From positions 1-64,000 of the IMG/VR virus record IMGVR_UViG_3300047509_000103: a stretch of 64,000 nucleotides of DNA; one strand, written 5' to 3'. This DNA is from a virus. The position numbers and the translations under genes were made by a program. Below, piece after piece: positions 1 to 64,000 of this stretch (positions within the stretch are counted from its first letter, which is position 1; each line of letters starts with the position of its first letter). The notes beneath the pieces were generated by a model. That model saw only the letters and a list, made by a program, of their open reading frames with translations, was not told the origin of the DNA and did no database searches.

Positions 1-215
1 AGCGCATAGACTGCGGTGGAAATTCTTGAACGCAGCAGTGTCATCCCCGCCAATCGTGCGATTGCGCAATTCAAAGGCATACGATTGCAGCCAGCCAGCG
101 GCATGAATCCTGTCCCTCATCGTGCATTCTTTTGACTCAAGCTGCGTCGCCAGCGCGCCTAATGCGTCGGCACGCTCCGCGTCGGTCTTGAGACCACCAG
201 TCGGTTCTGCGATGG

Positions 216-665
216 TCATGTCGTTTTCTCGCTTTGGTGGACTGGCAATCTGTAATCGTATTTGTCCCACTCGAAAGCGAACGGCGGCGGCTTGACTTCG
301 GCGTCTATCCACACGCCATTGATAAGCGTTTCAACCGGCTTTCCTTTGCGAACTGACCATTCGATGTGATTGCGGCGCTTCAATTCCGGCCCATCAGGAT
401 TGGCGGGGTTTTCTCCGTAGTAGTCCTCACGCGCGCAGCAGTCGATTGCGAACGTGTCGTCGTCAAACTCCATACGTTCATCGCCAGCGGCAATCGGCAT
501 ACGCGTGACTTTTGAGCCAATGCCAGCGGTCCACATGACCATCGTCGGATTTTCCGCCTGCCACTGTTTGCAGACGATTTCAACCAGTGAGCACAACGCT
601 TGTTCCCAACCATCAGGAAGGTTTACCGGCGCAGGAAACGAAACCTCAATTTTGGAAATGCCCAT
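216..665 (-). CDS. Hypothetical phage protein
   Basis: 149-aa ORF in leftward operon, GAGG RBS upstream. Confidence 0.7.
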   Translation of the reverse strand: MGISKIEVSFPAPVNLPDGWEQALCSLVEIVCKQWQAENPTMVMWTAGIGSKVTRMPIAAGDERMEFDDDTFAIDCCAREDYYGENPANPDGPELKRRNHIEWSVRKGKPVETLINGVWIDAEVKPPPFAFEWDKYDYRLPVHQSEKTT

Positions 666-679
666 CTTAGTTACCTCGG

Positions 680-880
680 TTATTCAGATTGCTTGATAAG
701 AGTGCGTTTATTCGCGACAAAAATTTCCGCCGCTCGTTTGCCAGAACACATCGGCCCACTGCCCCAGGGCGAAACCTTGCGCGCGATCTTTGCGGCCTTG
801 GTCGCCGTCTCCGTCGTCTGTCGGAACGGATGGCGCGGATCGCCGAAGGGGATGCCGATGGTCATGCTTATTTGTTCCAT
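680..880 (-). CDS. Hypothetical protein (start uncertain)
   Basis: Short ORF filling the gap between neighbours. Confidence 0.4.
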   Translation of the reverse strand: MEQISMTIGIPFGDPRHPFRQTTETATKAAKIARKVSPWGSGPMCSGKRAAEIFVANKRTLIKQSE

Positions 881-1278
881 GGTTTGGCTTTGTGGATCTG
901 ATCTACCGTCGGCCACGATTCCGGTCCAGTGAAACGCACGGCCCTGTCATCCAAGTAGATAAGAGCTGCTGGCTTAGTTTTGGCCAGAGTTATGTCCTCA
1001 AGCCCGCGCGCACCGACGCACTCGAAGAAAGCGCCACCACCGTGCTCGTAGAGCCAGCGTCGAATCGCTCTGCGGCCGCGCCATGTCTTGCAGCGGGTCG
1101 AAAAGATGACGACCTCGAACTTGGCTAGCATCGTAATCAGCCACAAGATCGCGCCCGCCACGGGCGGATCGGGAATCGTATGGGCGTTTATCCATGGCGT
1201 CGTGTACGAATGCAGAACGCCATCGAAGTCAACGCATACCGTATACTTTTTTTCCTTCACAACATCACCTTTCTTCAT
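868..1278 (-). CDS. HAD-superfamily phosphatase-like phage protein
   Basis: DxDGV motif (VDFDGVLHSY) and YLDDRA; TGATG overlap with the ASCH gene stop. Confidence 0.75.
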   Translation of the reverse strand: MKKGDVVKEKKYTVCVDFDGVLHSYTTPWINAHTIPDPPVAGAILWLITMLAKFEVVIFSTRCKTWRGRRAIRRWLYEHGGGAFFECVGARGLEDITLAKTKPAALIYLDDRAVRFTGPESWPTVDQIHKAKPWNK

Positions 1279-1652
1279 CACCACGGTGAATCGACGTTGA
1301 AGAAACTCAGTTGGCCGCGGCATGGAACAAACGGCCGCAGCACAGGATTGCGCAGTACGAAGCCCCACTTGCCGAAAAACCAGGGCGAGCTAGAAACCGC
1401 TGCGCAATCGAGTATGTCGACCGTGCCTATCAGACCACCGCGATCAAGTTCCTTCGCCGGCGGTAGGACGATGGAAGGGAAGCGATCGGCAAGAAAGTCT
1501 TCGACTTCGGCGTACTCGCGCTTCGTCATACCGCCGGATGCGTGCACAGCAATCGTGCCGCGCACGTGCGTCGGCCAGTCACGATTCTCGACGTCTTTGC
1601 TGGCGTGCATGATCAGCCACGCCCACGGTTGCCGGATGGAGAGAGCTTTCAC
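1278..1652 (-). CDS. ASCH domain protein
   Basis: KALSIRQPWAWLI...KDVENRDW...IAVHAS motif; GTG start at 1652. Confidence 0.9.
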   Translation of the reverse strand: MKALSIRQPWAWLIMHASKDVENRDWPTHVRGTIAVHASGGMTKREYAEVEDFLADRFPSIVLPPAKELDRGGLIGTVDILDCAAVSSSPWFFGKWGFVLRNPVLRPFVPCRGQLSFFNVDSPW

Positions 1653-1654
1653 GA

Positions 1655-1861
1655 TCAGAAGAATTCCGGCTTCGCGACTGCGCGGGTGAGTGCCATCAAG
1701 CCCTGTTGCAGGTGCGTGGTGCCGATCGAGATCCACCGCTGGTCATAGTTTGGACCTCCCAAGGCGCCAACCAATTCAGCGAGTTCTTTGCCCGTCTCCT
1801 TGATTCGGTTGATCAGCGCAATTTCTTGCTCGTTCAACTCGCGATAGTGCTGGTTTTCCAT
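1655..1861 (-). CDS. acb2: Acb2-like anti-CBASS cyclic-oligonucleotide sponge (68 aa)
   Basis: MENQH-YRELNEQEIALINRIKETG...RWISIGTTHLQQGLMALTRAVAKPEFF matches the Acb2 pattern (NQH..YRDL..EI..MNR.KE.G / RWLAIG.T..Q.G.MA..RA.AQP..F); GGAGA RBS. Confidence 0.85.
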   Translation of the reverse strand: MENQHYRELNEQEIALINRIKETGKELAELVGALGGPNYDQRWISIGTTHLQQGLMALTRAVAKPEFF

Positions 1862-1874
1862 TGCATTCTCCAAA

Positions 1875-2345
1875 TAAGTGCAGGCGACGAACGGGGCAGC
1901 AAACGGGGAAGGAAAACCGCCCGCTCGCCGCCTGCGTGAAAGGAATTTTGCGTCCCGTATACGCCGGGACCACGCGGATTTTTTTGACTTGTCTGTCGCC
2001 ATGCGCTTTCGTGCGCCCGCCTGCAACGCTCGGCTTCTGCTAAGGCACGCCGAGACAGCCGTGTAGTTACGCCTACACATCGATCGAGTTCACTCCGCAT
2101 ATAGGCGCTGCAGTCACTCGACAAACCCGCCCACCTTCCGTTCGACGATCCATGTCGCATTCTTTGCACCGTCTGCCCGGGGCCACGGTGGTTCCTTCTA
2201 ACGCACGCGATCAATTGCCTATGCGGGAACCCTTCCCTCGTGGTGGGGTAGTGGCGCGAGCAAGCGGTCACACCTGTCAGGCCGGTTCTCTCGCGCAAGT
2301 ACAACCCGGCCGCTATGACTTCACTCCGTGCTGATGTCGCCACGG
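1875..2345 (-). ncRNA. Candidate structured non-coding RNA between rdgC and acb2
   Basis: ~470 nt with no convincing CDS, many stems, one with G-U pairs that form only on the minus strand (see findings). Confidence 0.55.
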
Positions 2346-3884
2346 TCAACCCCTCTCTGGTGTATTTTGCTGTTGAATTACGGTGCGTTTTCCTGCGTGG
2401 TCAGGCGCCGACACGACGCCTTGTTCTTCCATCGTTTCGACCAGCTGCGCGGCGCGGTTGTAGCCGATCTTGAACACTCGCTGGACGTAGCTGATCGACA
2501 CCGCGCCAGCTTCGCGCACTGTGGCGATCGCCTTGGGCAGCAAATCGTCCGCTTCGCCGCCGCCAAAAGAAGCCAGCACTTCGCCGGTGTTTCCATCCGA
2601 TACGGTGGCGGTGACGCCCTGCTCCTTGCAGAGCCGGTCCATTTTCTTCACGGCCGCATGCACCTTCGGTGACGCCGCCGGTGCGCTCGGCTCGGTCATC
2701 TCGACTAGAGCGGCGAGGATCCACAACGATGTGTAGCCAGCGTTCTTGCCGTGGTTTTCTTTCGCCAGTGCGATCGCCGCCTCGGTGTCAGTCGTGCCGT
2801 CTTTCTTCGCCCGCTTTGTGATCGCCGCTGCACTGCTGGCCATCGTCTCGTCGAACTTGTGCCCGAGGAATTCGCGCGCGGTCTTCCGTGCCTCGTACAT
2901 CTTGGCAGTGATACCGATCACCTTCTCCCACTTGCCAGTCGTCTCCGCATCCCGCATGTGCTTCGGCGCGTCACCGCCATCGAGCGTGAGCTTCGGCGCC
3001 GCGCTGACCCCGAACGTTGATGCCAGCCAGTCCAGCACGCGCCGCAGCTCGAGCGTCATCAGCGCGAACTGCGAGTCGAACAGTTCCGCGGTGCTCTCGG
3101 CATCGCCGAGTTCGTCCTGCACCACATCCAGGAACCGCACCTTGTGCAGGCACAGCGCCTCGTCGAGTACGAACGAAACCCGATCATCGAACACCAGCGC
3201 CAGGCGAAACACCTGCTTGCCCGATTTCAGGTGCTCGCGCACTTCGTCCGATTCCAAGTCCTGATTCGTGCAGCGGACAACGGCGCCGGTTTCGGCTGGA
3301 TCTCGCAGCTCAATCTGATCACCGAGCACCAGATGCTCAGGCAGCTTGCCGTTGATCACCCAGTCGGTCATCAGCGCGCGCGGTGATTCTTCCGGCGAGA
3401 GCGGCACGCAGGGGAACGAGCCGGCCGCTTCGCGGATCGACGAGATGATGTTCTCGGCAACCTTGCGTGTAGCGTGGTCGATCACCAGCCAACCGTCTTT
3501 CGTGAAATAGGCGTTGGTGCGGCGCGTGCGCACGAACGCCTGCGGCAGCAGTGTGGTGAACACTTCGTCTTTGATGCGCTTGCGTTCTTTCGCGCCGACT
3601 CCCACGCCCGTCGCCGCTTCGATCGCGTCGATTTTGTGCGCCAGCACATCGCGCACCACGTCGGCCGGAAGCAACCTTTCCTGCTGCGCCACGGTGATCA
3701 GTTTGAAGTCGCCGACCACGTGCGTGTATGAGTCATCGAACCCATGCACGGGCGGCACGAAGCCGAACGTCGACAGTTCGAGTGGGCCACAGTCGCGCAA
3801 GGCGTGCTTTGGCAACGCATCGCAGAGCGCGCCCAGATCAATCTCTTGGCCGAAGCGGTAGCAAGTTAGGTTGCGGAAGAACAT
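2346..3884 (-). CDS. rdgC: Recombination-associated protein RdgC with C-terminal FtsK gamma-like winged-helix domain
   Basis: MFFRNLTCYRF..GFVPP..ERLLPA RdgC core; C-terminal SISYVQRVFKIGYNRAAQLVETMEEQGVVS is the FtsK gamma signature. Confidence 0.92.
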   Translation of the reverse strand: MFFRNLTCYRFGQEIDLGALCDALPKHALRDCGPLELSTFGFVPPVHGFDDSYTHVVGDFKLITVAQQERLLPADVVRDVLAHKIDAIEAATGVGVGAKERKRIKDEVFTTLLPQAFVRTRRTNAYFTKDGWLVIDHATRKVAENIISSIREAAGSFPCVPLSPEESPRALMTDWVINGKLPEHLVLGDQIELRDPAETGAVVRCTNQDLESDEVREHLKSGKQVFRLALVFDDRVSFVLDEALCLHKVRFLDVVQDELGDAESTAELFDSQFALMTLELRRVLDWLASTFGVSAAPKLTLDGGDAPKHMRDAETTGKWEKVIGITAKMYEARKTAREFLGHKFDETMASSAAAITKRAKKDGTTDTEAAIALAKENHGKNAGYTSLWILAALVEMTEPSAPAASPKVHAAVKKMDRLCKEQGVTATVSDGNTGEVLASFGGGEADDLLPKAIATVREAGAVSISYVQRVFKIGYNRAAQLVETMEEQGVVSAPDHAGKRTVIQQQNTPERG

Positions 3885-3897
3885 GAGTTACTCCGAA

Positions 3898-4215
3898 TCA
3901 GAGCCGTGAAGCGGCGACGCGCATCTCGGCGGCTTGCTGGCGTTTTTCGTACGCCTGCTTGTGGCACACCTGCGCCTGCTCGTCGTACGATCGTCCGTGG
4001 TGGGATAACTGATTTGCCTCCCGTTCCAATTCGGTCGCCTGCTCAAGCAGCAACCATGGAGGCGAGTTTTCGCGGTACGGGTTGGCCGGATTGATTGTCA
4101 CCGTAGCTGCGCACTCATTGACGCCATCGCGCGCGAGTGATCCGCCAAGGCTACCGATCGTCTCTGTGGCGCGACGTGGCGTGATGCGGTCGGTTTTTTC
4201 GTCGTTTCCATTCAT
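3898..4215 (-). CDS. Hypothetical protein
   Basis: ORF starting MNGNDEK with GAGG RBS. Confidence 0.6.
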   Translation of the reverse strand: MNGNDEKTDRITPRRATETIGSLGGSLARDGVNECAATVTINPANPYRENSPPWLLLEQATELEREANQLSHHGRSYDEQAQVCHKQAYEKRQQAAEMRVAASRL

Positions 4216-4374
4216 TGCTATTACCTCGTTGGTTGGTTGACGATGTGTCGACGTACTGCTGGCGGTAGGCCTGAAGTGCTGCCCACGACCAGACTCCTTG
4301 CTGGTGCAAGTCGTACGCGAGAATGAATAGCGCGGCCCAGGCACGCTGAATTGAATCGGCACGTCCCTGTGCCG

Positions 4375-4902
4375 TCATGGCCGGCGCCCTGTTGCTGTTG
4401 CCGCCAAACGTGGGCGAGCCGCCGCGTAGAAGTCGTGATGTTCGACAGTGCAGGTGAGCACCCAGTCGCCCCAACTCTCGCGCGGCGGCTCGGATCGAGC
4501 CTTGAAAGCGATAACCTCAGAACAAGGGGAGGGGATGGCGTAGTCGCCCGTAATGACCGCATTCGCGACGTCCAGAGCGTGAGCCCACGCCACGGGGTCA
4601 TCGGTCCACGGATGGCGTGGATACGACCACCGATCCATCCCCTCAAACTGTCCAGGCTCCATGACGACGTCACACGCGTCAGAGCCGTACGGAAGCAATG
4701 CTTGTCGATTGACAATGACCTGGGCGACGAGCGCCTGGCCGAACCACGACTCACTGCGCGCTTCGGAATACACCGCCAGCGCAACGCAGGTGAGACCGCG
4801 GTTTTCGATTCCGTTGGGAATCAGATCAGCGCGATCGACAGGACCGATGTCGAAGTCTATGCCGGAGGCGAGAATGCAGAGCGTGAGGATCAGTCCGCGC
4901 AT
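4375..4902 (-). CDS. Cell wall hydrolase (SleB/Hydrolase_2 family) with N-terminal hydrophobic segment
   Basis: CVALAVYSEARSES..GQALVAQVIVNR...QF...HHDFY motifs. Confidence 0.88.
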   Translation of the reverse strand: MRGLILTLCILASGIDFDIGPVDRADLIPNGIENRGLTCVALAVYSEARSESWFGQALVAQVIVNRQALLPYGSDACDVVMEPGQFEGMDRWSYPRHPWTDDPVAWAHALDVANAVITGDYAIPSPCSEVIAFKARSEPPRESWGDWVLTCTVEHHDFYAAARPRLAATATGRRP

Positions 4903-5189
4903 GGTGGTTCCCTCAGCGGCAATGGCCCGCAGTGTTTGTATTCGGCCAATGGATCCTTCGCGAATTTGCCGTCGACGCGCAGCTTGACCATGTAGTCTCC
5001 GTCGAGCGTCCCTTCAGGCAAGCGCTCGTGCAGCTCGCGCATGAGGTCTACGAACTGCTCCTGCCACTCAATCGGCATTGAGCACAGCGCTCGGCGCGCC
5101 ACGACCAGATAACTTGCGTATGTGAGGCCGAATTCGTTCCACACAGGACCGTCTGCGTACTCTGGGCGATAGCCGATGTCTTCGCTCAT
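4890..5189 (-). CDS. Conserved phage hypothetical protein
   Basis: FGLTYASYLVVARRALCSMPIEWQ; overlaps both neighbours. Confidence 0.75.
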   Translation of the reverse strand: MSEDIGYRPEYADGPVWNEFGLTYASYLVVARRALCSMPIEWQEQFVDLMRELHERLPEGTLDGDYMVKLRVDGKFAKDPLAEYKHCGPLPLREPPCAD

Positions 5190-5953
5190 GGTGTCGCTCG
5201 CTTAAAAGTGAGAACCCAGATCCACGGGTTGCTATCCCATAACGCGCGCTTGGCATTGATCGAATCCCACAATTTCTGGAAGTCATCGCGTTCAGCCTTG
5301 CAGCCCTTTTCGTTGCAATCAGAACAGCCATCTGGCCCATAGCAGAATCCGTTCAGCGGCTTGATGCCTTCCGCTATTGCATCATCGGCGCTGATGTCCT
5401 GCAGCCGCTGAACGCGCACGTCGGTGATCTCAAGCGTGAGGCGTGAGGCCCATCGGTGCATGTGGATGGCGGTTACGGTTTTGCCAAACCGCCCGACGCA
5501 GTGCTCGTAGATCGGATGTGGATATTTCCACTCGCTCAGTGAGCGCTTTGCTTCGTCGGCTTTGTAGACGAGAAAATCTTCACCAGGCTCGGCTTCGGCC
5601 ATCACGCGCGACATCCAACGCTGATAACGCGCACCGTCTTTCGGCCTGCTACTCTCGTTGGAGCGCGGCGTGTGCCAGTCCTTTGGGCGATCAGGCTGTT
5701 CCCAGTATGTCGTCGTCTCGCGCACCCAGAGCCGATCACCTGGCTCGCCGTAAGGGCAACTTAGGTCCATGTAGTCCAGCGTGTCCGGATTCTTAAAGAA
5801 GTTTCCAGGATCGCCTGCCACCACAGTACCCATGTATTCGGTGAACGGTTCACGCAGCTTGATCAAGCGCCGCGTTTGCGTTTTGCTGCCGTCGAGCAGT
5901 GATCTGACCATCGGCGCCGAAAACAATATTGGTCTTTCCTTCACGGCGTTCAT
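5186..5953 (-). CDS. Phage ASCH/PUA-like protein
   Basis: KERPILFSAPMVR.LLDG.KTQTRR, CPYGEPGDRLWVRET, IHM.RWASRLTLEITDVRVQRLQDIS, NPWIWV. Confidence 0.85.
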   Translation of the reverse strand: MNAVKERPILFSAPMVRSLLDGSKTQTRRLIKLREPFTEYMGTVVAGDPGNFFKNPDTLDYMDLSCPYGEPGDRLWVRETTTYWEQPDRPKDWHTPRSNESSRPKDGARYQRWMSRVMAEAEPGEDFLVYKADEAKRSLSEWKYPHPIYEHCVGRFGKTVTAIHMHRWASRLTLEITDVRVQRLQDISADDAIAEGIKPLNGFCYGPDGCSDCNEKGCKAERDDFQKLWDSINAKRALWDSNPWIWVLTFKRATP

Positions 5954-6192
5954 AGCGACCGCACCCGATCAATGACGGCCGCCGCCGAGAGTCTGGAAAA
6001 TGTCCAATCCATTCCCTTGTACTCATCGCTGAAAGCCAGGTCGTGAACGAAGCAATACAACTCGATGTTCTCAAGCGCCAGGCGTTGCGCCGTTCGCCGC
6101 TGCGCGCACGCGCACGTGAACAGCATGAGGAACGCGCCGATCACGAGGCCCAGGGCGAACGCGATGTAGAGCGGAGTCAGGGATGGGTTCAT
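5950..6192 (-). CDS. Small membrane protein
   Basis: N-terminal TM helix, 4-bp overlaps. Confidence 0.6.
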   Translation of the reverse strand: MNPSLTPLYIAFALGLVIGAFLMLFTCACAQRRTAQRLALENIELYCFVHDLAFSDEYKGMDWTFSRLSAAAVIDRVRSL

Positions 6193-6763
6193 CGACCTTC
6201 TCTCATGCCGTCTCGAATAGCGTTGCTGATCGCCGCTGATCCAGTGCAGCCGTACTTATCGCTGTCGCCCATAAAATCAGCGATTCGCTTCATGCTGACA
6301 GCGATAGAAAACAAGGCGCATTGCTCAGGGGAAAAATTCGACATTGCGAAAGCTGACGGTTCCACAAAGTCAAATACATTGTTCGTCTTGTTGATCATGG
6401 TCCACTCCACGTGCCAGGAGGCGCAAACAACGACACCAATACGAGGGCTAGCGCAGTCAGCCCGATCGCGATCAGCTCGAAGCGCGTTGCGAGAGAGCCG
6501 AGGTCTTTCATGCAGGCACGCTCCAGCAGAAGAACAGCAGCGCGAGAAATAGCCACGCGATGGTGCGCAGCGCGCCAGGCGTGAGTTCAACGCCACGCAT
6601 GTCGCTGCAAACCTGTGATAGAAGCGAGTACGCGCCATACAGGCCGGTGATGTACGAGCACCACAGAAAGATGTGCTGTAAGCTCAAGCTCATGGCTTCA
6701 TGCACCAGCCGAGCAACACAACCAGCGCACAGATCACAACGACGTAGAGAAGGGTGCGCGGCT

Positions 6764-7498
6764 TCATAGCGCCGCCGCAATTTCAATGGCATCAATCGCC
6801 GCGGCAGCGCCGTGCATGACGCAGAGCACCTGCGCTGGCTTCGGGTCACCGGTACGTGCGGCAGCCTCAGCGACCTGGACCTGCCACCACGTCATCACGG
6901 CTTTGATCGGCAGCGCGAGACCGACCTCGACGAATTGGCCAGTCGCCAAACCAATGCCGGTCATCGCTGCATCGGCCGCGATGCACTTGCCCACTGGAAT
7001 CGTGACGGTGTGAGCTTGGACCCACTTGTCGCGCGTGACCTCGAACGCCTGAACGTTCTCAACCGTCGGCGCGGGACACGAATCGCACATCAACATCTTT
7101 GGCTCGCCGGCCAGGGCAACGACTTTCCCGTCCTGCTTGATCTGCTCGAGAACCTTGACCTTTATGTCTGAGCACCCAGAAAGCGGCGCGACCATGGCGA
7201 TGAACATCAGGATCAGCGCCAGCGCGAACCCGGCGCGCGACGGTGCGAGATGGCGCTCAAGCGTTTCGACCCGTGGCGGCAGTGGGATGATCGGCTGACC
7301 GGTGAATTCGGCCGCCACGCGAATGCCGCTGCAGATCGCGCGGTGAGCGGTGTCGCCTTCGCGGATTGCCTTGACGGCATCGTTGCCGCACCGCAAGGCC
7401 TGCTCGTCGTTGCAGCCCATTCGAGTGGCGATGCGCATGACGTGCGCGCGTACCGCGTTCGGACGAAGTGAAACAAAATCTGGTTGTTGCATGGTCAC
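6764..7498 (-). CDS. Hypothetical membrane protein
   Basis: 244-aa ORF, internal TM segment, GGAGA RBS. Confidence 0.65.
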   Translation of the reverse strand: MTMQQPDFVSLRPNAVRAHVMRIATRMGCNDEQALRCGNDAVKAIREGDTAHRAICSGIRVAAEFTGQPIIPLPPRVETLERHLAPSRAGFALALILMFIAMVAPLSGCSDIKVKVLEQIKQDGKVVALAGEPKMLMCDSCPAPTVENVQAFEVTRDKWVQAHTVTIPVGKCIAADAAMTGIGLATGQFVEVGLALPIKAVMTWWQVQVAEAAARTGDPKPAQVLCVMHGAAAAIDAIEIAAAL

Positions 7499-7570
7499 TT
7501 GCGTTCTCCAATAAGAAGGGTGATTTTTCGTTCATCCAATTGGTGGTCGAAACGGCGTCTACTGCTTAGC

Positions 7571-7729
7571 TCAAAATCCCAAATTGCCGATTACTGACTG
7601 GCGCGCGCGACGGAGCGCACGAGGCGAACCCGCGCGCCGTTGCCGCGGCTGGGGATGCCCACAGTGCCGAGGTCGAAATCGACGACGAAGGCGCAGTCGG
7701 AGTAGGAAGGGTCCGGCGTTGACGTCCAG
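7571..7729 (-). repeat. DGR-type variable repeat copy 1 plus shared GC-rich/IMH-like 3' end
   Basis: Colinear with 10788-10946 (offset 3217); 7571-7636 identical to 10788-10853. Confidence 0.9.
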
Positions 7730-8010
7730 ACCCAATCACCATGCGAATTGAAAAGTGGATTGATCGCAGGGTTGAAAAGAGTGTCGTCGGTGATGCCGAA
7801 CAACTCCTTTCGTGTCGGCATCCTCCATTCGTTAGAGCCAGCAAGCGATGCCTCGGCGGCATACTTCACCGCAGCCGCGTGGTTCATTTCCTCAGGCGAC
7901 TCGTCGCGTGCCCACGTCAGATTGGTCAACGGGTCGTGCAAGGCAACGTAGTCCGTTGCATCGGCGGGAAGCTGCTCGTCTGTGCTGCTGATCTTTATCA
8001 AGGTATCCAT
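7591..8010 (-). CDS. DUF1566 (Lcl C-terminal/CLec-fold) protein, putative DGR target 1
   Basis: D..TNLTW, EWRMPTRKELFGI, WTST, RVRLVR motifs. Confidence 0.88.
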   Translation of the reverse strand: MDTLIKISSTDEQLPADATDYVALHDPLTNLTWARDESPEEMNHAAAVKYAAEASLAGSNEWRMPTRKELFGITDDTLFNPAINPLFNSHGDWVWTSTPDPSYSDCAFVVDFDLGTVGIPSRGNGARVRLVRSVARASQ

Positions 8011-8033
8011 GTGGTCCTCTTTTGGGGTAGTCG

Positions 8034-8498
8034 TCAGAACGGAATTTCGTCGTCGTCGAAACTGTTGGTATCGGACGGCGGCGGTGGAGCGTTTCGGGAG
8101 GATGGAGACGGCTGCGGCCCGCGTGCTGGACCGCGCTCGCGACGTTCACCACTGTCGGGCGTGCTCTTGGTGCCAAGCATTTGCATCACGTCGGCGATAA
8201 CATCCGTCGACCAGCGCTTGATTCCATCTTTCTCGTATTCCTCGGTTCGCAACTTTCCCTCGACATAGACCTGGCCACCTTTTTTCAGGTACTCGCCAGC
8301 GATCTCTGCCAAGCGGCCGAAGAACTTGATCCGATGCCATTCGGTGCGTTCCTGCTGTTCGCCGGTCTGTTTGTCTTTCCACGATTCGGACGTGGCGATG
8401 CGGATCGTCGTGATCGCCGTGCCGCTGGGCGTGTAGCGCGTTTCCGGATCGGCGCCGAGATTGCCCACCAGGATGCATTTATTGATTCCCCTGCTCAT
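8034..8498 (-). CDS. ssb: Single-stranded DNA-binding protein
   Basis: [24 protein letters not shown], acidic tail DDDEIPF. Confidence 0.98.
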
Positions 8499-9241
8499 GC
8501 GCGTCGCACCGATAGGCCTTTGTCCTCGTACACGCGCACGCCAGGGATTCGCGTGGCACCCTTGAGTGAGCGCACAACGCCACCGATAGCCTGGTTCTCT
8601 TGCAGGTAGCCGAGCAGCGTGTCGTCGCCAGCCTCGGCCGCTTTGCCGGCGGCGATTACCAGCGCCTTGAAGTCGGTCACTTCGTACTTCCAGGTCGAGC
8701 GTGAGCCGATGCCGGCAGCCTTCGGCGCTGCGACCGTCGGCATCGAAACCGGCGCCACTTCGGCGAGCTCGATCGCCTCGCGCGCTGCTTCGACGCCGGC
8801 GACGTCGCCAGACTTCGCCGCCTCGGCTTGCTGCTTTTCGAGCGTTTCACGTGCGGCGCGCGCGATGGCTTCGGCCGCGCGCTTTTCGTCGTCAGCTTTC
8901 TTCTGCTGATCCCGTTGGAAACCGAGCATCGCAGCGCGTAGCGCGTTCTCCGCGTTCGCCATTATCTCATCGGGACCGCGAAACATCTCCATGATGCGCG
9001 ACTTGCTCTCGTCGAGCGGTCGCGTCAGGCTCTTGCGCAATTCCTCCATGTCCTTGCGGCGCGTGGAGATGTTGCGTAGTTCGTCGCCAGCGATGGCATA
9101 CATGTCCTGACTGTCGACGACGATGCTCAGCGCAATCGTGCGCGACTCCGTGGCCATAGCGTTCGCGCGCGCGAGCTCGGGAAGCGACAGCGCGGTTGAG
9201 CCTGGTGCCGGCTCTCCGGCTGGCATAAGTTGTGCGTTCAT
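8495..9241 (-). CDS. Phage coiled-coil protein of the recombination module
   Basis: Long helical ORF ending IPGVRVYE, between exonuclease and ssb. Confidence 0.75.
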
Positions 9242-9867
9242 TTGTGGTTGGCCTCGAATTGGTGAATGGTCAGCGCGGACAGGAACACGCGCGCGTCGTT
9301 TGGATCCTTGAATGGCACCAGTTGCCAGCGGTCAGGCGTCAGGTGCAGGGCATAGCGATTGATCCGACCGGCGCCAGGCCCGCAGACCGCACTTGCTACC
9401 GCCTCGGGACACGATTCGCGCAGCGCGATTTCGTAGCCCGCCGTTTGTGGCCGTGCGGTACGCGGCACTGCGGCGCAGCGCTTGGTGTCGATGAGCGCCG
9501 CCTCGGCGTTGAGTCGGCCAAAGTTGTCGAGCTTGCCGGCGTAGCCATAGCGTTTCGAGTACACAAGCTGCTCGCAGAGAATCGGCTCGTAGCCAGATGT
9601 CGCGAGGAACTCGCGCCACTGCGCTAGGTACGGTCGCAGCACATCGTCGAGTGCGTCTTCGTCCAGCACATGAGCGGTATCGAGCTCGATCAGCCGGTGC
9701 ACCGCTGTGCCAAGCAGCGCCGCGCGCTCCATTACGTCGCGATCGACACAGGCGTACTCGCGATCTGAAAGCGGCTTGAGCACTTTCGTCACGCTCGGGA
9801 CATCGGTGCCGTCGAGTAGATAGCGGTGGCCATCCTCGATGAATTGGAGTTGCGGCGCCGCGTTCAT
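9238..9867 (-). CDS. PD-(D/E)XK phage exonuclease
   Basis: HRY...PSVT, GTAVH, E..VYS..YGYAGKLD...LIDTK, Q..GY motifs. Confidence 0.85.
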   Translation of the reverse strand: MNAAPQLQFIEDGHRYLLDGTDVPSVTKVLKPLSDREYACVDRDVMERAALLGTAVHRLIELDTAHVLDEDALDDVLRPYLAQWREFLATSGYEPILCEQLVYSKRYGYAGKLDNFGRLNAEAALIDTKRCAAVPRTARPQTAGYEIALRESCPEAVASAVCGPGAGRINRYALHLTPDRWQLVPFKDPNDARVFLSALTIHQFEANHK

Positions 9868-10769
9868 GCCGCGTTTGCCTTGTTGTTAGCCATCTCGCGC
9901 AGTTCGGCCAGCACCGCATTGAGATTGCTCAAGTCGATGCGGTGGTACTTCGCGATAAGCGCCTTCTCGTCGAGCCCGACGCTCTGCGCGCGCGCCTTGA
10001 GGATCGCCGCCTGAGAATCGCTCAGGTTGTGCAGACCTTCGGGCAACGTCTTGACATCGACCGCCGGCTTGTCCGCTTCCGGCTTTGCCTTCGCTTTCGG
10101 GTCGCTGAACGTCGCATCTTCGGCGGGCGCCGCGGTCGGTGTTGCTGCCGGCGTCGGTGTCGCAGCAGCTTTCGCCGTCGGCATCTGCACGACTGTTGCT
10201 GTGGCTGTTGCCGGCTCGTCGTCGAACTCGTCTGGCGTGTAGATGCCGAGCAGAGCTTCTGGAGCGTAACGGCGCGCCCATTGGCGCGTGCCGCGGTAGA
10301 CAAGCATGTCCTCGGGAATCTTGTCCCAGGCGTTGTCGACGCGGTTACCTGCCTTGTCCTTCCCGTATGTACGCCACTCTTTGACGGCGCCGGTAACCGT
10401 CTGCGGCTCGCCGTTGCCGCCCCGCGGTACACCAGTGACCTTGATCGAGGCGCCGGCCCCGCTACCAGTGATCTCGTAGTGCAAGCGCCCGTCGATCGCG
10501 CCCATGCTGTAGAGCACTGCGGCGACGAGCTTGCCTTCGTAGCAAAGGCGCTTGTGCACCACGCTCGTGCACTGCGCGACGCTGAGCGCATCCATACCCC
10601 AACGCTGCGCCTGCATCACCACGAGCAGGCAATCGCCTGGCTTGTTTTGCAGGTGCTCCGGTATCAAGCTCGATTTCGCCAGCGTCTCGGCCAGCTGCAC
10701 CGCTTCGGGCACAGAGCGCGGCACGAGTGCCTGCATCGACGTCGTTTGTTGCGTAGCTAGTTCACCCAT
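9864..10769 (-). CDS. RecT-like single-strand annealing recombinase
   Basis: LIPEHLQNKPGDCL.VVMQAQRWGMD, W...PEDML.YRG.RQWARRYAPEALLGIYTPDE. Confidence 0.88.
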   Translation of the reverse strand: MGELATQQTTSMQALVPRSVPEAVQLAETLAKSSLIPEHLQNKPGDCLLVVMQAQRWGMDALSVAQCTSVVHKRLCYEGKLVAAVLYSMGAIDGRLHYEITGSGAGASIKVTGVPRGGNGEPQTVTGAVKEWRTYGKDKAGNRVDNAWDKIPEDMLVYRGTRQWARRYAPEALLGIYTPDEFDDEPATATATVVQMPTAKAAATPTPAATPTAAPAEDATFSDPKAKAKPEADKPAVDVKTLPEGLHNLSDSQAAILKARAQSVGLDEKALIAKYHRIDLSNLNAVLAELREMANNKANAA

Positions 10770-10787
10770 CTCGTTCTCCCGTTGAAT

Positions 10788-10946
10788 TCAAAATCCCAAA
10801 TTGCCGATTACTGACTGGCGCGCGCGACGGAGCGCACGAGGCGAACCCGCGCGTTGGCGTTGCGGCCGTGGATGTACACAGTGCCGTAGTCGAAATTGAC
10901 GATGAAGGCGCAGTAGGAGACGGAAGGGACCGGCGTGGATGTCCAG
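10788..10946 (-). repeat. DGR-type variable repeat copy 2 plus shared GC-rich/IMH-like 3' end
   Basis: Colinear with 7571-7729. Confidence 0.9.
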
Positions 10947-11233
10947 TAGTACGAAGGCTTGAAGTTCAACTCTGGATCCGCTGCTGGGTTGTAGCGAGTG
11001 CGGTCAACCACGGAGTTGTTCATCTCGTCGACAGTGGCGAAACGCCAGTCGTCGTGACCGAACAGGCGACACGCGTCGCGAATCTTTTCCGCTTCGGCAT
11101 ACGACACGCTTTTGTCTATCGCGTCGTTCGCGGCCCACATCAAACCGTTCTTGGTGTCGAGGAAAGCGGCCAACACGGGCGGCACTGGTGGCGCCATCTC
11201 GCGGCCATCACTTCCGATCTTCGTCATGTTCAT
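10808..11233 (-). CDS. DUF1566 (Lcl C-terminal/CLec-fold) protein, putative DGR target 2
   Basis: DTKNGLMW, GHDDWRFATVDEM, YWTST, RVRLVR motifs. Confidence 0.88.
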   Translation of the reverse strand: MNMTKIGSDGREMAPPVPPVLAAFLDTKNGLMWAANDAIDKSVSYAEAEKIRDACRLFGHDDWRFATVDEMNNSVVDRTRYNPAADPELNFKPSYYWTSTPVPSVSYCAFIVNFDYGTVYIHGRNANARVRLVRSVARASQ

Positions 11234-11351
11234 AGAATTTCCCTTGGTTGGAATTCGTGCCGCGTCGCCGATCCGGCGCGGCCTCGGTTTGGCTTGGCCA
11301 TGCTCCTGGGGAGAGAAGGCATGGCCATCACGTCGGCGTCGTGGTGGGTTC

Positions 11352-11612
11352 TCACGGCTGAGCCTCTCTGCTGAGAAACTCGGAATCCATGATCGATTCC
11401 GGCCGCGGATCGGTGTAACGGTGTTGCCGGCAATACTCTTGCGGCAGCAAAATCTTCGGCTGCGCTTTCGGGAATTGCTTCACGCAACTAGGACAACCCA
11501 CGCCGTACTTCGCCCGCAGATACTTGCGGCGCTCACGCATGGCCTGGAATATCTCCACGCATTCGCTAACGCCCGTGTCGGGCTCGCGTTTGTGTTGTCC
11601 ATTGCGGCTCAT
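11352..11612 (-). CDS. Hypothetical Cys/His-containing protein
   Basis: CPSC...C..H; ATGA-type overlap. Confidence 0.65.
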   Translation of the reverse strand: MSRNGQHKREPDTGVSECVEIFQAMRERRKYLRAKYGVGCPSCVKQFPKAQPKILLPQEYCRQHRYTDPRPESIMDSEFLSREAQP

Positions 11613-11791
11613 GCAACTTTGTCCAGTTGCTTTACGCTGCGCATCTGATCCCACTCGATCGCGCGGCGTTTCAGCAGTGACTCAATTTTTGCCTTGTCCT
11701 CGATCGACAACGGCACATCGTTGAATCCAAGCACAGCGGCTTGCTCGATGATGTTCATCGCATGCCACACCTTCGTGTCGTCGAATTTCAT
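11609..11791 (-). CDS. Hypothetical protein
   Basis: GGAGG RBS before MKFDDTK. Confidence 0.65.
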   Translation of the reverse strand: MKFDDTKVWHAMNIIEQAAVLGFNDVPLSIEDKAKIESLLKRRAIEWDQMRSVKQLDKVA

Positions 11792-11844
11792 GCGGCCTCC
11801 AATTTCTGTTCGAAGTAGGAAACGTGACCGTCGAAATCGCGCCG

Positions 11845-12072
11845 TTACTCGCGGACGCAAATTCCAGTCTGTGCGTTGATGATTGAAGCGGTGCCGGGAA
11901 TGCCGCCGTAGCGCATGCGCGTTTCTGCTACGGCGCAAGATTCATCGAACGACCAGGTGTCGTCGGTTCCTTGAATCTCGCCGCCCACCTGGTTGCGCGA
12001 CCATTGCACGCGATGTGTTGCTGCGCGGTGCGGAGCAGCGTGGCCAGAGAAAGTACGCGGCGAATGGTTCAC
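11845..12072 (-). CDS. Hypothetical protein
   Basis: 4-bp overlap with upstream gene. Confidence 0.5.
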   Translation of the reverse strand: MNHSPRTFSGHAAPHRAATHRVQWSRNQVGGEIQGTDDTWSFDESCAVAETRMRYGGIPGTASIINAQTGICVRE

Positions 12073-12230
12073 GGCGCCACCTTGGCCTGTTCGGCGTAGC
12101 GGCCTTGCCGAATGTCAGGGTCGCGGTTCGGGTCAGCGAGCAATTGTTCGCGTTCGATTGCAATTGCCGTGTTTGCCTTCGCGTATTCGCGCGTAGCTTC
12201 CCAAAAGGCTTTTTCCTGTTGTGCGTTCAC
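12069..12230 (-). CDS. Hypothetical protein
   Basis: GTG start overlapping upstream stop. Confidence 0.5.
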   Translation of the reverse strand: MNAQQEKAFWEATREYAKANTAIAIEREQLLADPNRDPDIRQGRYAEQAKVAP

Positions 12231-12472
12231 GGCGACACCGCCAGTGCGGCGCGGGACACGATGCATGCATCAAGCGTCGCTGCATTCATGTCGATCACAT
12301 CACCGACGCGCTCGACGATCCTGCTGCGCGGAATCCACGCCCAACCTGAGCTGCCTTCGTAGCGAAAGACTGACCGCCCCGGATATCCCCACTTCGCGCC
12401 GTCGTCACAAACGGCTGTGACCGTCACGAGGTCAGCCGCGCGCTGCGTCTGTACGTTCATGGTGGTCTGCAT
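12227..12472 (-). CDS. First gene of the leftward (pL) operon, hypothetical
   Basis: GGGAG RBS just downstream of pL. Confidence 0.65.
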   Translation of the reverse strand: MQTTMNVQTQRAADLVTVTAVCDDGAKWGYPGRSVFRYEGSSGWAWIPRSRIVERVGDVIDMNAATLDACIVSRAALAVSP

Positions 12473-12514
12473 GGTGGCTCCCCGTTCGATAGCCGCATGG
12501 GCGGCGTGTGGGGA

Positions 12515-12556
12515 ACATTACCAAACAGTAATCACGCTGTCAACACCTTTTGGTAA
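12515..12556 (-). promoter_or_regulatory. pL promoter with two operators
   Basis: Minus strand TTGACA (12543-12538), 17 bp, TAATGT (12520-12515); operators TTACCAAACAGTAA (12518-12531) and ACACCTTTTGGTAA (12543-12556). Confidence 0.85.
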
Positions 12557-12595
12557 TTTTCTTACTACGCTGATGCCATCCGATTTGCGGGCATG

Positions 12596-12619
12596 AAAAA
12601 GCCGCCTGGTGGGCGGCTT
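12596..12619 (-). terminator. Rho-independent terminator of the repressor operon
   Basis: AAGCCGCC-CACCA-GGCGGC followed by a U-run on the minus strand. Confidence 0.8.
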
Positions 12620-12646
12620 GGAAGGTATGCTGCGATGCGCGCGCTG

Positions 12647-13033
12647 CTAGCAGTTGTTGCCGTTCCACTTCCAGTCATAGATGACCCCGTTCGGGGACGT
12701 TGTGAACTCGGTGTTGCATACAAAATTCACGGTGTAGCCACCGTCTGAGTTGTACCCGCCAGCTCCGTCAGGGTATAGCTCGACTGGATCAGTGTATGAA
12801 GAAGTCCATGACCATCGGTAGATCACGTCGCCGTCAGGCATTCGATAATCACTCTGCGGCGCTCCCAATTTTCTAATGAGATCGTTGATATCTGCGCCGA
12901 TCCAGGATTGGCATATTTTCGACCATCGCGCGCCTTTGTCCCCTGTTTCCGCAGACGCGCCACAGAATGCCGTGACGCCGAATATCACGACAAGAAGGAG
13001 CGTCGCTAATTTTGCTTTCAGCGGTAAATTCAT
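12647..13033 (-). CDS. Exported protein co-oriented with the repressor (lysogenic conversion/exclusion candidate)
   Basis: Signal peptide; WIGADINDLIRKLGAP motif; rexAB-like position. Confidence 0.75.
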   Translation of the reverse strand: MNLPLKAKLATLLLVVIFGVTAFCGASAETGDKGARWSKICQSWIGADINDLIRKLGAPQSDYRMPDGDVIYRWSWTSSYTDPVELYPDGAGGYNSDGGYTVNFVCNTEFTTSPNGVIYDWKWNGNNC

Positions 13034-13149
13034 GGCGAATTTCTCCTAGTCAACGCAGGGTGATCCGGCTCTGGCCAACACTGTCGCCAATCTCAAGCCG
13101 TGCGATGCAGCTATGTTTTGATGTTCCACTACGGGGATGGAGGTAGCCT

Positions 13150-13677
13150 TCATGACTTTCGACGTACACGATCCGGAATTCGTGGTCTGGGTTGACGCTC
13201 AGAATCTTGCAGCAAAGCGCGAGCGACGGCGTTTGCCGCGATTCGCGGACCTTCGTCTGCAGTACCAAGCACTTGGCCTAGCAGGCCAGATTCAGGGTCA
13301 AAATTCGCTTTCTTCGCTTGTTGCCGCAACACAGCCGCAAACCCGACGGCTGCGCCTGGTGCATTCGCGGTAAGAACGATCATCAGGCTTCGTGCCAAAA
13401 ATTGCAGTGCGCGCACGTCGTTTGTCGCCTGGACTTCCAGTGCAGTGGTGAGCAGGTATCCCCGCGGCATGCCTGCCTGAATCTCGATATTCCGCGCCTT
13501 TTTCTCGCCGAAGGATTTGCGAGCAAGAAGACCGGAGAACTCGCCCTGATTGATTTTGTGCCCCCTACGCGCAGCATCCGCAAGGAAATCTGCCTGCGAG
13601 CCGGAAAAATTCTCATCTAACCAACGACGCAGTAAGACGCGTCTCTTGTTGGCTACATCTTTGTCTTCTTCGTTCAT
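13150..13677 (-). CDS. Phage repressor (CI-like HTH)
   Basis: SQADF..INQGEFSGLL..KSFGEKKARNIE..AGMPRGYL; divergent from Cro across the operators. Confidence 0.85.
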   Translation of the reverse strand: MNEEDKDVANKRRVLLRRWLDENFSGSQADFLADAARRGHKINQGEFSGLLARKSFGEKKARNIEIQAGMPRGYLLTTALEVQATNDVRALQFLARSLMIVLTANAPGAAVGFAAVLRQQAKKANFDPESGLLGQVLGTADEGPRIAANAVARALLQDSERQPRPRIPDRVRRKS

Positions 13678-13692
13678 GGGCGCGATTTTCCG

Positions 13693-13748
13693 TTACCGTT
13701 TGGTATATCTCCAAACGGTATTGACAAATAATTACCAATCGGTAATAT
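13693..13748 (+). promoter_or_regulatory. pR promoter with three operators
   Basis: TTGACA 13721-13726, TAATAT 13743-13748; operators TTACCGTTTGGTAT (13693), TCTCCAAACGGTAT (13708), TTACCAATCGGTAA (13732). Confidence 0.85.
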
Positions 13749-13756
13749 GTGCGGAC

Positions 13757-14017
13757 ATGGAAGACCTCCGCTCATATCTCAACTCCCTCGATAAAGACCA
13801 ACAACTCGCCTACGCGAATCGTTGCGGCACGTCGGTCGGCTACCTACGCAAAGCGTTGTCTATAGGCCAGCGGTTCAAGTTCGATTTGGCGCAAGCGTTG
13901 TCACGCGAAAGCTCCGACAAAGTGACGATGCGCGGCCTTGGCTACGACATTCCCGGCTCCGTGCCTACCAGCAAGCCCACCGCCAAACGCACGCCCAAAC
14001 CGATCTTGACCGGATAG
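13757..14017 (+). CDS. Cro-like (YdaS-type) transcriptional regulator
   Basis: LRSYLNSL..QQLAYANRCGTSVGYLRK...LAQALSRES..KVT. Confidence 0.88.
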   Translation: MEDLRSYLNSLDKDQQLAYANRCGTSVGYLRKALSIGQRFKFDLAQALSRESSDKVTMRGLGYDIPGSVPTSKPTAKRTPKPILTG

Positions 14018-14077
14018 GACACAGCGTAACGCGCAACAAAAGCTCAGCAACGCTTGAATTGGTAAACGGGGAGCAGC

Positions 14078-14566
14078 ATGGAAAAACCAGCAATGTGGCT
14101 CGACGCGACCTGGATGCAGCGCGGGTTGAGCGCACTACGCAACACCTTGGACGCTGACTCCAAGGATCAGATGATTCAGTTCCTGTTCGACACGGGGCTG
14201 TGGGATCCGGAAATTCTGACTGGCGACGCGGCAATCGCTCGATTCAACTCCGGACTCAACCCCGCAAAAGTCACGGTGAACTTCAAGCTCTGCGAGATCT
14301 GGGCGCTGATGCGCCACTTCGATCGGCACGAACTGTTTCACGTGATGGCGGACGACCTGGGCTACGAGATACGCAAGAAATCCAGCAACGAACGCGTTAT
14401 CGAATCCAATGAGCGACTCGCTCGCGCGATCGAGAATTCCAACCGCCTGCTAGCTGAGGCCGCTGGCGATAAAGCCCGGCTCACCGCACCGCAAACCGTT
14501 TCCCGAATCCACCCTGCCATCCAAGACGGACGCGGTTCGTTTTCGATGGAAGGGAAGGGGTTCTGA
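14078..14566 (+). CDS. Hypothetical protein in CII position
   Basis: GGGAG RBS; follows Cro. Confidence 0.7.
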   Translation: MEKPAMWLDATWMQRGLSALRNTLDADSKDQMIQFLFDTGLWDPEILTGDAAIARFNSGLNPAKVTVNFKLCEIWALMRHFDRHELFHVMADDLGYEIRKKSSNERVIESNERLARAIENSNRLLAEAAGDKARLTAPQTVSRIHPAIQDGRGSFSMEGKGF

Positions 14567-16380
14567 TGAATCAGAACCGATTCACGTTTCAACACGAGTT
14601 GATCGTCGACCTATTCGCCGGCGGTGGCGGCGCCTCGCTCGGCATCGAGCAAGCCTTCGGGCGGCCGGTCGACATCTGCGTAAACCACGACGCCGACGCG
14701 GTCGCGATGCACGCTGCGAATCACCCTGGCACCGAGCACCTGCGCTGCGATGTGTTCGAGGTTGATCCGATCAAAGCCACCGGCGGCCGCCAGATCGGCC
14801 TGCTCTGGGCATCGCCGGATTGCAAACACTTCAGCAAGGCCAAAGGCGGCAAGCCGCGCTCGAAGAAAATCCGCTCACTGGCATGGGTCGTAGTGAAGTG
14901 GGCCGACGTGGTTCGCCCGCGCATGATCATGCTGGAGAACGTGGAAGAGTTCGTCACGTGGGGCCCGCTGGGCAAGAACGGCCAGCCCTGCCCGAATCGC
15001 AAGGGTGCCACATTCAACCGCTGGGTCGCGAAGCTGCGCAAGCTGGGCTACAAGGTCGAATGGAATAACCTGCGCGCCTGCGACTACGGTGCGCCGACGA
15101 TCAGGAACCGATTCTTCCTGATCGCCCGCTGCGATGGTCTGCCGATCACCTGGCCAACGCCGACGCACCGCAAGCCGGATAGCGTCGCGGTCAAATCCGG
15201 GAAGCTGCTGCCGTGGCGCACGGCTGCTGAGTGCATCGACTTCACGCTGCCGACCCCGTCGATATTCCTGAGCAAAGACGAGGCCCGCGCGCTGGGCGTC
15301 AAGCGCCCGCTGGCGGAAGCCACCATGAAGCGCATCGCCAAGGGCATCGACAGGTTCGTGCTCAACGCGGCGAAACCATTCATCGTTCCGATTCAGAACT
15401 ACGGATGGGGCGATCGGTGCGCTAGCGTCGACGACCCAATGCGCACAGTCACCGCCGGGCCGAAGGGCGGCGCGTTCGCGCTGGCCGCGCCGACGCTGAT
15501 CCAAACCGGATACGGCGAGCGTGAAGGGCAAGCGCCTCGCGCGCCGGGGCTCGATGTTCCGCTCGGTACCGTGGTCGCTGGCGGCTGCAAACACGCGCTG
15601 GTGGCGGCAGCGATTGATCGACAGTTCGGCAAGTCGATGGGCAACGCGGCCGATGCGCCACTTGGCGCTACGACAGCCGGCGGACAAGGCAAGAGCGCAC
15701 TGGTCTCTGCCTTCCTTACGAAGTACAGGCCTGACAGCGCCGGCGCCGATGCGCAAGCGCCATTCCCCACGATCACCGCGAATGGCGAAAGCGATCGGCC
15801 CGGCGGAAATCCACCGCTGGCAGTCATCGCCGTGCACCTGGATCAAGCAAACGCCGGTTTCTACGACGGCGCTGGTCGCACGGTTGACGCGCCTGCAGCC
15901 ACTGTCTGCGCGCAAGGGAGCATGCAGCGGCTGGTCAGTTCCACGCTGGTCAAGCTCCGCGGCACCAGCAACACGGCCGATATCGAAACACCGCTGCACA
16001 CCGTCAGCGCGCAAGGCTTCCACCACGCCGAGGTGCGCGCATTCCTGATCAAGTTCTACAGCGAGGGCGGACAGCACGCGGCTTGCGGCGACCCGATGCA
16101 CACCGTCCCGACGCGCGACCGCATGGGGCTCGTCACGGTGGATGGATCTGACTACGCGATCGCCGACATTGGCCTGCGGATGCTGACACCGCGCGAACTG
16201 TTCCGCGCCCAGGGATTCCCGGAGAGCTACATCATCGATCGCGGTGTCGGCGGACGAAAGCTGCCGAAGGACGCGCAGGTGCGCATGTGCGGCAACAGCG
16301 TCTGCCCGCCACTGGCGCGCGCGCTGGTCGCGGCGAACGTGGGCGAGGTCGAACGGGCCTGGACGGAGCAAGCCGCATGA
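14566..16380 (+). CDS. C5 DNA cytosine methyltransferase
   Basis: DLFAGGGG, SPDCKHFS, ENVEEF, R.RFF, RMLTPRELFRAQGFP, GNSVCP. Confidence 0.95.
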   Translation: MNQNRFTFQHELIVDLFAGGGGASLGIEQAFGRPVDICVNHDADAVAMHAANHPGTEHLRCDVFEVDPIKATGGRQIGLLWASPDCKHFSKAKGGKPRSKKIRSLAWVVVKWADVVRPRMIMLENVEEFVTWGPLGKNGQPCPNRKGATFNRWVAKLRKLGYKVEWNNLRACDYGAPTIRNRFFLIARCDGLPITWPTPTHRKPDSVAVKSGKLLPWRTAAECIDFTLPTPSIFLSKDEARALGVKRPLAEATMKRIAKGIDRFVLNAAKPFIVPIQNYGWGDRCASVDDPMRTVTAGPKGGAFALAAPTLIQTGYGEREGQAPRAPGLDVPLGTVVAGGCKHALVAAAIDRQFGKSMGNAADAPLGATTAGGQGKSALVSAFLTKYRPDSAGADAQAPFPTITANGESDRPGGNPPLAVIAVHLDQANAGFYDGAGRTVDAPAATVCAQGSMQRLVSSTLVKLRGTSNTADIETPLHTVSAQGFHHAEVRAFLIKFYSEGGQHAACGDPMHTVPTRDRMGLVTVDGSDYAIADIGLRMLTPRELFRAQGFPESYIIDRGVGGRKLPKDAQVRMCGNSVCPPLARALVAANVGEVERAWTEQAA

Positions 16381-16697
16381 CGGTGTACGTCGACAACATG
16401 CGCGCCAATTTCGGTAGGCTCGTGATGTGTCACATGATCGCTGACACCGAGGCCGAGCTTCACGCGATGGCCGATACGATCGGCGTAGCGCGCAAATGGT
16501 TCCAGAAGAAGGCGAGTGGCGATCACTACGACATAGCGCTGAGCAAACGCGCGTTGGCGGTGAAAGCTGGTGCTGTCGAGATAACACTCAGGCAATGCGC
16601 GGCGATGTGCTACCGCCGCCGCAACATGGGAATTCTTGGCGCGCCGGCCGAAGCCATCGAATGGATGCAGCAGCGCAGACCGGACGTAGCCGCATGA
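16377..16697 (+). CDS. DUF4031 domain protein
   Basis: MTVYVD..MCHMIADT..ELHAMA..IG..RKWFQ..HYDI..KRALAV..GA. Confidence 0.9.
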   Translation: MTVYVDNMRANFGRLVMCHMIADTEAELHAMADTIGVARKWFQKKASGDHYDIALSKRALAVKAGAVEITLRQCAAMCYRRRNMGILGAPAEAIEWMQQRRPDVAA

Positions 16698-17182
16698 GCA
16701 CGTTCGTAATCCATAAGGCCGGAGATAGCACGCGCGAAGGCGTAATGGCCAACGCTTTGCTCGCAGTTAGCGCTGTCGACCCGAAGGACGCATGGCGAAT
16801 CGACATCAAACGCTATCGCAAGCGGCGCTCGAATGACGCCAATGAATACCTGTGGTCAGGCGTCTATCCGCCGATGGTTCGCGAACTCGGATTCACCGCC
16901 GAAGAATGGCACGAGGAAATGCTGATCCGGTATTTCGGCAAGGTCGAGCACACGACGCCCGGCGGCCGGATCAATGTAACTCCGATCCGCACCACGACGA
17001 CGAACGAGAACGGCGACCGCGATGTTTTGCCTGGGAAGGACTTCTGGGATTTTGTGGAGTTCATTCGCAGACAGGCTTCGCTGGCTGGCGTCTATATCGA
17101 AGAGCCGGATCCGTTTTGGAAGGAGCGTCGCGAAAAGCTGTTGAAGGAAAAGCGCAGCGACGAATCGAGGGCGCAAGCATGA
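16694..17182 (+). CDS. NinB-like protein
   Basis: KRRSNDANEYLWS...EEWHE...TTT...FWDFVEFI. Confidence 0.75.
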   Translation: MSTFVIHKAGDSTREGVMANALLAVSAVDPKDAWRIDIKRYRKRRSNDANEYLWSGVYPPMVRELGFTAEEWHEEMLIRYFGKVEHTTPGGRINVTPIRTTTTNENGDRDVLPGKDFWDFVEFIRRQASLAGVYIEEPDPFWKERREKLLKEKRSDESRAQA

Positions 17183-17352
17183 GCTGGCGCAACCTAAAAA
17201 AGCGGCAGATCGCTGCACTTGAAACCGCGGAGTATTACCGCCTTCGGATGCTGGCTGAGAAGAAGCCGCAACAGGACTATTCAGCACGCATCGCGGCTCA
17301 GCGCAGCAAAGCCAAAGCAATGATGAAAGACGCGCTGGGTCTGCTGAAATGA
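17179..17352 (+). CDS. Small basic hypothetical protein
   Basis: ATGA overlaps on both sides. Confidence 0.55.
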   Translation: MSWRNLKKRQIAALETAEYYRLRMLAEKKPQQDYSARIAAQRSKAKAMMKDALGLLK

Positions 17353-17726
17353 GCCTCGACAAAACCCCACAGCTACGCGACGAGAAGTATCTCGCATGGG
17401 TGCGCACGCAACCTTCGTGCATCAGCGGCCAGCTCGGCTGCGTCGCACACCACGTCATCAGCAAGCGGTTCAGCTCGCAGAAGACGTCCGACTACATGGC
17501 TATCCCACTGACCGACGCAGAGCACAAGAAGCTGCACGAATCGTGGCCTGAATGGGAAAAGGTGCACGGCGAGCAGCGCATGCACTCACTGGCCACGCTG
17601 CTCAATGCCATCGCCGCAGGCTTCCCATTCCCGACGTCGACTGCAGCGCATGCGAAACCGCGCAAGCACGCTGCGGTTGGCACAGGCCTTACGTCTAGCA
17701 AAATTGTTGCGAGGCCATACGCGTGA
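17349..17726 (+). CDS. DUF968-like HNH-related nin-region protein
   Basis: KYLAWVRTQPSCISG..AHH...SDYMAIPL..EH..LH. Confidence 0.8.
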   Translation: MSLDKTPQLRDEKYLAWVRTQPSCISGQLGCVAHHVISKRFSSQKTSDYMAIPLTDAEHKKLHESWPEWEKVHGEQRMHSLATLLNAIAAGFPFPTSTAAHAKPRKHAAVGTGLTSSKIVARPYA

Positions 17727-17908
17727 ACTGCCCGGCACGCCAGCGGTGGAAGAAAGCCTACCGCGCTTTTCGAGTGTGGCGCCGTGAGACGAACAAGGCG
17801 TACGCCGATGAATTGATAAACGGCCGCGGTTTATTGGAACTGCCAACCGATCCAGACCAAGACGTCCGCCACATTCCGTGGGCCGAGGTGATTGGAGCGG
17901 TGGCATGA
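17723..17908 (+). CDS. Hypothetical protein
   Basis: Overlapping operon gene. Confidence 0.5.
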   Translation: MNCPARQRWKKAYRAFRVWRRETNKAYADELINGRGLLELPTDPDQDVRHIPWAEVIGAVA

Positions 17909-18291
17909 CTGCGCAGGCCGAGATGGCACTACGTCGCATAGTGCAGGAGCTGCCGCGATTCTCGTATCGCTTCGGCGACGAGGTGGAGCTGCACCAAGGC
18001 ATCGCGAAGGTGCTCACCGACGCGGGCATCGCCTTCGAGCGGGAGGTGGTCGCATCGAAGCAGGACCGTTTCGATTTCCTTTGCACCGGTGGCGTGGTGA
18101 TCGAGGCGAAGGTGCACGGTGCATTGATGCCAGCGATCGATCAATGCTCGCGCTATGCCGCGTTGCCAGACGTGCATTCGGTGGTCTTGGCGACGACGCG
18201 ATTCTGGGCCGGCATGCGACCGCTGAAAGCTGACGCGCAGCTCAACGGCAAACCGATCCTGGTGGTGAAGCTGAAGGGGATGTCGTTTTGA
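17905..18291 (+). CDS. PD-(D/E)XK-like protein
   Basis: E..LH..I, FERE, RFDF..GVVIEAK, Q..RY. Confidence 0.65.
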   Translation: MTAQAEMALRRIVQELPRFSYRFGDEVELHQGIAKVLTDAGIAFEREVVASKQDRFDFLCTGGVVIEAKVHGALMPAIDQCSRYAALPDVHSVVLATTRFWAGMRPLKADAQLNGKPILVVKLKGMSF

Positions 18292-20033
18292 TCACCTACG
18301 GCGAAGTAAAACTCGGCAGTGGCGACTGGTGGATCAAGTGCGAGCCGTTCGTCAGCGCGCGGCTCAAGCGTGTGTTCCCGCGCGCGCCGCAAGCTGCGGC
18401 TGAGTGGCTGCGCATATCGGCATCGGCCGAGAACACGCGCGAGCTGCGCTGGTTCCTGCAGCGCTACCCGATGGCGGTGGACAACAAAAAAGAGCTGAAT
18501 CGCCGCGCGAACGAACACGTTGACAACGAGACGCGGCTTGCAGACCTGATGGCTGGTCACATTGCGCCGCCATCGATCGAACTGGCCGAGCCGCCGCGCG
18601 AGTACCAGACCTTTGCTGCGCAGATGCTCGACGTGCGCAAGGGCTATTTGCTAGCCGACGATCTCGGCCTGGGCAAAACGGTGTCAGCAATCTGCGGATT
18701 GGTGCACACGAATGGCCTGCCAGCCTTGGTGGTCTGCCCGGCGCACCTGCCGCGGCAGTGGCAGAAGATGATCAATCGATTCGCGCCAGCGCTGCGCACG
18801 CACATCCTAAAGAAAGGGCAGGTGTACGACTTGGCGCCGCGCAAACGTGTGCGCCAGGCGGATCTGCTGCCGAATTCTATTCCCGACGTGATAATCACCA
18901 GCTACCACAAGCTGCGCGGCTGGGCTGAAACGCTGGCCGGCCTGATAAAATTCGTGGTGTTCGACGAGTGCCAGGCGTTGCGCAGCCCCGGCACAGGCAT
19001 ATACCGCGCTGCAGATCTTGTTTCGGCTCGCGCCACCTGGCGTATGGGCTTGAGCGCGACGCCGATCTACAACTACGGTCACGAATTCCACCATGTGATC
19101 GACGTGCTCAATCCGGGTGGTCTGGGGCAGTACGACGAATTCATCCGCGAGTGGTGCTCGCCGCTGCCGAACGGCAAAGCGCGGATCAACGACACGAAGC
19201 AATTCGGCGCGTACATGCGCCGCGAAGGACTGATGTTGCGGCGCACGCGCGAAGAGGTGAAGCGCGAGTTGCCTGAGCTGACGAAGGTGATTCACGACAT
19301 CGACGCCGATGAAGCGGCGCTCGACGACATGAAGGGCAACGCTGTTGCACTGGCGAGGATCGTGCTCGGCCAAGCAGAGCGCTACCGCGGCGAGCGGATG
19401 CAAGCCGCAGGCGAATTCGATGCAATGATGCGCCAGGCCACCGGCATCGCAAAAGCGCCTTACGTAATCCAGTTCGTGGATATGCTGCTCGACAGTGGCG
19501 AGCCGATCGTGCTCTACGGCTGGCACCGCGCGGTGTATGCAATGTGGTGCGAAGCGCTCGCCAAGCACAACCCGGTGATGTACTCCGGGTCCGAGTCACC
19601 CACGCAGAAAGACGCCGCGATCGAGGCATTCGTAGCGGGTCGCACAAAGCTGCTGATCATGTCGCTACGCAGCGGCGCCGGCGTCGACGGGCTGCAGGGC
19701 ACAGCCAACACCGTCGTCTTCGGCGAACTGGATTGGAGCCCGGGGGTACACGAACAATGCGTCGGCCGAGTGCATCGCGACGGCCAGGATTCCGCGTGCA
19801 CTGCTTACTTTCTTGTTGCCCAAGCTGGCTCTGACCCTGTCATCGCCGAGGTGCTCGGCGTCAAGCGCGAACAGATCGAAGGTGTGCGCAACCCAGACGG
19901 CGCGATGGTCGAGCGCATCGAGACTGGAGAAAACAACATCCGCCGCCTTGCGCGCGAATTCCTGCAGCGCCGCGGGCACGCGCAGCCAGAAGAAACATCG
20001 GTCACTCCAATCAGCGAACTGGTGATGGCATGA
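18288..20033 (+). CDS. SNF2-family helicase
   Basis: LLADDLGLGKT, DECQ, LSATP, GVDGLQ, W.PGVHEQCVGRVHRDGQ. Confidence 0.95.
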   Translation: MITYGEVKLGSGDWWIKCEPFVSARLKRVFPRAPQAAAEWLRISASAENTRELRWFLQRYPMAVDNKKELNRRANEHVDNETRLADLMAGHIAPPSIELAEPPREYQTFAAQMLDVRKGYLLADDLGLGKTVSAICGLVHTNGLPALVVCPAHLPRQWQKMINRFAPALRTHILKKGQVYDLAPRKRVRQADLLPNSIPDVIITSYHKLRGWAETLAGLIKFVVFDECQALRSPGTGIYRAADLVSARATWRMGLSATPIYNYGHEFHHVIDVLNPGGLGQYDEFIREWCSPLPNGKARINDTKQFGAYMRREGLMLRRTREEVKRELPELTKVIHDIDADEAALDDMKGNAVALARIVLGQAERYRGERMQAAGEFDAMMRQATGIAKAPYVIQFVDMLLDSGEPIVLYGWHRAVYAMWCEALAKHNPVMYSGSESPTQKDAAIEAFVAGRTKLLIMSLRSGAGVDGLQGTANTVVFGELDWSPGVHEQCVGRVHRDGQDSACTAYFLVAQAGSDPVIAEVLGVKREQIEGVRNPDGAMVERIETGENNIRRLAREFLQRRGHAQPEETSVTPISELVMA

Positions 20034-20145
20034 CCCTCTTCGACCTACGCCACTTCTGTGAATCCCACGTGCCGTGGTGGTCACCGCTGATCGTTGCAGC
20101 GTCAATTATCGCGATCGTGCTGTACGTGATGTGGAGGGCAGGGCG

Positions 20146-20601
20146 GTGACGGACGAAAGGAAAGTCGATTCGCTTGGCCGATCGTATATCAGCCGAAAGA
20201 AGTTGCGACCTTGCGCTCAGTGCGGCGACCAGATTAAACGCAAGGGCACCGCCGTTAAGTATTGCTCGCGTAAATGCTACGGCACCGCGGCTGCTGGCGT
20301 CCCGAAACCACCTGAACAGGTAGCGGCCAGACAGGTTCCGCGCGGCGACAAGCATTGGGCTTGGAGTGGTGCGTCTGTTAGTGAAAAGGGCGGCAGAGCA
20401 CGCGCGCTTAGGCAGTACCGAAGCGCTGGCCGTTGTTCGCGTTGCGCCGCCACGCGCGGCGAGCGGCACCACAAAGACGGGAACACCGCGAACAACGACA
20501 CGTCGAACGTCGAGATCCTGTGTCGCCGTTGCCACATGGAGGTGGACGGTCGTCTCGCACTGCTGATTGCTAACCCAGGCAAAGGGTGTGTATGTCCGTG
20601 A
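20146..20601 (+). CDS. HNH endonuclease
   Basis: C..C, YCSRKC, HHKDGNTANN..SNVEILCRRCH. Confidence 0.85.
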   Translation: MTDERKVDSLGRSYISRKKLRPCAQCGDQIKRKGTAVKYCSRKCYGTAAAGVPKPPEQVAARQVPRGDKHWAWSGASVSEKGGRARALRQYRSAGRCSRCAATRGERHHKDGNTANNDTSNVEILCRRCHMEVDGRLALLIANPGKGCVCP

Positions 20602-22019
20602 AGATACTTACGGGCGATTGCCGCCAGGTGCTGGCCACGCTGCCAGCCGAGAGCGTGCACAGCATCGTGACCGACCCGCCGTACGGCATCGGGTTCATGG
20701 GCAAGGAGTGGGACCATAAGAACATCGTGGCGCGTGCCAAGCAACGCGCCGGCCACGCGCAGCCAAAGCATCGCAACGGCACCGAGCGCACAGCGCCTAG
20801 GCGAGCGCTCGCCGAAGAAGCTGGCGCATACGACCTCTCGCCAGCAGCGATGCGCGCTTTTCAAAGCTGGACTGCTGAATGGGCAGCGCAAGCGATTCGT
20901 GTGCTGAAGCCTGGCGGCATCGTTCTCTGCTTTGCTTCGACCAGGACGTATCACCGTATGGCCTGCGGTCTTGAGGACGCCGGTTTCGAGGTGTTCGATC
21001 AAATTGGCTGGCTGTTCGGGTCCGGCTTCCCGAAAAACCACGACTTCGCGAAAGATCAGGAGGCGAGCAAAGCTGCCGGTGCGCGCGTCATCAAAGCGGA
21101 ATTCACCGGGCACCAGATGGCCGTTGGCTTTGGTACCGCACTGAAACCGGGATGGGAGCCGATCGCCGTCGCGCGCAAGCCCATCAGCGGCACGTATGCA
21201 GAGAACGTTCTATTGCACGGTTGCGGCGCGCTGAATATCGACGGATGCCGAGTGGAGACAGAAGACCATATTGGCGGCGGTGCCTATTCGGCGAACGGGA
21301 ACCGAAACGTATCTGGATCGTTGTCACCAACTGGAATGAATCGCGCTGGCGCGACCGCTGCGCAAGAGTTCGTCCAGCCGAAAGGCCGGTGGCCAGCAAA
21401 CGTTGTGCACGACGGTAGTGATGAAGTTCTCGCCGCTTTTCCGAGTGTTGCCAGCGGCATACCCAGCGGCACCAAAGCCGGTAACAACAACAACGTTTTC
21501 GGTCAGTTTGCCGGCGGTATTCCGGTGACAGGCTACGGAGACGCCGGCAGCGCCGCGCGTTTCTACTATTGCGCCAAAGCTAGCAAGGCTGATCGCGAAG
21601 CCGGTTGCGATGGTCTTCCGACCAAACGCGGCGGGATGGTGAGCAATACCAGCGGCCAGCACATGACGCGGCGGGATGGTGGCGAGCCAGGCCAGCGCGC
21701 CAATCACCACCCCACGGTCAAACCCACCGAGTTGATGCGCTGGCTTGTGCGGCTCGTCACGCCACCGGGGGGGGCAGTGCTCGATCCATTCCTTGGTTCG
21801 GGCAGCACGGCGCGCGCGGCGAGCATCGATGGCTTCGACTGCATAGGCATCGAGCTGGACCCGGAATACGTGGCGATTGCCAAGCATCGGGTGAGCGGCG
21901 ACGCGCCGCTATTCGCCGATCACGCAGCCAGCGGCAGCGCCGGCAGCACCACAACAGCCAGTGCCTCATCCTCAAGCGATGGGTCGCCAGAGACCAGTTC
22001 GAGGTCGGCGCCGACATGA
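20592..22019 (+). CDS. N6-adenine/N4-cytosine DNA methyltransferase (beta class)
   Basis: TDPPY, HPTVKP, VLDPFLGSGST. Confidence 0.95.
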   Translation: MSVKILTGDCRQVLATLPAESVHSIVTDPPYGIGFMGKEWDHKNIVARAKQRAGHAQPKHRNGTERTAPRRALAEEAGAYDLSPAAMRAFQSWTAEWAAQAIRVLKPGGIVLCFASTRTYHRMACGLEDAGFEVFDQIGWLFGSGFPKNHDFAKDQEASKAAGARVIKAEFTGHQMAVGFGTALKPGWEPIAVARKPISGTYAENVLLHGCGALNIDGCRVETEDHIGGGAYSANGNRNVSGSLSPTGMNRAGATAAQEFVQPKGRWPANVVHDGSDEVLAAFPSVASGIPSGTKAGNNNNVFGQFAGGIPVTGYGDAGSAARFYYCAKASKADREAGCDGLPTKRGGMVSNTSGQHMTRRDGGEPGQRANHHPTVKPTELMRWLVRLVTPPGGAVLDPFLGSGSTARAASIDGFDCIGIELDPEYVAIAKHRVSGDAPLFADHAASGSAGSTTTASASSSSDGSPETSSRSAPT

Positions 22020-22135
22020 CGAAATACCAGGATGTTCGGCGAAGTTAGCAATTCAGTTTCCATAGCACTTATTCCAAGTTAGCCGAAGATTACGCGCGTT
22101 TAGCTGAACATACAACCAATATCGCGGAAGTTGAC

Positions 22136-22798
22136 ATGCAAACCCCTACGATAGCCGACTGTGTCAAAGCCCTCACGCCGAACGAGTTGACGCTAGACGT
22201 CCTTTCCCGTCGGCTGAACTACGAGCCGGCCAAATTGCTGCCGATGCTGCAGGCCGGCGCCAGCCTGGGCTACGTCCGCTGCGGCAAGTCGAACGGGCAG
22301 ATGTTCTGGAGTACCGGCGCGGCACCGCCGCCCGAGCCCGTGGCACCGCTGCCGAAGTACGTGCCATCGGTCAAGAAGTACAAGAAACGCCGTACCAAGG
22401 AGCAGATCGCCGCCGATCTGGCCGAATTGCAGCGTAAGCGGCTTGAGCGTGATGCCAACCGCACGCTGAAAAAGCGCCAGCGGATCAAGCCTGGCGAGCC
22501 CAACGTGATCACTGAGCCGCCCAAGCAAGAAAACCGCGTGGCCGGCTGGCCTAAGAAACAGCTCAGCGGCGCCGCCAAGCGCGCCCTGAGCAAGCTGCGC
22601 AACCAACACATCGTCGTGAGAGCCCATATGCCAGCACTGCCGGAGCTTTCGATCAGCAGCACCGAGCACGGCGTGAGCATCGAGACACGGATGGAGCCGA
22701 ACCAGGCGCCAGACCAGCAGGTGCACATCCTCGCCGGTGACGTGACCGCCCTGGTCGATGCGCTGATGAAAGTCGAATTGTTAGGAGCGCCGCGTTGA
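22136..22798 (+). CDS. Hypothetical protein, possible N-terminal HTH
   Basis: 220-aa basic ORF. Confidence 0.65.
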   Translation: MQTPTIADCVKALTPNELTLDVLSRRLNYEPAKLLPMLQAGASLGYVRCGKSNGQMFWSTGAAPPPEPVAPLPKYVPSVKKYKKRRTKEQIAADLAELQRKRLERDANRTLKKRQRIKPGEPNVITEPPKQENRVAGWPKKQLSGAAKRALSKLRNQHIVVRAHMPALPELSISSTEHGVSIETRMEPNQAPDQQVHILAGDVTALVDALMKVELLGAPR

Positions 22799-22834
22799 AG
22801 ATTCAGCGCGAGATAGCAAAAGAGGGCGGCGGCG

Positions 22835-23746
22835 ATGCGTGAGTACGGCGCTGTATCGCCGAAGTTCTGGACGGGCCGGACAGGCAGGAAGCTGCGTGGG
22901 CAACCAGAGGCGCAGATCCTCGCGTTGTACCTGATGACCGCGCCGGGCTCGACGATGACCGGCGTTTACTACTGCCCACACGTCTCAATGGCAAGCGAAA
23001 CAGGTCTTGGAATAGAAGGGGCATCGAAGGGGCTTGCATGCCTCATCAAAGAGGGATTTTGCCAGTACGACGAGGAAAGCGAGACGGTGTTCGTCGTCAC
23101 GATGGCCGAGTGGCAGATTGGTGAATCGCTCGACCAGAAGGACAAGCGTGTGCTGGGTCTGCGCAAGGAAGTGGCGCGCATGACGCCTACCGCATTGCAG
23201 CGACGTTTCATCGATGTTTACGACGCGCTATATCACCTGCAAATGCTGCCAAAAGACGGATGGCCCTTGGAAGGGGCATCGAAGGGTGGTCGAAGCCAGG
23301 AGCAGGAGCAGGAACAAAGACAGGAACAAGAGCAAAAAGAAAGACACACGCAATCTGAAGCGTCTCTACAGGCGCCCCCAGAAAAAGCGCGTGTGTCAGA
23401 TCAAACGCCGCCGGAGCCAGAAGAAAAACCCAGCTTCGCCGGCACCGTGTGCAAATCGCTCCGGGCGATGGGAATTCTGATTACCCCAACCAACCCAGAA
23501 CTGCTGGATCTGATCAAGCAGGGCGTGACGATCCGCGAGCTGACCGATGCCGGCACGACGGCGCGGGAAGCGGGCAAGACATCGGCCGGCTACGTGTTCG
23601 GGATCATCCGCGGACAGCGCGAGGACGCCAAGCGCAAAGCTGCGCTTCCATCGGCTCGTGCCAGTCCAGGATTCAAGTCATCGCACATCACTGACGACTT
23701 CAGCGAAATCGACTACGGCAGCAACCTCCCGGAAAACCCAGCATGA
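22835..23746 (+). CDS. Phage replication initiator
   Basis: MREYGAVSPKFW..ALYLMTAP...QEQEQEQ linker; directly upstream of the DnaC-like gene; internal repeat GAAGGGGCATCGAAGGG near 23015 and 23270. Confidence 0.8.
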   Translation: MREYGAVSPKFWTGRTGRKLRGQPEAQILALYLMTAPGSTMTGVYYCPHVSMASETGLGIEGASKGLACLIKEGFCQYDEESETVFVVTMAEWQIGESLDQKDKRVLGLRKEVARMTPTALQRRFIDVYDALYHLQMLPKDGWPLEGASKGGRSQEQEQEQRQEQEQKERHTQSEASLQAPPEKARVSDQTPPEPEEKPSFAGTVCKSLRAMGILITPTNPELLDLIKQGVTIRELTDAGTTAREAGKTSAGYVFGIIRGQREDAKRKAALPSARASPGFKSSHITDDFSEIDYGSNLPENPA

Positions 23747-24603
23747 ACGCGACTGCAGAAGCCAACCCAAACACCGTCACCGAGCCACGAACCTACACGC
23801 CGACGTGCGAAGAGCACGGCTACGCGATCGGCGATGACATGGTCTGCCCAACTTGCGAAGCCCAGCGCATGCTGCACGAGACGGCTGAGCACGATCGCTC
23901 CATGCAGGCAAAAACACGCTTGGTCGAAGCTCAGCGCATTGCCCAAGCCAAGATCGAGCGCCAGATCGAAAGCGCTGGACTGCCGGCACGATTCCGCGAC
24001 TACCGACTGGACACGTTCCCGCGCAGCGCGATCGTTCTGAAATCGGCAGAGCAGAAAGCCGAGCTAGACGTCGCGATCGCCGCATGCCGCACGTTCGTGA
24101 ACCGCTGGCCGCAGATGCGCAAGGACGGTACGAACCTGATCATGATCGGATCCACCGGTACCGGAAAAACCGGCCTGGCCTGCTCGATCGTCAACGCTGT
24201 TATGCAAGAGCACCACGCCACCGGAATGTTCATAAGCGCCTACGGCGCGGTGAGGCACCAGCGCGATACATGGGGCCGAAAGGGAAAACGCGAGATCGAT
24301 GCGCTCAGAGAACTGGTCGAGCCAGACATCCTGGTGCTGGACGAGGTTGGAGTAAGCCTCGGCGGCGACGCCGAAATGCTGATGCTCTGGGAAGTGATCA
24401 ATGGCCGGTACCAGGAATCAAAACCCACCATCCTGATCAGCAACGTGCCAATGGATGACTACGAGCAGCGCGCGATCAACGGTACGGTCGAAATGCGGGC
24501 AGGCCTGAAACGCCGTCTCGGCGGCCGTGCGATGGACCGACTGCTGGCAAACGAATCCAGCGTGATCCGCTGCCAATGGCCGAGTTTGAGAGCGAAGGCA
24601 TGA
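23743..24603 (+). CDS. DnaC/IstB-like AAA+ helicase loader
   Basis: GSTGTGKT, LVLDEVG, INGRY..KPTILISN, R.MDRL. Confidence 0.93.
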   Translation: MNATAEANPNTVTEPRTYTPTCEEHGYAIGDDMVCPTCEAQRMLHETAEHDRSMQAKTRLVEAQRIAQAKIERQIESAGLPARFRDYRLDTFPRSAIVLKSAEQKAELDVAIAACRTFVNRWPQMRKDGTNLIMIGSTGTGKTGLACSIVNAVMQEHHATGMFISAYGAVRHQRDTWGRKGKREIDALRELVEPDILVLDEVGVSLGGDAEMLMLWEVINGRYQESKPTILISNVPMDDYEQRAINGTVEMRAGLKRRLGGRAMDRLLANESSVIRCQWPSLRAKA

Positions 24604-24902
24604 ACCGCCGCCGTGACGACCGTCGCGGCCCTAGCGAGGAAACTCGGATGAGCGGCAACCGCGGAAATGGAAATATCGCTGACGGCGACAAGCAGATGGC
24701 GCTGATCGCGCGAATTCTCGCGTGCACAAGGCCTACACCGATCAACGAGGTTATCGCCGCAACCCAATGCGCCAGGGCGACGGTGTATCGGGTCGTAAAC
24801 CGGATGCAGAAGCACTTCCCGTTGGAATACGTGCGCGGCAACAACTGGCAGCCGGGCCGCATCCACATGCGCCACGCCATCGGCGGTAGGAGATATCAAT
24901 GA
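24600..24902 (+). CDS. HTH-domain protein
   Basis: INEVIAATQCARATVYRVVN. Confidence 0.65.
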   Translation: MNRRRDDRRGPSEETRMSGNRGNGNIADGDKQMALIARILACTRPTPINEVIAATQCARATVYRVVNRMQKHFPLEYVRGNNWQPGRIHMRHAIGGRRYQ

Positions 24903-25384
24903 GCCAGCTACTGCTGTGCGCACTGCATCGCCGTGGCAAGCCGAGCACGGCCGGCGACATTCACGAGACCGCGCTCGGCCTGGCGATGAATGCTGGCTGG
25001 CCGCGATCGGAATGGCCGACCAACCCGAAGCAGGTGGCAGCGCTGCTTAAGGGGATGATCAAAGCGGGGGATGTGATGCAGGTTGATTGCAGCCGAGAAA
25101 ACGGCCGCGACGTGCCGATGTTTCAACCGATCTGCGGCGCTGGTTTCGACTCGGAGTACGAGATGCCGGATCCGCCGGCGAAGCCGAAGAAAAGCGACCT
25201 GGATGGAATGACCAAACCCCAGATCTACGCGCTGGTCGACGTGCTCGAAGCCCTGGTGCACGAAGGCGCGCGGCAACGGCGCGAGCTCGGCTCACTGTTG
25301 GTCCGCCAACTGGAAGAGTTCGAACGCACCACCGAGCGCGCCAAACGCCAGCTACTGGCTGCCGGCATCGAGGGCAAGCTATGA
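24899..25384 (+). CDS. Hypothetical protein
   Basis: ATGA overlaps. Confidence 0.65.
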   Translation: MSQLLLCALHRRGKPSTAGDIHETALGLAMNAGWPRSEWPTNPKQVAALLKGMIKAGDVMQVDCSRENGRDVPMFQPICGAGFDSEYEMPDPPAKPKKSDLDGMTKPQIYALVDVLEALVHEGARQRRELGSLLVRQLEEFERTTERAKRQLLAAGIEGKL

Positions 25385-25932
25385 GCAAGAACACTGTGCG
25401 CTGGACTGAGGAAGAGTACGCAGCGGTGCTTGCGAACGGAACGCAGGATTTGGGAAATATCCAGATATTGCGGCGCAGTCAAATGTTCAAAGTGCCACTG
25501 AGCGCGGGTATCCACCACGGCAATCAAATAGCCGTCAAACAGGAAACCAAGACTCGCCGCGGAGATCCAGAGCACCAGGAACAGGCCCAATTCATCGCCG
25601 AGCTTGAGGCGCTGGCCAAGCGCGACCGCCGCTACGCGCTCGCGGTGCATCGCACCTACGCAATTCCGAATGGTGGGCACAAGAGCAAGCGCGTGCGCGG
25701 ACGACACAAGGCTGAAGGGCTCAAGTCGAGCGTTCCTGATCTGTTTGTGAGTCTGCCCGTCAACGACTTCTCGGGCTGCTACATCGAGATGAAAAGCCTC
25801 ACCGGTGACCCCGACCGCGACCAGCGCAAGTGGCTGAACGAATCGATCGACCTGGGCTACATGGCCGCGTGCTGCCGCGGCTGGAAGCAAGCAATGATCG
25901 TCTGGCTTGCCTACGTGGATCCGTCGCTATGA
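25381..25932 (+). CDS. VRR-NUC domain nuclease
   Basis: EH.EQ, YAIPNGG, KAEGLKSSVPDL, YIEMK, Q..W. Confidence 0.9.
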   Translation: MSKNTVRWTEEEYAAVLANGTQDLGNIQILRRSQMFKVPLSAGIHHGNQIAVKQETKTRRGDPEHQEQAQFIAELEALAKRDRRYALAVHRTYAIPNGGHKSKRVRGRHKAEGLKSSVPDLFVSLPVNDFSGCYIEMKSLTGDPDRDQRKWLNESIDLGYMAACCRGWKQAMIVWLAYVDPSL

Positions 25933-26279
25933 GCAAGCCAATCCTGACGCTCAAGCTGACTCCGTACCCGTGGACGCTCACGTTGTGGACCGATCGGCAG
26001 GCAATGGACCGGCATCTGAAGAAGATGCGCCCTGACCGCGAGACGGATCCGACAGACGTCGGTGGCCGCTGCGTGTCGATGCTCGATATGCGGCACACCG
26101 CGCTTGGAATCTACCAGCGAGATCTGGGTGTGCTGGTCCACGAACTACAACACGCGCTTTGCCACATTTTCGACGAGATTGGAATTCAGACAAATGCCGG
26201 AAACAGCGAGCCAGCGGCATACATGCTGCAGTTCATGTTCAACGAGTGCCGGCGCGCGATGTTTGGGAGAAGGAAGTGA
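25929..26279 (+). CDS. Hypothetical protein with HExxH motif
   Basis: LVHELQH...SEPAAY. Confidence 0.7.
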   Translation: MSKPILTLKLTPYPWTLTLWTDRQAMDRHLKKMRPDRETDPTDVGGRCVSMLDMRHTALGIYQRDLGVLVHELQHALCHIFDEIGIQTNAGNSEPAAYMLQFMFNECRRAMFGRRK

Positions 26280-27367
26280 TGCAGCCGCGGCACCTGACCG
26301 CCGAGATCCTGCGCGCACTCGAAGCAGCGCCGATGACGCTGACCGAGCTGTGCCAAGCGCTCTGGGTCGTCACTGGAATCGAGGTGAGCCGTCGCCTGAA
26401 GCGCTTGGCAGCACTCGGCTACGTCCGTGCGCGCTACGTGCACACCTACACCACAAAAATCCCGATAACCAAGATCGAAGGGTTGTCGCGTGTCGTCTGG
26501 TACCTGAAGAGTCAGCCGGCACCGACGATCGATGTGCGCCGCGATCAGAAGCCGCCAGCGCTACCAAAGCGCACCAGCGAGCCACGCGCGCAGCGGCAGA
26601 AGGTCAACCCATTCGCCAACGAGCGCCGCGAGCCTGCCGAGGTACTGGCGATGCTCGCCGGCCGCACAAACTTCCTGACACCGAACGAGGGGCGATCGAC
26701 TGATGGCTCCAAGCTGGTGCCGATAGACGTTGCGCACGCCTTGCCAGCCGCATCCGACAAGTTCGGCGCAGCGGTCGCAATGGCTGTGGCGTGCCAGCGC
26801 GAGGCAGAGTGGCCAAAGGTGAACAAGTTGGGGTTTGTGCCGCTGTTGCGCGAGCTCATACGCCAGCGCGCGTTCCCTGGCGTGGTTTCTGGCCCGCTCA
26901 AGCACCGCGCCCGCATCGTGCTATGGGACGCGTTCCACGACTACATCCGCCCGAAGCAGCGGCAGTCGTTTAGGAAAGCCGCCAAAGCTGCCCGCATCAC
27001 TGAAAGCGCCTACCGGTTTCTGCACAAGTACATCACCGCATATCTGGAAGACCACAAGAACACCGCCGCTGGCGAGGCGTGTTTCTTCCTGTTCGCTCCA
27101 GCAGCAGCGAAGCGTGGCGAGCACGCACTCGTGCTAACCGACGACGAGGGCAAGGTGAGTGTGCTGCACGCGATCAATGCGCTCGAGCTGATGATCGCCG
27201 CCGACAACCTATTCAGCAGCCAGGCCGACGAGAGCGAACGCGTCGTGGCCCTGATGGCAGAAATAGCAAACGCACGCGGTCGCAGCCGATCGGTAGGCGT
27301 CTTGCGCCTGCACGGCGTCGACCATGTTGCGGTGTACATCAACCCAACTGAGGAAGCAACTGCATGA
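26279..27367 (+). CDS. Putative transcription regulator (N-terminal wHTH; possible antiterminator Q-like domain)
   Basis: ILRALEAAPMTLTELC..VSRRLKRL..GYV; SFRKAAKAARITESAY; position after VRR-NUC. Confidence 0.5.
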   Translation: MQPRHLTAEILRALEAAPMTLTELCQALWVVTGIEVSRRLKRLAALGYVRARYVHTYTTKIPITKIEGLSRVVWYLKSQPAPTIDVRRDQKPPALPKRTSEPRAQRQKVNPFANERREPAEVLAMLAGRTNFLTPNEGRSTDGSKLVPIDVAHALPAASDKFGAAVAMAVACQREAEWPKVNKLGFVPLLRELIRQRAFPGVVSGPLKHRARIVLWDAFHDYIRPKQRQSFRKAAKAARITESAYRFLHKYITAYLEDHKNTAAGEACFFLFAPAAAKRGEHALVLTDDEGKVSVLHAINALELMIAADNLFSSQADESERVVALMAEIANARGRSRSVGVLRLHGVDHVAVYINPTEEATA

Positions 27368-27603
27368 AAAACATCACAGGTTTCGTTCTGAGCTTGGCGA
27401 TCGGCATCGCCGCCGGCGAGATCCACAACCGGCTGCACGCCGCGGCGCCGACAGTGCCAGCACCGATCACCATCACAGCAACCGACGCCCTGGGCAACGT
27501 GCGCACCGGCACCGCGACCTGGACGAGCATGGACTACAACGCCAACGCGATCACCATCGCCTACACGCACGACACGCTGACGTGCAACGGGTTCGAGCCA
27601 TGA
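27364..27603 (+). CDS. Small exported protein
   Basis: GAGG RBS, signal-like N-terminus. Confidence 0.6.
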   Translation: MKNITGFVLSLAIGIAAGEIHNRLHAAAPTVPAPITITATDALGNVRTGTATWTSMDYNANAITIAYTHDTLTCNGFEP

Positions 27604-27605
27604 CC

Positions 27606-27900
27606 ACCCAACCAGCGATGACAGGCGAGGAAGTGCTGGATGCGATGCTACTCGCTCTTGCTTGAGAGGGACTGTGATGGCCAATAAGAAGGTGAATATT
27701 CCAGAAGGTTGGGCTTTGGTGCCAGTCAATCCCACCAATAAGCAGTTTATGGCTGCCGAGAAAACAGGGTTTCATTCTTACACCGGAACGTTCTGCCTTG
27801 ATCCTTTCGCGGTTTACGAAGCGATGATTAAGGCAGCGCCGAAGTACAAACAAGCGAGGCAGCCATGACCCAACCAGCGATGACAGGCGAGGAAGTGCTG
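27606..27900 (+). repeat. 33-bp direct repeat (27606-27638 and 27868-27900)
   Basis: ACCCAACCAGCGATGACAGGCGAGGAAGTGCTG twice. Confidence 0.9.
27677..27868 (+). CDS. Hypothetical phage protein
   Basis: IPEGWALVP..PT...YEAMIKAAP motif. Confidence 0.7.
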   Translation: MANKKVNIPEGWALVPVNPTNKQFMAAEKTGFHSYTGTFCLDPFAVYEAMIKAAPKYKQARQP

Positions 27901-28257
27901 CGCGAATTGGATGATGTTGTGGGAGTGCCTGTGCCGGTCGGCCCTTACGGCAAGAAATTACATCGCATCCGCACCGCCGTCGCCTCCCTGCTGGCCGAAC
28001 GGGATGGGTTAAAGGTGGAGAATGAGCGTATCGCTAGATTTGCCGAAATAGGATCGCTTGATAGCTGGATACGGCTTTCTGATGACGACAAACGCAAGTG
28101 GTTCGTGATGTTCACTGATCGTGAAGCTGAGTACCGAGAAATTATCAGAGACTTGTGCGAACTGAGACAAGAGGGCTGGAACATCTGCACAAAGCCTGTT
28201 TGGCAGGAACGGGTACAGAAAGCGTGGGCACGCGCGTTCGGGTTGTTCGAGCCGTGA
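27865..28257 (+). CDS. Hypothetical protein
   Basis: GAGG RBS, overlap with upstream stop. Confidence 0.65.
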   Translation: MTQPAMTGEEVLRELDDVVGVPVPVGPYGKKLHRIRTAVASLLAERDGLKVENERIARFAEIGSLDSWIRLSDDDKRKWFVMFTDREAEYREIIRDLCELRQEGWNICTKPVWQERVQKAWARAFGLFEP

Positions 28258-28357
28258 CCCCTACCGCTGCCACCCAAGGCTAGTGAGTGAGTGTTAGAAG
28301 CGCGAAAAGCTCGTTGATTTGAAACCTGGCCTTACTAACTTACTTTGAGGAATCGTT

Positions 28358-28828
28358 ATGGGACGTGAAGTGAAACGAGTACCGATGGATTTTGATTTTC
28401 CGATTGGCGCGTCGTTCGCGGATGCTGAATACAACAAGCACTGCGCGACGTGTGACAAGGAAGACCATGACGATTGCGAGTGGCCTTTAAATGATCCGCC
28501 GACCGGCGAAGGTTGGCAGCTTTGGCAGACCGTTAGCGATGGTCCGATCAGTAAGGTCTACGCGACCGCCGATGAACTGATCGACTGGATGTGTCAGCCC
28601 GTGCCGAAGGAAAAACAAACACACAGTTGGCGTGATCCGCGCGAAAACCCGGAGTACCCGCACATGCCATGGGCGCAGGGCTGGCGCAGAGAAATAGCAG
28701 AGCCGTTTGTGAAACAATGTGGATGGGCACCGAGCATGATTGTCTGTGGGGGAAAGGTGATGGATGGCGCAACGGCAATGGTCGAAGGACTCGACAACTC
28801 GGTTAGTAATCCCGGTTCAACAGAGTGA
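28358..28828 (+). CDS. Hypothetical phage protein
   Basis: MGREVKRVPMDFD, PPTGEGWQLWQTVSDGPIS; GAGG RBS. Confidence 0.8.
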   Translation: MGREVKRVPMDFDFPIGASFADAEYNKHCATCDKEDHDDCEWPLNDPPTGEGWQLWQTVSDGPISKVYATADELIDWMCQPVPKEKQTHSWRDPRENPEYPHMPWAQGWRREIAEPFVKQCGWAPSMIVCGGKVMDGATAMVEGLDNSVSNPGSTE

Positions 28829-28900
28829 GGGATTTTCGCGCTCTTTCCATATGGCTGGATTTACTACCGGGATAACTAACCTAACTTGAGGAAAACTGAA

Positions 28901-29575
28901 ATGAAAGCAAAAGCGAAAACCAATGTAAAAGCGAAAACTGGCCCGATTGAAATTGCTGTGATTGCGGATCGTTCCGGATCGATGTTGTCAATCGTAGACG
29001 ACGCAATCGGCGGATTTAACGAGTTCCTTGCTCAGCAGAAGAAGGAAAAGGCACCGTCCAATGTGACGCTGCTGTTGTTCGATACCGCGTTCGACTACTA
29101 CTGCAAAAACCAGCCGGTCAAGGATGTTGTACCGCTGAATCGTACCACCTTCGTTCCGCGCGGTAGCACGGCTCTGAACGACGCCATTGGTCGCACGCTG
29201 GCTGACCTTGAGGCTCGCGCACCAGCAAAGGCCATCATCTGCATTCTGACTGACGGCCAGGAAAACGCCTCGCGCGAGTTCACGACTGCGCAAGTGAAAG
29301 AGAAAATCAAGGCAGCGGAAGCGCGCGGCTGGAACGTCGTGTATCTGGCCGCTAATCAGGACGCTTTTGCGGTCGGCGCTGCGTTCGGGATCAACGTACA
29401 GAACACCAGCAACATCCAGGCGACTGGCGCGGGCATGCGCGGATTCAGCGCATCTCTTTCAACCGCAACGCAAAACTATGCGGCGACCGGATCGGCAACG
29501 ATGAGTTCAACTGGAGAGTCAGCATCCATGCAAGCGACCTACGACGCAGCGCTCAAGAAACAAAAGGCGAGTTAG
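28901..29575 (+). CDS. von Willebrand factor A domain protein
   Basis: MIDAS DRSGSM, PRGSTALNDAIG, ILTDGQENAS, YLAANQDA. Confidence 0.9.
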   Translation: MKAKAKTNVKAKTGPIEIAVIADRSGSMLSIVDDAIGGFNEFLAQQKKEKAPSNVTLLLFDTAFDYYCKNQPVKDVVPLNRTTFVPRGSTALNDAIGRTLADLEARAPAKAIICILTDGQENASREFTTAQVKEKIKAAEARGWNVVYLAANQDAFAVGAAFGINVQNTSNIQATGAGMRGFSASLSTATQNYAATGSATMSSTGESASMQATYDAALKKQKAS

Positions 29576-29643
29576 TAATCCCACCGCCTGAGCGCGTTAG
29601 CTGTTCGCGCTTTTGACAAGCGCCTATTGAGAGAGGTGAGGAA

Positions 29644-29934
29644 GTGAAGCAGGTATTGGTGGAAGTGGATATAGGCTTCCATGGTGCGTGGGTTGTCCAT
29701 CGGCGCGTTGTCGATTGGTCTTATTGGAACGGTGACGTTTACCGCGCCATGATTCAGCAGGCGATTGACGAATACACGCGCATCTACGGATGGCGAGGTC
29801 CGCATGGAGCGAAGTGGATGCTGCAACACCGAGAAAACTGCGTTAGACATTCCGCAACGGGACCGTATGGCCCCATTCGCTTACCGACTGAACCAAAGCC
29901 TATTTCACTTATAGATTACGAGGCAACCCCATGA
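29644..29934 (+). CDS. Hypothetical protein
   Basis: GAGG RBS, GTG start. Confidence 0.55.
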   Translation: MKQVLVEVDIGFHGAWVVHRRVVDWSYWNGDVYRAMIQQAIDEYTRIYGWRGPHGAKWMLQHRENCVRHSATGPYGPIRLPTEPKPISLIDYEATP

Positions 29935-30254
29935 ACACATCAGCGGTCAAAACGGATAGGGCGAGCGTGGAGGCGATGGTGCAGTGGCTACGTGATTTCG
30001 GCTATCTTGATCATGGACGACTGCTAGAGGCCCTGCTCGCCGAGCGTGAGAAGGCGGACACGCAGTACGCGCTATTGCTGGCCGCGAGTAAACAGGGCGA
30101 GAAGGCGCACGAAATTCGCGCCAAGATTATTCACGAACTGGAAACCAAGCTCGCCGCCGCCGAAGCCGAGCGTGAGGCGCTGCGCAAGGGCGAGTACATT
30201 TGCAAAGAATGCGGGTTGCGCAAAAACGCACAGAGTGAGCCGGCGACGTTCTGA
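29931..30254 (+). CDS. Hypothetical protein
   Basis: Coiled coil plus C-terminal CxxC. Confidence 0.65.
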   Translation: MNTSAVKTDRASVEAMVQWLRDFGYLDHGRLLEALLAEREKADTQYALLLAASKQGEKAHEIRAKIIHELETKLAAAEAEREALRKGEYICKECGLRKNAQSEPATF

Positions 30255-31375
30255 TGAAAGCCCTGCGCCTCAAAGTTCACCCCGAATCGTGGCCTTGGCT
30301 AGATCAGGCAGCGCGAGAGGTCAATTTTGCTTGGAACTTCTCGAACGAAACTCGCCACAAAGCCGCGCACCCGTTCTTCGGTAAGCCACGCTACCTGTCT
30401 GGATGGGACCTGGACAAGCTGGCCACCGGAGCTGGCGAAGTCCTGAAACGGATCGGCACGGATACCATCTGCCGCGTCAATAGCGAGCTTGTAACCAAGT
30501 GCAAGGCAGTCCGGCGTTCAAGGCTGCGTTGGCGTGTCAGTGCTGGTCCGCGTCGTTCGCTTGGTTGGGTGCCGTTCAAGTCGGCCAACCTCCGCCGACA
30601 TGGCAACGCAATCCGATTCCGTGGCAAGACATTCCGCGTATTCAATGCCGGATTGCTCACTGGCGCGAAGCTGCGACAAGGGTCGTTTTCGCAGAATGCG
30701 CTTGGTGAATGGTTCATCAACATAGCGGTTGAAACCGCCTCTACGGACGTACCGGCAGAGCACGCCGTCGTCGGCATTGACCTTGGCCTCAAAAGCGCTG
30801 CAACAACGTCAGACGGCGACGTGCTTGAAGCCAGTCAGTTCTACCGCGGCATCGAGCCACGCATTGCCCAGGCGCAGCGTCGCGGCCACAAGCGGCAGGC
30901 TAAGCGGCTGCACCTGAAAGCTAAGAACCGGCGCGCTGACGCCCTGCATAAGTTCAGCACAAAGATCGTTGCGCAGTATCAGAACATCCGCATCGGCGAC
31001 GTGAGCAGTTCCAAGCTGGCGAAGACCAAGATGGCAAAGTCCGTCTTGGACGCTGGCTGGTACATGCTCAAAACGCAGCTTCAGTACAAGGGCCAGCAGG
31101 CCGGTCGCAGCGTTGAAGTGGTCGATGAGGCATACACAACACGCGCATGCAGCAACTGCGGAGCCTTAACCGGCCCAGCAGGTTTGGACATGCTCGCTGT
31201 AAGGTCGTGGCGCTGCTCGGATTGTGGAACCGAGCACGAGCGGGACGTTAACGCCGCTCGCAATATCGCCATGACCCCGCCGAGATGCCGGCGGCCATCT
31301 GCGGGAACGAGAGCCAGAACTGGCGTCACGAGGATCGAATCGCAGGCGGTTGAGCATCATCGGAGAATTTTATGA
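30254..31375 (+). CDS. tnpB: RNA-guided endonuclease TnpB (rearranged RuvC-II type), no transposase
   Basis: GIDLG (RuvC-I), IGDV / VDEAYTT, CSNCG..CSDCG zinc ribbon, RDVNAARNI (RuvC-III). Confidence 0.93.
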   Translation: MKALRLKVHPESWPWLDQAAREVNFAWNFSNETRHKAAHPFFGKPRYLSGWDLDKLATGAGEVLKRIGTDTICRVNSELVTKCKAVRRSRLRWRVSAGPRRSLGWVPFKSANLRRHGNAIRFRGKTFRVFNAGLLTGAKLRQGSFSQNALGEWFINIAVETASTDVPAEHAVVGIDLGLKSAATTSDGDVLEASQFYRGIEPRIAQAQRRGHKRQAKRLHLKAKNRRADALHKFSTKIVAQYQNIRIGDVSSSKLAKTKMAKSVLDAGWYMLKTQLQYKGQQAGRSVEVVDEAYTTRACSNCGALTGPAGLDMLAVRSWRCSDCGTEHERDVNAARNIAMTPPRCRRPSAGTRARTGVTRIESQAVEHHRRIL

Positions 31376-31385
31376 ATCAGGCAGA
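31275..31385 (+). ncRNA. Putative omegaRNA scaffold overlapping the tnpB 3' end
   Basis: CCGAGATGC (31280-31288) pairs with GCATCATCGG (31354-31363); inner CTGCG/CGCAG and GCCAG/CTGGC stems. Confidence 0.45.
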
Positions 31386-32925
31386 GCTGGCCAACATCGT
31401 TGCGGAGATGCGTTCGCAGGCAAATAATGAGTGGAACGACAAGCTTGGCAAGCACGCCGACAAAGACGACTTGAACGACTGGGCAGACCGTCTAACCGCC
31501 CTTGGGTCGCCTGCACCTAACGCGGAAGCACTCAGGGCGCTGGTTCGGAAGTGGCGTGCGCACTTTGGCGGCGACAGAATTGTTAGCGGCGAATGGAATC
31601 TTGGCTATACAGGCGCAGGAATCGAATGCGCGAACGAACTGGAAGCCGCCCTTGGGTCAGGCCCGGATGGGAAGATGGGTGAAGCGGGCGCATCCGGGCC
31701 AACTGAAACGCCAACCGTTGAGGCGTTGCGTGCGGCATTGCTGGAATGCGCGCGGATGGCTGAGGCGCTCAAGCTGCCGTGCGGCGATGATCCAGAAAGC
31801 GCGCAGGCGATTCGCAACGGACAGTATGCCTCGATAAGCCATGTGGCCCATATCGCACTCGGCACAATAAAAGGCGCGGCTATACAAACTTCTGCGCAAA
31901 TAGCATGGGATTTGCGCTATTCCATAGATTACATGATCACTTACCTTGAAGACGCCCCAACGGAAGTTGTGCGCAATTGGAAGCGCGTTGAGGCTTCTGC
32001 CAAGAAGGATGGTAAGCAACTCTCAGCGTTGAACGTGACTATGTGTGAAATACCTGATTTTTGGATATGCGTAGCCGGAGATGGTCGCGATGCTGAGTGC
32101 ACCATAGCATTCGGTCCTATCAAACGAGACGATCCGAACAAGGGGGAAGTCGAGCGCGAGCTATGCAATCAACACATAAACGATTTGCTGATTGAAGAAC
32201 CTGGCAAGCAATTTCACCTTGTCGCTGCTTACCTGCACCCGGCCTCACCCTCAACGCAGCGCGAGGAAGATCACTCCATCCCGCTTGGCACTGATGCTAT
32301 ACCCGACCTTCCTTTCGAGCTTGACGTACTCGCTGGTCATATTGGGCTAGTCGAAGACATCATTTGGGACGCTGAAAACCACGTACCCAATCACACAACA
32401 GATGCTGGTATTGGTGGCATCCGAGCGGTAGCGCAGAACCTACTTGGCGGAATGAAAGGAACGCAGGAACGTTTGCAAGCCTGCGTCGGCAAAGGAACCT
32501 CGCCGTCAAACGCTGAGAGTTGCTCAACTCAATCCCCGCTTCTCACAAAAGGTGTACCGGCAGGGGGTGAGGCGGAGCCGGTGGCGTGGCAATACCGCTA
32601 CATCGATCCGCAGGAAGGTCCGGGGTTGTGGCAATCGTTGCATGAGCAAAATTTGGAAACTATCAGGCGCAGAAAAGATCACGAAGTGCGTGCACTCTAC
32701 ACCCACCCACCGCTTGCGAAAGCCCCTTTGGGTGACATGGTGCTGGTGCCGAGGGAGCCGACGCAGGCAATGCGTGAAGCTGCCGCAAACGCGGCAGTAC
32801 CGGATAACGGTACGTTCTATTACCCATTTGACGCGAACGATATTCAGCATGCCTACAAAGCCATGATTGCTGCGGCACCGCCACCCGCTGAGCCTCACCC
32901 TGAAACGCCAAAGGGTGAGGAATGA
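31372..32925 (+). CDS. Mosaic phage hypothetical protein
   Basis: EPVAWQYR, RALYTHPP, VLVPREPT.AM..YKAMIAAAP modules. Confidence 0.75.
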   Translation: MNQAELANIVAEMRSQANNEWNDKLGKHADKDDLNDWADRLTALGSPAPNAEALRALVRKWRAHFGGDRIVSGEWNLGYTGAGIECANELEAALGSGPDGKMGEAGASGPTETPTVEALRAALLECARMAEALKLPCGDDPESAQAIRNGQYASISHVAHIALGTIKGAAIQTSAQIAWDLRYSIDYMITYLEDAPTEVVRNWKRVEASAKKDGKQLSALNVTMCEIPDFWICVAGDGRDAECTIAFGPIKRDDPNKGEVERELCNQHINDLLIEEPGKQFHLVAAYLHPASPSTQREEDHSIPLGTDAIPDLPFELDVLAGHIGLVEDIIWDAENHVPNHTTDAGIGGIRAVAQNLLGGMKGTQERLQACVGKGTSPSNAESCSTQSPLLTKGVPAGGEAEPVAWQYRYIDPQEGPGLWQSLHEQNLETIRRRKDHEVRALYTHPPLAKAPLGDMVLVPREPTQAMREAAANAAVPDNGTFYYPFDANDIQHAYKAMIAAAPPPAEPHPETPKGEE

Positions 32926-33179
32926 ACGTTGGCGACATGGTGATGCTTATTGGCTGCGACGACTTCATGCCGCCAATCGGCAGCGTTGGTGAAATCGTTG
33001 GAACCGACCTAACTGGCGGCATCTTTGACTTCGAGGTGCATTTCCCGGATCACCCGTGGCCCGGTTCGCGTGTCGATCCAACGTGGCCAAACTGGCTGAT
33101 ACCACCGTACTGGCTGATGAAAATCGAGCCGCCGAAACGAGCCGTCGTCAGCACGACTGTAGGGTCGAGCACAGCTTAA
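32922..33179 (+). CDS. Hypothetical protein
   Basis: GAGG RBS, overlap. Confidence 0.6.
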   Translation: MNVGDMVMLIGCDDFMPPIGSVGEIVGTDLTGGIFDFEVHFPDHPWPGSRVDPTWPNWLIPPYWLMKIEPPKRAVVSTTVGSSTA

Positions 33180-33212
33180 AATTCAGATGCGGGACACATT
33201 TGCACAAAACAC

Positions 33213-33241
33213 TTGACAGCGCGCTCGCAAAGGTTCAATTT
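33213..33241 (+). promoter_or_regulatory. Candidate late promoter (pR'-like)
   Basis: TTGACA at 33213-33218 with a weak -10, about 70 nt before a terminator. Confidence 0.45.
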
Positions 33242-33308
33242 CCCCATCCGGGATAAGAGGTAAACTCCCTCTACGTCCGCACACATTTGAATTTTTTACG
33301 ATCAGATG

Positions 33309-33339
33309 AGGCCCGCCAAGCGCGGGCCTTTTGCTTTTT
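33309..33339 (+). terminator. tR'-like terminator
   Basis: AGGCCCGC-CAAGC-GCGGGCCT-TTTGCTTTTT. Confidence 0.8.
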
Positions 33340-33439
33340 CCTGCCGCCCATATTGTCTGTCCTTCGGCAGAGACCTGGCCCACTGCGTGATCAGGCCGGT
33401 CTATTCGATTCACCCCGCAGCGGGCTCCAGACGGAATAC

Positions 33440-33560
33440 ACCTAGCAGCGCCGAGTGGCGCCGCGTCCCAATCGAGCGTTGTCTGGTACGGTGCGCAAAT
33501 TGCCATCGTCGCAAAACGGCTCGTGAATTAGGTTGGTTTAGAGGTTCAAAAGCCGCCTGA
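33440..33560 (+). pseudogene. C-terminal remnant of an HNH endonuclease
   Basis: IERCLVRCANCHRRKTARELGW with no N-terminal part. Confidence 0.55.
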
Positions 33561-33651
33561 TCCGAGGATACGCCGGGCGCCTTGTAACCGAAGCGCCCCG
33601 TCATTTTCAGGTCTGGCGACAACCGCGCCGACACCACAATCAGGAGTCACC

Positions 33652-34359
33652 ATGTCACGCACACCACCCGTACCCGCTATTGCACCCGAGTTCGACACCG
33701 TCACAGGCTGGGATAAGCACCCAAGCAAGGTTGGCGGTCTTCGCAACCGATTCGTCGCCGAAGCAATCGCTGACATCGCGGCCGCCGGCTCACCCGAGAT
33801 TGCAGCACACATCCCGCCGATCACCGTGGGCCGGTTCCTGATCGCGCCCGACAGCGGCACCAGCCTGCTCGAGCCGGATCTGGAGCGCTATCAGGTGCCC
33901 GACGCGGCGCAGGCGGCAGCCCTTGGCCTGACGGCGCAAGACCTTGTCCAGATTCGCGATAACCTGCGCCTGCTCAATGACTGGCAGGTATCCGTGTTCA
34001 AGGAGTCTGGCAAGTACGAAAGCAAGCCGCAGGACACCTACCGTGGCGAAGCCGGCCGCAGTGGATTCCCGAAGTACGTGCCGATCATGCAGCCGAAGTT
34101 TGGCCCGGACGGCAGCCCGGTCATGGCGACCATCTCGCCCATGGAAGCGGCACTCCAGTGGCAGTTCTACCACGCTTGTGTCGCCGAAGAGCAGACGAAT
34201 TGGGCTGGCCAGACGTATCTGGCCCATGGCCCCATCCAAGGCGATCACTTCGTCGCCGACTCGTGGTTCGATCTGCGCGACGGTCGCAACCTCGCGCGCT
34301 ACTACCGCAGCTGGGCCATCTCGTTCGGCGTCGACATCGATCCCGAACCGTCCACCTGA
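33652..34359 (+). CDS. Hypothetical protein, first late gene
   Basis: AGGAG RBS, 235 aa. Confidence 0.8.
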   Translation: MSRTPPVPAIAPEFDTVTGWDKHPSKVGGLRNRFVAEAIADIAAAGSPEIAAHIPPITVGRFLIAPDSGTSLLEPDLERYQVPDAAQAAALGLTAQDLVQIRDNLRLLNDWQVSVFKESGKYESKPQDTYRGEAGRSGFPKYVPIMQPKFGPDGSPVMATISPMEAALQWQFYHACVAEEQTNWAGQTYLAHGPIQGDHFVADSWFDLRDGRNLARYYRSWAISFGVDIDPEPST

Positions 34360-34362
34360 CTT

Positions 34363-34503
34363 GTGAGCGCCGCGGACAGCCAATGGTGGTTATGGGTAGG
34401 TATTGCCATGGCCATCATTGTCCCGGCGCTTTGCGGTTTGTTTTACCTGCATTGCCGCGAGAAGCGGCTCCAAGTCGACGAAAGCGACGCTGCAGGATGT
34501 TGA
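34363..34503 (+). CDS. Small single-TM protein
   Basis: My translation: VSAADSQWWLWVGIAMAIIVPALCGLFYLHCREKR... Confidence 0.45.
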   Translation: MSAADSQWWLWVGIAMAIIVPALCGLFYLHCREKRLQVDESDAAGC

Positions 34504-34516
34504 CTGGAGAACGGTT

Positions 34517-34672
34517 ATGAGCCTCGGCGCGATCTTGTTGATCATCCTGATCCTGGCGCTGGTCGGCGCCTTCCCGGCATGGGGTTACCACAATTACGGC
34601 TACTACCCTTCGGGTGGCGTTGGCCTGCTCCTGCTGATTGTCATCGTCCTGCTGGTGCTCGGCCGCATCTAG
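34517..34672 (+). CDS. DUF3309 family membrane protein
   Basis: MSLGAILLIILILALVGAFPAWGYHNYGYYPSGGVGLLLLIVIVLLVLGRI; GGAGA RBS. Confidence 0.88.
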   Translation: MSLGAILLIILILALVGAFPAWGYHNYGYYPSGGVGLLLLIVIVLLVLGRI

Positions 34673-35143
34673 GTGTATCCGCCCAGCTTGCAGGCTCTCG
34701 CCGATGGACGTCGGTGGGAAGGGTACTCGCTTGTCGTTTACCCAGACTCACGCGGTCTGCCGACGCAAGGGATCGGTCGTCACCACGGTGTGAACTTTGG
34801 TGATGCGCCAATTACCGATGCCATCGCCAGCCTGTGGTTCGCGCAAGACTGGCAGGATGGTTACGCGACCGCGCACGGGATGTTTCCAGCGATCGACACT
34901 ATCGATCAAGTGCGCCGCGAGTCACTGATTTGGATCCTGTTCAATATGGGGCAGGGCACGCTTTCTCAGTTCGTCGCGTTCATCCAGCACGTCAACGCTG
35001 GAGAGTGGCCAGAGGCCGCGTTCCACGTGCTGACGAATATGGCTCATCACTTGACGCCTTACGTGCAGCAGGTCGGCGCGCGCGCTGAAGAAACCGGACT
35101 ACGCATCGCCACTGGCGAAGTCTTATTGGAATTCAGAGCTTAG
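34673..35143 (+). CDS. Endolysin, GH24/T4-lysozyme-like
   Basis: E-x8-D-x5-T triad (EGYSLVVYPDSRGLPT), FNMG. Confidence 0.88.
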   Translation: MYPPSLQALADGRRWEGYSLVVYPDSRGLPTQGIGRHHGVNFGDAPITDAIASLWFAQDWQDGYATAHGMFPAIDTIDQVRRESLIWILFNMGQGTLSQFVAFIQHVNAGEWPEAAFHVLTNMAHHLTPYVQQVGARAEETGLRIATGEVLLEFRA

Positions 35144-35153
35144 GAGATCACTC

Positions 35154-35414
35154 ATGCATTACAGGAACGGCCGTGAGGCCAAGAACGGTGACAAGGTTGT
35201 ATCTCTGGCTGGCTACGGCAGCGGACCGGTCAACATCAATGCCATTGGCGTTCTGTTCGATGCCGCGCCCGGCAACGACTTCTGCAATGGCTACATCGCT
35301 TCGATCATTGGCGGCCCAGTCGTCGTCGCATGTATGTGCGATTGCCTGCATCTTGATGATCTTGCGGCCCTGATCGTCGCCGCCGGCCTGGACAAGCGCC
35401 CGCCCGGGAAATAG
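35154..35414 (+). CDS. Hypothetical protein
   Basis: MHYRNGREAKNGD; AGGAG RBS. Confidence 0.75.
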   Translation: MHYRNGREAKNGDKVVSLAGYGSGPVNINAIGVLFDAAPGNDFCNGYIASIIGGPVVVACMCDCLHLDDLAALIVAAGLDKRPPGK

Positions 35415-35416
35415 CC

Positions 35417-35626
35417 ATGAAAGCGGAAAACTTCTGCTTCTGGCTGCAAGGCTTCTTCGAGCTGACAGACCCGAAGCAAGTGACACCCGAACAGGCCGAG
35501 CAAATCAAGACGCATCTCGCGCTTGTGTTTCAGCACGATCCGGCGATGGCGCACAAAGCGCCACCGCCAATTCCGGTGCTGGTGCCGCACCGCACTCCCG
35601 GCCGCGAACCAGTGCTGTTCTGCTGA
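35417..35626 (+). CDS. Hypothetical phage protein
   Basis: NFCFWLQGFFEL..Q...IK.HL.LVF. Confidence 0.75.
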   Translation: MKAENFCFWLQGFFELTDPKQVTPEQAEQIKTHLALVFQHDPAMAHKAPPPIPVLVPHRTPGREPVLFC

Positions 35627-35627
35627 C

Positions 35628-35933
35628 ATGCGCACCGTATCCGGGATCTGCAACATGTGCGGGCGCCTAGCTCGCCAGCTCGAGCGATCGAAAGGCTGGA
35701 GCGTTGTGCAGATAGGCGTCACGCAATTGCAGATGCACCACGAGTGCGCTGAGCAGTATCGCGGCGACGGGTTGCTCCCGACAGCGACGTACAGGCGCCG
35801 CACGGATTCACTGCGTGAGCGAGTAGAGCGCGCTAATGCTGTTGAGACATTGCCGCGTCGCCGCCCGCGGCCGCCGGAAGGCAAGCTGTGGTTCGGCGGT
35901 CTGCGCGACGAACGCGCCCTTAACTTCCACTGA
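35628..35933 (+). CDS. Hypothetical protein
   Basis: CxxC, fills operon gap. Confidence 0.5.
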   Translation: MRTVSGICNMCGRLARQLERSKGWSVVQIGVTQLQMHHECAEQYRGDGLLPTATYRRRTDSLRERVERANAVETLPRRRPRPPEGKLWFGGLRDERALNFH

Positions 35934-35941
35934 GGCGGCAC

Positions 35942-36325
35942 ATGAAAGTCCAGTGCAACACTCGTTGCCAGCGCGTCATCGCGTACCTGCTGATCAAGCT
36001 GAACCAGCCCACGACATGGGCAGGGTTCGCGACCGCTGCAACCGCGTTTGGGATCAACTTCTCGCCCGAGAAGTGGCAGGTCATATCGACCACTGGCATG
36101 TCCGTCGTGTCCTTCTGCCTGTTCCTGGCGAGCGAAGGGCGAAACAAGCCGGACAACCCCAATCTGAGCACTGTGCTGAGGGGCGAAATGCCGCCGCCCA
36201 AGGCTGCCATCGTGCCGCCCAGCACCGATGGGATGGCAACGCTGACCCAAGCCCAGGTGAAAAGCGAGGTTGTGGATCCGGCCGGCGAAGTGCACGCGCA
36301 ACCTACGGACAAGCCAAATGGCTGA
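35942..36325 (+). CDS. Putative holin
   Basis: LNQPTTWAG, two hydrophobic segments, in lysis region. Confidence 0.6.
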   Translation: MKVQCNTRCQRVIAYLLIKLNQPTTWAGFATAATAFGINFSPEKWQVISTTGMSVVSFCLFLASEGRNKPDNPNLSTVLRGEMPPPKAAIVPPSTDGMATLTQAQVKSEVVDPAGEVHAQPTDKPNG

Positions 36326-36419
36326 CCTGATCGCATCGGCGCACTGGTGGCTACCACTGGTGCTTGGCGCCGGAGTCGAACTGATTCTCGGTTGGATGAA
36401 GATGCGGGGGCGCAGATGA

Positions 36420-36752
36420 ATGACAACGCCACTGGAACAAGCCGACCTCATCATCACGGAAGTGGAGGGGATTTTCGCAGACCCGACTTTGAACGCCGCC
36501 CAGCGGGCTGGCAGTCTCTTACCTTATGTGCCGAGGCTCCTAAACGCGACGAAGGATCTACGAGAATTCCATCTTGGGTACAGCTTGGAACATCGCCGCA
36601 TTTCCGCGCTGGTATCAAAGCTGCTGCGAACGATGCTCGACGCATCTACTGGGGAGCTGAAGTGGGTTGCGGACTTGCCGCCTGGGAAAGCGCCGGAATT
36701 CCGGCGTGCGTTGACTGACCTTCAAACCCATTTTAAGCAGACCCCAGTATGA
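36420..36752 (+). CDS. Hypothetical protein
   Basis: Overlapping operon gene. Confidence 0.6.
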   Translation: MTTPLEQADLIITEVEGIFADPTLNAAQRAGSLLPYVPRLLNATKDLREFHLGYSLEHRRISALVSKLLRTMLDASTGELKWVADLPPGKAPEFRRALTDLQTHFKQTPV

Positions 36753-37585
36753 CCACAGCGGCAGAGTACGCATGCCTTGCCGGTTACGCGGAAGCGATGA
36801 ATGCGGCAGGCTTGTTGGCGCCACCGATCGACACGCGCGCGAACGATTGGCAAATCGTCGGCTATATCACCGCCCAGAACGCGCTGTTCAACCTGCAGCG
36901 CGTTGGCGTCGGCCAGCGCGTGTTCTTCGGTTTCCACGCGTTCAGAATGTCCGATCCAAGAGAGCACGTCGTCGTCATACGCGGCACCGAGAGCGCGATC
37001 GAATGGATAGAGGACGCCGACGCGATACTGGCGCCGGGACCGCCCATCGGGTTAGTGCATCGTGGTTTCTGGAGCATCTACCAGAGCGCGCGATACTTCT
37101 CGCACGGCGCGCTTGGTGATGGCTTGCTCGCCGCGCAGGGCATCACCGCAGCAATGCCGATCGGCGCATCGGTGACATTCATCGGTCACAGCCTAGGCGG
37201 ACCAATAGCTACATACATGGTACATGACACCGCGCGTATTCCATTCGCCCCGCGGCAGCGTGAATTCTCTCTCGGTGCTGTGCTGTTCGCGAGCCCGCGC
37301 CCAGGCGACCGTGCCTACGTCGAGAACTTCGACGAGGTGGTCGGCAAGCTGAACTATTCATGTTACGCATACGAACGCGACCGCGTTCCGCACTTGCCGG
37401 TCTGGATTCCGACGCTGCCGTTCAAGTCACTGCTTGGCACGACATGGATCAAGCCATCGCAGTCGCAGGCAATCATCAGCGATACGCCTGGGTGCTGCCA
37501 TGCAGCCACGTCTTACGCACGAATGCTTGATTATGCTAGTGCCGACGGCACAAATAGCTGTGTATTGGGACCGAGACCCAGCTGA
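36749..37585 (+). CDS. Class 3 lipase (alpha/beta hydrolase)
   Basis: VVIRGT..EWIED, VHRGF..IY, GHSLGG, FASPRPGD, DRVPHLP, C-terminal His. Confidence 0.92.
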   Translation: MTTAAEYACLAGYAEAMNAAGLLAPPIDTRANDWQIVGYITAQNALFNLQRVGVGQRVFFGFHAFRMSDPREHVVVIRGTESAIEWIEDADAILAPGPPIGLVHRGFWSIYQSARYFSHGALGDGLLAAQGITAAMPIGASVTFIGHSLGGPIATYMVHDTARIPFAPRQREFSLGAVLFASPRPGDRAYVENFDEVVGKLNYSCYAYERDRVPHLPVWIPTLPFKSLLGTTWIKPSQSQAIISDTPGCCHAATSYARMLDYASADGTNSCVLGPRPS

Positions 37586-38067
37586 TGTTCGACAAGATCG
37601 CTTGGCAGCGCCAATGGCGCGCTGAGAATAAAGAACGCAACACCGGATATCACATTGCCGCTTACAGGCGCGATCCGGAAAAGCACAAAGCAGCGCACAA
37701 CAAATGGCGCGATGCGAACGTGCAAAAAGCGAATGACGCGACATCGCAATGGCGTGGCAGGAACAAGGAAAAACTGCTCGCTTACTCGCGCGACTACGCT
37801 GCTAGAAATAGAGCAAGCCGTGCCGCGAATCAAGCGAAGCGTCGCGCTTTGAAGCTATTGGCAACACCGCTGTGGGCAGACCACGAGTTGATTGAACTCA
37901 TCTATGCCGAGGCTGCGCATCGTGGCTTGGAAGTTGATCACGTGATACCGCTTCAAGGCAAGACTGTTTGTGGCTTGCACGTGCATACGAACATGCAATT
38001 GCTCAGTGCTGGCGAGAATTACAGCAAGCGCAACAAGTACCCGTATCCATCAAGGATTCCACTATGA
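37585..38067 (+). CDS. HNH endonuclease
   Basis: ATP.WAD, EVDHVIPLQGKTVCGLHVHTNMQ..EN.SK.N. Confidence 0.92.
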   Translation: MFDKIAWQRQWRAENKERNTGYHIAAYRRDPEKHKAAHNKWRDANVQKANDATSQWRGRNKEKLLAYSRDYAARNRASRAANQAKRRALKLLATPLWADHELIELIYAEAAHRGLEVDHVIPLQGKTVCGLHVHTNMQLLSAGENYSKRNKYPYPSRIPL

Positions 38068-38675
38068 AACGCATCTCGCAGTTGTGTCTCATCGTCGCAT
38101 TCGCAGCCATTTCTGGCTGCGCTGCGCTTCAAGCTACGAATTCCAAAATTCAGCAGGATGTGCAGAAGGTCGAGGCGAAGATTGCCACCGACGTTCAAGC
38201 CGCATCGGTGCCGGACTTGGAGAATGCAAAGCTCGGCGCCGCGAACCTGCCGGAACCGCAGAAAACTGACGCGCTGACCTGCATCAACGAGCAGGAAGTG
38301 TATCTTGGCTCGGTCGTTACAGCGCTCACGGCTGTTCAGACAACGACTACGACGCCTGGGCCCGCTTTCAATCCGTTGCAGCCCGGTATTTTTACATTGG
38401 CCGTTGACGCCCAGTTGCAGGCCAATACGAGCAACATCGATCCGCTGGCGCTATTGACCGCTGCGATACCGCAGGTTCCGCATCAACTGGTGAAGGACTG
38501 CCTGATCGTGATCACTGATTCAAAGGTGGCAATCGCAAAGCTCGGACTACAAGCGGCAACGTTGGCGGCTAGCGTCGCGAACATAGGTGCTGCAGCCAAG
38601 CTCAAGGCTGGTGCTTCGGCGCTAAAAGCCGGAGAGGCCGCCTTGAAGGTCGAAGCAGCTGCGGTGCATCCATAG
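38064..38675 (+). CDS. Lipoprotein (possible spanin)
   Basis: MKRISQLCLIVAFAAISGC lipobox. Confidence 0.7.
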   Translation: MKRISQLCLIVAFAAISGCAALQATNSKIQQDVQKVEAKIATDVQAASVPDLENAKLGAANLPEPQKTDALTCINEQEVYLGSVVTALTAVQTTTTTPGPAFNPLQPGIFTLAVDAQLQANTSNIDPLALLTAAIPQVPHQLVKDCLIVITDSKVAIAKLGLQAATLAASVANIGAAAKLKAGASALKAGEAALKVEAAAVHP

Positions 38676-38873
38676 GTGGCTGCGGTCAAATCCTCAGCCG
38701 TCTCGGACATCGAGTACGACCACGCCAAGCAGCAAATGCACGTCGTGTTCAAGGGTGGGAAGAAGTACACCTACCACGACGTGCCGGCCAAGGTTCATAG
38801 CACGGTGGTCAGTGCCGCCAGCATCGGCCAGGCGATGGCCAAGCACGTGCTCGGCAAGTATCGACACACGTAG
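38676..38873 (+). CDS. KTSC domain protein
   Basis: VKSSAVSDIEYD....MHVVFKGG..YTYHDVP...A.SIG. Confidence 0.9.
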   Translation: MAAVKSSAVSDIEYDHAKQQMHVVFKGGKKYTYHDVPAKVHSTVVSAASIGQAMAKHVLGKYRHT

Positions 38874-38884
38874 GAGAAATACCA

Positions 38885-39148
38885 ATGAACCGGCGTGAGT
38901 TCTTCGCGATGACTGCAGGCGCTGCGTTGGGCGGGATAGTTGCTGGCGCGGTTGCCAATCAGCTGACTCCAGCGCGCCCGGCGATTGTACCGGCGTGCAT
39001 GGAGATGTCGCCAGATCTGCCGCAGAGCAATACGGCGCAGTTGATGCGTTCGACTTTTCCGAGCGTTTCGGAGATTCAGGAGCAGTTGGCGAATTCGGCG
39101 ATGTCTGCCGTAAATGTCGGCGCTAGCATTCGTAGGGATCAACCATGA
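38885..39148 (+). CDS. Small protein with twin-arginine-like N-terminus
   Basis: MNRREFF followed by a hydrophobic stretch; AGGAG RBS. Confidence 0.65.
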   Translation: MNRREFFAMTAGAALGGIVAGAVANQLTPARPAIVPACMEMSPDLPQSNTAQLMRSTFPSVSEIQEQLANSAMSAVNVGASIRRDQP

Positions 39149-39357
39149 AGATCACAACCAAACAGCGCGACGCGTTGCCGGCGAGCAAGTTCGCGTTGCC
39201 CGAGCAGCGCAAGTATCCGGTTAACGACCGAGCTCACGCCGCGAACGCCAAGGCGCGCGCCACGCAGCAGTTCGACAAGGGCAACCTGAGCATGTCGGCC
39301 AAGCAGCAGGTTGTCAGGGCCGCGAACCGCACGCTCAGTCGTGGCCGGGGTAGCTGA
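39145..39357 (+). CDS. Small basic phage protein
   Basis: QRDALPASKFALP..RKYPVNDRAHA.NAKARA. Confidence 0.75.
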   Translation: MKITTKQRDALPASKFALPEQRKYPVNDRAHAANAKARATQQFDKGNLSMSAKQQVVRAANRTLSRGRGS

Positions 39358-39365
39358 GAATCGTC

Positions 39366-39923
39366 ATGGCAACCAAGCAGCGTAAACGCCGGGACGGCCA
39401 TGTTCCGGCGAAAGGTCAGCAGGACGTCACCAAAGCTGCGCAGCCAAAGCGTAAGAAGCGCAAAGCAAAAGCCCCAAAGCCTAACGGTAGACCGTCTGAC
39501 TACAGGCCGAGGTTTTGCAAGAAGGCGCAGGAAATGGCGCATGGAGGCGCAACCGATCGCGAAATCGCGGAAAAGCTGGGGGTGCACGAAGTCACACTCT
39601 ATCGCTGGCAGCACGAGCACCCAGAGTTTCGCAGTGCCATAAAGCTCGGGAAGGAGGCTGCAGACAAGCGCGTCGAGCAATCTCTCTACCGTCGCGCCAT
39701 TGGCTACAGCCACGACGCCACGAAGATCATGCAGAACAACGGTGTCCCGGTGATCGTTCCGTACGTCGAGCACTTTCCGCCTGATCCGACATCAATGATC
39801 TTCTGGCTAAAGAACCGCAAGCCGAAGGATTGGCGCGACAAGATCGACCACGAGCACGCTGGTGCGAATGGTGGACCGATTGAACTGACAGCGATCAGAT
39901 TGGTGCCATTGGGGCGCGAGTGA
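39366..39923 (+). CDS. Terminase small subunit
   Basis: GRPSDY, GATDREIA..LGV..TLYRW, VEQSLYRRAIGY, PPDPTSMIFWLKNRKP. Confidence 0.92.
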   Translation: MATKQRKRRDGHVPAKGQQDVTKAAQPKRKKRKAKAPKPNGRPSDYRPRFCKKAQEMAHGGATDREIAEKLGVHEVTLYRWQHEHPEFRSAIKLGKEAADKRVEQSLYRRAIGYSHDATKIMQNNGVPVIVPYVEHFPPDPTSMIFWLKNRKPKDWRDKIDHEHAGANGGPIELTAIRLVPLGRE

Positions 39924-41311
39924 ACAGCGATGCGGGTGTGTTGCGAATAGCGATTCCGGAGAAACTGATTCCGGTATTCGAGGGGCGCGCGGACGTGCGC
40001 GGCGCCTATGGCGGCCGCGGCTCTGCCAAGACCCGCAGTTTCGCGAAGATGGCAGCCGCATTCGGAATGCGGTATGGGCAAGCTGGTATCAAGGGTCAAA
40101 TCCTGTGCGCCCGCCAGTACATGAATTCACTGGACGATTCCTCACTTGAAGAGGTCAAGCGGGCGATCGAAGAAGAGCCGTTTTTAGCGGCGTACTACGA
40201 GGTCGGTGAGAAATACATCTGCAGCCGCGACGGGAACATCAGTTTCGGGTTCGCTGGGTTGCACCTGAGCATCGATAGCATCAAGTCGAAGGGCCGCATC
40301 CTGTTGTGCTGGGTCGACGAAGCAGAGCCAGTGCTTGAATCGGCATGGAATACGCTGGAACCGACGCTGCGCGAAGAAGCCGACGGCTGGAATGCCGAGC
40401 TGTGGGTGACGTGGAATCCGAAGCGCAAGAGTGCCGCAGTCGAGAAGCGTTACCGCAATAGCTCGGATCCACTGATCAAGATTGTCGAGCTGAACTGGCG
40501 CGACAACCCCAAGTTCCCTGGCAAGCTGGAGCGCCAGCGTGAACGAGATCTGGAAGGAAGTCCGGACGAGTACCCACACATCTGGGACGGCGCTTACCAG
40601 ACGGTCGTCAAAGGCGCTTACTACGCGCAGCAGATTGCGGCCGCAAAAGCCAGCGGTCGAGTCAGCCGTGTGGCTGCCGATCCTTTGCTGACGTTTCGTG
40701 TCCACTGCGATATCGGCGGAACCGGAATCAATTCTGACGCCTTCGTGATGTGGGCTGACCAGATTGTTGGTCGCGAAGTTCGGCTGCTGGACTATTACGA
40801 GGTCCAAGGCCAGCCGGCCGCTGCGCATGTATTGTGGCTACGCGAGCACGGTTACGTTCCAGGCAATACGACGATTGTGTTGCCGCACGACGGTGCCCAG
40901 GCTGACAAGGTTTTCGCAATCACGTATCAAGGCGCATTCCAGGCAGCTGGGTACGACACGATCGTTATCCCCAACATGGGCAAAGGTGCTGCGAAGCTAC
41001 GCATCGAGGCTGGTCGCCGATTGTTTGGCGCAATGTGGTTCGACGCAGATGGCACCGAAGTTGGGTTGGACACGCTGGCGTGCTATCACGAGAAGATCGA
41101 CGAGAAGCGCGACATCGGACTGGGACCGGAACACGACAGTGCATCGCACTGCGGTGACTCCTTTGGTCTGATAGCGGTTGATTACGAGCTCAACAAGCCA
41201 AGTGGCACGCGTGTTGGCGGTAATAGTGACACCTACAACGCGGTCGCTCACTGGAAGCGCAAGCTGCGCCAGCGAAATGGAACCACTGGTCGAGGGGCAA
41301 TGACGGCCTGA
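39920..41311 (+). CDS. Terminase large subunit (PBSX-type)
   Basis: GGRGSAKT, WVDEAE, TWNP, HDGA, SHCGDSF. Confidence 0.95.
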   Translation: MNSDAGVLRIAIPEKLIPVFEGRADVRGAYGGRGSAKTRSFAKMAAAFGMRYGQAGIKGQILCARQYMNSLDDSSLEEVKRAIEEEPFLAAYYEVGEKYICSRDGNISFGFAGLHLSIDSIKSKGRILLCWVDEAEPVLESAWNTLEPTLREEADGWNAELWVTWNPKRKSAAVEKRYRNSSDPLIKIVELNWRDNPKFPGKLERQRERDLEGSPDEYPHIWDGAYQTVVKGAYYAQQIAAAKASGRVSRVAADPLLTFRVHCDIGGTGINSDAFVMWADQIVGREVRLLDYYEVQGQPAAAHVLWLREHGYVPGNTTIVLPHDGAQADKVFAITYQGAFQAAGYDTIVIPNMGKGAAKLRIEAGRRLFGAMWFDADGTEVGLDTLACYHEKIDEKRDIGLGPEHDSASHCGDSFGLIAVDYELNKPSGTRVGGNSDTYNAVAHWKRKLRQRNGTTGRGAMTA

Positions 41312-41383
41312 GCATTTTGGCGCAGTAGACGTTCACCACAGACCCGGCCTCGAGCCGGGTTTCGCATTTCTGAGGACTGACCA

Positions 41384-43639
41384 TTGGCAGCGATCCCAAA
41401 CAATGTCGCCGCCCCATACGGCGCACCTGGCGATCCTGGCAACGAAGCCGAAACGGCGATGGGGGTATTCCAGCGCATCGAGGAAAAGTATTACCGCGGG
41501 CATATCGACTACATGCTGCACGCGCGGCGCATGGAGGACATGTACCTCGCCGGCGGCCGCCAGTGGCGCGCAGACGATGCGGCAAAGCTGGAACAAGAGG
41601 GCCGACCTGCATACGAGGTCGACATCATCAAGCCGGCTATCAACGCGATCATCGGCTACCAAATCGCGAACCGTGTTGACCTTTCCTTCGTTCCGCGCGG
41701 CGGCGACAGCGACGAAAACTCCGCTCGCATAATGAGCAAAGTTGTCCGGCAGATGTTGGATAACGTTAAGTGGCGCCAGATCGAGACGAATTGTGTACTG
41801 GACGGTTTGATCCAGCAGCGCGGGTATCTCGACTTGCGCATGAGCTACGACAACAACGATCTCGGCGAGTTGGAGATCCGCTGCATCGACCCGTTGGATG
41901 CGATGCCGGATTTGGACGCCAACGAATACGACCCCGACAAGTGGGCTGATTTTGACGAATCACGCTGGCTGACGGCGACGCAGATCGAGTCGCAGTACGG
42001 CAAGGACGCGGCCGATCAAATCGTCGGATTCTCCGATCACTTGTCGGACGAAGAGAACTGGGGCGTTGAAAACGGTGTCGATCGCCGCGGCTTCGACGAC
42101 TACTTCGGCGCCTACGCCTACGGACGTGCGTACTACGGTCGCAAAGGGCCATGGCGGCGCTACCGCATCGTGCATCGCCAGGTGAACGAGTACGCGAGCA
42201 CCTTGGTGGCGCGCTGGCCTACCGGCGATGTGCGATCGTTGACCGGTTCCTCGCGTGAGGAAATTGGATACCTGCTACAGAAAGGCATCCCCGTATTCAA
42301 GCGCCGCATGCGTCAAGTACGCATGATGGTTGCAGCACCAGGCACGATGCTGTTCGACGGCAGGAGCCCGTACAAGCACATGACGCCGGTGCCGTTCTTC
42401 CCCTACTTCCGCCGCGGACGGACGATAGGTGCCGTGGACGCCCTGGCGAGCGTGCAGGAGATGCTCAACAAGTTCATCTCGCAGTATGGCCACGTCATCA
42501 ACAGCAGCGCGAACGGTGGATGGGAAGGCGAGGCCGACAGTCTTGCCAACATGGACGACGGCGAGTTCGTGGATCGCGCTTCGGAAACCGGCCTCGTGTT
42601 GCTGACGAAGCCAGGTAAGAAAGCGCCGACGAAGATCAAACCGAACGACGTGCCGCAAGGCATCGCTGAAATGATCCAGTTCGCGTACAAAAACGCGCAG
42701 ATGGTGAGCGGCGTTGACGAGAACCTGATGGGCGCCAACCAGAAGGACTTGTCCGGCGTTGCGGTGCAGAGCTACCAGTACGCGAGCCAGATGAAGCTGG
42801 CACCCATGCTCGACAACGTGAGTTTGATGCGGCAAACGATGCTGGGCCGCGTCCTCGATATAACGCAGGAGTACATGGGCGCAGAACGCGTGATGCGGAT
42901 CAGCGAGGAAAACTCCTACGGCGCGCAGCAACATATTCCGTACACGTTGAACCAGCGCATGGACGACGGCTCGGTATTGAACGACCTGACGATTGGCACC
43001 TACGACCTGGTTGTCGATGAGCAACCGGCACAGATCACTTTCGACAATTCGCAATTCGAGCAGATGGAAACAATGCGCAAGATGGGCATTCCGATCTCGG
43101 ACGCCCGGATGATTCGCGCATCGAATCTGTCGAACAAGAGCGAGATCGCTGAGGAAGCGGAACAGAAGGCCAATACCGCGGCCAACATGAGCGCGCAACC
43201 GAATCCGCTGGCGGACGCGAGCATTGCCCTGGCTCAGGCCAAGGCTGCTCTGGCGCAGGCGCAGGCACGCAAGGCGCAGGCCGAAGCGGTCGAGGCGGCC
43301 ATCGAGTCGGAGTTCAGCGCAGTGCAAACCGCGCAGACCATCGTTATGACCCCAGCCGTCGCGACGCTGGCCGACCAGTTGCTCAAGTCTGGCGGCTTCG
43401 TCGACGCCGATGCGCCACCGATCGTGCCGCAGGTTCCCCCAGGCACGCAGATGACGCCGGCACAAGAGGCCGAAATCGCTGGGCAGCACAAGAACACGCA
43501 CCCGCTGTTCCCTGCGCATGCCGACACGGGGCTGAACAAGGGAATCAGCAAGCCAGCTGATCCAACCGCAGTTCCTGTCGGCGCACCGCAACCACCCGGG
43601 TCAGTACACAACCCGGACGACGGTATTTCTTCGTTCTGA
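41384..43639 (+). CDS. Portal protein (P22-like)
   Basis: GRQW..L...GRPA...IKPAINAIIG, QEMLNK, SGVAV, DLTIGTYDLVV; follows TerL. Confidence 0.9.
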   Translation: MAAIPNNVAAPYGAPGDPGNEAETAMGVFQRIEEKYYRGHIDYMLHARRMEDMYLAGGRQWRADDAAKLEQEGRPAYEVDIIKPAINAIIGYQIANRVDLSFVPRGGDSDENSARIMSKVVRQMLDNVKWRQIETNCVLDGLIQQRGYLDLRMSYDNNDLGELEIRCIDPLDAMPDLDANEYDPDKWADFDESRWLTATQIESQYGKDAADQIVGFSDHLSDEENWGVENGVDRRGFDDYFGAYAYGRAYYGRKGPWRRYRIVHRQVNEYASTLVARWPTGDVRSLTGSSREEIGYLLQKGIPVFKRRMRQVRMMVAAPGTMLFDGRSPYKHMTPVPFFPYFRRGRTIGAVDALASVQEMLNKFISQYGHVINSSANGGWEGEADSLANMDDGEFVDRASETGLVLLTKPGKKAPTKIKPNDVPQGIAEMIQFAYKNAQMVSGVDENLMGANQKDLSGVAVQSYQYASQMKLAPMLDNVSLMRQTMLGRVLDITQEYMGAERVMRISEENSYGAQQHIPYTLNQRMDDGSVLNDLTIGTYDLVVDEQPAQITFDNSQFEQMETMRKMGIPISDARMIRASNLSNKSEIAEEAEQKANTAANMSAQPNPLADASIALAQAKAALAQAQARKAQAEAVEAAIESEFSAVQTAQTIVMTPAVATLADQLLKSGGFVDADAPPIVPQVPPGTQMTPAQEAEIAGQHKNTHPLFPAHADTGLNKGISKPADPTAVPVGAPQPPGSVHNPDDGISSF

Positions 43640-43651
43640 GTAAGCCGCCGC

Positions 43652-43867
43652 ATGAAAACCGCCGAATACTGGTCAGATTTGCGTCGTTGCATTCAGCGCA
43701 TCATCCAAGCGGCTCGGCCGATCAATCTCTACCTGTCCCAATGTGGGCATCCAACGTTTATGCCTGGCGTCGGCTGTTCGCTGGTCGGCACATATACGAC
43801 GCAGGTGACGTTGCAGCAGCTTATTGACGATATCGATGAAGCGGATCGCGAGCGCCGGGAAAGGTAA
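43652..43867 (+). CDS. Hypothetical protein
   Basis: 71-aa ORF. Confidence 0.5.
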   Translation: MKTAEYWSDLRRCIQRIIQAARPINLYLSQCGHPTFMPGVGCSLVGTYTTQVTLQQLIDDIDEADRERRER

Positions 43868-43906
43868 ACATTCGCGAAAACGGTTTTTATTCAACGGAGC
43901 ACTCCA

Positions 43907-44128
43907 ATGGCAAAGTCGAAGAACAGCACAATGATGGGCGGTATGGATCCCGACTGGCAGACCGAGAGCGACGTTCGCACGCTCGGCGAGGCGCATCGCA
44001 TCAAGGGCGATCCGAAGCGGCTCAAGGCAGCGAAGGAGCATGCGAAGAAGAAGTTGGAGTCGATGGCTCGGATCGCATCTACGTCTGCCGTAGACGACGA
44101 CGGCGACGACGATAACAACAACGACTGA
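43907..44128 (+). CDS. Hypothetical phage protein
   Basis: DWQTESDVRTL..A..IK.D.KR..AA; GGAG RBS. Confidence 0.75.
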   Translation: MAKSKNSTMMGGMDPDWQTESDVRTLGEAHRIKGDPKRLKAAKEHAKKKLESMARIASTSAVDDDGDDDNNND

Positions 44129-44144
44129 TCGCAAGACCAGCAGC

Positions 44145-44168
44145 AAGCCGCCCCGAAGGGTGGTTTTT
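44145..44168 (+). terminator. Rho-independent terminator
   Basis: GCCGCCC-CGAA-GGGTGGT-TTTT. Confidence 0.65.
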
Positions 44169-44191
44169 GTGCATGAAATTTGGAGCAAGCA

Positions 44192-45238
44192 ATGGCTGAC
44201 AAAGAAAACGAGCCGCAGAAAGAACTGCCGCTCGACAACCAGCAGGTGGACGATGCTGATATTTCCGACTTCGACGATGCGGCAGCCGGTGTCGGTTCAC
44301 CGCCGGCCGCTGCGCCAGCGCAGGATGACGCCAGCACTGCTGCTGCCGAGCAACCGGATGGCAAGCAAGCGGAAGAGGAAATAGATCCGGAAATTCTCAA
44401 GGCCATTGCGGCTGATGATGAGTCGCCAGCTGCAGCGGCAACCGACGACGATCGAATGATCCCGAAGGCGCGCTTTGATGAGGTCAACGGCAAGTTCAAG
44501 GACGTCGCGTCGCGCCTTGATGCTATTGAGGCCGACCGCAAGCAGGCCCAAGCGAAGGCCGCTCCCGGCCGCGACTTCGACGCTGAAGAAAAGGAGTTGG
44601 AGGCCAAGCAGAAGGACTTGGAGGACAAATTCGAAAGCGGTGAAATCGACGCCGACGCGCACCGCGCGCAGGCTGCCGACTACGTCAAGCAACTGCGCCA
44701 GCTCGACCGCGAACGCGGCCACGCTGAAGGACTTGGTACAGGCCTTCAAGAAGCGGATAAGCGCGTCGCCAAAGAACGCCAAGAGGCCGCGCAGAAGGCA
44801 TGGCAGGCGAAGATTGGTGCGTGGGAGAAGGCCAACGCCGACAAACTCGAAAATGCCGCCTACAAGGACAAGGTCGAGGAACTGTTCACGAAGTTCGGCA
44901 AAGACCCGAGCTTGTCGGATGACGACCTGATTGCCAAGGTCGAGGAAGGTGCCCAGGCATGGGTTTCGCAGATGGCGAAACTACTTGGCCTCGGCGAGAA
45001 GACGCCGGTAGCCGATCCTGATGCAGTTCCTGCAGCCGATCCGCACGCCGCTCGCAACGCGAAGGACGCAACAGCGCAGGCGCGCGCTAGCGCATTGCCA
45101 TCGGCATCCGTGCCAGGCAGCGCCGGAAACCGCAGCACGCGCGGCGCGATACCTGGCAAGGTCCAGGATCTTACTCAAAAGGAAATCGATGGGCTGCTCA
45201 AGGAAGACGGCGCCGCGAAAGATATCGCAGACTTCTGA
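44192..45238 (+). CDS. Scaffolding protein
   Basis: Acidic coiled coil with MIPKARFDEVN, between portal and capsid. Confidence 0.8.
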   Translation: MADKENEPQKELPLDNQQVDDADISDFDDAAAGVGSPPAAAPAQDDASTAAAEQPDGKQAEEEIDPEILKAIAADDESPAAAATDDDRMIPKARFDEVNGKFKDVASRLDAIEADRKQAQAKAAPGRDFDAEEKELEAKQKDLEDKFESGEIDADAHRAQAADYVKQLRQLDRERGHAEGLGTGLQEADKRVAKERQEAAQKAWQAKIGAWEKANADKLENAAYKDKVEELFTKFGKDPSLSDDDLIAKVEEGAQAWVSQMAKLLGLGEKTPVADPDAVPAADPHAARNAKDATAQARASALPSASVPGSAGNRSTRGAIPGKVQDLTQKEIDGLLKEDGAAKDIADF

Positions 45239-45256
45239 ACCTAAGAGGAATTTTCA

Positions 45257-45889
45257 ATGAGCACCGTAGATTCCCAGTATGCGATAGGCGCGAATGCGCA
45301 GGAGCTGTCTGACTCTGTCGCCGCCTTGATCGCGCTTGGCTATGAGCCGACGGATAGTCCGTCTTTCAACGGCACGCACTTCATCCAGCGTTGCGACAAT
45401 GACGGCGGTGCATCGATTGGCGACGGTGCGACCATCGCCGTGCATAACTCTGCCGGGGCGGATTCGCACAATGCCGTAGCGGAGGTCGCTGCTGGTGTTC
45501 TGACGGATGTGAAGTTTGCGTCCACCATTGCGATGGTGGACAACGCCGATACGGTCGTCGTGAACAATTCCGCCGGTTCTCCTGTGGCCGGAACGCACAG
45601 CGCCGAAGTTGCCGCCGGTGTCCTGACGGATGTGAAACTGGCGGCTACGGTTGCCCCGGTCGTGAATGCTGCGACCGTCGCCGTACACAATTCGGCTGGC
45701 TCGGTAGTCGCAGGTACACACGTTGCCGAAGTTGCGGCAGGCGTTCTGACCGACGTAAAACTCGCCGCCACCATTGCGCCGGTTGCAAGTGGGCTGGCGC
45801 TCACTGGAGTTACGCCGACCGGATCGTACGTGACCACGGTCACGTTCACTGTTACGGCCGGCGTCATCACGGCGATTGCACTGAGCTAA
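45257..45889 (+). CDS. Putative virion protein with three ~40-aa repeats
   Basis: (H/N)NSAG....H.AEVAAGVLTDVK.A.T.A three times. Confidence 0.75.
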   Translation: MSTVDSQYAIGANAQELSDSVAALIALGYEPTDSPSFNGTHFIQRCDNDGGASIGDGATIAVHNSAGADSHNAVAEVAAGVLTDVKFASTIAMVDNADTVVVNNSAGSPVAGTHSAEVAAGVLTDVKLAATVAPVVNAATVAVHNSAGSVVAGTHVAEVAAGVLTDVKLAATIAPVASGLALTGVTPTGSYVTTVTFTVTAGVITAIALS

Positions 45890-45932
45890 AGCAGATACAT
45901 CCACAAAACCGTTAAAGCAGGAGAATTTTCAA

Positions 45933-46394
45933 ATGACCATTTCCAGTTCATCGTTTGCAGTCGGAGTCGACGTAAAGTCGCTGAGTGACTCAATCGCTGC
46001 CCAGATCGCGCTTGGCTTTCAACCAGCCGATAACCCCATCCAAATGCACAACCTGCTTATTCAGCGTTGCGATAAGGTGACAAGCTCGCAAGTGCTCGCC
46101 GCTGGCGATGGTGCGATCGCCGTTGCGCAAGGCACGGTCATCATCACCAAAGGAAGTGCCGCGGCACTGACTCTGGCTGCGCCCACGACCGCGCAGGCTG
46201 GCACGCGTATCACGATCACCAGTTCGACGGCCTTTGCGCACGTCATCACTGCGACCGGTCTACTTGAAAACGGTACGACAGGCGGTCCGCACAACACCGC
46301 GACCTTCGCGGCGTTCCCGGGTGCCACCATCACGCTCGAGGCCTACAACGGTCTGTGGTTCCTCGTGTCTAGCGTTCTCGTGACGATCGCGTAA
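45933..46394 (+). CDS. Putative virion/decoration protein
   Basis: N-terminus paralogous to the 45257 gene; AGGAG RBS. Confidence 0.75.
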   Translation: MTISSSSFAVGVDVKSLSDSIAAQIALGFQPADNPIQMHNLLIQRCDKVTSSQVLAAGDGAIAVAQGTVIITKGSAAALTLAAPTTAQAGTRITITSSTAFAHVITATGLLENGTTGGPHNTATFAAFPGATITLEAYNGLWFLVSSVLVTIA

Positions 46395-46404
46395 GACATT
46401 TGTC

Positions 46405-46690
46405 TCCATGAGCCGATGAAAGTCGGCTCTATGCCAGCGATGGCCTGGCTCGCTGATCGAGAACGATCGTTTCAATTTTTGAGAATACCTCGCTTCGGGA
46501 ATCGAATGCGGGTCGGGTTATTGCGTGCCTAAAACGCAATTCGATCGCTGAGTACAGCGGTTCCGCAGCACACGGCTGCGATACCAACGTGTGCCCTTTG
46601 GCGGGCTCAACGCCACGGCTTCGTCCCACGACATAGGGACGGTTCCGCGTGACCGGCGAGACGGGTCGTTTGTGTCGATTCCCAAACCAC
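46405..46690 (+). ncRNA. Structured RNA leader of the major capsid gene
   Basis: GGGAATCGA (46497-46505) / TCGATTCCC (46675-46683) closes about six hairpins. Confidence 0.55.
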
Positions 46691-46721
46691 TCCTTTTCCA
46701 TCTCTCACGAGGTAACTCATC

Positions 46722-47840
46722 ATGGCCGTTACTGGCAATTTATCCCCAGCAGAAAAGAAGTTCCTTTTCCGCAAAAAGCTGCAGCAGGAATACCAGGAAG
46801 ACTTTTTCTTCACTGGCGCGGAAGGTCAGGGCACGGCTGTGATCGAGAAGATCACCGAGCTGTCCCGCAACTCCAAGGGCGAAGAAGCTGCGTACTTCCC
46901 GCTGATCCCACGCCTGACCGGCGGTGGCATCATCGGCGACAACACGATGCATCATCGTGAGCGCCAGGCAAGTGCTGCATGGCAGAAGTGCAACTTCTCC
47001 GCGTTCGCCAACGCGATCGTCAACAAAGGCGCATTGTCGGATCAGAAATCGCTGATTCAGGTGCGCACGATCCAGCGTCCGGTGCTCGGCAAGTGGCTGG
47101 CCGACGCGAACGAGGATCAGGCCGTTCTCACCGCTTCCGGCATCAGCTACCTCTACAACACGGATGGCTCGCTGCGCGTCACGCCGGAAGGTCAGGATCC
47201 ATGGACGATGCTGGACTACGCCAACGACGTATCGGCGCCGTCTGTCAACCGTCACTACAACTGGAACGCCAGCTCAAATTCGTTGGCGTTGGTAGCTGAT
47301 CACGCACTGGTCTCAACGGACAAGTCTTCCTACGGCTTGCTGCCGGAGATGAAGGCCATTGCGATGGACAAGCGCATCACACCGAGCCGTCTCGGGGGTC
47401 GTGATGTGCACGTCGCGCTCTGCCACACAAGCGTGATGTCGGGACTGTGGAAGGACGATGACTTCCGCAGGTCAGTCGTGCAATCCGGGGAACGTGGCTC
47501 GAACAACGCGTTCTTGAAGTTCGGTCACTTCACCATTCACGACCTGCTGATCGTTCCGTACTCGCGTTGCTACAACACGCGAGGCGCCGTATCCGGCACC
47601 AACAAGTTCGGATCCGGATTGAACGTGGATGGCTCACGCATTCTGCTGATGGGTGCGCAAGCACTTGCCCGTGCCGACTTGGGTCCGCCCGAGTGGTTGG
47701 AGCAGAAGGACGACTACGGCCGCACGACCGGTTTCGGCGTGCAGCACTTCGGTGGCTGGCTCAAGCCGGTGTTTCCGAGCTCCTACGACAACGGTTCGAA
47801 CGAGGACTTCTCGATCGTATCCGTCGACGTGGCGATCTGA
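46722..47840 (+). CDS. Major capsid protein (N4 gp56/DUF4043-like)
   Basis: IEKITELS..KGE.A...L...L.G.GI.GDN; LMGAQALA.ADLG, W.E..DDYG, G.LKP.F..EDFSIVSVD. Confidence 0.85.
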   Translation: MAVTGNLSPAEKKFLFRKKLQQEYQEDFFFTGAEGQGTAVIEKITELSRNSKGEEAAYFPLIPRLTGGGIIGDNTMHHRERQASAAWQKCNFSAFANAIVNKGALSDQKSLIQVRTIQRPVLGKWLADANEDQAVLTASGISYLYNTDGSLRVTPEGQDPWTMLDYANDVSAPSVNRHYNWNASSNSLALVADHALVSTDKSSYGLLPEMKAIAMDKRITPSRLGGRDVHVALCHTSVMSGLWKDDDFRRSVVQSGERGSNNAFLKFGHFTIHDLLIVPYSRCYNTRGAVSGTNKFGSGLNVDGSRILLMGAQALARADLGPPEWLEQKDDYGRTTGFGVQHFGGWLKPVFPSSYDNGSNEDFSIVSVDVAI

Positions 47841-47903
47841 CCCGCGCACGGCGGCCAGTCGTAAGGGCTGGTCGCCACTTCACCCAACACGAGGTAAAAA
47901 TTC

Positions 47904-48302
47904 ATGAGCACGACCAATCAGTTCCAGCGCACCGTCCCGCTCGTCTCTCCAGTGGAACTTGGAAAGGCGAACAACGGCATCGGCAATGCCATCAATACGA
48001 TTTTGAGAAGTGGTGCAACTCTCACCAACATCAAGGCGTATGTCCGGACCGCATTCGATGGCTCCGGCACGGTCACCCTGACTGTGACCGATGGTACGAC
48101 GACGTTCATCAACGCGCAGAGCGTCAAGACGGCCAGCGCCACTACGCCGCTGACAAACGCCGACTCGGACAACGACTATCCGACCGGCGGCACGATCCAG
48201 GCCTACATCACCGACCAGAACAGCGACAGCACGAAAGGCCAAGTCGTCGTCAAGTTGTTCTACGAGGACGGCAAGGTCGTCGACATCTACGACAACGGCT
48301 AA
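47904..48302 (+). CDS. Putative capsid-associated protein
   Basis: Follows MCP, GAGG RBS, V.TAFDG motif. Confidence 0.75.
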   Translation: MSTTNQFQRTVPLVSPVELGKANNGIGNAINTILRSGATLTNIKAYVRTAFDGSGTVTLTVTDGTTTFINAQSVKTASATTPLTNADSDNDYPTGGTIQAYITDQNSDSTKGQVVVKLFYEDGKVVDIYDNG

Positions 48303-48332
48303 TCCAGCAGCCCAAGAGACGCGCAGTAAGCA

Positions 48333-48366
48333 AGCCGGCGGCACATTTCGTCGCCGGCTATTTTTT
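48333..48366 (+). terminator. Rho-independent terminator
   Basis: AGCCGGCGGC-loop-GTCGCCGGCT-ATTTTTT. Confidence 0.7.
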
Positions 48367-48377
48367 GGAGTAAGCAC

Positions 48378-48761
48378 ATGCGTTTCAGACATAAAACCGG
48401 AGTCAGGTTGGCATCCCTGGCCGGCCCGATCGTTTGGGTTGGCAAGGACTGGTTGGAACTTCCGCCGAGCCTGTTCCAAGAAATGGCGATGAAAGCGGGA
48501 TGTGAAGTCGACACGAGCACGATTCCGTCGTTGCCTCCTGCACCGGAGCCAGTCACCTCGCCGCTCATGGTGAGCGATAACGTGCGGCAGGTCACGCGCA
48601 CCGCGCTGATTAAGATGATTTCGCGCAATGCGGATGGTGATTTCACCAAAGAAGGATTGCCAAACCTCAAGACACTGTTGCGCGAGTCCGGCACTCCTGT
48701 CGACAAAGAAGTTGCGTTGTCGATCTTCGCCGAGCTGCAGCGTGAGGCAGAAGAAACGTGA
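48378..48761 (+). CDS. Hypothetical protein
   Basis: DFTKEGLPNL motif, GGAG RBS. Confidence 0.7.
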   Translation: MRFRHKTGVRLASLAGPIVWVGKDWLELPPSLFQEMAMKAGCEVDTSTIPSLPPAPEPVTSPLMVSDNVRQVTRTALIKMISRNADGDFTKEGLPNLKTLLRESGTPVDKEVALSIFAELQREAEET

Positions 48762-49480
48762 CCGTAGATGACCTGGTTTGCACATTCAGGCAACGGGCAG
48801 GCGATAACGCTTTGCCGCATCTGTGGCATACCAGTTTTCTGTATCAAGTCGCGAGCGAAGCAGAACGCGAAGCATGCGTTCGCGCTCGCCTGATATGGGA
48901 CGAGACGAGCAGCTTTCTTACCATTCCCATCGTCGCTGATCAGCCGATTTATGCGCTCGATCAGCGCATCGACCGTATTGAGCGCGTGACATTTTTCCCG
49001 ACAACGGGGCGGCCGTGGGATTTGATTTTGGCCGGGATCGATCGAATCGAGCAGCAGCGCGGCGGCCACTTGTATACCGGATGGGACTGGCACACCGGAT
49101 ACGGCAACGATTCGGACTGGCAACGCAGAAAAGGACGCCCAGAGTACGCAGTGCGCCTTGAGAACACGCTTCGGCTGTGGCCAATGCCGCATGGCAACTA
49201 TGGTAGTGGCACGATCCAGATCGCGTGCTACCGCTATCCGCTCGATGCGATGGAAACGCCGGTAGACGAGCCGGAAATTCCTGTCGAAAACCACGACGGC
49301 TTGGTCGACTGGATGCTGTACAGAGCCTATTCGACGAAGGACCAGGACGACCAGGACGATCAGCGCGCACTGGGTGCACTTGCGACGTTCAACGCGCGCT
49401 TCGGCGAACGCCCCAGTGCCGACGTATTGCGCAGGCATCGCGAGAAGCGTCGCGTAACGACACGCTACGGAGGTATTTGA
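48758..49480 (+). CDS. Head-tail adaptor protein
   Basis: FR....D...P.LW, EAEREAC.R, EPEIP...HDGLVDWMLYRAYS.KD. Confidence 0.75.
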   Translation: MTVDDLVCTFRQRAGDNALPHLWHTSFLYQVASEAEREACVRARLIWDETSSFLTIPIVADQPIYALDQRIDRIERVTFFPTTGRPWDLILAGIDRIEQQRGGHLYTGWDWHTGYGNDSDWQRRKGRPEYAVRLENTLRLWPMPHGNYGSGTIQIACYRYPLDAMETPVDEPEIPVENHDGLVDWMLYRAYSTKDQDDQDDQRALGALATFNARFGERPSADVLRRHREKRRVTTRYGGI

Positions 49481-49481
49481 A

Positions 49482-49640
49482 ATGGCTGCCACTTACAGCG
49501 CATACACCATTCTTGTTTACCCGTCGATGGCCGAACTGATTACAGCGGTCGCGGCGCTGCTTTCGACACAAAATCCGATTGGGGCGCCATTCCCCGATCA
49601 TGAAGGCAATTGGTGCCAGGCGATGGGCACGTTTATCTGA
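49482..49640 (+). CDS. Small DUF1737-like protein (52 aa, not in ORF track)
   Basis: GGAGG RBS; MAATYSAYTILVYPSMAELITAVAALLSTQNPIGAPFPDHEGNWCQAMGTFI. Confidence 0.6.
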   Translation: MAATYSAYTILVYPSMAELITAVAALLSTQNPIGAPFPDHEGNWCQAMGTFI

Positions 49641-49708
49641 TGGCAACCCAATTTGGTTCCTACTCGCCCGTTGTTTTGGGCAACACCGAAACGCTCTGAG
49701 GACGAGTC

Positions 49709-50167
49709 ATGGAGAAACGTTTCGGGCAATACAGCACCACGGTGCCGATGGCGCTGACGTGGGTCGAGCAGATCACGTTGTATCAAGATGAAGAGCAGAC
49801 GATGCCGGTTGATTTGACCGGACTTGCCGCACGCGCGCAACTGCGTCTCACGAAATGCACGTATGTGGATCCAATCGCTGGCGCGCCAAATCCTGTTCTG
49901 GAATTGACGACTCCAAACTACTACGGACCCACGCCGCCAGAAGTCCCCGTTCCGGCGTGGCCAGTGCTGGCCGTCCTGTCTATTCCAACACCGGCCAACG
50001 GAACCATTCTGCTCGACGCGCTGAAATCTCAATACGTTCGATACTTGAGCCCAACGAACGCCAAAGTGAAATACTACTGGCAGATCGTTTTGGTAAACCA
50101 AGAGACGCTTGACTACGCGCCCGTCGTTGAGGGCGCTGTGGTGCTGTTGCCGGCCACGACCCTATGA
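49709..50167 (+). CDS. Tail/baseplate-associated beta-sandwich protein
   Basis: [14 protein letters not shown]...GTILL. Confidence 0.65.
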
Positions 50168-50937
50168 CGGGTGTCTATTGCGGTGACGGCTCGGTGAAAG
50201 TTTCTCTGAGCAGTGAACAGGTAAGCAGGGTCGATCAGATCCGGCCGGTCAATACCGGTGGCCAGGGATTTCAGGGCCCGCCCGGTGCAACGGGCGCAAC
50301 CGGAGCAACCGGTGCAACCGGTACCACAGGATCTACAGGTATTACTGGCGCAACGGGCGCAACCGGCGCAACCGGCGCACAGGGGGCAATAGGTTCTACT
50401 GGTGCTGTCGGGGCCACTGGTGGAGTAGGCCCTACAGGAGCAGTAGGCCCTACGGGCGCACAAGGTATTACTGGCGCTACAGGCGCCACCGGTGCAACTG
50501 GTCCCGTCGGTCCTACCGGTCCAACAGGACCGGCAGCACCGTTCAACTCGGCGATGACGAACGGCGAAGCGACAACAATAGTTGCTGGAATGGCCGTCTA
50601 TATCAGCGCCGCTGACACGGTGAAGATGGGCCTGGCAAGTGCGATGGCCACGAGCAACATCTTCGGAATAGTGACAGCCGCCAGCATTGCAGCAAGTGCG
50701 ATAGGAAACGTCCAGCACGTCGGCGTGGTGTCGCTAGCGACTGCGCTATGGGATGCGGTCACAGGGCAATCAGGCGGCCTCACTGCTGGCTCGATGTACT
50801 ACCTGGATCCGGCGACCGCCGGGCACATGACTACCACGGTGCCTGGCAGCGGAAACATCGTTGCCGTGCTCGGCCAGGCGAAAAGCACAACCGATTTCAA
50901 GTTCCAGCCACGTTTACCGGAAGGACCGTTACCTTGA
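50164..50937 (+). CDS. Collagen-like fibre protein
   Basis: About 30 contiguous G-X-Y triplets (GAT/GPT). Confidence 0.88.
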
Positions 50938-53900
50938 TTCGCTACCTACTTGCACTGCTGCTGACTGCCAACGCGTTTGCAGCGACGAACACGCTCGTCA
51001 CCAGCAATCCACCGAATCACGGCTTGGTGGCAGCAAAGGACACCAGTGCCGGTGCCGGCGATGCGGCCAAGGTGCCACTGCTCAATTCATCTGGCCTCAT
51101 CGATCGCACGATGATACCGGTGCTTGGCACGACGACGTATTCAGTCGATTCCTACGGTGCTGTCGGAGACGATTCAACCGACGACTCTACCTCTGTGCAG
51201 AACGCAATCAACGCGGCTGCGGCAACTGGCGGCGTCGTTACGTTCCAGGCAAAAACCTATCTCATCAATTCGCAGCTGACTATTCCGAACGATGCAGGAA
51301 GTCCGGTAGCGCATCAACGTCCGATCAGGTTGCAGGGTGCAGGTTCGCACATGAACGGCCAAGGCGTCGCGGCGCCGTATGGCGGGACGATTCTGGATCT
51401 ACGCACCAACGCCACAGACGGCAAGTTGGTCAGCTATGGCCTTGGCTTGCTCGAGCTGCGCGACATTACGTTCACCGATAAAGGTACAAATTCAAATGTA
51501 TATGTGCTCGTCACGAACACGACATTGCACGCGCAGGACAATGCCTTCATAGGTAATCCGTCGAAGTCAGCTACTACCTGCGACCAAGATGCGATCGTAC
51601 TGGGCGGAACAACGCACACGTTTGGCAACGGGCCGACGAATTCGTTTCAAGGTTACGGCACCGTCATCAGCAACAACTTCTTTGATCGCATTCGCCGCGC
51701 GGTCTATCTGCGCGTGGATGCGAACACGAGCATCGTTCGCGATAACACGGTCTGGACGAACAGCGGAAGCAATCTGGCCAATGGCGCAGTGATTGAGTTG
51801 GATGGTGGAGTCTATACGGCCACTGGCAACACGATTGAAGGCAACCTGGTCGAGATCGGCAACTACACCTATGGGATCAAGCTAGCGAACGGCAGCGCCA
51901 ACACACTCATTGGCAACGATGCCTTTGATGCCAGTGGCTCGACCATTGCGATGGTGCGCGCTGAATCCACAGCGACGCGCAACGTCATTGTCGGAAGTCT
52001 GGCTGGCGGTTCGCCGGCGATATATTTCAGCGACGGCAATTCATCGCCGTCAAGCAATACCTATGTATCCACCGATCAAGGCCATCCGTCGAACTTTGGG
52101 CCTGCGTACTTTTTCGACGACGCTGGCAATCAGCCGACGAAGTTCGACAACGTATTGTTTCCCGGTGGCAATGGCAAGACGACGATTCAGCCAGCAGCCA
52201 CGTCGACTGGTTCAGCGCTCATGCTGCGGGCACTGCGCAGTGCAGCAGAGTCAACGTGCCCAAGCGGCAGTGCATGGGACATCACCTATGCCGGCGACAT
52301 CGACTTTTACAGTTCAAGCTCTTGCGGCACGCAGCTTGGGCAGATCACGAACTTTGGTCGCAACTGGCTCGCCAGCGGAACCGGCGGCGCAATGTTGCAG
52401 GACAGTGGGAGCGGTGGATCGAACTTCACGCTGAAAAACGCAACGGTCCTATTTCAGAATCACGCTGGAACGCAATACGCATCGATCGGATCGAGCGCAA
52501 CGTCATTCACGCCGCAAGTAAGCGCCGCGAGCTACGTCGCCAACGGTACGGGCGGGGCTGGATACATCGAATTGCAAACGCAGTCGGCGAAGCCAGGAAC
52601 GCCTGGCACAAGTAACCTGCGCATGTATTCCGATGCCTCGGGGCGGTTGGCGTGGATCGGCTCAAACGGATTCCAGCGCGTTTTCGACGGCACAGGCAAC
52701 ACGGCAGATCGAATCTACACGCTGCCTGACGTCGCTGGAACGATGCTTAACACGGGCAACGTGGTGAATATCCTCACCACAACCGGCGCATTGAAGGGCA
52801 ACGGAAGCGGCACGATAACGCAAGCCGCGTGCGCTGATCTGTCCAACGGCGCGGCCGGATGCTCTGCAACATCGCTGCCGCCGAACGGATCAGCCGGTGG
52901 CGATCTAGCTGGCACGTATCCCAACCCGACGCTGGCCAATATCTCCACCGGCACGACGATGCCGGGAACGATCGTCGCGACGAATACGGCCGCACCGTCC
53001 TCGCCAGCATCAGGTAAGGACACGCTTTACACCGACTCGACTGATCTGCGACTGCACGACAAGAACGCATCAGGCGTTATCGGTACAACTGTCGTTGCCG
53101 ACACTGGCGCGACGAACAATTTCCTAACGGCAATATCTGCTGCTGGTGCAATATCCAAGGCGCAGCCTTCGTGTGCGAGTCTTAGCAATTCCGTTGCTAG
53201 CTGTTCAACTGACGCGACGAACGCGACGAACATTTCGAGCGGCACGCTCGGCGCGGCGCGGCTTCCAAACCCCACTGCGTCAACTTTGGGCGGCGTTGAG
53301 TCGCTAGCCGCTACCTCGCATCAATGGATCAACACGATCAGCACGAGCGGCGTGCCATCGAGCACGCAGCCCGCATCGACAGATTTAAGCGATAGCGCGA
53401 CTGTCGCAAAGACCACTGACGTACAGGTATTCACATCCACTGGAACATGGACGAAGCCGACAGGCGCGCTTGCAGTATTCGTATATGCAGTTGGCCCAGG
53501 CGGTGGTGGCGGGTCAGGACGGCGCGGCGCAACCTCATCAATAGTGGGCGGCGGCGGTGGTGGCGGAGGTGGCGCGGTCGTGTTTATGACTATGCCAGCT
53601 ACGGTCCCTGGCGCAACTGTCGCTGTGACAATCCCTGCTGGCGGGACTGGTGGCACCGCTCAGACTGTAGATTCAACCGATGGCGTTGCTGGTGGACTAC
53701 CAACAGGTAGCACGCAGTTCGGCGCTTTGTTACTCGCAGCGCGCGGCGGCGGCGGGGCAGCTGGAACGAATGGTGCGGCGACCGGCGGCGGTGGCGGTAC
53801 TGGTGTCTTAAATGGTGGTGCCGGTGGTGCTGCCAGCGCTACTGGTTTGCTCGGAGCGAATGGCGCAAACGGCAACGGCGGCGGCGGCGGCGGCGCGGGC

Positions 53901-54227
53901 GCAGGCATAACGTCAGGCAATGCCGTGAGCGCCGGTGGCAACGGCGGCATTGGCAACGCCATGTCCACTCTTTTTACTGGCGGAACAGGTGGCGCTGCGA
54001 CTGGCGCGAACGGAACGCAAGGCACCGCATCAACAACCAACTTCGCAGTGGGTGCTGGCGGCGGCGGCGGCGGCGGAAGTCTGCTCGCTGGGGTAGGCGG
54101 TTCCGGCGCGGCGGGTCAGTTGTACGGATCAGGCGGCGGCGGCGGCGCTGGCGCCAACAATGGCAACAATTCAGGAGCTGGCGGTGCTGGGGGTGGTGGC
54201 GTCGTGGTTGTGATTACCACGCGATGA
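50934..54227 (+). CDS. Tailspike/fibre-like protein with pectate-lyase-like beta helix and glycine-rich C-terminus
   Basis: [22 protein letters not shown], beta-helix repeats, [22 protein letters not shown]; TTG start overlapping upstream stop. Confidence 0.85.
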
Positions 54228-54294
54228 CCACGCCCGACAAGTCCATCGCCGAGCGCGCGTTCTGCGCAATCGAGAAGCGGTCGACGGCTATCGC

Positions 54295-54477
54295 TTGAAC
54301 ATCGTGCCAGCAGAAGAACGCGAGCGCCGCAAGGCGCTCTGCGCCGCATGCCCGTACCTAAAAGTTTTTCAGCCCGTAAGGCCCTTTCCGCCAATCGACC
54401 GGTGCGGCAAGTGCGGCTGCCCGATCCACACAAAAGTGCATGCAAAGGCCGGCAGTTGTCCTGACGGCAAGTGGTAA
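54295..54477 (+). CDS. Small Cys-rich protein (DUF6171-like)
   Basis: R...C..C...C..CGC...K....CP..KW. Confidence 0.65.
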   Translation: MNIVPAEERERRKALCAACPYLKVFQPVRPFPPIDRCGKCGCPIHTKVHAKAGSCPDGKW

Positions 54478-54504
54478 TAACCTCTGAGCAGGCTTAAAGA
54501 AACG

Positions 54505-55785
54505 ATGGCGACTAAGGGCGGCCAAGAACCAGTCACGCTGGCGTTCGGCGGCGGCGTCGCCAACCGCATGTCCGAGACGAAAGTCCCAGAAGGCTTCGCG
54601 CGAGCAGCGAAGGACGTGGACATTTCGGAAGACGGTGTTGTGTCCAAGCGCGGTGGCTTCACGCAGTTCATCGCGCTGGCCGGAGCGAACTCGTTCTGGT
54701 CCGATCCGCAACTGGACTTCGCGCTGGTCGCAGCGGCCAATACGCTGTACCACATGGATGCGTCAGGCGTGTTGACTGCGCTTGCGACCAACCTGACCGG
54801 CGCGGACGTGCACTACTGCATGACGCCCATTGGGGTTTACTGGTCTGACGGCCAGGTCTGCGGTTGCGTGGATGTGCTCGGCGCTGCGCACCCGTGGGGC
54901 GTAGAGACGCCGCGGTTCGTCACGGTGTCGCAGGGCGCAGGCTCGCTGCCAGCCGGCGAATACGCGGTGACGGCGACGTTCTCGAGTGCGCGCGGCGAGG
55001 GCGGCGCGCCGGCCTCGCTTTTCATTACGCTCGCTGCGCCTGGTGGTATCTCGGTAACAATCAGTTCCGCGCTCGACACCAGCATCGACGAAGCGCGCGT
55101 CTATGTCACGACGCCGAACGGTCAGGAGCTGCAATACGCGGCATCGTGGGCGCCGGGCGGCACGCTCGTGATAGGCAACACGCCGCGCGGCCGGCCCCTG
55201 CGTACTCAGTACCTGATGCCGTTGCCGCCGCTGCGCTATCCAGCGCTGTCGAAGGGGCGTTTGTTCGGCGCAGTGGATCGCTTCCTGATCTGGTCGGAGC
55301 CGCTGTACTACGGCCTGTACAACCCGACCAAGAACTTCACTGCGCTGCGCGGGCAGACCATCACGATGGTCGCGTTGGCCGACGAGGCAGGGTTCTGCGC
55401 CTACATTGGCACCGATCGCTTCACTTACAAGTTTGCTGGTGATTCGATCGAAACAGCGACCATGACGCCCGTATCGCACTGCGGTGTGATGCCCGGGTCC
55501 ATGGCGCGCGTCGCGCCGGACGCAGTGAAGATCGAAGGCACGCAAACGTGGGTGCCGGCATGGGTCGACTCACGCGGTGTTCCGTGGGCCGGGGCGAACG
55601 GCAACGTAGTGCAGTTACACGACAAGTTCGCCTACCCGCAGTTCGACCACGTTGCGGCGATCTTTGACCAGCGCGATGGCAACAGCCGCTACATCCTCAG
55701 CGGTCGCGGCGGTACGCCATCGGTACTTGCCTTCAAGGATTCCTTCACCGCGCAGGTCATTGATGCTGGCGGCGGTAGTGCTTGA
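54505..55785 (+). CDS. Putative tail/virion structural protein
   Basis: 426 aa, beta-rich, GRL.GA...LIWSEPL.YG. Confidence 0.7.
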   Translation: MATKGGQEPVTLAFGGGVANRMSETKVPEGFARAAKDVDISEDGVVSKRGGFTQFIALAGANSFWSDPQLDFALVAAANTLYHMDASGVLTALATNLTGADVHYCMTPIGVYWSDGQVCGCVDVLGAAHPWGVETPRFVTVSQGAGSLPAGEYAVTATFSSARGEGGAPASLFITLAAPGGISVTISSALDTSIDEARVYVTTPNGQELQYAASWAPGGTLVIGNTPRGRPLRTQYLMPLPPLRYPALSKGRLFGAVDRFLIWSEPLYYGLYNPTKNFTALRGQTITMVALADEAGFCAYIGTDRFTYKFAGDSIETATMTPVSHCGVMPGSMARVAPDAVKIEGTQTWVPAWVDSRGVPWAGANGNVVQLHDKFAYPQFDHVAAIFDQRDGNSRYILSGRGGTPSVLAFKDSFTAQVIDAGGGSA

Positions 55786-56000
55786 ATAGGGCTATCGATC
55801 TTCTCAAAGCCGCTCTGCCGGCGACAGCAGCAACCACGCAAGTCATAGCGCATCGGCGCGCAGTGTGTGATGCGTGCCCAATGAGCGAAACAAAACCGCA
55901 GCGCAGCGGAGAGCCGCTGCAGGTGTGCAAGGTGTGCAATTGTCCAATCCAGCGCAAAACGGCCAGGGCCGATTCCCATTGTCCACAGTCAAAATGGTGA
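55782..56000 (+). CDS. Small Cys-rich protein (DUF6171-like), paralog of 54295
   Basis: RR.VCDACP...CKVCNCP...K....CP..KW. Confidence 0.65.
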   Translation: MNRAIDLLKAALPATAATTQVIAHRRAVCDACPMSETKPQRSGEPLQVCKVCNCPIQRKTARADSHCPQSKW

Positions 56001-56004
56001 AACC

Positions 56005-56607
56005 ATGAATTTTTCTGCTGCTGTCCGCAACGAATTGGGTCGCGCGCTGCGGGGCCATAAGTATGACAAGACACCGAGCGGCATCATGTTCCCAGCCGCC
56101 GGAATCCTGTTCGGTGGAGTTTTCGGTCGCAAGGATCTTCCGCCAGGCGCGCATCCAGAAGATATGCCGTGGGCATTTGGCCCAAACGCCGTCGGCAACG
56201 AATTTATCAACGACGTGTTGAACGCGAAGTTCAACGGAGTCGGTGGCGGCACCGCCTGGTACTTCGCACCATTCGCCGATAACTTGGCACCCACCAGTTC
56301 GCTTACCGCAGCGACATTCGCAGGAACCCAGGGCGAGTACACCACGCAGTACACCGAGGGCAGCCGTCAGACCTTCACGAGCAACGGCACGTCGACGGCG
56401 CAGAGCGTGAGCAACTCTGCTTCGCCAGCGGTGATCACCGTGGGTGGCTCGCCGATCACCCCCTATGGGGCGGGCATTCTGTCGGTGAACACCAAGGGCG
56501 GCACGACGGGAGTCTTTGGCGCTGGCGGCCTATTTGGGTCTGCCAACGCGCTGTCTTCGGGAAGCAAGTTGATGATGACGTACACGCTCACAGGGACTTC
56601 AGTTTGA
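56005..56607 (+). CDS. Putative virion structural protein
   Basis: 200 aa, Thr/Gly-rich. Confidence 0.75.
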   Translation: MNFSAAVRNELGRALRGHKYDKTPSGIMFPAAGILFGGVFGRKDLPPGAHPEDMPWAFGPNAVGNEFINDVLNAKFNGVGGGTAWYFAPFADNLAPTSSLTAATFAGTQGEYTTQYTEGSRQTFTSNGTSTAQSVSNSASPAVITVGGSPITPYGAGILSVNTKGGTTGVFGAGGLFGSANALSSGSKLMMTYTLTGTSV

Positions 56608-56616
56608 GCTGAAGCA

Positions 56617-59550
56617 ATGCTCCCGAACTACAACCTCGTCGAGCTCGGCGAGCGGGCTTCTGTTTACGCGCGCGCATTCGGTCGAAAGATGATCGCGCTT
56701 ATTGCAGCCTCGAGGATCAAGAACAACAAGCTGTACCGGTTGCTTGAAGACGGCACTGAACTGATTGCGACACGCGCGAACAAGCAGTACCGACTGACCA
56801 TCACGACGCCAGTTAGCGCGCAGCCGATATTCACCACACTCATGTCGTCGATCTGGATACCACGCGGTTTTGTTGTGCATCCAGCATCTGATGCGGCGCC
56901 GGCGGGTTGGGGATTCCCGATCATCCCGCTGTCGACGCTGCCGGGAGGCGAGTTGAACCCGTTCAATCTCGCGCCGGGAACTGACCCCTTCTACTGGACT
57001 GTCGGCGGTGGCTTAGGGCAAGTGCTGCTCACGCGTGTTGGTTCGCTTGGATCGGGTGTTCCGTTGTACCCAAAGGCAGGAGGAATCGCGCCTCCCATGC
57101 TGTTTTGCTACACCGCTGGGCTGGCCCCAAAATTGCTGGCTACGCCCAAGGATGTCACGCTGGACAAGACGGCAAATGACTCTGCTTTGCCGTACACGGC
57201 CTACCGTGCGGAATTGCAGCCGTACTACGCTAATTCGCCTTCATCTGGCGCGAGCGAAGCGGCAACGATCGCGCTCAACAAGGAAACCGAGTACGGATTG
57301 CTGAATGCGCACCGTGTCGGCATGGGCCTTCAGCCGCTAAACCGCTCGCTGCGTGGTTACTACGACTCCGGCCAGATCAAGGCCGAGATGGAATTTGCCA
57401 ATAGCATCTTTGGGCACTACAGCGCGGCGCTTCCACTGACTTACCGAACGCCGGAAGACGCCATTTCGCGCGATGGGGTGACGCGGTTGATCACCGCGAG
57501 CGCGGCAGATGATCGCAATATCAATCTGAGTGGCGCGGAGATCCTGATTGTGTTGACGCAGGATGGAGGCGTGACGCAGATCGGCACTGATCCGCACGGC
57601 TTCGGGATTTATAACGTCACCGCGCCCGGACCGGCGATCAACCCCAGCGCCGCATTCTCTGGCTGGCTGTCATCGCCGCCGCATAAGGCGATCATCGAAG
57701 ACACGTTGTGGCAGAGCAGCAACTCTTTCTTTGAGCCAGGCTTCAAACATGGGTGGGCGAACGCGCACTTCGTGCAGCGCGAACAGTGGATTGCTTGCGG
57801 CAATCAGAGTTGGTTTTCAAGCAACGTCGAAATTCCGGTGGTTACGTGGAACGCGCCGCCGTCGCTGGCACTGACGTGGGAAACTTGGCCCGTCACTCTT
57901 AGCGGCAATCCGGCCAATCCATTCAACAGCTCGCCATGGTTTCCGCTGACGGATCCGGCGACGGGCGTCTTCTGGCTCAGTCAAGCGCTGGTTGGTTCGA
58001 CATTCGAGCTGGAGGGATTCGACAACCGCATATTCATTCGTGGGCGTTGTATCGCCGTGGCGCCGGAGGGAGGCTTGATCTGGGCGGCAGGCGTCCAGAA
58101 GTTTGCAACTCCGGGAGTTCCAGCGGTCCCGGCAACGTCAACGACCCAAGCCATCGCCGCGCAGCCGCCTGGCGCGTACCGCCTGATCGCGCTGGTGCAC
58201 AACGCCGCCGATCAGCCGGTTGGCATCCAGACCGCCGGCATGACGTCGGTGCTGCACGTCTACTATGTGGATCTTCCTGACAAGCTGCTCTATGCCTGCA
58301 ATCCGCAGTGTGTGATTCGCGGCGTCTACGGCAAGGAAGATGCCGCCGCGTGGCCTTGGATCACCCTGAATAGCCCCTTCTCGTGGCGCGACGCGGGCAC
58401 GGTGGATGTTTCGCGCAGTGTGGTAGCAGGTTCGCAGAACCTGCTCAAGTACGCCAGCCAGTGGCGCTTCAGCCCTGACGGAACGCGTGCGTGCTGCCTG
58501 CGTGATGTTGGCGCCTACACTGATTACTCCGCCGTGTACGACAACGGCGCAAGTATCGGCACAGGGTATTTTGTCTCGACCGGCTTGCAGCCTGGACTGC
58601 TTGAGCTGGTGTTCAACTCAACCGCCATCGGCATGTCGGCGGTGCTCAATTATCGCGGGTTGGCTCCCGGCGCGACACCAGTTCACGTCGCGGGTGACCA
58701 ATACAGCGAAGGCAGCGCCGTCCGCGTGATGACGCCCATCGCGGTGGATTACGATGCGAACAACAACGTGCTGGCGGCGTTTTCAATCCAGACCGCCGAC
58801 CCGGCGCTGATGCCACCGTTCGCTGACTTCAATCAAAAGACAGAGAATGGGCGCTTCGATGTTGGCTTCGGGCCGTTTACCTCAGCCGCACCAAGTAGCC
58901 TAACCTACCTTTCTCGGGTCGGTTCCTACCTCGTCACGCCGGATTTGCCAGTGCACCCGCAACCGCCCATCGTGCTGGACGTGGTGGACGGTGTATTTGT
59001 GTCCGTTGGCACGCGCACCAGCGGGCTCGCCGATACTGGCGACGACGAGATAGGCATCGACAACCCCGCCTTCGTGCCTTGCCTCATCGGCACCGACGTG
59101 CCAGTCATTCGCGTTGACGTTTACCGGCAAGGACAGCGCCTGAACGAAGCGTGGTACGGCAACCCAACGAACACGATAGTCACCTTTCAGGACGTGTCGC
59201 CTTACTTGGCCGGCGTACGGCAAAACGCGTATCAACTGCTCTACACGACCTGCTCCCTGGTGGTGCCGGCGTATGCGAAGAATCGCAATGCAGACTGGAT
59301 GCTGACCTACAACCTGATTCCGCAGCCCTTCGTCAGTCAGAAGCTGCCAATGACCGCAGACCTGGATTGCACGACCAATCCGACCCACGCGCCGCGTGTC
59401 GATCCAACGGTGCTCGTGTTCAACGAGTACACCGACGTGACCTGGCTAGGTGGCTGGTGTGGATCTTCATTCCTGGCGCAAGACGCCCTGCAAACGGAAA
59501 TCGGCACCACGGGTAGCAACCCGAGGCTGCTCTACGCGAGGACGGTTTGA
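56617..59550 (+). CDS. Large virion-region protein containing a CAP/SCP-like domain
   Basis: LLNAHR..MGLQPL, FGH, GAEI, AFSGWLSSPPHKAII. Confidence 0.7.
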   Translation: MLPNYNLVELGERASVYARAFGRKMIALIAASRIKNNKLYRLLEDGTELIATRANKQYRLTITTPVSAQPIFTTLMSSIWIPRGFVVHPASDAAPAGWGFPIIPLSTLPGGELNPFNLAPGTDPFYWTVGGGLGQVLLTRVGSLGSGVPLYPKAGGIAPPMLFCYTAGLAPKLLATPKDVTLDKTANDSALPYTAYRAELQPYYANSPSSGASEAATIALNKETEYGLLNAHRVGMGLQPLNRSLRGYYDSGQIKAEMEFANSIFGHYSAALPLTYRTPEDAISRDGVTRLITASAADDRNINLSGAEILIVLTQDGGVTQIGTDPHGFGIYNVTAPGPAINPSAAFSGWLSSPPHKAIIEDTLWQSSNSFFEPGFKHGWANAHFVQREQWIACGNQSWFSSNVEIPVVTWNAPPSLALTWETWPVTLSGNPANPFNSSPWFPLTDPATGVFWLSQALVGSTFELEGFDNRIFIRGRCIAVAPEGGLIWAAGVQKFATPGVPAVPATSTTQAIAAQPPGAYRLIALVHNAADQPVGIQTAGMTSVLHVYYVDLPDKLLYACNPQCVIRGVYGKEDAAAWPWITLNSPFSWRDAGTVDVSRSVVAGSQNLLKYASQWRFSPDGTRACCLRDVGAYTDYSAVYDNGASIGTGYFVSTGLQPGLLELVFNSTAIGMSAVLNYRGLAPGATPVHVAGDQYSEGSAVRVMTPIAVDYDANNNVLAAFSIQTADPALMPPFADFNQKTENGRFDVGFGPFTSAAPSSLTYLSRVGSYLVTPDLPVHPQPPIVLDVVDGVFVSVGTRTSGLADTGDDEIGIDNPAFVPCLIGTDVPVIRVDVYRQGQRLNEAWYGNPTNTIVTFQDVSPYLAGVRQNAYQLLYTTCSLVVPAYAKNRNADWMLTYNLIPQPFVSQKLPMTADLDCTTNPTHAPRVDPTVLVFNEYTDVTWLGGWCGSSFLAQDALQTEIGTTGSNPRLLYARTV

Positions 59551-60032
59551 TGCAAGTCTCCACTGGATTCAAGAGCCTGATCTTGGGGCGCAACAGTTTC
59601 AGCGATATTTTCAACGGCGGCGCGATCAAGATTTACAACAATGCGCAGCCGCCCAGTCCGGACATCGAAGACTTCGGCGCCACCGTCATCGGTATGATTA
59701 CGTTGAATGGGCAGCCCTGGAACTTTGGCAGCTCAACCAACGGCATCACCTTCGTTCTTGAAGGCGCCTACGTCTACAACAACAATGCAGAGAACTGGAT
59801 CCTCACGCCATCAGTGTCGCTTGAGGCTGCCTGGTTCCGGCTCTACAGCCCGGTAGTTGGCGACGTTGGCCAATCCTCCACCGAGTTCGCGCGCATCGAC
59901 GGCACGATCTCGGAGTTGGGCTCTGCCATCGGCGCAGACATGTACATGGCCGACACCGCACTCACTGTCGGATCCGGCTTGGTCGCGAACTATTTCCTTT
60001 ACACGATTCTTCCCATACCCACCGGAGATTAA
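59550..60032 (+). CDS. Putative virion structural protein
   Basis: GGAIKIY..AQP.SPD, AAWFRL, ARIDGTI..GADM. Confidence 0.75.
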   Translation: MQVSTGFKSLILGRNSFSDIFNGGAIKIYNNAQPPSPDIEDFGATVIGMITLNGQPWNFGSSTNGITFVLEGAYVYNNNAENWILTPSVSLEAAWFRLYSPVVGDVGQSSTEFARIDGTISELGSAIGADMYMADTALTVGSGLVANYFLYTILPIPTGD

Positions 60033-60035
60033 CCC

Positions 60036-60545
60036 ATGTCGCAATACTCCATCACGTTGCGTGACGCGCTGCTAGCCGCGATGAAATCGTCGCTTGGCAG
60101 CACGCTGCAGATGACCCTCTACAATTCGGCCACAGGCACCATCCCAGCTACCGCGGATGAAGTGCTGACGTCGCTGTTGAGCACGGACATCACCAAACTG
60201 TGCGTGTTGACAGCGAACGCCGGCTCAAGTCCAGGCATGACCTTCGGCACACCGGCCAGTGGCATCATCAACAAGACCGGCGCGGAGACGTGGCAGAGTA
60301 ACGCGACCATCGGCGCATTCACTGGTTTCCAGTCAGGTGCCAGCGCATTGCCAGCACACTTCTTCCGGTTGTGTGTCTATGGCAACGACGGCTCGGCCGG
60401 CGACACCGGATCGACGGCTATCTTCCAGGGAACGGTCGGCACGGTGGCCGGCGTGTTCGATCTGTACCTACCCACAGCGACAATCACTGTCGGTACGCAG
60501 GTAGGGCCGGTCTCGGCCTTCCAGGTCGTCGACGGGAATGGCTAG
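60036..60545 (+). CDS. Putative virion structural protein, distant paralog of 59550
   Basis: LY...IPATAD, FFRL, QGTVG...DL. Confidence 0.75.
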   Translation: MSQYSITLRDALLAAMKSSLGSTLQMTLYNSATGTIPATADEVLTSLLSTDITKLCVLTANAGSSPGMTFGTPASGIINKTGAETWQSNATIGAFTGFQSGASALPAHFFRLCVYGNDGSAGDTGSTAIFQGTVGTVAGVFDLYLPTATITVGTQVGPVSAFQVVDGNG

Positions 60546-61272
60546 TTGGAAAGACATCACCGGACCTGCCTACTGGCAAGCAGCAACACTGGTAGATAGC
60601 GGGCATGCGATTCCGGCATTCGGAGAGTTGATAGACACAGCGCTGAGTGCTGACTTCTGCGTACTCCCGGCGATCTTTTATGCACTCAGCGGCGGCAGCG
60701 TCTATCTGAACGCCGTCGGTGTCGCGCCCATTGATGGCGCGTACATGGCCCGGGCCGGAACGTTAGGCTATCCGCACTACGTTTTCTCTGTTGGTATGTG
60801 GGTTCCTACGGGCCTAACCTATTCGGCACGCATTCTGCCAATCTTGAAGTACATTGGCCCGGTGATACCCAGTCGCAGCGATGTGCGTGTGACCGTCAGC
60901 GCCCCGTCTGCTGGATCAGGTGTGACGACAGTGTTCAACGTGCCTGGTCCTTGGAGCGCGGTGACTGCCATCCCGCAGCCATCCGGTTTCGGTGCATCGG
61001 GCAACATGACCGTGCCAGCGGTTTATTCGCCTTCTTTCGACCCCATGCTTGGCGGCAGTGCCGTCGCAACACTGGGAACAGGTGCCGCTTTTTCTCCGAT
61101 CGGCGGGGTTGCGTTCCCCTATCCTAATGGGCCGGATATCCTGAGCGGCATCGTGGCATCGGCGCAGGACTCGTCGGGGCATCTGGTGTCAGTCGCCACG
61201 ATCACGAAAATCGAAGTCTACAGCGACTTTGTCGAACCATTCTGGGCTGAATTGCTTGGCACGGAGCAGTAA
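60538..61272 (+). CDS. Hypothetical tail-region protein
   Basis: 244 aa, overlapping operon. Confidence 0.65.
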   Translation: MASWKDITGPAYWQAATLVDSGHAIPAFGELIDTALSADFCVLPAIFYALSGGSVYLNAVGVAPIDGAYMARAGTLGYPHYVFSVGMWVPTGLTYSARILPILKYIGPVIPSRSDVRVTVSAPSAGSGVTTVFNVPGPWSAVTAIPQPSGFGASGNMTVPAVYSPSFDPMLGGSAVATLGTGAAFSPIGGVAFPYPNGPDILSGIVASAQDSSGHLVSVATITKIEVYSDFVEPFWAELLGTEQ

Positions 61273-61526
61273 TGGCACTGACAAAAATCACACCCTCGGT
61301 GAACGTGCCACCGATCCTTCCAACGCCACCGATTAGCGCGTACACCTACTGTCCACCACCGCCTCCAGCACCGCCTCCGATCCAGCCATCCAATCCACCC
61401 GCCACACCGCCAGGTAGCGGAAACAATGGCGGTGGCGGTGGTGAATGCTTAATACTGATCATTCCGCCTTTCTGTCCGCCGGGACTGCCGTGCCAGCCTG
61501 GCACCGTTGAGATTATCTGTCCATGA
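61272..61526 (+). CDS. Proline-rich hypothetical protein
   Basis: TAATG overlap, GGAG RBS. Confidence 0.55.
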   Translation: MALTKITPSVNVPPILPTPPISAYTYCPPPPPAPPPIQPSNPPATPPGSGNNGGGGGECLILIIPPFCPPGLPCQPGTVEIICP

Positions 61527-62005
61527 GCGGCGACTGCGTTACCTACCCAGGCAGGCCTGGGTCACCAGGCCGGGCAGGATACATCGACTACAAGCCGGAC
61601 TTCGGCTGGGACGCTGGTGCGAACAGCTCGGCGCAGATCAATGGACCCTGCATTTTGGACTTCACTGTGCCAAACCCGGTCGGCGTACTTATCGGATTGA
61701 CGGACGTGCTGAACCAGTTCCTCAACCCCCACACGTACTTTCACGCACTACTTTTCCAGACGGCTGGAGGCCTGTCGACGTGGAGCGTGCTCGAGCGTGG
61801 CGTCGTCGTGCAAGCGGCGCAGGTACGCACGTTCACCACGACTGACGAAAACGGGCAGCCCGCAGACGATTTTTCCATTGAGCGCACCGGCAACTCCGTC
61901 AACTACTACATGAACGGCACCATCGTGCTGGTGCGACCGTGCCTGTTCACTGGCATCGCCCTTGTCTCGGCCATGCTTTACGCCTCGGGCGATTACGTCG
62001 GATGA
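61523..62005 (+). CDS. Hypothetical tail-region protein
   Basis: GWDAGANS, FSIER.G..V.YY.NG. Confidence 0.7.
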   Translation: MSGDCVTYPGRPGSPGRAGYIDYKPDFGWDAGANSSAQINGPCILDFTVPNPVGVLIGLTDVLNQFLNPHTYFHALLFQTAGGLSTWSVLERGVVVQAAQVRTFTTTDENGQPADDFSIERTGNSVNYYMNGTIVLVRPCLFTGIALVSAMLYASGDYVG

Positions 62006-63411
62006 GCATTACCTTCACCTCCAGTTCCACGTCTGACGCACTCGTCGGGCAGGTCTTCACCAAATCGCGGCGCAATTCGTGCGTAGCCACCGAGTGGACG
62101 GCTTTTGCGCTGATTCATTCGCGCCGCAACAAGCTGCGAATGCCAACGCAGCCCTGTGCGCTGACGCAGACCAACAAGCGCAACCGTACCTTCGCACGAA
62201 CATTGGGAACGGCCGGAGCGTTTATCACGTCGCGTCGCAATAGCGACTTCGGCGTGGTGTTCGAGATTCCGCAGCCATCTGTCGGCTTGTGCCACACCAA
62301 GCGCAACACACTGACCGCGCAATGCGTCATCGCCATCCCCGGCGTGGCTGATGTCACCAGCAAGCGCAATCGGCTGACCGCAACCACTTACAGCCGCTTC
62401 CTGATTGAGCGTAGCCGCCGCAATCTGTGCTTCGGAATCCAACGACCGCCCATCCAGAACCCGATCATTCTAGAGCAGTACGGCGGGTATTTACTGATTG
62501 AGTTCCGGGCAGATACCGCCTACAAGATCCTGTTCGACAACATCGGATTCCACGCGGGCTCGCCATCGGCGCAAGCGGTGCTCGCGCTCCTGGACAGCAT
62601 CGCGTTCCACGGGACGGTGACGCAGCAGGTGAACTTGCATGCGCTGATTGCGGCGCAGTTGGCGTTTGGCGACGTGTCGTTCGGCGCGCCTGCTGGCATC
62701 CTGAGCGACACGGTGAGGTTCTCGGATTCCAACATCGCACTGGCGATGCGTTTGGCCACATTGCTTGACTCGTTCGCGGTGTCGGCGGCACTGACCCGCA
62801 GTGCCGCGATCTTCGCGTTCCTGTCCGACGCATTCGAGTTCGATGCCAGCCTAAGCGTTCAGCAGCATATTTTGCAGGCGCTGCAGGACGGGTTTGAGTT
62901 CGGCATGACGCTGTTCACCGGCGCCGATACCTATACGGCGTGGGTGATGACGACACAGACGCGCGCGATGACCAGTTACTCGAACTACGCCTTCAACAGC
63001 TACGCGCCGTTCTGCCGCAGGCTGTTCGCCGCAAAAGACGACGGCGTGTACGTCCTCGAAGGCGCCACGGATGCTGGGCAAGCGATCAATGCCAGCGTGC
63101 GCTCTGGCCTTCTTGATTTCGGCTCACGGCAGTTGAAGCGCGTCGAGCGCGCGTACCTGGGTTACACCGCGGACGGCACGCTGGCATTGCGCGTCACGAC
63201 AACATCGCCGCAAGGAAAAAAGATTGCGTACACCTACCGCATGGTCAAGACGCCGAGCGCCGACGCGCCGCGCGAAACACGCGTCATCATCGGCAAGGGA
63301 TTGCAGTCCGTCTATTGGGCGTTCGAACTTGACAACAGCCTGGATGGTGGCGACTTCGAACTGCACGACGTAACCGTGCTGCCGATTATTCTCTCAAGGA
63401 AGGTACGCTGA
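62002..63411 (+). CDS. Putative tail protein
   Basis: YSNYAFNS, DGVY.LEG.TD.G..I.A.V..G..DFG..QLKR...AYLG. Confidence 0.75.
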   Translation: MSITFTSSSTSDALVGQVFTKSRRNSCVATEWTAFALIHSRRNKLRMPTQPCALTQTNKRNRTFARTLGTAGAFITSRRNSDFGVVFEIPQPSVGLCHTKRNTLTAQCVIAIPGVADVTSKRNRLTATTYSRFLIERSRRNLCFGIQRPPIQNPIILEQYGGYLLIEFRADTAYKILFDNIGFHAGSPSAQAVLALLDSIAFHGTVTQQVNLHALIAAQLAFGDVSFGAPAGILSDTVRFSDSNIALAMRLATLLDSFAVSAALTRSAAIFAFLSDAFEFDASLSVQQHILQALQDGFEFGMTLFTGADTYTAWVMTTQTRAMTSYSNYAFNSYAPFCRRLFAAKDDGVYVLEGATDAGQAINASVRSGLLDFGSRQLKRVERAYLGYTADGTLALRVTTTSPQGKKIAYTYRMVKTPSADAPRETRVIIGKGLQSVYWAFELDNSLDGGDFELHDVTVLPIILSRKVR

Positions 63412-64000
63412 TGGCTGCCCCGCTGATTTTACCCATCGAACTGACACCAGCGGTTCCGATTGTCCAAGACGCCTACGCGAACTGGAGCGGCATCGCGCTG
63501 ACTGCGTTCAAGACTGCGCAGCAGCTTGTCTACAATCTCACCGATGTCAGCATGTCATGGACGGACTTCAACATTCCGTTCGATGTTGGCGCAGCGCCGA
63601 CCCCACGCTCACCGCCAACGGCGCCGATCCCGCTCGATGTAAATGATCCAGGCGCGCCACCAGCGCCACCGTCGTTTCCGGCATTCAGTCTGACGAACAC
63701 GTTGATCGGAATTAATCCGCCAAACGAAAACTTCTCGTTCACGCCAGGCCAGTACGCCGACGACATGCTCGGCAATGTGAAGTCGACGATCAAGGCCATG
63801 ATGGCTGGCGATTTCGTGCTGCCGGAGCCGGCGGCCACAGCGTTGCGCAACCGCGCGTTCGACGCGGCCAACAAGGAAGAGGCACGCAACACCGACCTGG
63901 CAATCAGCGACTTCGCCGCTCGTGGATTCGACGAGCCACCGGGCTTACTCAACGCGCGCTTGGTCATCGTGCGCGACGCCGCGCAGTTGGCGCGCATGGG
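63411..64000 (+). CDS. Partial virion protein, runs off the window
   Basis: ATG at 63411 (MAAPLILPIELTPAVP...), frame appears open to the window end. Confidence 0.65.
   Translation, partial: MAAPLILPIELTPAVPIVQDAYANWSGIALTAFKTAQQLVYNLTDVSMSWTDFNIPFDVGAAPTPRSPPTAPIPLDVNDPGAPPAPPSFPAFSLTNTLIGINPPNENFSFTPGQYADDMLGNVKSTIKAMMAGDFVLPEPAATALRNRAFDAANKEEARNTDLAISDFAARGFDEPPGLLNARLVIVRDAAQLARM

Follow-up and report, generated by a model that had tools for sequence, protein, structure and literature searches.

Early mRNAs of T7-type phages carry RNase III processing hairpins between genes, and the promoter-early stem-loop cassettes of T4-type phages are mosaic-boundary or regulatory cassette sequences. 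Intrinsic (Rho-independent) terminators usually have a stem of 5–14 pairs and a loop of 3–8 nt. The region compared with these systems here is a 485-nt gap upstream of the anti-CBASS gene acb2 in a virus. The DNA analysed (the window) is positions 1 to 64,000 of an 80.8-kb IMG/VR virus record. The gap had been described in an earlier note as a densely structured non-coding element. We find that the gap, 1862–2345, is truly non-coding, and our preferred reading, which we hold tentatively and at not quite even chances, is that it is a composite spacer of three parts rather than one RNA machine.

Gene order and coding potential

On the minus strand, the order is rdgC-ftsK-gamma (3884..2346), the gap, acb2 (1861..1655) and an ASCH-domain gene (1652..1278). 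The features of the region and the metagenome contigs that match it are listed in Table 1. The position of the gap directly upstream of acb2 is real, as it runs from the rdgC-ftsK-gamma stop codon (TGA, 2348–2346) to the acb2 ATG at 1861. Its description as the largest gap in the operon is correct locally, but the window contains other uncovered stretches of 470–570 nt. A rough codon-score gene call for the whole window left 6193–6763, 20034–20585 and 33180–33651 uncovered, and these may be non-coding gaps or genes with atypical codon use.

Table 1. Features of the rdgC–acb2 region and metagenome contigs aligned to it
Feature	Positions	Strand	Remarks
rdgC fused to FtsK gamma domain	2346..3884	-	512 aa; Pfam RdgC E 2e-93, FtsK_gamma E 1.9e-22; PHROG 724
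Block A, conserved non-coding core	2241..2367	-	127 nt; matching contigs in several metagenomes
Linker	2192..2240	-	2240–2228 kept in longer variants; 2227–2192 is a variable hairpin
Block B, second conserved piece	2164..2191	-	X2 and X4 contigs align to 2165 and 2164, respectively; hairpin CACCGT/ACGGTG
Spacer	1941..2163	-	non-conserved; small hairpins at chance level; z -0.81; codon scores negative
Strong hairpin	1880..1935	-	20 pairs, 15-nt loop, -38.7 kcal/mol
U-rich tail ACUUAUUU	1872..1879	-	directly after hairpin; 5 T in 8 bases; read from sequence
acb2 Shine-Dalgarno, GGAGAA	1866..1871	-	4 nt before ATG; read from sequence
acb2	1655..1861	-	68 aa; Pfam Acb2_Tad1_hairpin E 7.6e-18
Contig, run X3 record 9	2241–2367		2 differences
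Contig, run X4 record 20	2244–2349		2 differences
Contig, run X5 record 26	2241–2335		0 differences (95/95 bases)
Contig, run X2 record 7	2165–2365		3 differences and 24 deleted bases
Contig, run X4 record 19	2164–2360		11 differences and 24 deleted bases

The RdgC part of the fusion is 54–58 % identical to proteins of Dyella and Rudaea, an identity from which we take a member of the Xanthomonadales to be the probable host. Fusion of RdgC to the winged-helix FtsK gamma domain is a common phage architecture, and both Pfam domains were found in many of 1162 matches. The closest RdgC relative, P0002 (68 % identity), has approximately 170 additional Cys-rich residues beyond the gamma domain; the possibility that the gap is a remnant of this longer C-terminus was rejected after comparison with P0002. 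A complete 62.8-kb IMG/VR virus, L116, includes both an rdgC-ftsK-gamma gene (53 %, 5001–6239) and an ASCH gene (53 %, 10295–10654). As approximately 4 kb of other genes, without acb2, lie between them, the rdgC-to-ASCH stretch is a variable region. Searched at an E cut-off of 0.001, the 80.8-kb record gave no match to Phage_integrase (PF00589) or Resolvase (PF00239). Because neither domain was found, and because the gap matched nothing in 401 genomes of one order or in pattern scans across GTDB, a role as a phage attP was rejected.

Six aligned homologues with the N-terminus MENQH support ATG 1861 as the start of acb2. An N-terminally extended Acb2 was rejected because the homologues start at MENQH and the extension has a non-coding GC pattern. 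At 68 aa, this Acb2 is the shortest of the seven aligned (the others are 74–134 aa). It lacks the five residues directly after MENQH and has the shortest central loop, and its C-terminal LMALTRAVAKPEFF is intact in the alignment.

With 30 long ORFs of the window as its training set, a codon model scored the gap negative in all three minus-strand frames, and the GC content at codon position 2 is 0.60–0.64 in the gap, compared with 0.35–0.48 in real genes. The 171-aa ORF at 2349..1834 (ORF171) has GC contents of 0.56/0.62/0.60 by codon position (about 0.62/0.46/0.72 in real genes here), with no Pfam or PHROG match. An exhaustive HMMER search of 1.84 billion protein representatives returned only two matches for ORF171, namely P0121, which is annotated by JGI as a 'hypothetical protein' of 103 aa and occurs on two contigs, and one repetitive, low-complexity protein. 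Nor did the 70-aa translation of frame 0 find anything in a word-index protein search.

The match to P0121 starts at 2367, inside rdgC but in a different frame. Residues 2–32 match frame 0 at 2367–2275, residues 33–46 match frame 2 at 2267–2226 (12/14 identical, E 3.5e-5), and residues 59–68 match frame 0 at 2193–2164. As the homology crosses frames 0, 2 and 0, the conservation is at the nucleotide level and not at the protein level. P0121 differs from the window by a 7-nt indel at 2274–2268 and by further indels, and hence no ORF on either strand spans the element in both copies; we note that back-translation yields only two thirds of the nucleotides of P0121. The earlier note had named conservation of the 1834–2349 reading frame, in place of base pairing, as an outcome that would speak against its view; the reverse was found, as the frame is not kept in P0121, the sole distant homologue. 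The codon scores, the non-genic GC pattern and the lack of a Pfam or PHROG match bear out the view that the gap is non-coding.

Two further coding features were examined. A 37-aa Cys-containing ORF at 2186..2073 was rejected, as its GC pattern is 0.65/0.59/0.54 and its RBS lies within a segment deleted in run X2. Residues 68–92 of ORF171 (2146–2087, minus strand) resemble the repeat unit GLASDCVSCHRSEFD of P0122, a 409-aa repetitive protein. The library-wide E value is 5e-4, the CxxCH motif is not kept, and this resemblance is probably due to chance.

A conserved block at the end of rdgC

Besides the probable source sample, seven runs contain 5–8 % of the sampled 31-mers of 1650–2650. Four of these runs, from four studies (soil, freshwater, soil and watershed), were aligned on 1200–4000. 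All four yielded contigs at the same place, 94–100 % identical to 2241–2367 or 2164–2365, these contigs being short (151–473 nt) and of low depth (2–5). Positions 1858–2139 were covered by none of the four runs. Beyond the block, the contigs continue into sequence unlike that of the window, and the borders recur, at 2365–2367 on one side and at 2241–2244 or 2164–2165 on the other. Three contigs diverge at 2241–2244, and two others continue to 2164.

Block A starts 20 nt before the rdgC stop, so that the final seven codons and the stop codon of rdgC-ftsK-gamma fall within it; the minus strand is the sense strand of the operon. In runs X2 and X4, the linker hairpin is reduced from 36 nt to 12 nt. 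The block is kept better than the adjoining gene in run X5, where pieces of rdgC (records 30 and 31) are approximately 85–88 % alike, compared with 95 of 95 bases in the block. However, recent exchange, and not constraint, could be the reason why the copies of the block are nearly identical.

The earlier note had proposed asking whether relatives of the gap stay linked to acb2, and no such link was found. Neither similar DNA nor a comparable gap was present at 14 IMG/VR acb2 loci, where the neighbouring upstream gene ends 10–135 nt away. Nor is the block linked to rdgC generally, as no similar DNA was found at 78 IMG/VR rdgC loci. A large gap after rdgC was also rejected as a general feature, since the downstream gene abuts rdgC in most of the 78. 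Searches with the gap using blastn, nhmmer and tblastx against 122 loci (29 genomic rdgC/FtsK, 14 acb2 and 78 IMG/VR rdgC loci) found nothing, and no related loci turned up when viral, genome and metagenome contigs were queried with ORF171 or P0121. Scanning IMG/VR and GTDB genomes for exact and degenerate patterns gave no true copy of the block; a single match in Actinokineospora proved on closer inspection to be due to chance. Among genome contigs, the best rdgC match came from Vulcaniibacterium gelatinicum; BLAST searches of 401 genomes from its order found nothing, and there was no copy of the block in the whole records of five related viruses or in cultured phage and plasmid collections. 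No RNA run was found to contain the stretch. A template repeat of a DGR, or another shared repeat, was rejected because no 14-mer is common to the gap and the rest of the window.

The predicted fold of block A is a rod-like hairpin that spans 2353–2245 and nearly fills the conserved core. The 24-nt deletion in X2 and X4 shortens one predicted hairpin from within, and the enclosing helix stays in the fold of the whole element. This fold and the pattern of deletion fit an RNA domain, without proving one. As block A and the whole element fold at the level of shuffled sequences on both strands, an RNA structure lacks energetic support.

We regard as unlikely the alternative that the block works as DNA, either as a mosaic boundary or linker for the swapping of accessory genes, or as a site bound by a phage or host protein (for example an operator, an unusual promoter, or a replication or packaging signal). 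In its favour, the borders of the block are sharp and recur in several metagenomes next to dissimilar flanks, and the downstream content varies beyond 2241–2244 or 2164. It is also consistent with the folding of block A, which gives no thermodynamic signal (z -0.68 on the minus strand and -0.34 on the plus strand) and no strand asymmetry (-44.0 versus -44.5). However, a promoter scan found no sigma-70-like or promoter-like site, there are no iterons or repeats, and no sub-motif of the block recurs in the 64 kb beyond chance. In addition, the block is single-copy in the 80.8-kb record. The sequence GGGAAGGG (2237–2230, minus strand), just past the conserved core, fits the FtsK-orienting KOPS consensus GGGNAGGG. 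A KOPS site for the FtsK gamma domain was rejected, as the eight sites in 64 kb represent no enrichment; judging from the back-translation, GGGAAGGG also appears to be absent from P0121.

It is rather improbable that the gap is functionless, that is, decayed or filler DNA in which the block was spread recently by horizontal transfer and the hairpin before acb2 is incidental. The block has no structure signal, belongs to no known family and has no homologues in the large catalogues searched, which speaks for this explanation. Nevertheless, the block is more conserved than an adjacent, essential-looking gene in the same run, and the divergent P0121 copy is still approximately 90 % identical in blocks despite the indels. 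A hairpin as strong as that before acb2, and stable only on the sense strand, is also unlikely to arise by chance.

Folding of the gap and the hairpin before acb2

The motifs listed in the earlier note are all present in the positions given there, but the density of structure is no greater than chance. The whole gap folds like its shuffles (z values of -0.64 and -0.49 on the minus and plus strands, respectively), which does not support a densely structured element of approximately 470 nt. The z value is -0.81 for 1941–2163 and +0.10 for 2164–2367. The gap is approximately 60 % G+C, and most of the listed hairpins, though seen in the minimum-energy folds, are at chance level. The loop GCGCGAG (2296–2290) is complementary to CTCGCGC (2260–2254), as proposed for a pseudoknot. 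A proposed long-range helix, in which CCGCATAGGC (2226–2217) would pair with GCCTATATGCGG (2106–2095), is possible as far as complementarity goes, but two metagenome variants have lost or replaced the stretch that contains its 5' arm. The repeat CGGAGTGAA does occur twice, at 2328 and 2097, although by our own estimate (roughly 0.5 expected) a 9-mer found twice in 485 nt is close to chance.

A search of the 64 kb, which the earlier note had recommended, found no Rfam family match at gathering scores. For the riboswitch, ribozyme, intron, sRNA and tRNA/tmRNA families of Rfam 15, every family scored below its gathering score, and with lax filters and E values up to 10 only miRNA noise appeared (13.9–19.1 bits, compared with cut-offs of 58–100). 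A tRNA or tmRNA remnant was rejected, as ARAGORN finds neither. In the generic energy test for structured ncRNAs, the gap, the element, block A and the spacer all failed, and only the 3' hairpin passed.

This hairpin includes the 15-bp stem (1935–1921 with 1894–1880, two G-U pairs) that the earlier note had placed before the acb2 RBS. The stem can be read directly in the sequence and is strand-specific, as expected for an RNA hairpin. On the minus strand, the z value for 1935–1880 is -6.4, with none of 200 shuffles as good. On the plus strand, where the G-U pairs turn into C-A mismatches, the energy is -27.3 kcal/mol (z -1.85), which is weaker by approximately 11 kcal/mol. When about 11,600 windows of 66 nt from the two strands of the 64 kb are ordered by strength, the hairpin comes fifth. 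Its end lies 18 nt ahead of the acb2 start, and the sequence continues with ACUUAUUU, then GGAGAA (the RBS, which begins 8 nt after the stem), then the acb2 ATG.

From its sequence, 1935–1872 looks like a terminator or a processing hairpin. A terminator scan left it uncalled, as the rule needs a loop of 3–8 nt and the loop here is 15 nt; neither a loop of this size nor an interrupted U-tract is typical of intrinsic terminators. Moreover, acb2 would have no promoter if termination only 18 nt ahead of it were complete. Elsewhere in the window, a hairpin at 34365–34430 (plus strand, -39.5 kcal/mol) lies 6 nt after the stop codon of the ORF at 33651–34359 and is followed by a T-rich tail; it is likely to be a terminator built like 1935–1880. 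Further very strong hairpins are found at 35531–35596, 24927–24992 and 8735–8800.

It is very improbable that the whole of the approximately 470 nt is one structured ncRNA or riboswitch coupling translation of Acb2 to a signal of the cyclic-nucleotide type. Such a role would suit a non-coding gap directly upstream of acb2, with a strong RNA hairpin ending 8 nt before the RBS. However, a single structured RNA is contradicted by the absence of any thermodynamic excess over the whole gap and by conservation that is limited to the first 127–204 nt, with the middle 220 nt neither conserved nor structured. In addition, the Rfam cyclic-dinucleotide riboswitch families have no match even at E values up to 10, the 14 acb2 homologues lack such an upstream region, and the proposed long-range helix uses a segment deleted in variants.

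Finally, it is hardly credible that the block is the first part of a small-protein gene in the ORF171/P0121 frame, coupled to the rdgC stop via TTGA and with GAGAGGGG 6 nt before GTG 2343. In favour of such a gene, frame 0 is uninterrupted, P0121 was annotated as a gene by JGI, the 24-nt deletion in X2 and X4 preserves the frame and the GC content at codon position 3 of the block is 0.72. However, the homology with P0121 leaves frame 0 after residue 32 and resumes in frame 2, the GC content at codon position 2 (0.60–0.65) and the codon scores are not those of a gene, no family matches, and the conserved stretch starts ahead of every start codon in the window.

Interpretation and comparison with known systems

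Our preferred reading of the gap as a three-part spacer is as follows. The first part, 2367–2241 (extending to 2164 in some lineages), would be a modular non-coding element kept at the nucleotide level and situated at the upstream boundary of a variable accessory region, which here carries acb2. We consider it most likely that the conserved block at this edge has a function as a non-coding module. We infer that transcription of the rdgC operon probably includes the block, which would act as an RNA domain and could be a cis-acting leader, a 3'-UTR element or a small RNA; action at the RNA level is a possibility that we would put a shade below an even chance. The second part, 2163–1941, would be unconstrained filler. 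The third, 1935–1872, is a long G+C-rich hairpin with a U-rich tail that, to judge from its strength and strand asymmetry, most likely ends or processes the upstream rdgC transcript, acting either as an intrinsic terminator that is leaky or as a site of the RNase III type. Expression of acb2 would then come only from read-through or processed RNA and be limited or shaped by the hairpin.

A bolder version, which we consider improbable, is that block A is the core of a new family of phage ncRNAs in soil and freshwater phages, in which nearly every base matters and which marks the entry to a swappable anti-defence cassette. Such an RNA might, for example, be a decoy for a host defence protein or drive the polymerase past the strong hairpin into the anti-defence genes. 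If the block is a functional RNA, it would be an unclassified phage ncRNA beside an anti-CBASS gene and would offer a handle on the timing or gating of anti-defence genes in uncultured soil phages. If it is instead a recombination linker, it would show a route by which accessory cassettes such as acb2 are exchanged. At present, it is a well-delimited conserved non-coding element with a putative function, accompanied by a probable terminator or processing hairpin. It is useful for annotation and is a candidate for a study of covariation, though not yet a discovery.

The resemblance to cyclic-dinucleotide riboswitches is confined to position, upstream of a gene that handles cyclic nucleotides. 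There is no Rfam match at any threshold, 380 nt separate the block from the acb2 RBS, and at other loci the block shows no linkage to acb2. Unlike the T4-type cassettes, the block is single-copy here, is far longer (127–204 nt) and has no recognisable promoter, but, like them, it is a short conserved non-coding sequence beside a region of varying gene content.

The hairpin before acb2 differs from intrinsic terminators in its longer stem (20 pairs) and larger loop (15 nt), and in a U-tract that is interrupted (ACUUAUUU). With the next gene 18 nt further on and no room for a promoter, any termination would be partial. However, like intrinsic terminators and attenuators, it is G+C-rich, is stable on the sense strand only, is followed at once by a U-rich stretch and stands at the end of an intergenic region. 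Compared with the RNase III sites of T7, the stem lacks their typical internal-loop architecture. As in T7-type phages, a stem of approximately 20 bp lies between cistrons, just upstream of a gene for host takeover or anti-defence.

Follow-up and report, generated by a model that had tools for sequence, protein, structure and literature searches.

The genome of a soil phage (IMG/VR record IMGVR_UViG_3300047509_000103, 80,857 nt, whose positions 1-64,000 form the window analysed here) carries two targets of a diversity-generating retroelement (DGR) without a complete DGR cassette, RT, template and Avd all being absent. The targets are two lectin-fold genes beside the recombination genes, namely gene A (7591-8010, minus strand, 139 aa) and its paralogue gene B (10808-11233, minus strand, 141 aa, 43% identity), the latter adjoining recT on its upstream side, within one leftward operon. 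We favour, with moderate confidence and from the sequence record, the reading that genes A and B are orphaned and probably frozen DGR targets whose core was lost.

Both genes belong to the Lcl_C family (DUF1566, PF07603), with Pfam E-values of 8e-22 for gene A and 3e-20 for gene B (78.1 and 73.3 bits versus a cut-off of 34.9) over model positions 4-117 of 117. The AlphaFold2 model of gene A (pLDDT 91.3) has a C-type lectin fold, Foldseek ranking the Legionella Lcl C-terminal domain first (8q4e, E 8.5e-5) and numerous C-type lectin domains after it, so that the fold named for the targets in a first-pass annotation, made from the letters of the window, holds on both counts. The lack of a signal peptide on these proteins of about 140 aa, also noted there, agrees with the lack of a hydrophobic N-terminus in gene A, where the most hydrophobic 12-residue window scores 1.5 and belongs to the domain. 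Genes A and B are thus predicted to encode stand-alone, single-domain, cytoplasmic C-type-lectin-fold proteins, and the variable residues of gene A (100-125 of 139) fall at the C-terminal end of that domain. The family is huge, with 38,442 matches in a profile search of 1.8 billion representatives, a search dominated by multi-domain proteins and without a close relative. No close relative of gene A or of the variable-region DNA was found in IMG/VR (peptide patterns) or among GenBank phages; apart from itself, the only protein that a word search with gene A returned was 44% identical and encoded on a contig of 545 nt, and short C-terminal fragments of gene B gave no match.

When A and B are compared without gaps, counting from their stop codons, codons 15-42 back from the stop (variable block A, 7637-7719, aligned with variable block B, 10854-10936, both on the minus strand) display a pattern that differs from the rest of the genes. 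Indeed, these 28 codons hold 18 mismatches in 12 codons (gene A residues 100, 103, 105, 109, 111, 114, 118, 120, 121, 123, 124 and 125), which are distributed 10/8/0 over codon positions 1, 2 and 3; none is synonymous, the variable codons all end in C or T (NNC/NNT), and an A is present in one copy at 14 of the 18 sites. Our recount was identical to the initial one, and the chance that 18 random changes on 84 sites all miss position 3 is P = 2e-4. The upstream 96 aligned codons, in contrast, show ordinary divergence, with 46/41/55 mismatches at the three positions and 15 codons that differ synonymously. As there is no cognate template to align, the closest one available, from the related phage L047, was taken as a proxy, and 13 of the 18 variable sites coincide with its adenines versus 12 of 111 invariant sites (Fisher P 1e-7). 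Adenine specificity at genes A and B is therefore suggested by analogy with a relative, and it is probable that a template once acted on both genes. In this mechanism, the C-terminal ~28 codons of A and B would have been overwritten by cDNA from one adenine-rich template repeat, whose adenines were misread during copying, leaving tips that differ at the variable sites. The tips would differ only at codon positions 1-2 because template adenines were misread, their non-adenine positions would be identical because both were copied from one template, and their common ending in an adenine-free block and a motif across the stop codon would result from DGR writing.

These common endings are the constant 3′ ends of A (7571-7636) and B (10788-10853), both on the minus strand, which form a 66-nt direct repeat; the identity reported initially was confirmed and extends from 14 codons before the stop, through the stop, to 20 nt past it. 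Each contains a 36-nt adenine-free GC-rich block encoding ARVRLVRSVARA, after which the motif CAGTAATCGGC...TTTGGG spans the stop codon. Over 50 related DGRs have this motif 3′ of their variable regions, with templates that part from it precisely at the GTCAG/T boundary, and the motif resembles an IMH-like (initiation of mutagenic homing) target-recognition element akin to that of BPP-1. As in BPP-1 (mtd-avd-TR-brt), where the variable region is subject to adenine-specific mutagenic retrohoming, the variable region is C-terminal in a C-type lectin fold, and a GC-rich block precedes the recognition element. In BPP-1 a hairpin follows this element, whereas the sequence downstream of both variable regions here gave no significant hairpin, nor did that of three relatives (DNA folds with z +0.3 to +1.7 versus shuffled sequences). 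The BPP-1-like arrangement of GC-rich block and motif suggested at first stands. In addition, Mtd of BPP-1 is a tail-fibre receptor-binding protein, and genes A and B are not tail fibres. Altogether, the DGR footprint recognised in the first-pass annotation is backed by the family, the predicted fold, the site pattern and a 3′ motif matching the DGRs of related phages.

The genomic context of the two genes is also that of a DGR family. Between the targets lies a recombination module (8034-10769, minus strand; Pfam RecT and SSB, PHROG RecT-like and exonuclease families), consisting of RecT (9864-10769; Pfam RecT, PHROG RecT-like), a PD-(D/E)XK-type exonuclease (9238-9867; PHROG exonuclease family), a 248-aa exonuclease-associated protein (8495-9241) and SSB (8034-8498; Pfam SSB), all on the minus strand. 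A second contig carries identical RecT and exonuclease. The same gene order, with targets on both sides, is found in four relatives (L027, L063, L076 and L046). In our survey set of 74 viral loci with such small DUF1566 target genes, Avd and RT stand directly after the last target in 53, and in 52 of these 53 a template matches one to four small targets, with 1643 of 1802 mismatches (91%) across the 52 loci located at template adenines. As an example, recT of L027, a phage whose RecT is 56% identical, is surrounded by three such genes; Avd, template and RT are present as well, and the targets show 13/14, 14/15 and 15/16 mismatches at template adenines. L027, L047 and about 50 more IMG/VR relatives share with our phage the target family (35-48% identity), the 3′ motif and the bracketing of RecT or Erf recombination genes, with 9-22 differences per variable region (29 in one gapped pair); unlike our phage, they still have a core of Avd, template and RT right behind the last target. 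Stand-alone targets in an early operon had been regarded as unusual, a view contradicted by these 53 of 74 loci, by a published catalogue that includes short DUF1566-only targets (Wu et al. 2018, PMC5758913) and by a cultured phage. As judged from these loci, a large DGR family of temperate phages normally has small signal-less stand-alone DUF1566 targets on either side of the recombination genes, and in most of the related temperate phages the core follows the last target directly within this early leftward operon.

In that catalogue, about half of the category d targets are short DUF1566-only proteins. The CLec2/DUF1566 category d DGRs (Wu et al. 2018, PMC5758913; e.g., Legionella LdtA) have, as here, a C-terminal variable region in the DUF1566/Lcl_C domain and can have multiple targets per element. 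Their cassette order is target, avd, template and RT, the last three of which are missing here, and LdtA is a surface lipoprotein whereas genes A and B have no signal peptide. The cultured temperate Burkholderia phage Magia (MT701587.1) has, unlike our phage, an intact DGR core, and its genes run in the order nuclease, RecT, small target gene, second small gene, Avd, RT and, further on, integrase; the first small gene is annotated as ‘lectin fold domain protein, potential DGR target, contains IMH-like region’. The Magia targets share their operon position with genes A and B and are distant homologues of them (25-30% identical across the C-terminal half; E 2e-5 and 1e-3).

The 66-nt identity and its direct-repeat geometry would also permit gene conversion, and one could imagine that no retroelement was ever involved, old paralogues having had their 3′ ends converted and then undergone positive selection at binding residues. 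We regard this as extremely improbable: none of the 18 changes falls at a third position (even uniform mutation would give this with a P of 2e-4), the variable sites coincide with the adenines of a homologous DGR template (P 1e-7), template-directed adenine mutagenesis is seen in 52 of the 53 core-bearing family loci, and RT-less family members do have DGR-bearing relatives.

Absence of the core was demonstrated for the whole record. RVT_1 gave no match at E<=10 in the 80,857 nt, with the positive control L027 being detected, and tblastn with the RT and Avd of L027 found nothing in the record, no Avd match being better than E 0.9. It had been stated that the window lacks RT and template, which is true and extends to the complete record. 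A third, A-rich repeat copy beside RT or Avd had been named as the thing to look for, and BLAST within the record gives two copies only. In relatives, the core comes right behind the last target, and it has repeatedly gone missing; here that slot is a 92-nt spacer after gene A (7499-7590, minus strand) without a core remnant, followed directly by an unrelated gene for a 244-aa protein (6764-7498, minus strand; no Pfam match above cut-off and no PHROG match). Outside the record, exact-pattern scans for the adenine-free block and for the template core that the first-pass annotation had predicted found neither in IMG/VR or JGI metagenome contigs, and five 21-mer matches of the block in GTDB representative genomes are due to chance, with no DUF1566 homology; the predicted template thus had no match in the viral, metagenome and genome collections scanned.

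The phage genome is probably closed, because the record ends overlap by 129 nt: positions 1-129 repeat record positions 80713-80841 at 99.2% identity, which indicates a self-closing contig. Note that IMG/VR labels the record as linear and that closure rests on this overlap, beyond which the terminus looks artefactual: the last 16 nt copy part of window positions 44-65 in inverted form, apparently through faulty assembly. It is therefore unlikely that an enzyme is encoded in a stretch of the phage left out of the assembly, and the remote RT and template locus on the phage that had been proposed is unlikely too, the genome being probably closed and devoid of RT, Avd and template. A core hidden in the 7% of the genome that CheckV counts as missing was rejected on the same grounds, the record ends overlapping. 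The genes at the record ends include an integrase-like gene (PHROGs) and gave no Pfam match above cut-off, with a weak HAD_SAK_2 match below it (868-1368).

It could further be argued that the real phage has a core which the assembler dropped by mis-joining at the variable-region and template repeats. Logan unitigs of the source sample do break exactly at both 66-nt repeats (7600/7607 and 10817/10824), and the record does end in a small inverted artefact. However, the join is syntenic, as L063 encodes, downstream of its broken core, a protein homologous to the N-terminal part of the 244-aa protein that follows variable region A here; to skip a core, the assembler would need repeats flanking it on both sides, and BLAST in the record showed none; and an independent contig of the source sample covers 6500-7600 with no differences. 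We therefore consider such a mis-join very unlikely.

Relatives demonstrate that core loss is recurrent in this family. An HNH endonuclease gene (phrog_3377, E 1e-61) has taken the place of half of avd, the template and the RT in both L063 and L076, the latter still keeping a C-terminal remnant of the RT. Like our phage, both are RT-less and have paired DUF1566 targets with the footprint and identical tails, and L076 is syntenic with the window; they differ in having kept half of the avd gene plus the HNH gene where our phage has only the 92-nt spacer. L074, which is 95% complete, has neither RVT_1 nor core, and its two targets flank ssb and differ, as judged by eye, only at codon positions 1-2. 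By comparison with these phages, the core (avd, template repeat and RT) of our phage was probably lost rather than never present, most likely by deletion or recombination, after which the two tips would persist as frozen alleles with their target sites still intact and would no longer change.

The main competing explanation is that genes A and B are still rewritten in trans by a cognate core on the host, a co-resident prophage or a sibling phage, acting on two intact sites during lysogeny or co-infection. We hold this to be unlikely, although it carries appreciable weight. Both variable regions retain a perfect, identical adenine-free block and the family 3′ motif without drift, and an avd-TR-brt plasmid was shown experimentally to act in trans (Wu et al. 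2018, PMC5758913). Drift is likewise absent from the non-variable positions of the tips, and very recent loss, gene conversion and continuing homing would account for this equally well. In a second soil metagenome, a contig over 10735-10911 (177 positions, variable region B) shows 9 differences at a depth below 3, GCC to AAC at variable codon 16 being among the 3 listed, and the neighbouring contigs show none over 728 and 694 nt; if these differences are real, diversification was recent. One contig of this sibling departs from our sequence after 7263, next to the possible core slot, and the sibling may differ at gene A and that slot; none of the contigs listed covers 7116-8050, and uncovered stretches prove nothing. 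Against rewriting in trans, the adenine-free block is absent from the IMG/VR and JGI metagenome contigs and its GTDB 21-mers are chance matches, Wu et al. (2018, PMC5758913) argued that a DGR carried by a phage has its targets on that same element, and L063 still shows the footprint and identical tails although its core has demonstrably been lost. The broader proposal that an RT-less phage borrows hypermutation in trans from another element, with the family serving as a repertoire of diversifiable intracellular binders (e.g., for anti-defence) and not for receptor binding, appears doubtful to us. That genes A and B act as intracellular binders made early in infection or in the lysogen is our guess.

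Seen narrowly, there is little new in one more DGR target pair without its enzyme. Orphaned and probably frozen as we read them, however, genes A and B provide a clean example of DGR decay, in a series that would lead from intact cores over HNH-broken cores to this phage without remnant, while tips and recognition sites persist. Pipelines that find DGRs via the RT miss orphaned targets such as these. If the in-trans reading were true, the sites of genes A and B would not be fossils and would still be rewritten. They also point to a large, little-discussed group of temperate-phage DGRs in which several small cytoplasmic lectin-fold proteins around the recombination genes, and not tail fibres, are diversified.

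The early operon of the window runs leftward on the minus strand and carries, in this order, gene B (10808-11233, 141 aa), recT (9864-10769), a PD-(D/E)XK-type exonuclease gene (9238-9867), a gene for a 248-aa exonuclease-associated protein (8495-9241), ssb (8034-8498), gene A (7591-8010, 139 aa) and, last in the listed order, an unrelated 244-aa gene (6764-7498). The same operon encodes a 512-aa fusion of a full RdgC domain (E 2e-93) with a C-terminal FtsK gamma domain (2346-3884, minus strand), and an identical RecT and exonuclease were also found on a second JGI contig. Genes A and B are both preceded by ribosome-binding sites, and their products, which share 43% identity, each contain a single Lcl_C/DUF1566 domain (Pfam E 8e-22 for gene A and 3e-20 for gene B) without a hydrophobic N-terminus. 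The AlphaFold2 model of protein A, computed from an alignment of 43 family members, reached a pLDDT of 91.3 and had as its best structural match the C-terminal domain of Legionella Lcl (8q4e), ahead of classical C-type lectin domains.

When both genes were compared codon by codon, with the register set from the stop codon backwards, the mismatch counts of the first-pass annotation proved correct. The last 14 codons, the stop and 20 nt beyond it are identical (7571-7636 = 10788-10853), while the 28 codons before this tail contain 18 mismatches affecting 12 codons, distributed 10/8/0 over codon positions 1/2/3 (P = 2e-4 for 18 random changes all sparing position 3). All variable codons are NNC or NNT, one copy has an A at 14 of the 18 variable sites, and the non-variable positions show no drift. 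Further upstream, the 96 aligned codons display normal divergence, with 46, 41 and 55 mismatches at positions 1, 2 and 3, respectively. Note that the 66-nt identical ends are also direct repeats enclosing the entire recT-exonuclease-ssb module, which could allow its deletion or duplication through homologous recombination; Logan unitigs from the source run end exactly at both repeats.

The relatives recruited via RecT include L027, a complete 49-kb provirus with a full diversity-generating retroelement (DGR). Its recT is surrounded by three small DUF1566 genes, after which come a bAvd-like gene, a template repeat rich in Asn codons and an RVT_1 reverse transcriptase (RT). Comparison of this template with each variable region gave 14, 15 and 16 differences, of which 13, 14 and 15, respectively, are at template adenines. 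The longest RT reading frame of this provirus (L027:14076-15437) begins upstream of the template repeat, so that the repeat can be translated as an Asn-rich extension of the RT N-terminus, and residues 22-52 of the frame weakly match Lcl_C. On a larger scale, a scan with an alignment of small DUF1566 proteins returned 74 viral loci. In 53 of them, Avd and RT immediately follow the final DUF1566 gene, and 52 of these 53 also have, between avd and RT, a template that matches one to four small targets. Across these loci, template adenines account for 1643 of the 1802 template-target mismatches (91%). Median target length is 156 aa, a hydrophobic N-terminus is seen in practically none of the targets, and in annotated loci their neighbours include RecT, Erf, exonuclease and NinB genes, with the integrase close by. 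Thus, the arrangement that had been considered unusual is typical of a known DGR class. Wu et al. 2018 (PMC5758913) assigned 14% of DGRs to category 'd', with variable regions overlapping DUF1566 (class CLec2); about half of its targets are short and DUF1566-only, and some elements have several targets or non-adjacent ones. Roux et al. 2021 (PMC8144416) found tail proteins to be most of the viral DGR targets and mentioned non-structural ones in passing only. The GenBank annotation of Burkholderia phage Magia likewise lists a nuclease, RecT, a 'lectin fold domain protein, potential DGR target', Avd, RT and integrase, with targets that are only distant homologues of genes A and B.

The 3' ends of the family variable regions combine a GC-rich adenine-free block with a conserved motif that straddles the stop codon (consensus CAGT-A/G-ATTGGCC-TTTTTGA, with variants), which is found in essentially all variable regions of the relatives (L027-L110) and of the window. 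The match between templates and variable regions stops precisely at this motif, which the templates lack and which is presumably the target-recognition element of this DGR family. Genes A and B both carry it, and this accounts for the 20 nt of identity past their stops. Unlike in the Bordetella phage BPP-1, where a hairpin follows the recognition element, no significant hairpin was detected at the motif or downstream of the variable regions of genes A and B. Moreover, adenines of the closest available template, that of the relative L047 (~72% nucleotide identity), coincide with 13 of the 18 variable sites and with 12 of the 111 invariant sites (Fisher P 1e-7). Because of the DGRs of the relatives, the shared motif and this adenine match, the proposal that the 3' ends of genes A and B were written by a DGR is well supported.

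The first-pass annotation had placed the RT at a remote locus, which is not supported within this phage. The parent record (80,857 nt, from a soil metagenome, of which the window is the initial 64 kb) is labelled linear in IMG/VR, with a CheckV completeness of 93%. Despite this label, its ends overlap by 129 nt (window 1-129 = record 80713-80841, 99.2% identity), which suggests that the genome probably closes on itself at ~80.7 kb; the final 16 nt look like an artefact, as they repeat part of window 44-65 in inverted orientation. A minus-strand ORF spans the junction, and an integrase-like gene outside the window (record 77815-79035, minus strand; PHROG integrase E 7e-20, no Pfam Phage_integrase match) extends the leftward operon across it. 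This gene comes after a late-region ORF of 3093 aa (record 66421-75702, plus strand). No RVT_1 match was obtained in the whole record even at E 10, while the positive control L027 was detected; tblastn found neither Avd nor RT, and there is no third copy of the A/B repeat. Given a probably self-closing genome, the core (Avd, template and RT) is therefore most likely truly absent rather than simply unassembled. Neither the adenine-free block nor the predicted template had a real match in IMG/VR, JGI metagenome contigs or GTDB genomes. Gene A is followed by a 92-nt spacer and the 244-aa gene, with no core remnant, and a homologue of this following gene sits downstream of the core slot in the relative L063.

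Whether genes A and B are still rewritten can be considered from X2, a second soil metagenome with a near-identical phage. Its contigs at 10033-10760 and 10970-11671 show zero base differences from the window, and a 177-nt contig at 10735-10911 (depth below 3) shows nine. Among the three of these nine that are listed, 10857 G>T and 10858 C>T together change variable codon 16 from GCC to AAC. Another X2 contig diverges from the window after 7263, within the 244-aa gene, and none of the listed contigs lies over the stretch from 7263 to ~8050 that comprises gene A and the core slot. These differences hint at recent diversification, perhaps in a sibling phage retaining the core, and rewriting of both targets in trans is possible. 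The absent drift fits recent core loss, gene conversion and continuing homing equally well.

Core loss is recurrent among the relatives L063, L074 and L076. L076 is syntenic with the window over the repressor region, target, recombinase, exonuclease, 248-aa protein and second target, beyond which lie one half of avd, an HNH endonuclease gene insertion and a C-terminal RT remnant that is fused in frame. In L063, a target, recT and a second target precede an avd stump of 98 aa (phrog_3206) and the HNH gene shared with L076 (phrog_3377, E 1e-61), with no template or RT; in both (L063:10402-11282 and L076:14267-15292), this HNH gene has taken the place of the template, most of the RT and the latter half of avd. 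The L063 variable regions retain identical tails, and their differences are nearly confined to codon positions 1-2, the exception being a single synonymous difference at a third position (TTC/TTT). In L074 (95% complete), two targets flank ssb, RVT_1 has no match, and the target pair, read by eye, differs at codon positions 1-2 only. Altogether, genes A and B are most likely orphaned DGR targets that have kept intact recognition sites and are probably frozen.

Follow-up and report, generated by a model that had tools for sequence, protein, structure and literature searches.

Gain and loss of accessory genes in phages, such as those for anti-defence and host takeover, are usually ascribed to illegitimate recombination, and few defined joints are known. 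T4-like phages carry PeSLs (promoter-early stem-loops), conserved motifs at ORF borders, and recombination between the copies leads to modular shuffling (Arbiol et al. 2010, PMC2839356; Comeau et al. 2014, PMC4122927). In Acinetobacter plasmids, dif modules are flanked by inversely oriented XerC/XerD sites, and the pdif site is 28 bp long (11 + 6 + 11) with palindromic inner arms (PMC6449649). MICs and MITEs derive from insertion sequences, as do the Tn3-family MICs of Xanthomonas (PMC4337579). In this study, we describe sites in a phage genome for which PeSL is the closest tested precedent.

The window analysed here is a stretch of 64,000 nucleotides, the first 64 kb of an 80,857-bp IMG/VR virus record that is estimated to be 93% complete; the phage was designated as G000. 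The genes around the sites are carried on the + strand. Upstream of the sites lie genes for a DnaD-like protein and a DnaC-like loader, a VRR-NUC nuclease and a MarR-type HTH protein, and downstream lie TnpB without a transposase, a lysozyme and the structural genes. This gene content places the sites in the early/accessory region of G000. The G+C minimum of the window is in the 28-30 kb bin (0.53 versus ~0.60). Host assignment through the terminase was rejected, as its 55% identity to two alphaproteobacterial MAGs is too weak for naming a host.

We found that the three sites of the window belong to one family of boundary elements, asymmetric and ~50 bp long, by which small accessory genes are framed in the early regions of a few unrelated temperate soil phages. 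The features of the locus are listed in Table 1.

Table 1. Boundary sites, cargo genes and associated features in the window.
Feature	Position	Strand	Basis
W1, forward (5') boundary site	28292..28340	+	family profile 34.6 bits, E 3e-9
Leader/RBS motif ACTAAC.TA..TTGAGGA, gene 1	28334..28351	+	direct reading
Cargo gene 1, 156 aa	28358..28828	+	no Pfam/PHROG family
W2, inverted (3') boundary site	28798..28849	-	family profile 32.9 bits
Truncated forward site of vWA gene (half site)	28866..28881	+	direct reading
Intergenic palindrome, W2 + half site	28801..28881	.	long hairpin, -33.2 kcal/mol, z = -3.4
Cargo gene 2, vWA-domain protein, 224 aa, phrog_7371	28901..29575	+	family match
W3, inverted (3') boundary site	29568..29618	-	family profile 34.5 bits
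Terminator-like hairpin, W3 middle + box A (GAGCGCG / CGCGCTT, then TTTTG)	29590..29616	+	7-bp stem, MFE + centroid

W1 consists of an outer flank, box A (AAGCGCGAAAAGCT), a 20-nt middle and box B (TTACTAACT), and it ends 17 nt 5' of the ATG of gene 1. This gene stops within the middle of W2, so that its last 28 nt are overlapped by box B and the middle of that site. The TAG stop of the vWA gene is inside box B of W3. The half site ahead of the vWA gene comprises the inner 7 nt of the middle and box B (TAACTAAC), with box A absent. The leader motif of gene 1 also occurs at 28875-28892, ahead of the vWA gene. Single sites folded no better than shuffles, and among the 3' sites the terminator-like stem was found only at W3.

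These observations agree in most points with an earlier reading of the same DNA, referred to below as the original prediction. It had reported three 43-bp sites, and the coordinates and strands of all three were recovered exactly. The 15/16 inverted match between the half site and 28801-28816 and the common ACTAAC.TA..TTGAGGA motif of both RBS regions were likewise confirmed, the latter by direct reading. Each gene had been placed between inward-facing boxes; box B does face the cargo, and on the 5' side of the vWA gene this box belongs to the truncated site without box A. The motif had been seen nowhere else in the window, which held, and no further copy was present in the remainder of the 80,857-bp record. 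The 20-nt middles had been called largely unrelated. They do differ, yet they are not wholly unrelated and fall into subfamilies within one phage.

The pattern AGCGCGAA-N25-TTACTAAC, searched with up to 2 mismatches, gave three matches in the window, all of them exact, versus 0.04 expected. The chance level was obtained from shuffles, and 0 of 100 shuffles reached three matches, by which a chance origin of the three sites was ruled out. TTACTAAC alone occurred in the window only at these three sites (0.25 expected). AGCGCGAA alone was not enriched (11 versus 6.6), and therefore the signal is the pairing of the two boxes at a fixed distance.

We searched for the site in other genomes by exact-anchor scans, which returned 6 viral stretches, 48 and 53 prokaryote stretches in two scans, and 82 metagenome stretches. 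True and chance copies were told apart by scoring the positions outside the anchors. True copies scored +21 to +32 bits and chance copies -4 and below; L114 and L124, neither of which had been used in building the matrix, scored +7. The true carriers besides G000 were G001, G002, L143, L140, L114 and L124. G001 is a complete temperate phage of 36.8 kb with a tyrosine integrase and 9 sites. G002 (52.9 kb) has 5 sites and forms a family with L143 and L140, to which it is related. The four contigs designated by L, which come from soil or rhizosphere metagenomes, were the true ones among the 82 metagenome matches (4/82). The sample therefore covers three phage lineages, all uncultured, two of which are known from one contig each. 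The 48 and 53 prokaryote matches were all judged to be chance by their non-anchor positions, and the readings as a host motif, a host IS or a host promoter were rejected accordingly. A double match in an Acidobacteriota MAG proved to be a tandem gene duplicate. No true copy was found with exact anchors, which diverged ends could escape, in one genome for each of 185,579 prokaryote species. A pattern search across phage and host genomes had been proposed in the original prediction; on the phage side it found the motif in two further lineages and four soil contigs, whereas on the host side, with one genome for each of those species, it found none.

The carriers are otherwise dissimilar. G000 and G001 have no protein in common (blastp E<=1e-3), and the only proteins common to G001 and G002 are an Erf annealing protein and a YqaJ exonuclease, whose genes adjoin sites in these two phages and lie between brackets. 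Near the sites, no convincing match to a protein common to the carriers was found; two weak local alignments of the 130-aa gene that flanks the sites in G000 were dismissed because different segments were matched. This 130-aa backbone gene has no close relatives in the collections searched, so that no empty-site comparison is possible for the G000 backbone. In cultured phages, similarity was found only to Erf and the exonuclease; the site was absent, and the comparison gave no host assignment. It was also absent from 11 loci of distant relatives of G001 and G002 identified by YqaJ (24-65% identity), from two other viral contigs with homologues of gene 1 (L058 and L059, 54% identity), and from 80 vWA loci of other phages. 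A tie of the site to a particular cargo was rejected on the basis of these gene 1 homologues and vWA loci.

The family alignment contained 20 sites. From outside to inside, the consensus of ~50 bp comprises a TGG box, box A (GAAGCGCGAAmAkC), 15-16 variable nt, GTGGCG and box B (TTACTAA), and the alignment follows the pattern nTGGnA-GAAGCGCGAAcAgC-N15/16-GTGGCG-TTACTAA. The unit is ~50 bp because conservation reaches ~6 nt outward of the AGCGCGAA box, into the TGG box. GCGCGAA and a C four bases further were invariant in the 20 sites, and the GG ahead of box B and CTAA were nearly invariant. The spacing between the boxes was 25 nt in most of the aligned sites and 24 nt in six. The conserved boxes lie roughly on one helix face. 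No dyad core beyond the 7-nt TTACTAA was found in the alignment, and Rfam gave no match to the site. A sequence-only profile built from the 20 sites regained all of them (E 1e-8 to 1e-11) and found nothing else in G000 or G001. In L143, L140 and L114, it added weaker copies, most of which consist of box A alone.

The layout of the sites is the same in all phages in that box B, the TTACTAAC box, faces the abutted gene. Forward copies end 1-29 nt (mostly 15-20) ahead of the start codon, beside the Shine-Dalgarno sequence, and inverted copies start a few bases from the stop codon or overlap the ORF end. Some sites fall within open reading frames. Orientation alternates strictly along the genome, at 4/4 copies in G000 with the half site counted, 9/9 in G001 and 5/5 in G002. 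An independent repeat finder recovered the pairs as inverted repeats of 44-55 nt (76-95%). The 9 sites of G001 form four complete brackets (333-494 bp), with one site left at the contig end. A bracket holds one gene, rarely three, and all bracketed genes are co-directional with their neighbours. The cargo consists of varied phage accessory genes, which encode a phrog_3054 membrane protein, phrog_13468, phrog_1843, a zinc-ribbon protein, an RlaP-like nucleotidyltransferase, a radical-SAM enzyme and the vWA protein. L143 carries four consecutive forward copies without inverted partners, besides box-A-only copies, and solo forward or box-A-only copies are likewise present in L114. The unpartnered forward copies of L143 indicate that the forward copy is the commoner unit and that the bracket is not obligatory.

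Two further observations were made on the sequence next to the sites. Two forward sites of G001 (L061 8174-8206 and 15878-15910) are alike for 33 nt past box B, and this common part contains a Shine-Dalgarno sequence and a mini-ORF of 4-5 codons that overlaps the GTG start of the cargo. In L143, a 221-aa open frame (5256-5921) has a Lar-like restriction-alleviation domain at residues 6-79 and then crosses three box-A copies in both orientations; it may represent several small cassettes read as one ORF.

We compared related genomes at the sites. The backbones of G002, L140 and L143 are 90-98% identical, and at the same 3' site these three have three different genes ahead (79, ~68 and 228 aa), with homology beginning within the first 1-2 bases of box B. 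At the other end, where G002 and L143 have a degenerate 5' site, their box A and middle are alike, and divergence sets in at the expected position of box B. L140 is without a two-gene segment of ~540-600 bp that is present in G002 and L143 and that begins 2-3 nt ahead of box A of a 5' site there. The RlaP-like gene of G002 and its 3' site are replaced in L143 by the radical-SAM gene, and the break is at the outer edge of the site. Within the G001 genome, the 5' site of a cassette lies 2.9 kb from the 3' site of a different cassette; the two sequences agree at 95% over 44 nt and part inside box B. A 1158-nt contig from a different soil study carries a vWA gene 89% identical to that of G000. The match extends to the last base of box B (29578), after which a different middle and a ATTTTCGC-type box A follow. 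This indicates that the cargo and the box are common to both, while the other parts of the site are those of another backbone. Each of the seven junctions (7/7) coincided with a site edge, on the inner side of box B or on the outer side of box A; this result is weaker than it looks, because breakpoints must fall where shared sequence ends. Taken with this limit, the junctions imply that the sites are places of accessory-gene exchange.

A vWA homologue (P0003), encoded on a JGI contig, is 94% identical, and run X2 contained only parts of the vWA gene. In run X3, joints of 28282 to 28886 and of 28367 to 29617, with short sides (24-30 nt) and unknown letters between, give weak hints that cassette 1 is absent there. 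At the L140 segment, TGGC (4 nt) is present at both junctions (L140 689-701 versus L062 9382-9924 and L143), which could reflect a microhomology deletion or a very short duplication. The two enzymes that replace each other in the bracket of G002 and L143 are a nucleotidyltransferase of the RlaP-like (RNA-repair pathway) type at L062:9987-10730 and the radical-SAM enzyme at L143:6909-7850.

Since other phages carry the motif and relatives vary at its edges, the original prediction stands on these two points, and variation bounded by the sites favours its cassette reading over chance. It had proposed recombination sites on which a system for capturing or inverting gene cassettes would act in trans, had suggested a search for a co-occurring recombinase, and had named paired protein-binding or RNA-processing sites as alternatives. 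The cassette-like variation was found; the recombinase and the inversion or excision were not. No recombinase family was common to the site carriers: PF00589 matched only in G001 and not in G000 or G002, and PF00239 matched in none of G000-G002. Inverted or excised forms and strand-switch joints were absent from the contigs of three soil runs, in which rare forms can be hidden.

We consider that the sites are boundary modules for accessory-gene shuffling, functionally like PeSL but arranged in inverted pairs, and give this reading a probability of about 0.45. The constancy of the spacing and of the boxes in unrelated phages implies that a protein recognizes the site, and a sequence-specific one would read the conserved boxes 24-25 nt apart. 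The short shared boxes would serve as crossover points at which co-infecting phages exchange accessory genes. Shuffling would probably proceed by general or short-homology recombination, as the Erf and YqaJ genes adjoin the sites in two phages. The longest exactly shared stretches are 10-16 bp, which is short for homologous recombination, and recombination alone explains neither the fixed spacing nor the conservation across unrelated phages. Direct repeats are readily deleted from genomes that encode an annealing protein together with an exonuclease. We infer that the copies alternate because recombination between inverted neighbours cannot remove the framed gene; the gene would be protected, and the copies would still be usable for exchange with another genome. 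This single inference fits shuffling and a dedicated recombinase alike.

The main rival, although we hold it to be unlikely, is such a dedicated recombinase that acts in trans. In an undescribed phage system for site-specific cassette exchange, the enzyme would come from the host or from an unrecognised phage gene, cross over in TTACTAA, with box B as the core and box A as an accessory arm, and dock, swap or flip single accessory genes. Inversely oriented sites would permit module exchange without loss, as in the Acinetobacter dif modules. Such an enzyme would account for the fixed 24-25 nt spacing of this asymmetric two-box site and for the clustering of junctions in box B, and strict alternation in three phages is the arrangement described for pdif (PMC6449649). 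Four independent junctions fall at box B within ~2 nt, the middle of the site remains with the backbone as the cargo changes, and target duplications are absent. However, the restriction of PF00589 to G001, the lack of PF00239 in G000-G002 and the lack of a protein near the sites common to the carriers all argue against it, as does a core without dyad symmetry of the Xer, Cre or Hin type. The own site of a host recombinase would be expected in host genomes, whereas the 185,579 prokaryote species genomes hold no copy. The inverted or excised form is absent from the contigs of the three runs, and other junctions lie at the outer edge of box A. A purely cis-regulatory role is quite improbable. 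A regulator or RNA polymerase factor would bind the forward site at the start of a gene and the inverted site at its end, as an operator pair, a loop or a polar roadblock, and the mosaicism would be unrelated. This would suit forward copies that always lie 1-29 nt from a start codon beside the Shine-Dalgarno sequence, the solo forward and box-A-only copies of L143 and L114, boxes roughly on one helix face, and a hairpin ahead (5') of one forward site in G001. On the other hand, a simple consensus scan, from which the rules of the host may differ, found no sigma-70-like -35/-10 in or near the sites and, within 27000-31000 of the window, one match away from them. Box B is without a -10 signature, and the transcription start that it would imply would cut off the Shine-Dalgarno sequence; readings as sigma-70, sigma-54 or ECF-type promoters were rejected because of unsuitable spacing or signature bases. 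Nor do the phages have a regulator in common, the motif is absent from the bacterial genomes searched, and seven breakpoints coincide with site edges.

The remaining two readings are less probable still. The flanks of 16S and 23S rRNA form a processing stem for RNase III, and by analogy the copies might pair across the gene in a polycistronic early transcript as a processing or stabilizing stem, to which we give a very slim chance. Cognate pairs in two G001 cassettes are 76-80% complementary over 44-55 nt, and 28801-28881 folds well. For an RNA stem, covariation would be predicted, whereas the box sequences themselves are conserved. The best-matching pair of G001 is a non-cognate one, folding of single sites does not surpass that of shuffles, Rfam has no match, and solo copies exist. 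In most cognate pairs the middles lack complementarity, which weakly disfavours the RNA processing that the original prediction had named as an option. The slimmest chance is that the copies are terminal inverted repeats of cargo transposons without a transposase (MIC/MITE), mobilized by an IS elsewhere. Inverted repeats of 43-55 bp do surround single genes of 330-750 bp, and the site is common to unrelated phages. A stop codon lies inside the repeat, as it does in the terminal repeat of many IS elements. Against this, target duplications were not convincing at any of nine brackets: at 8 of the 9, the 12 nt next to the box-A ends contained no direct repeat of 4-9 nt, and at the remaining one a 4-mer was judged to be chance. 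The 5-nt CACTC at slot 1 of G002, 1 and 8 nt from the two ends, was taken as chance because the offsets differ. No autonomous parent element with these ends was found in IMG/VR or, by exact-anchor scans with one genome per species, in 185,579 prokaryote species. Furthermore, the sites stay as the cargo changes, and the same cargo occurs with a different repeat middle.

We next compare the sites with the known systems. Like PeSL, the phage sites are short conserved motifs at the borders of non-essential ORFs in plastic genome parts, and the breakpoints of indels and replacements between relatives lie at the motif, as was observed here. For both, recombination between the copies is the mechanism proposed. 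PeSL is a sigma-70 promoter with a terminator hairpin, whereas the phage sites have no detectable promoter and, apart from the stem at W3, no terminator. PeSL direct repeats can loop out mini-circles, whereas neighbouring copies are inverted in G000, G001 and G002. The phage site also differs from PeSL in being asymmetric and bipartite with fixed spacing, and in being common to phages without other similarity. With dif modules it shares accessory modules between inverted asymmetric sites that alternate along the array, the same module in different contexts, the absence of target duplications, and a recombinase that is not in the module. However, the phage site is ~50 bp long with boxes 24-25 nt apart and has no 11-6-11 or dyad core, for which reason a dif-type site was rejected. 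In addition, pdif matches the chromosomal dif of the host, whereas the phage site has no counterpart in the bacterial genomes searched.

MICs and MITEs resemble the brackets in having cargo genes between terminal inverted repeats and no transposase. The phage brackets, in contrast, lack target duplications and a parent IS, and their repeats act as backbone rather than being borne by the cargo. A classical transposon was rejected on the same grounds: no convincing target duplication, no parent element, and sites that stay while the cargo changes. In attC, R'' RYYYAAC is on the 5' side and R' GTTRRRY on the 3' side of the folded site. The phage cassettes resemble integron cassettes as single promoter-less ORFs with imperfect inverted repeats ending in CTAAC / GTTAG-like sequences, and the intergenic element 28801-28881 folds as a hairpin. 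However, the polarity of this element, GGTTAGTAA ... TAACTAACC, is opposite to that of attC, as GTTAG is outermost, and the 5' and 3' phage copies are usually not adjacent. An integron was rejected because of the reversed box polarity and the lack of IntI (no PF00589 match in G000 or G002). Invertible segments of the Gin/Hin/Cin or shufflon type are not supported either: PF00239 is missing from G000-G002, the contigs of three runs, which can hide rare inversions, show no strand-switch joint, and the genes are co-directional.

The motif is a defined joint common to unrelated phages that marks places of single-gene exchange, and boundary motifs of other phages are not known to be laid out in inverted pairs. 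If the site is read by a protein, the motif could help to find cassettes in metagenomes and to test how the exchange of genes among phages is channelled. If no protein reads it, the PeSL idea would extend beyond T4-like phages, and very short boxes would suffice to structure mosaicism. If a dedicated recombinase acts there, the system would correspond, in phages, to dif modules and integrons, and its site would be related to neither dif nor attC.

Several minor observations were made in the same genomes. In the early region of G001 (L006 3500-12782, 9.3 kb), 0 sigma-70-like matches were found, versus 5.6 +/- 2.7 in shuffles; the host of G001 may have different promoter rules. The TnpB gene of the window (30254-31375), 640 nt 3' of W3, encodes OrfB_IS605 and a Cas12f-like TNB domain without TnpA, and its start and stop overlap the adjoining genes. 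TnpB was rejected as the agent or common factor, as it is not among the G001 genes tested and the TnpB family is without inverted ends. A perfect 33-nt direct repeat (27606-27638 and 27868-27900) spans the RBS and start of two adjacent small genes, and a partial third copy (72%) lies at 29631-29666, at the start of a 96-aa gene 3' of W3. In a source-like run, the unitigs break at this 33-nt repeat. The piece 27871-28411 had a depth of 4.6, about half of the 9-11 in its neighbours, which suggests a second allele upstream of W1.
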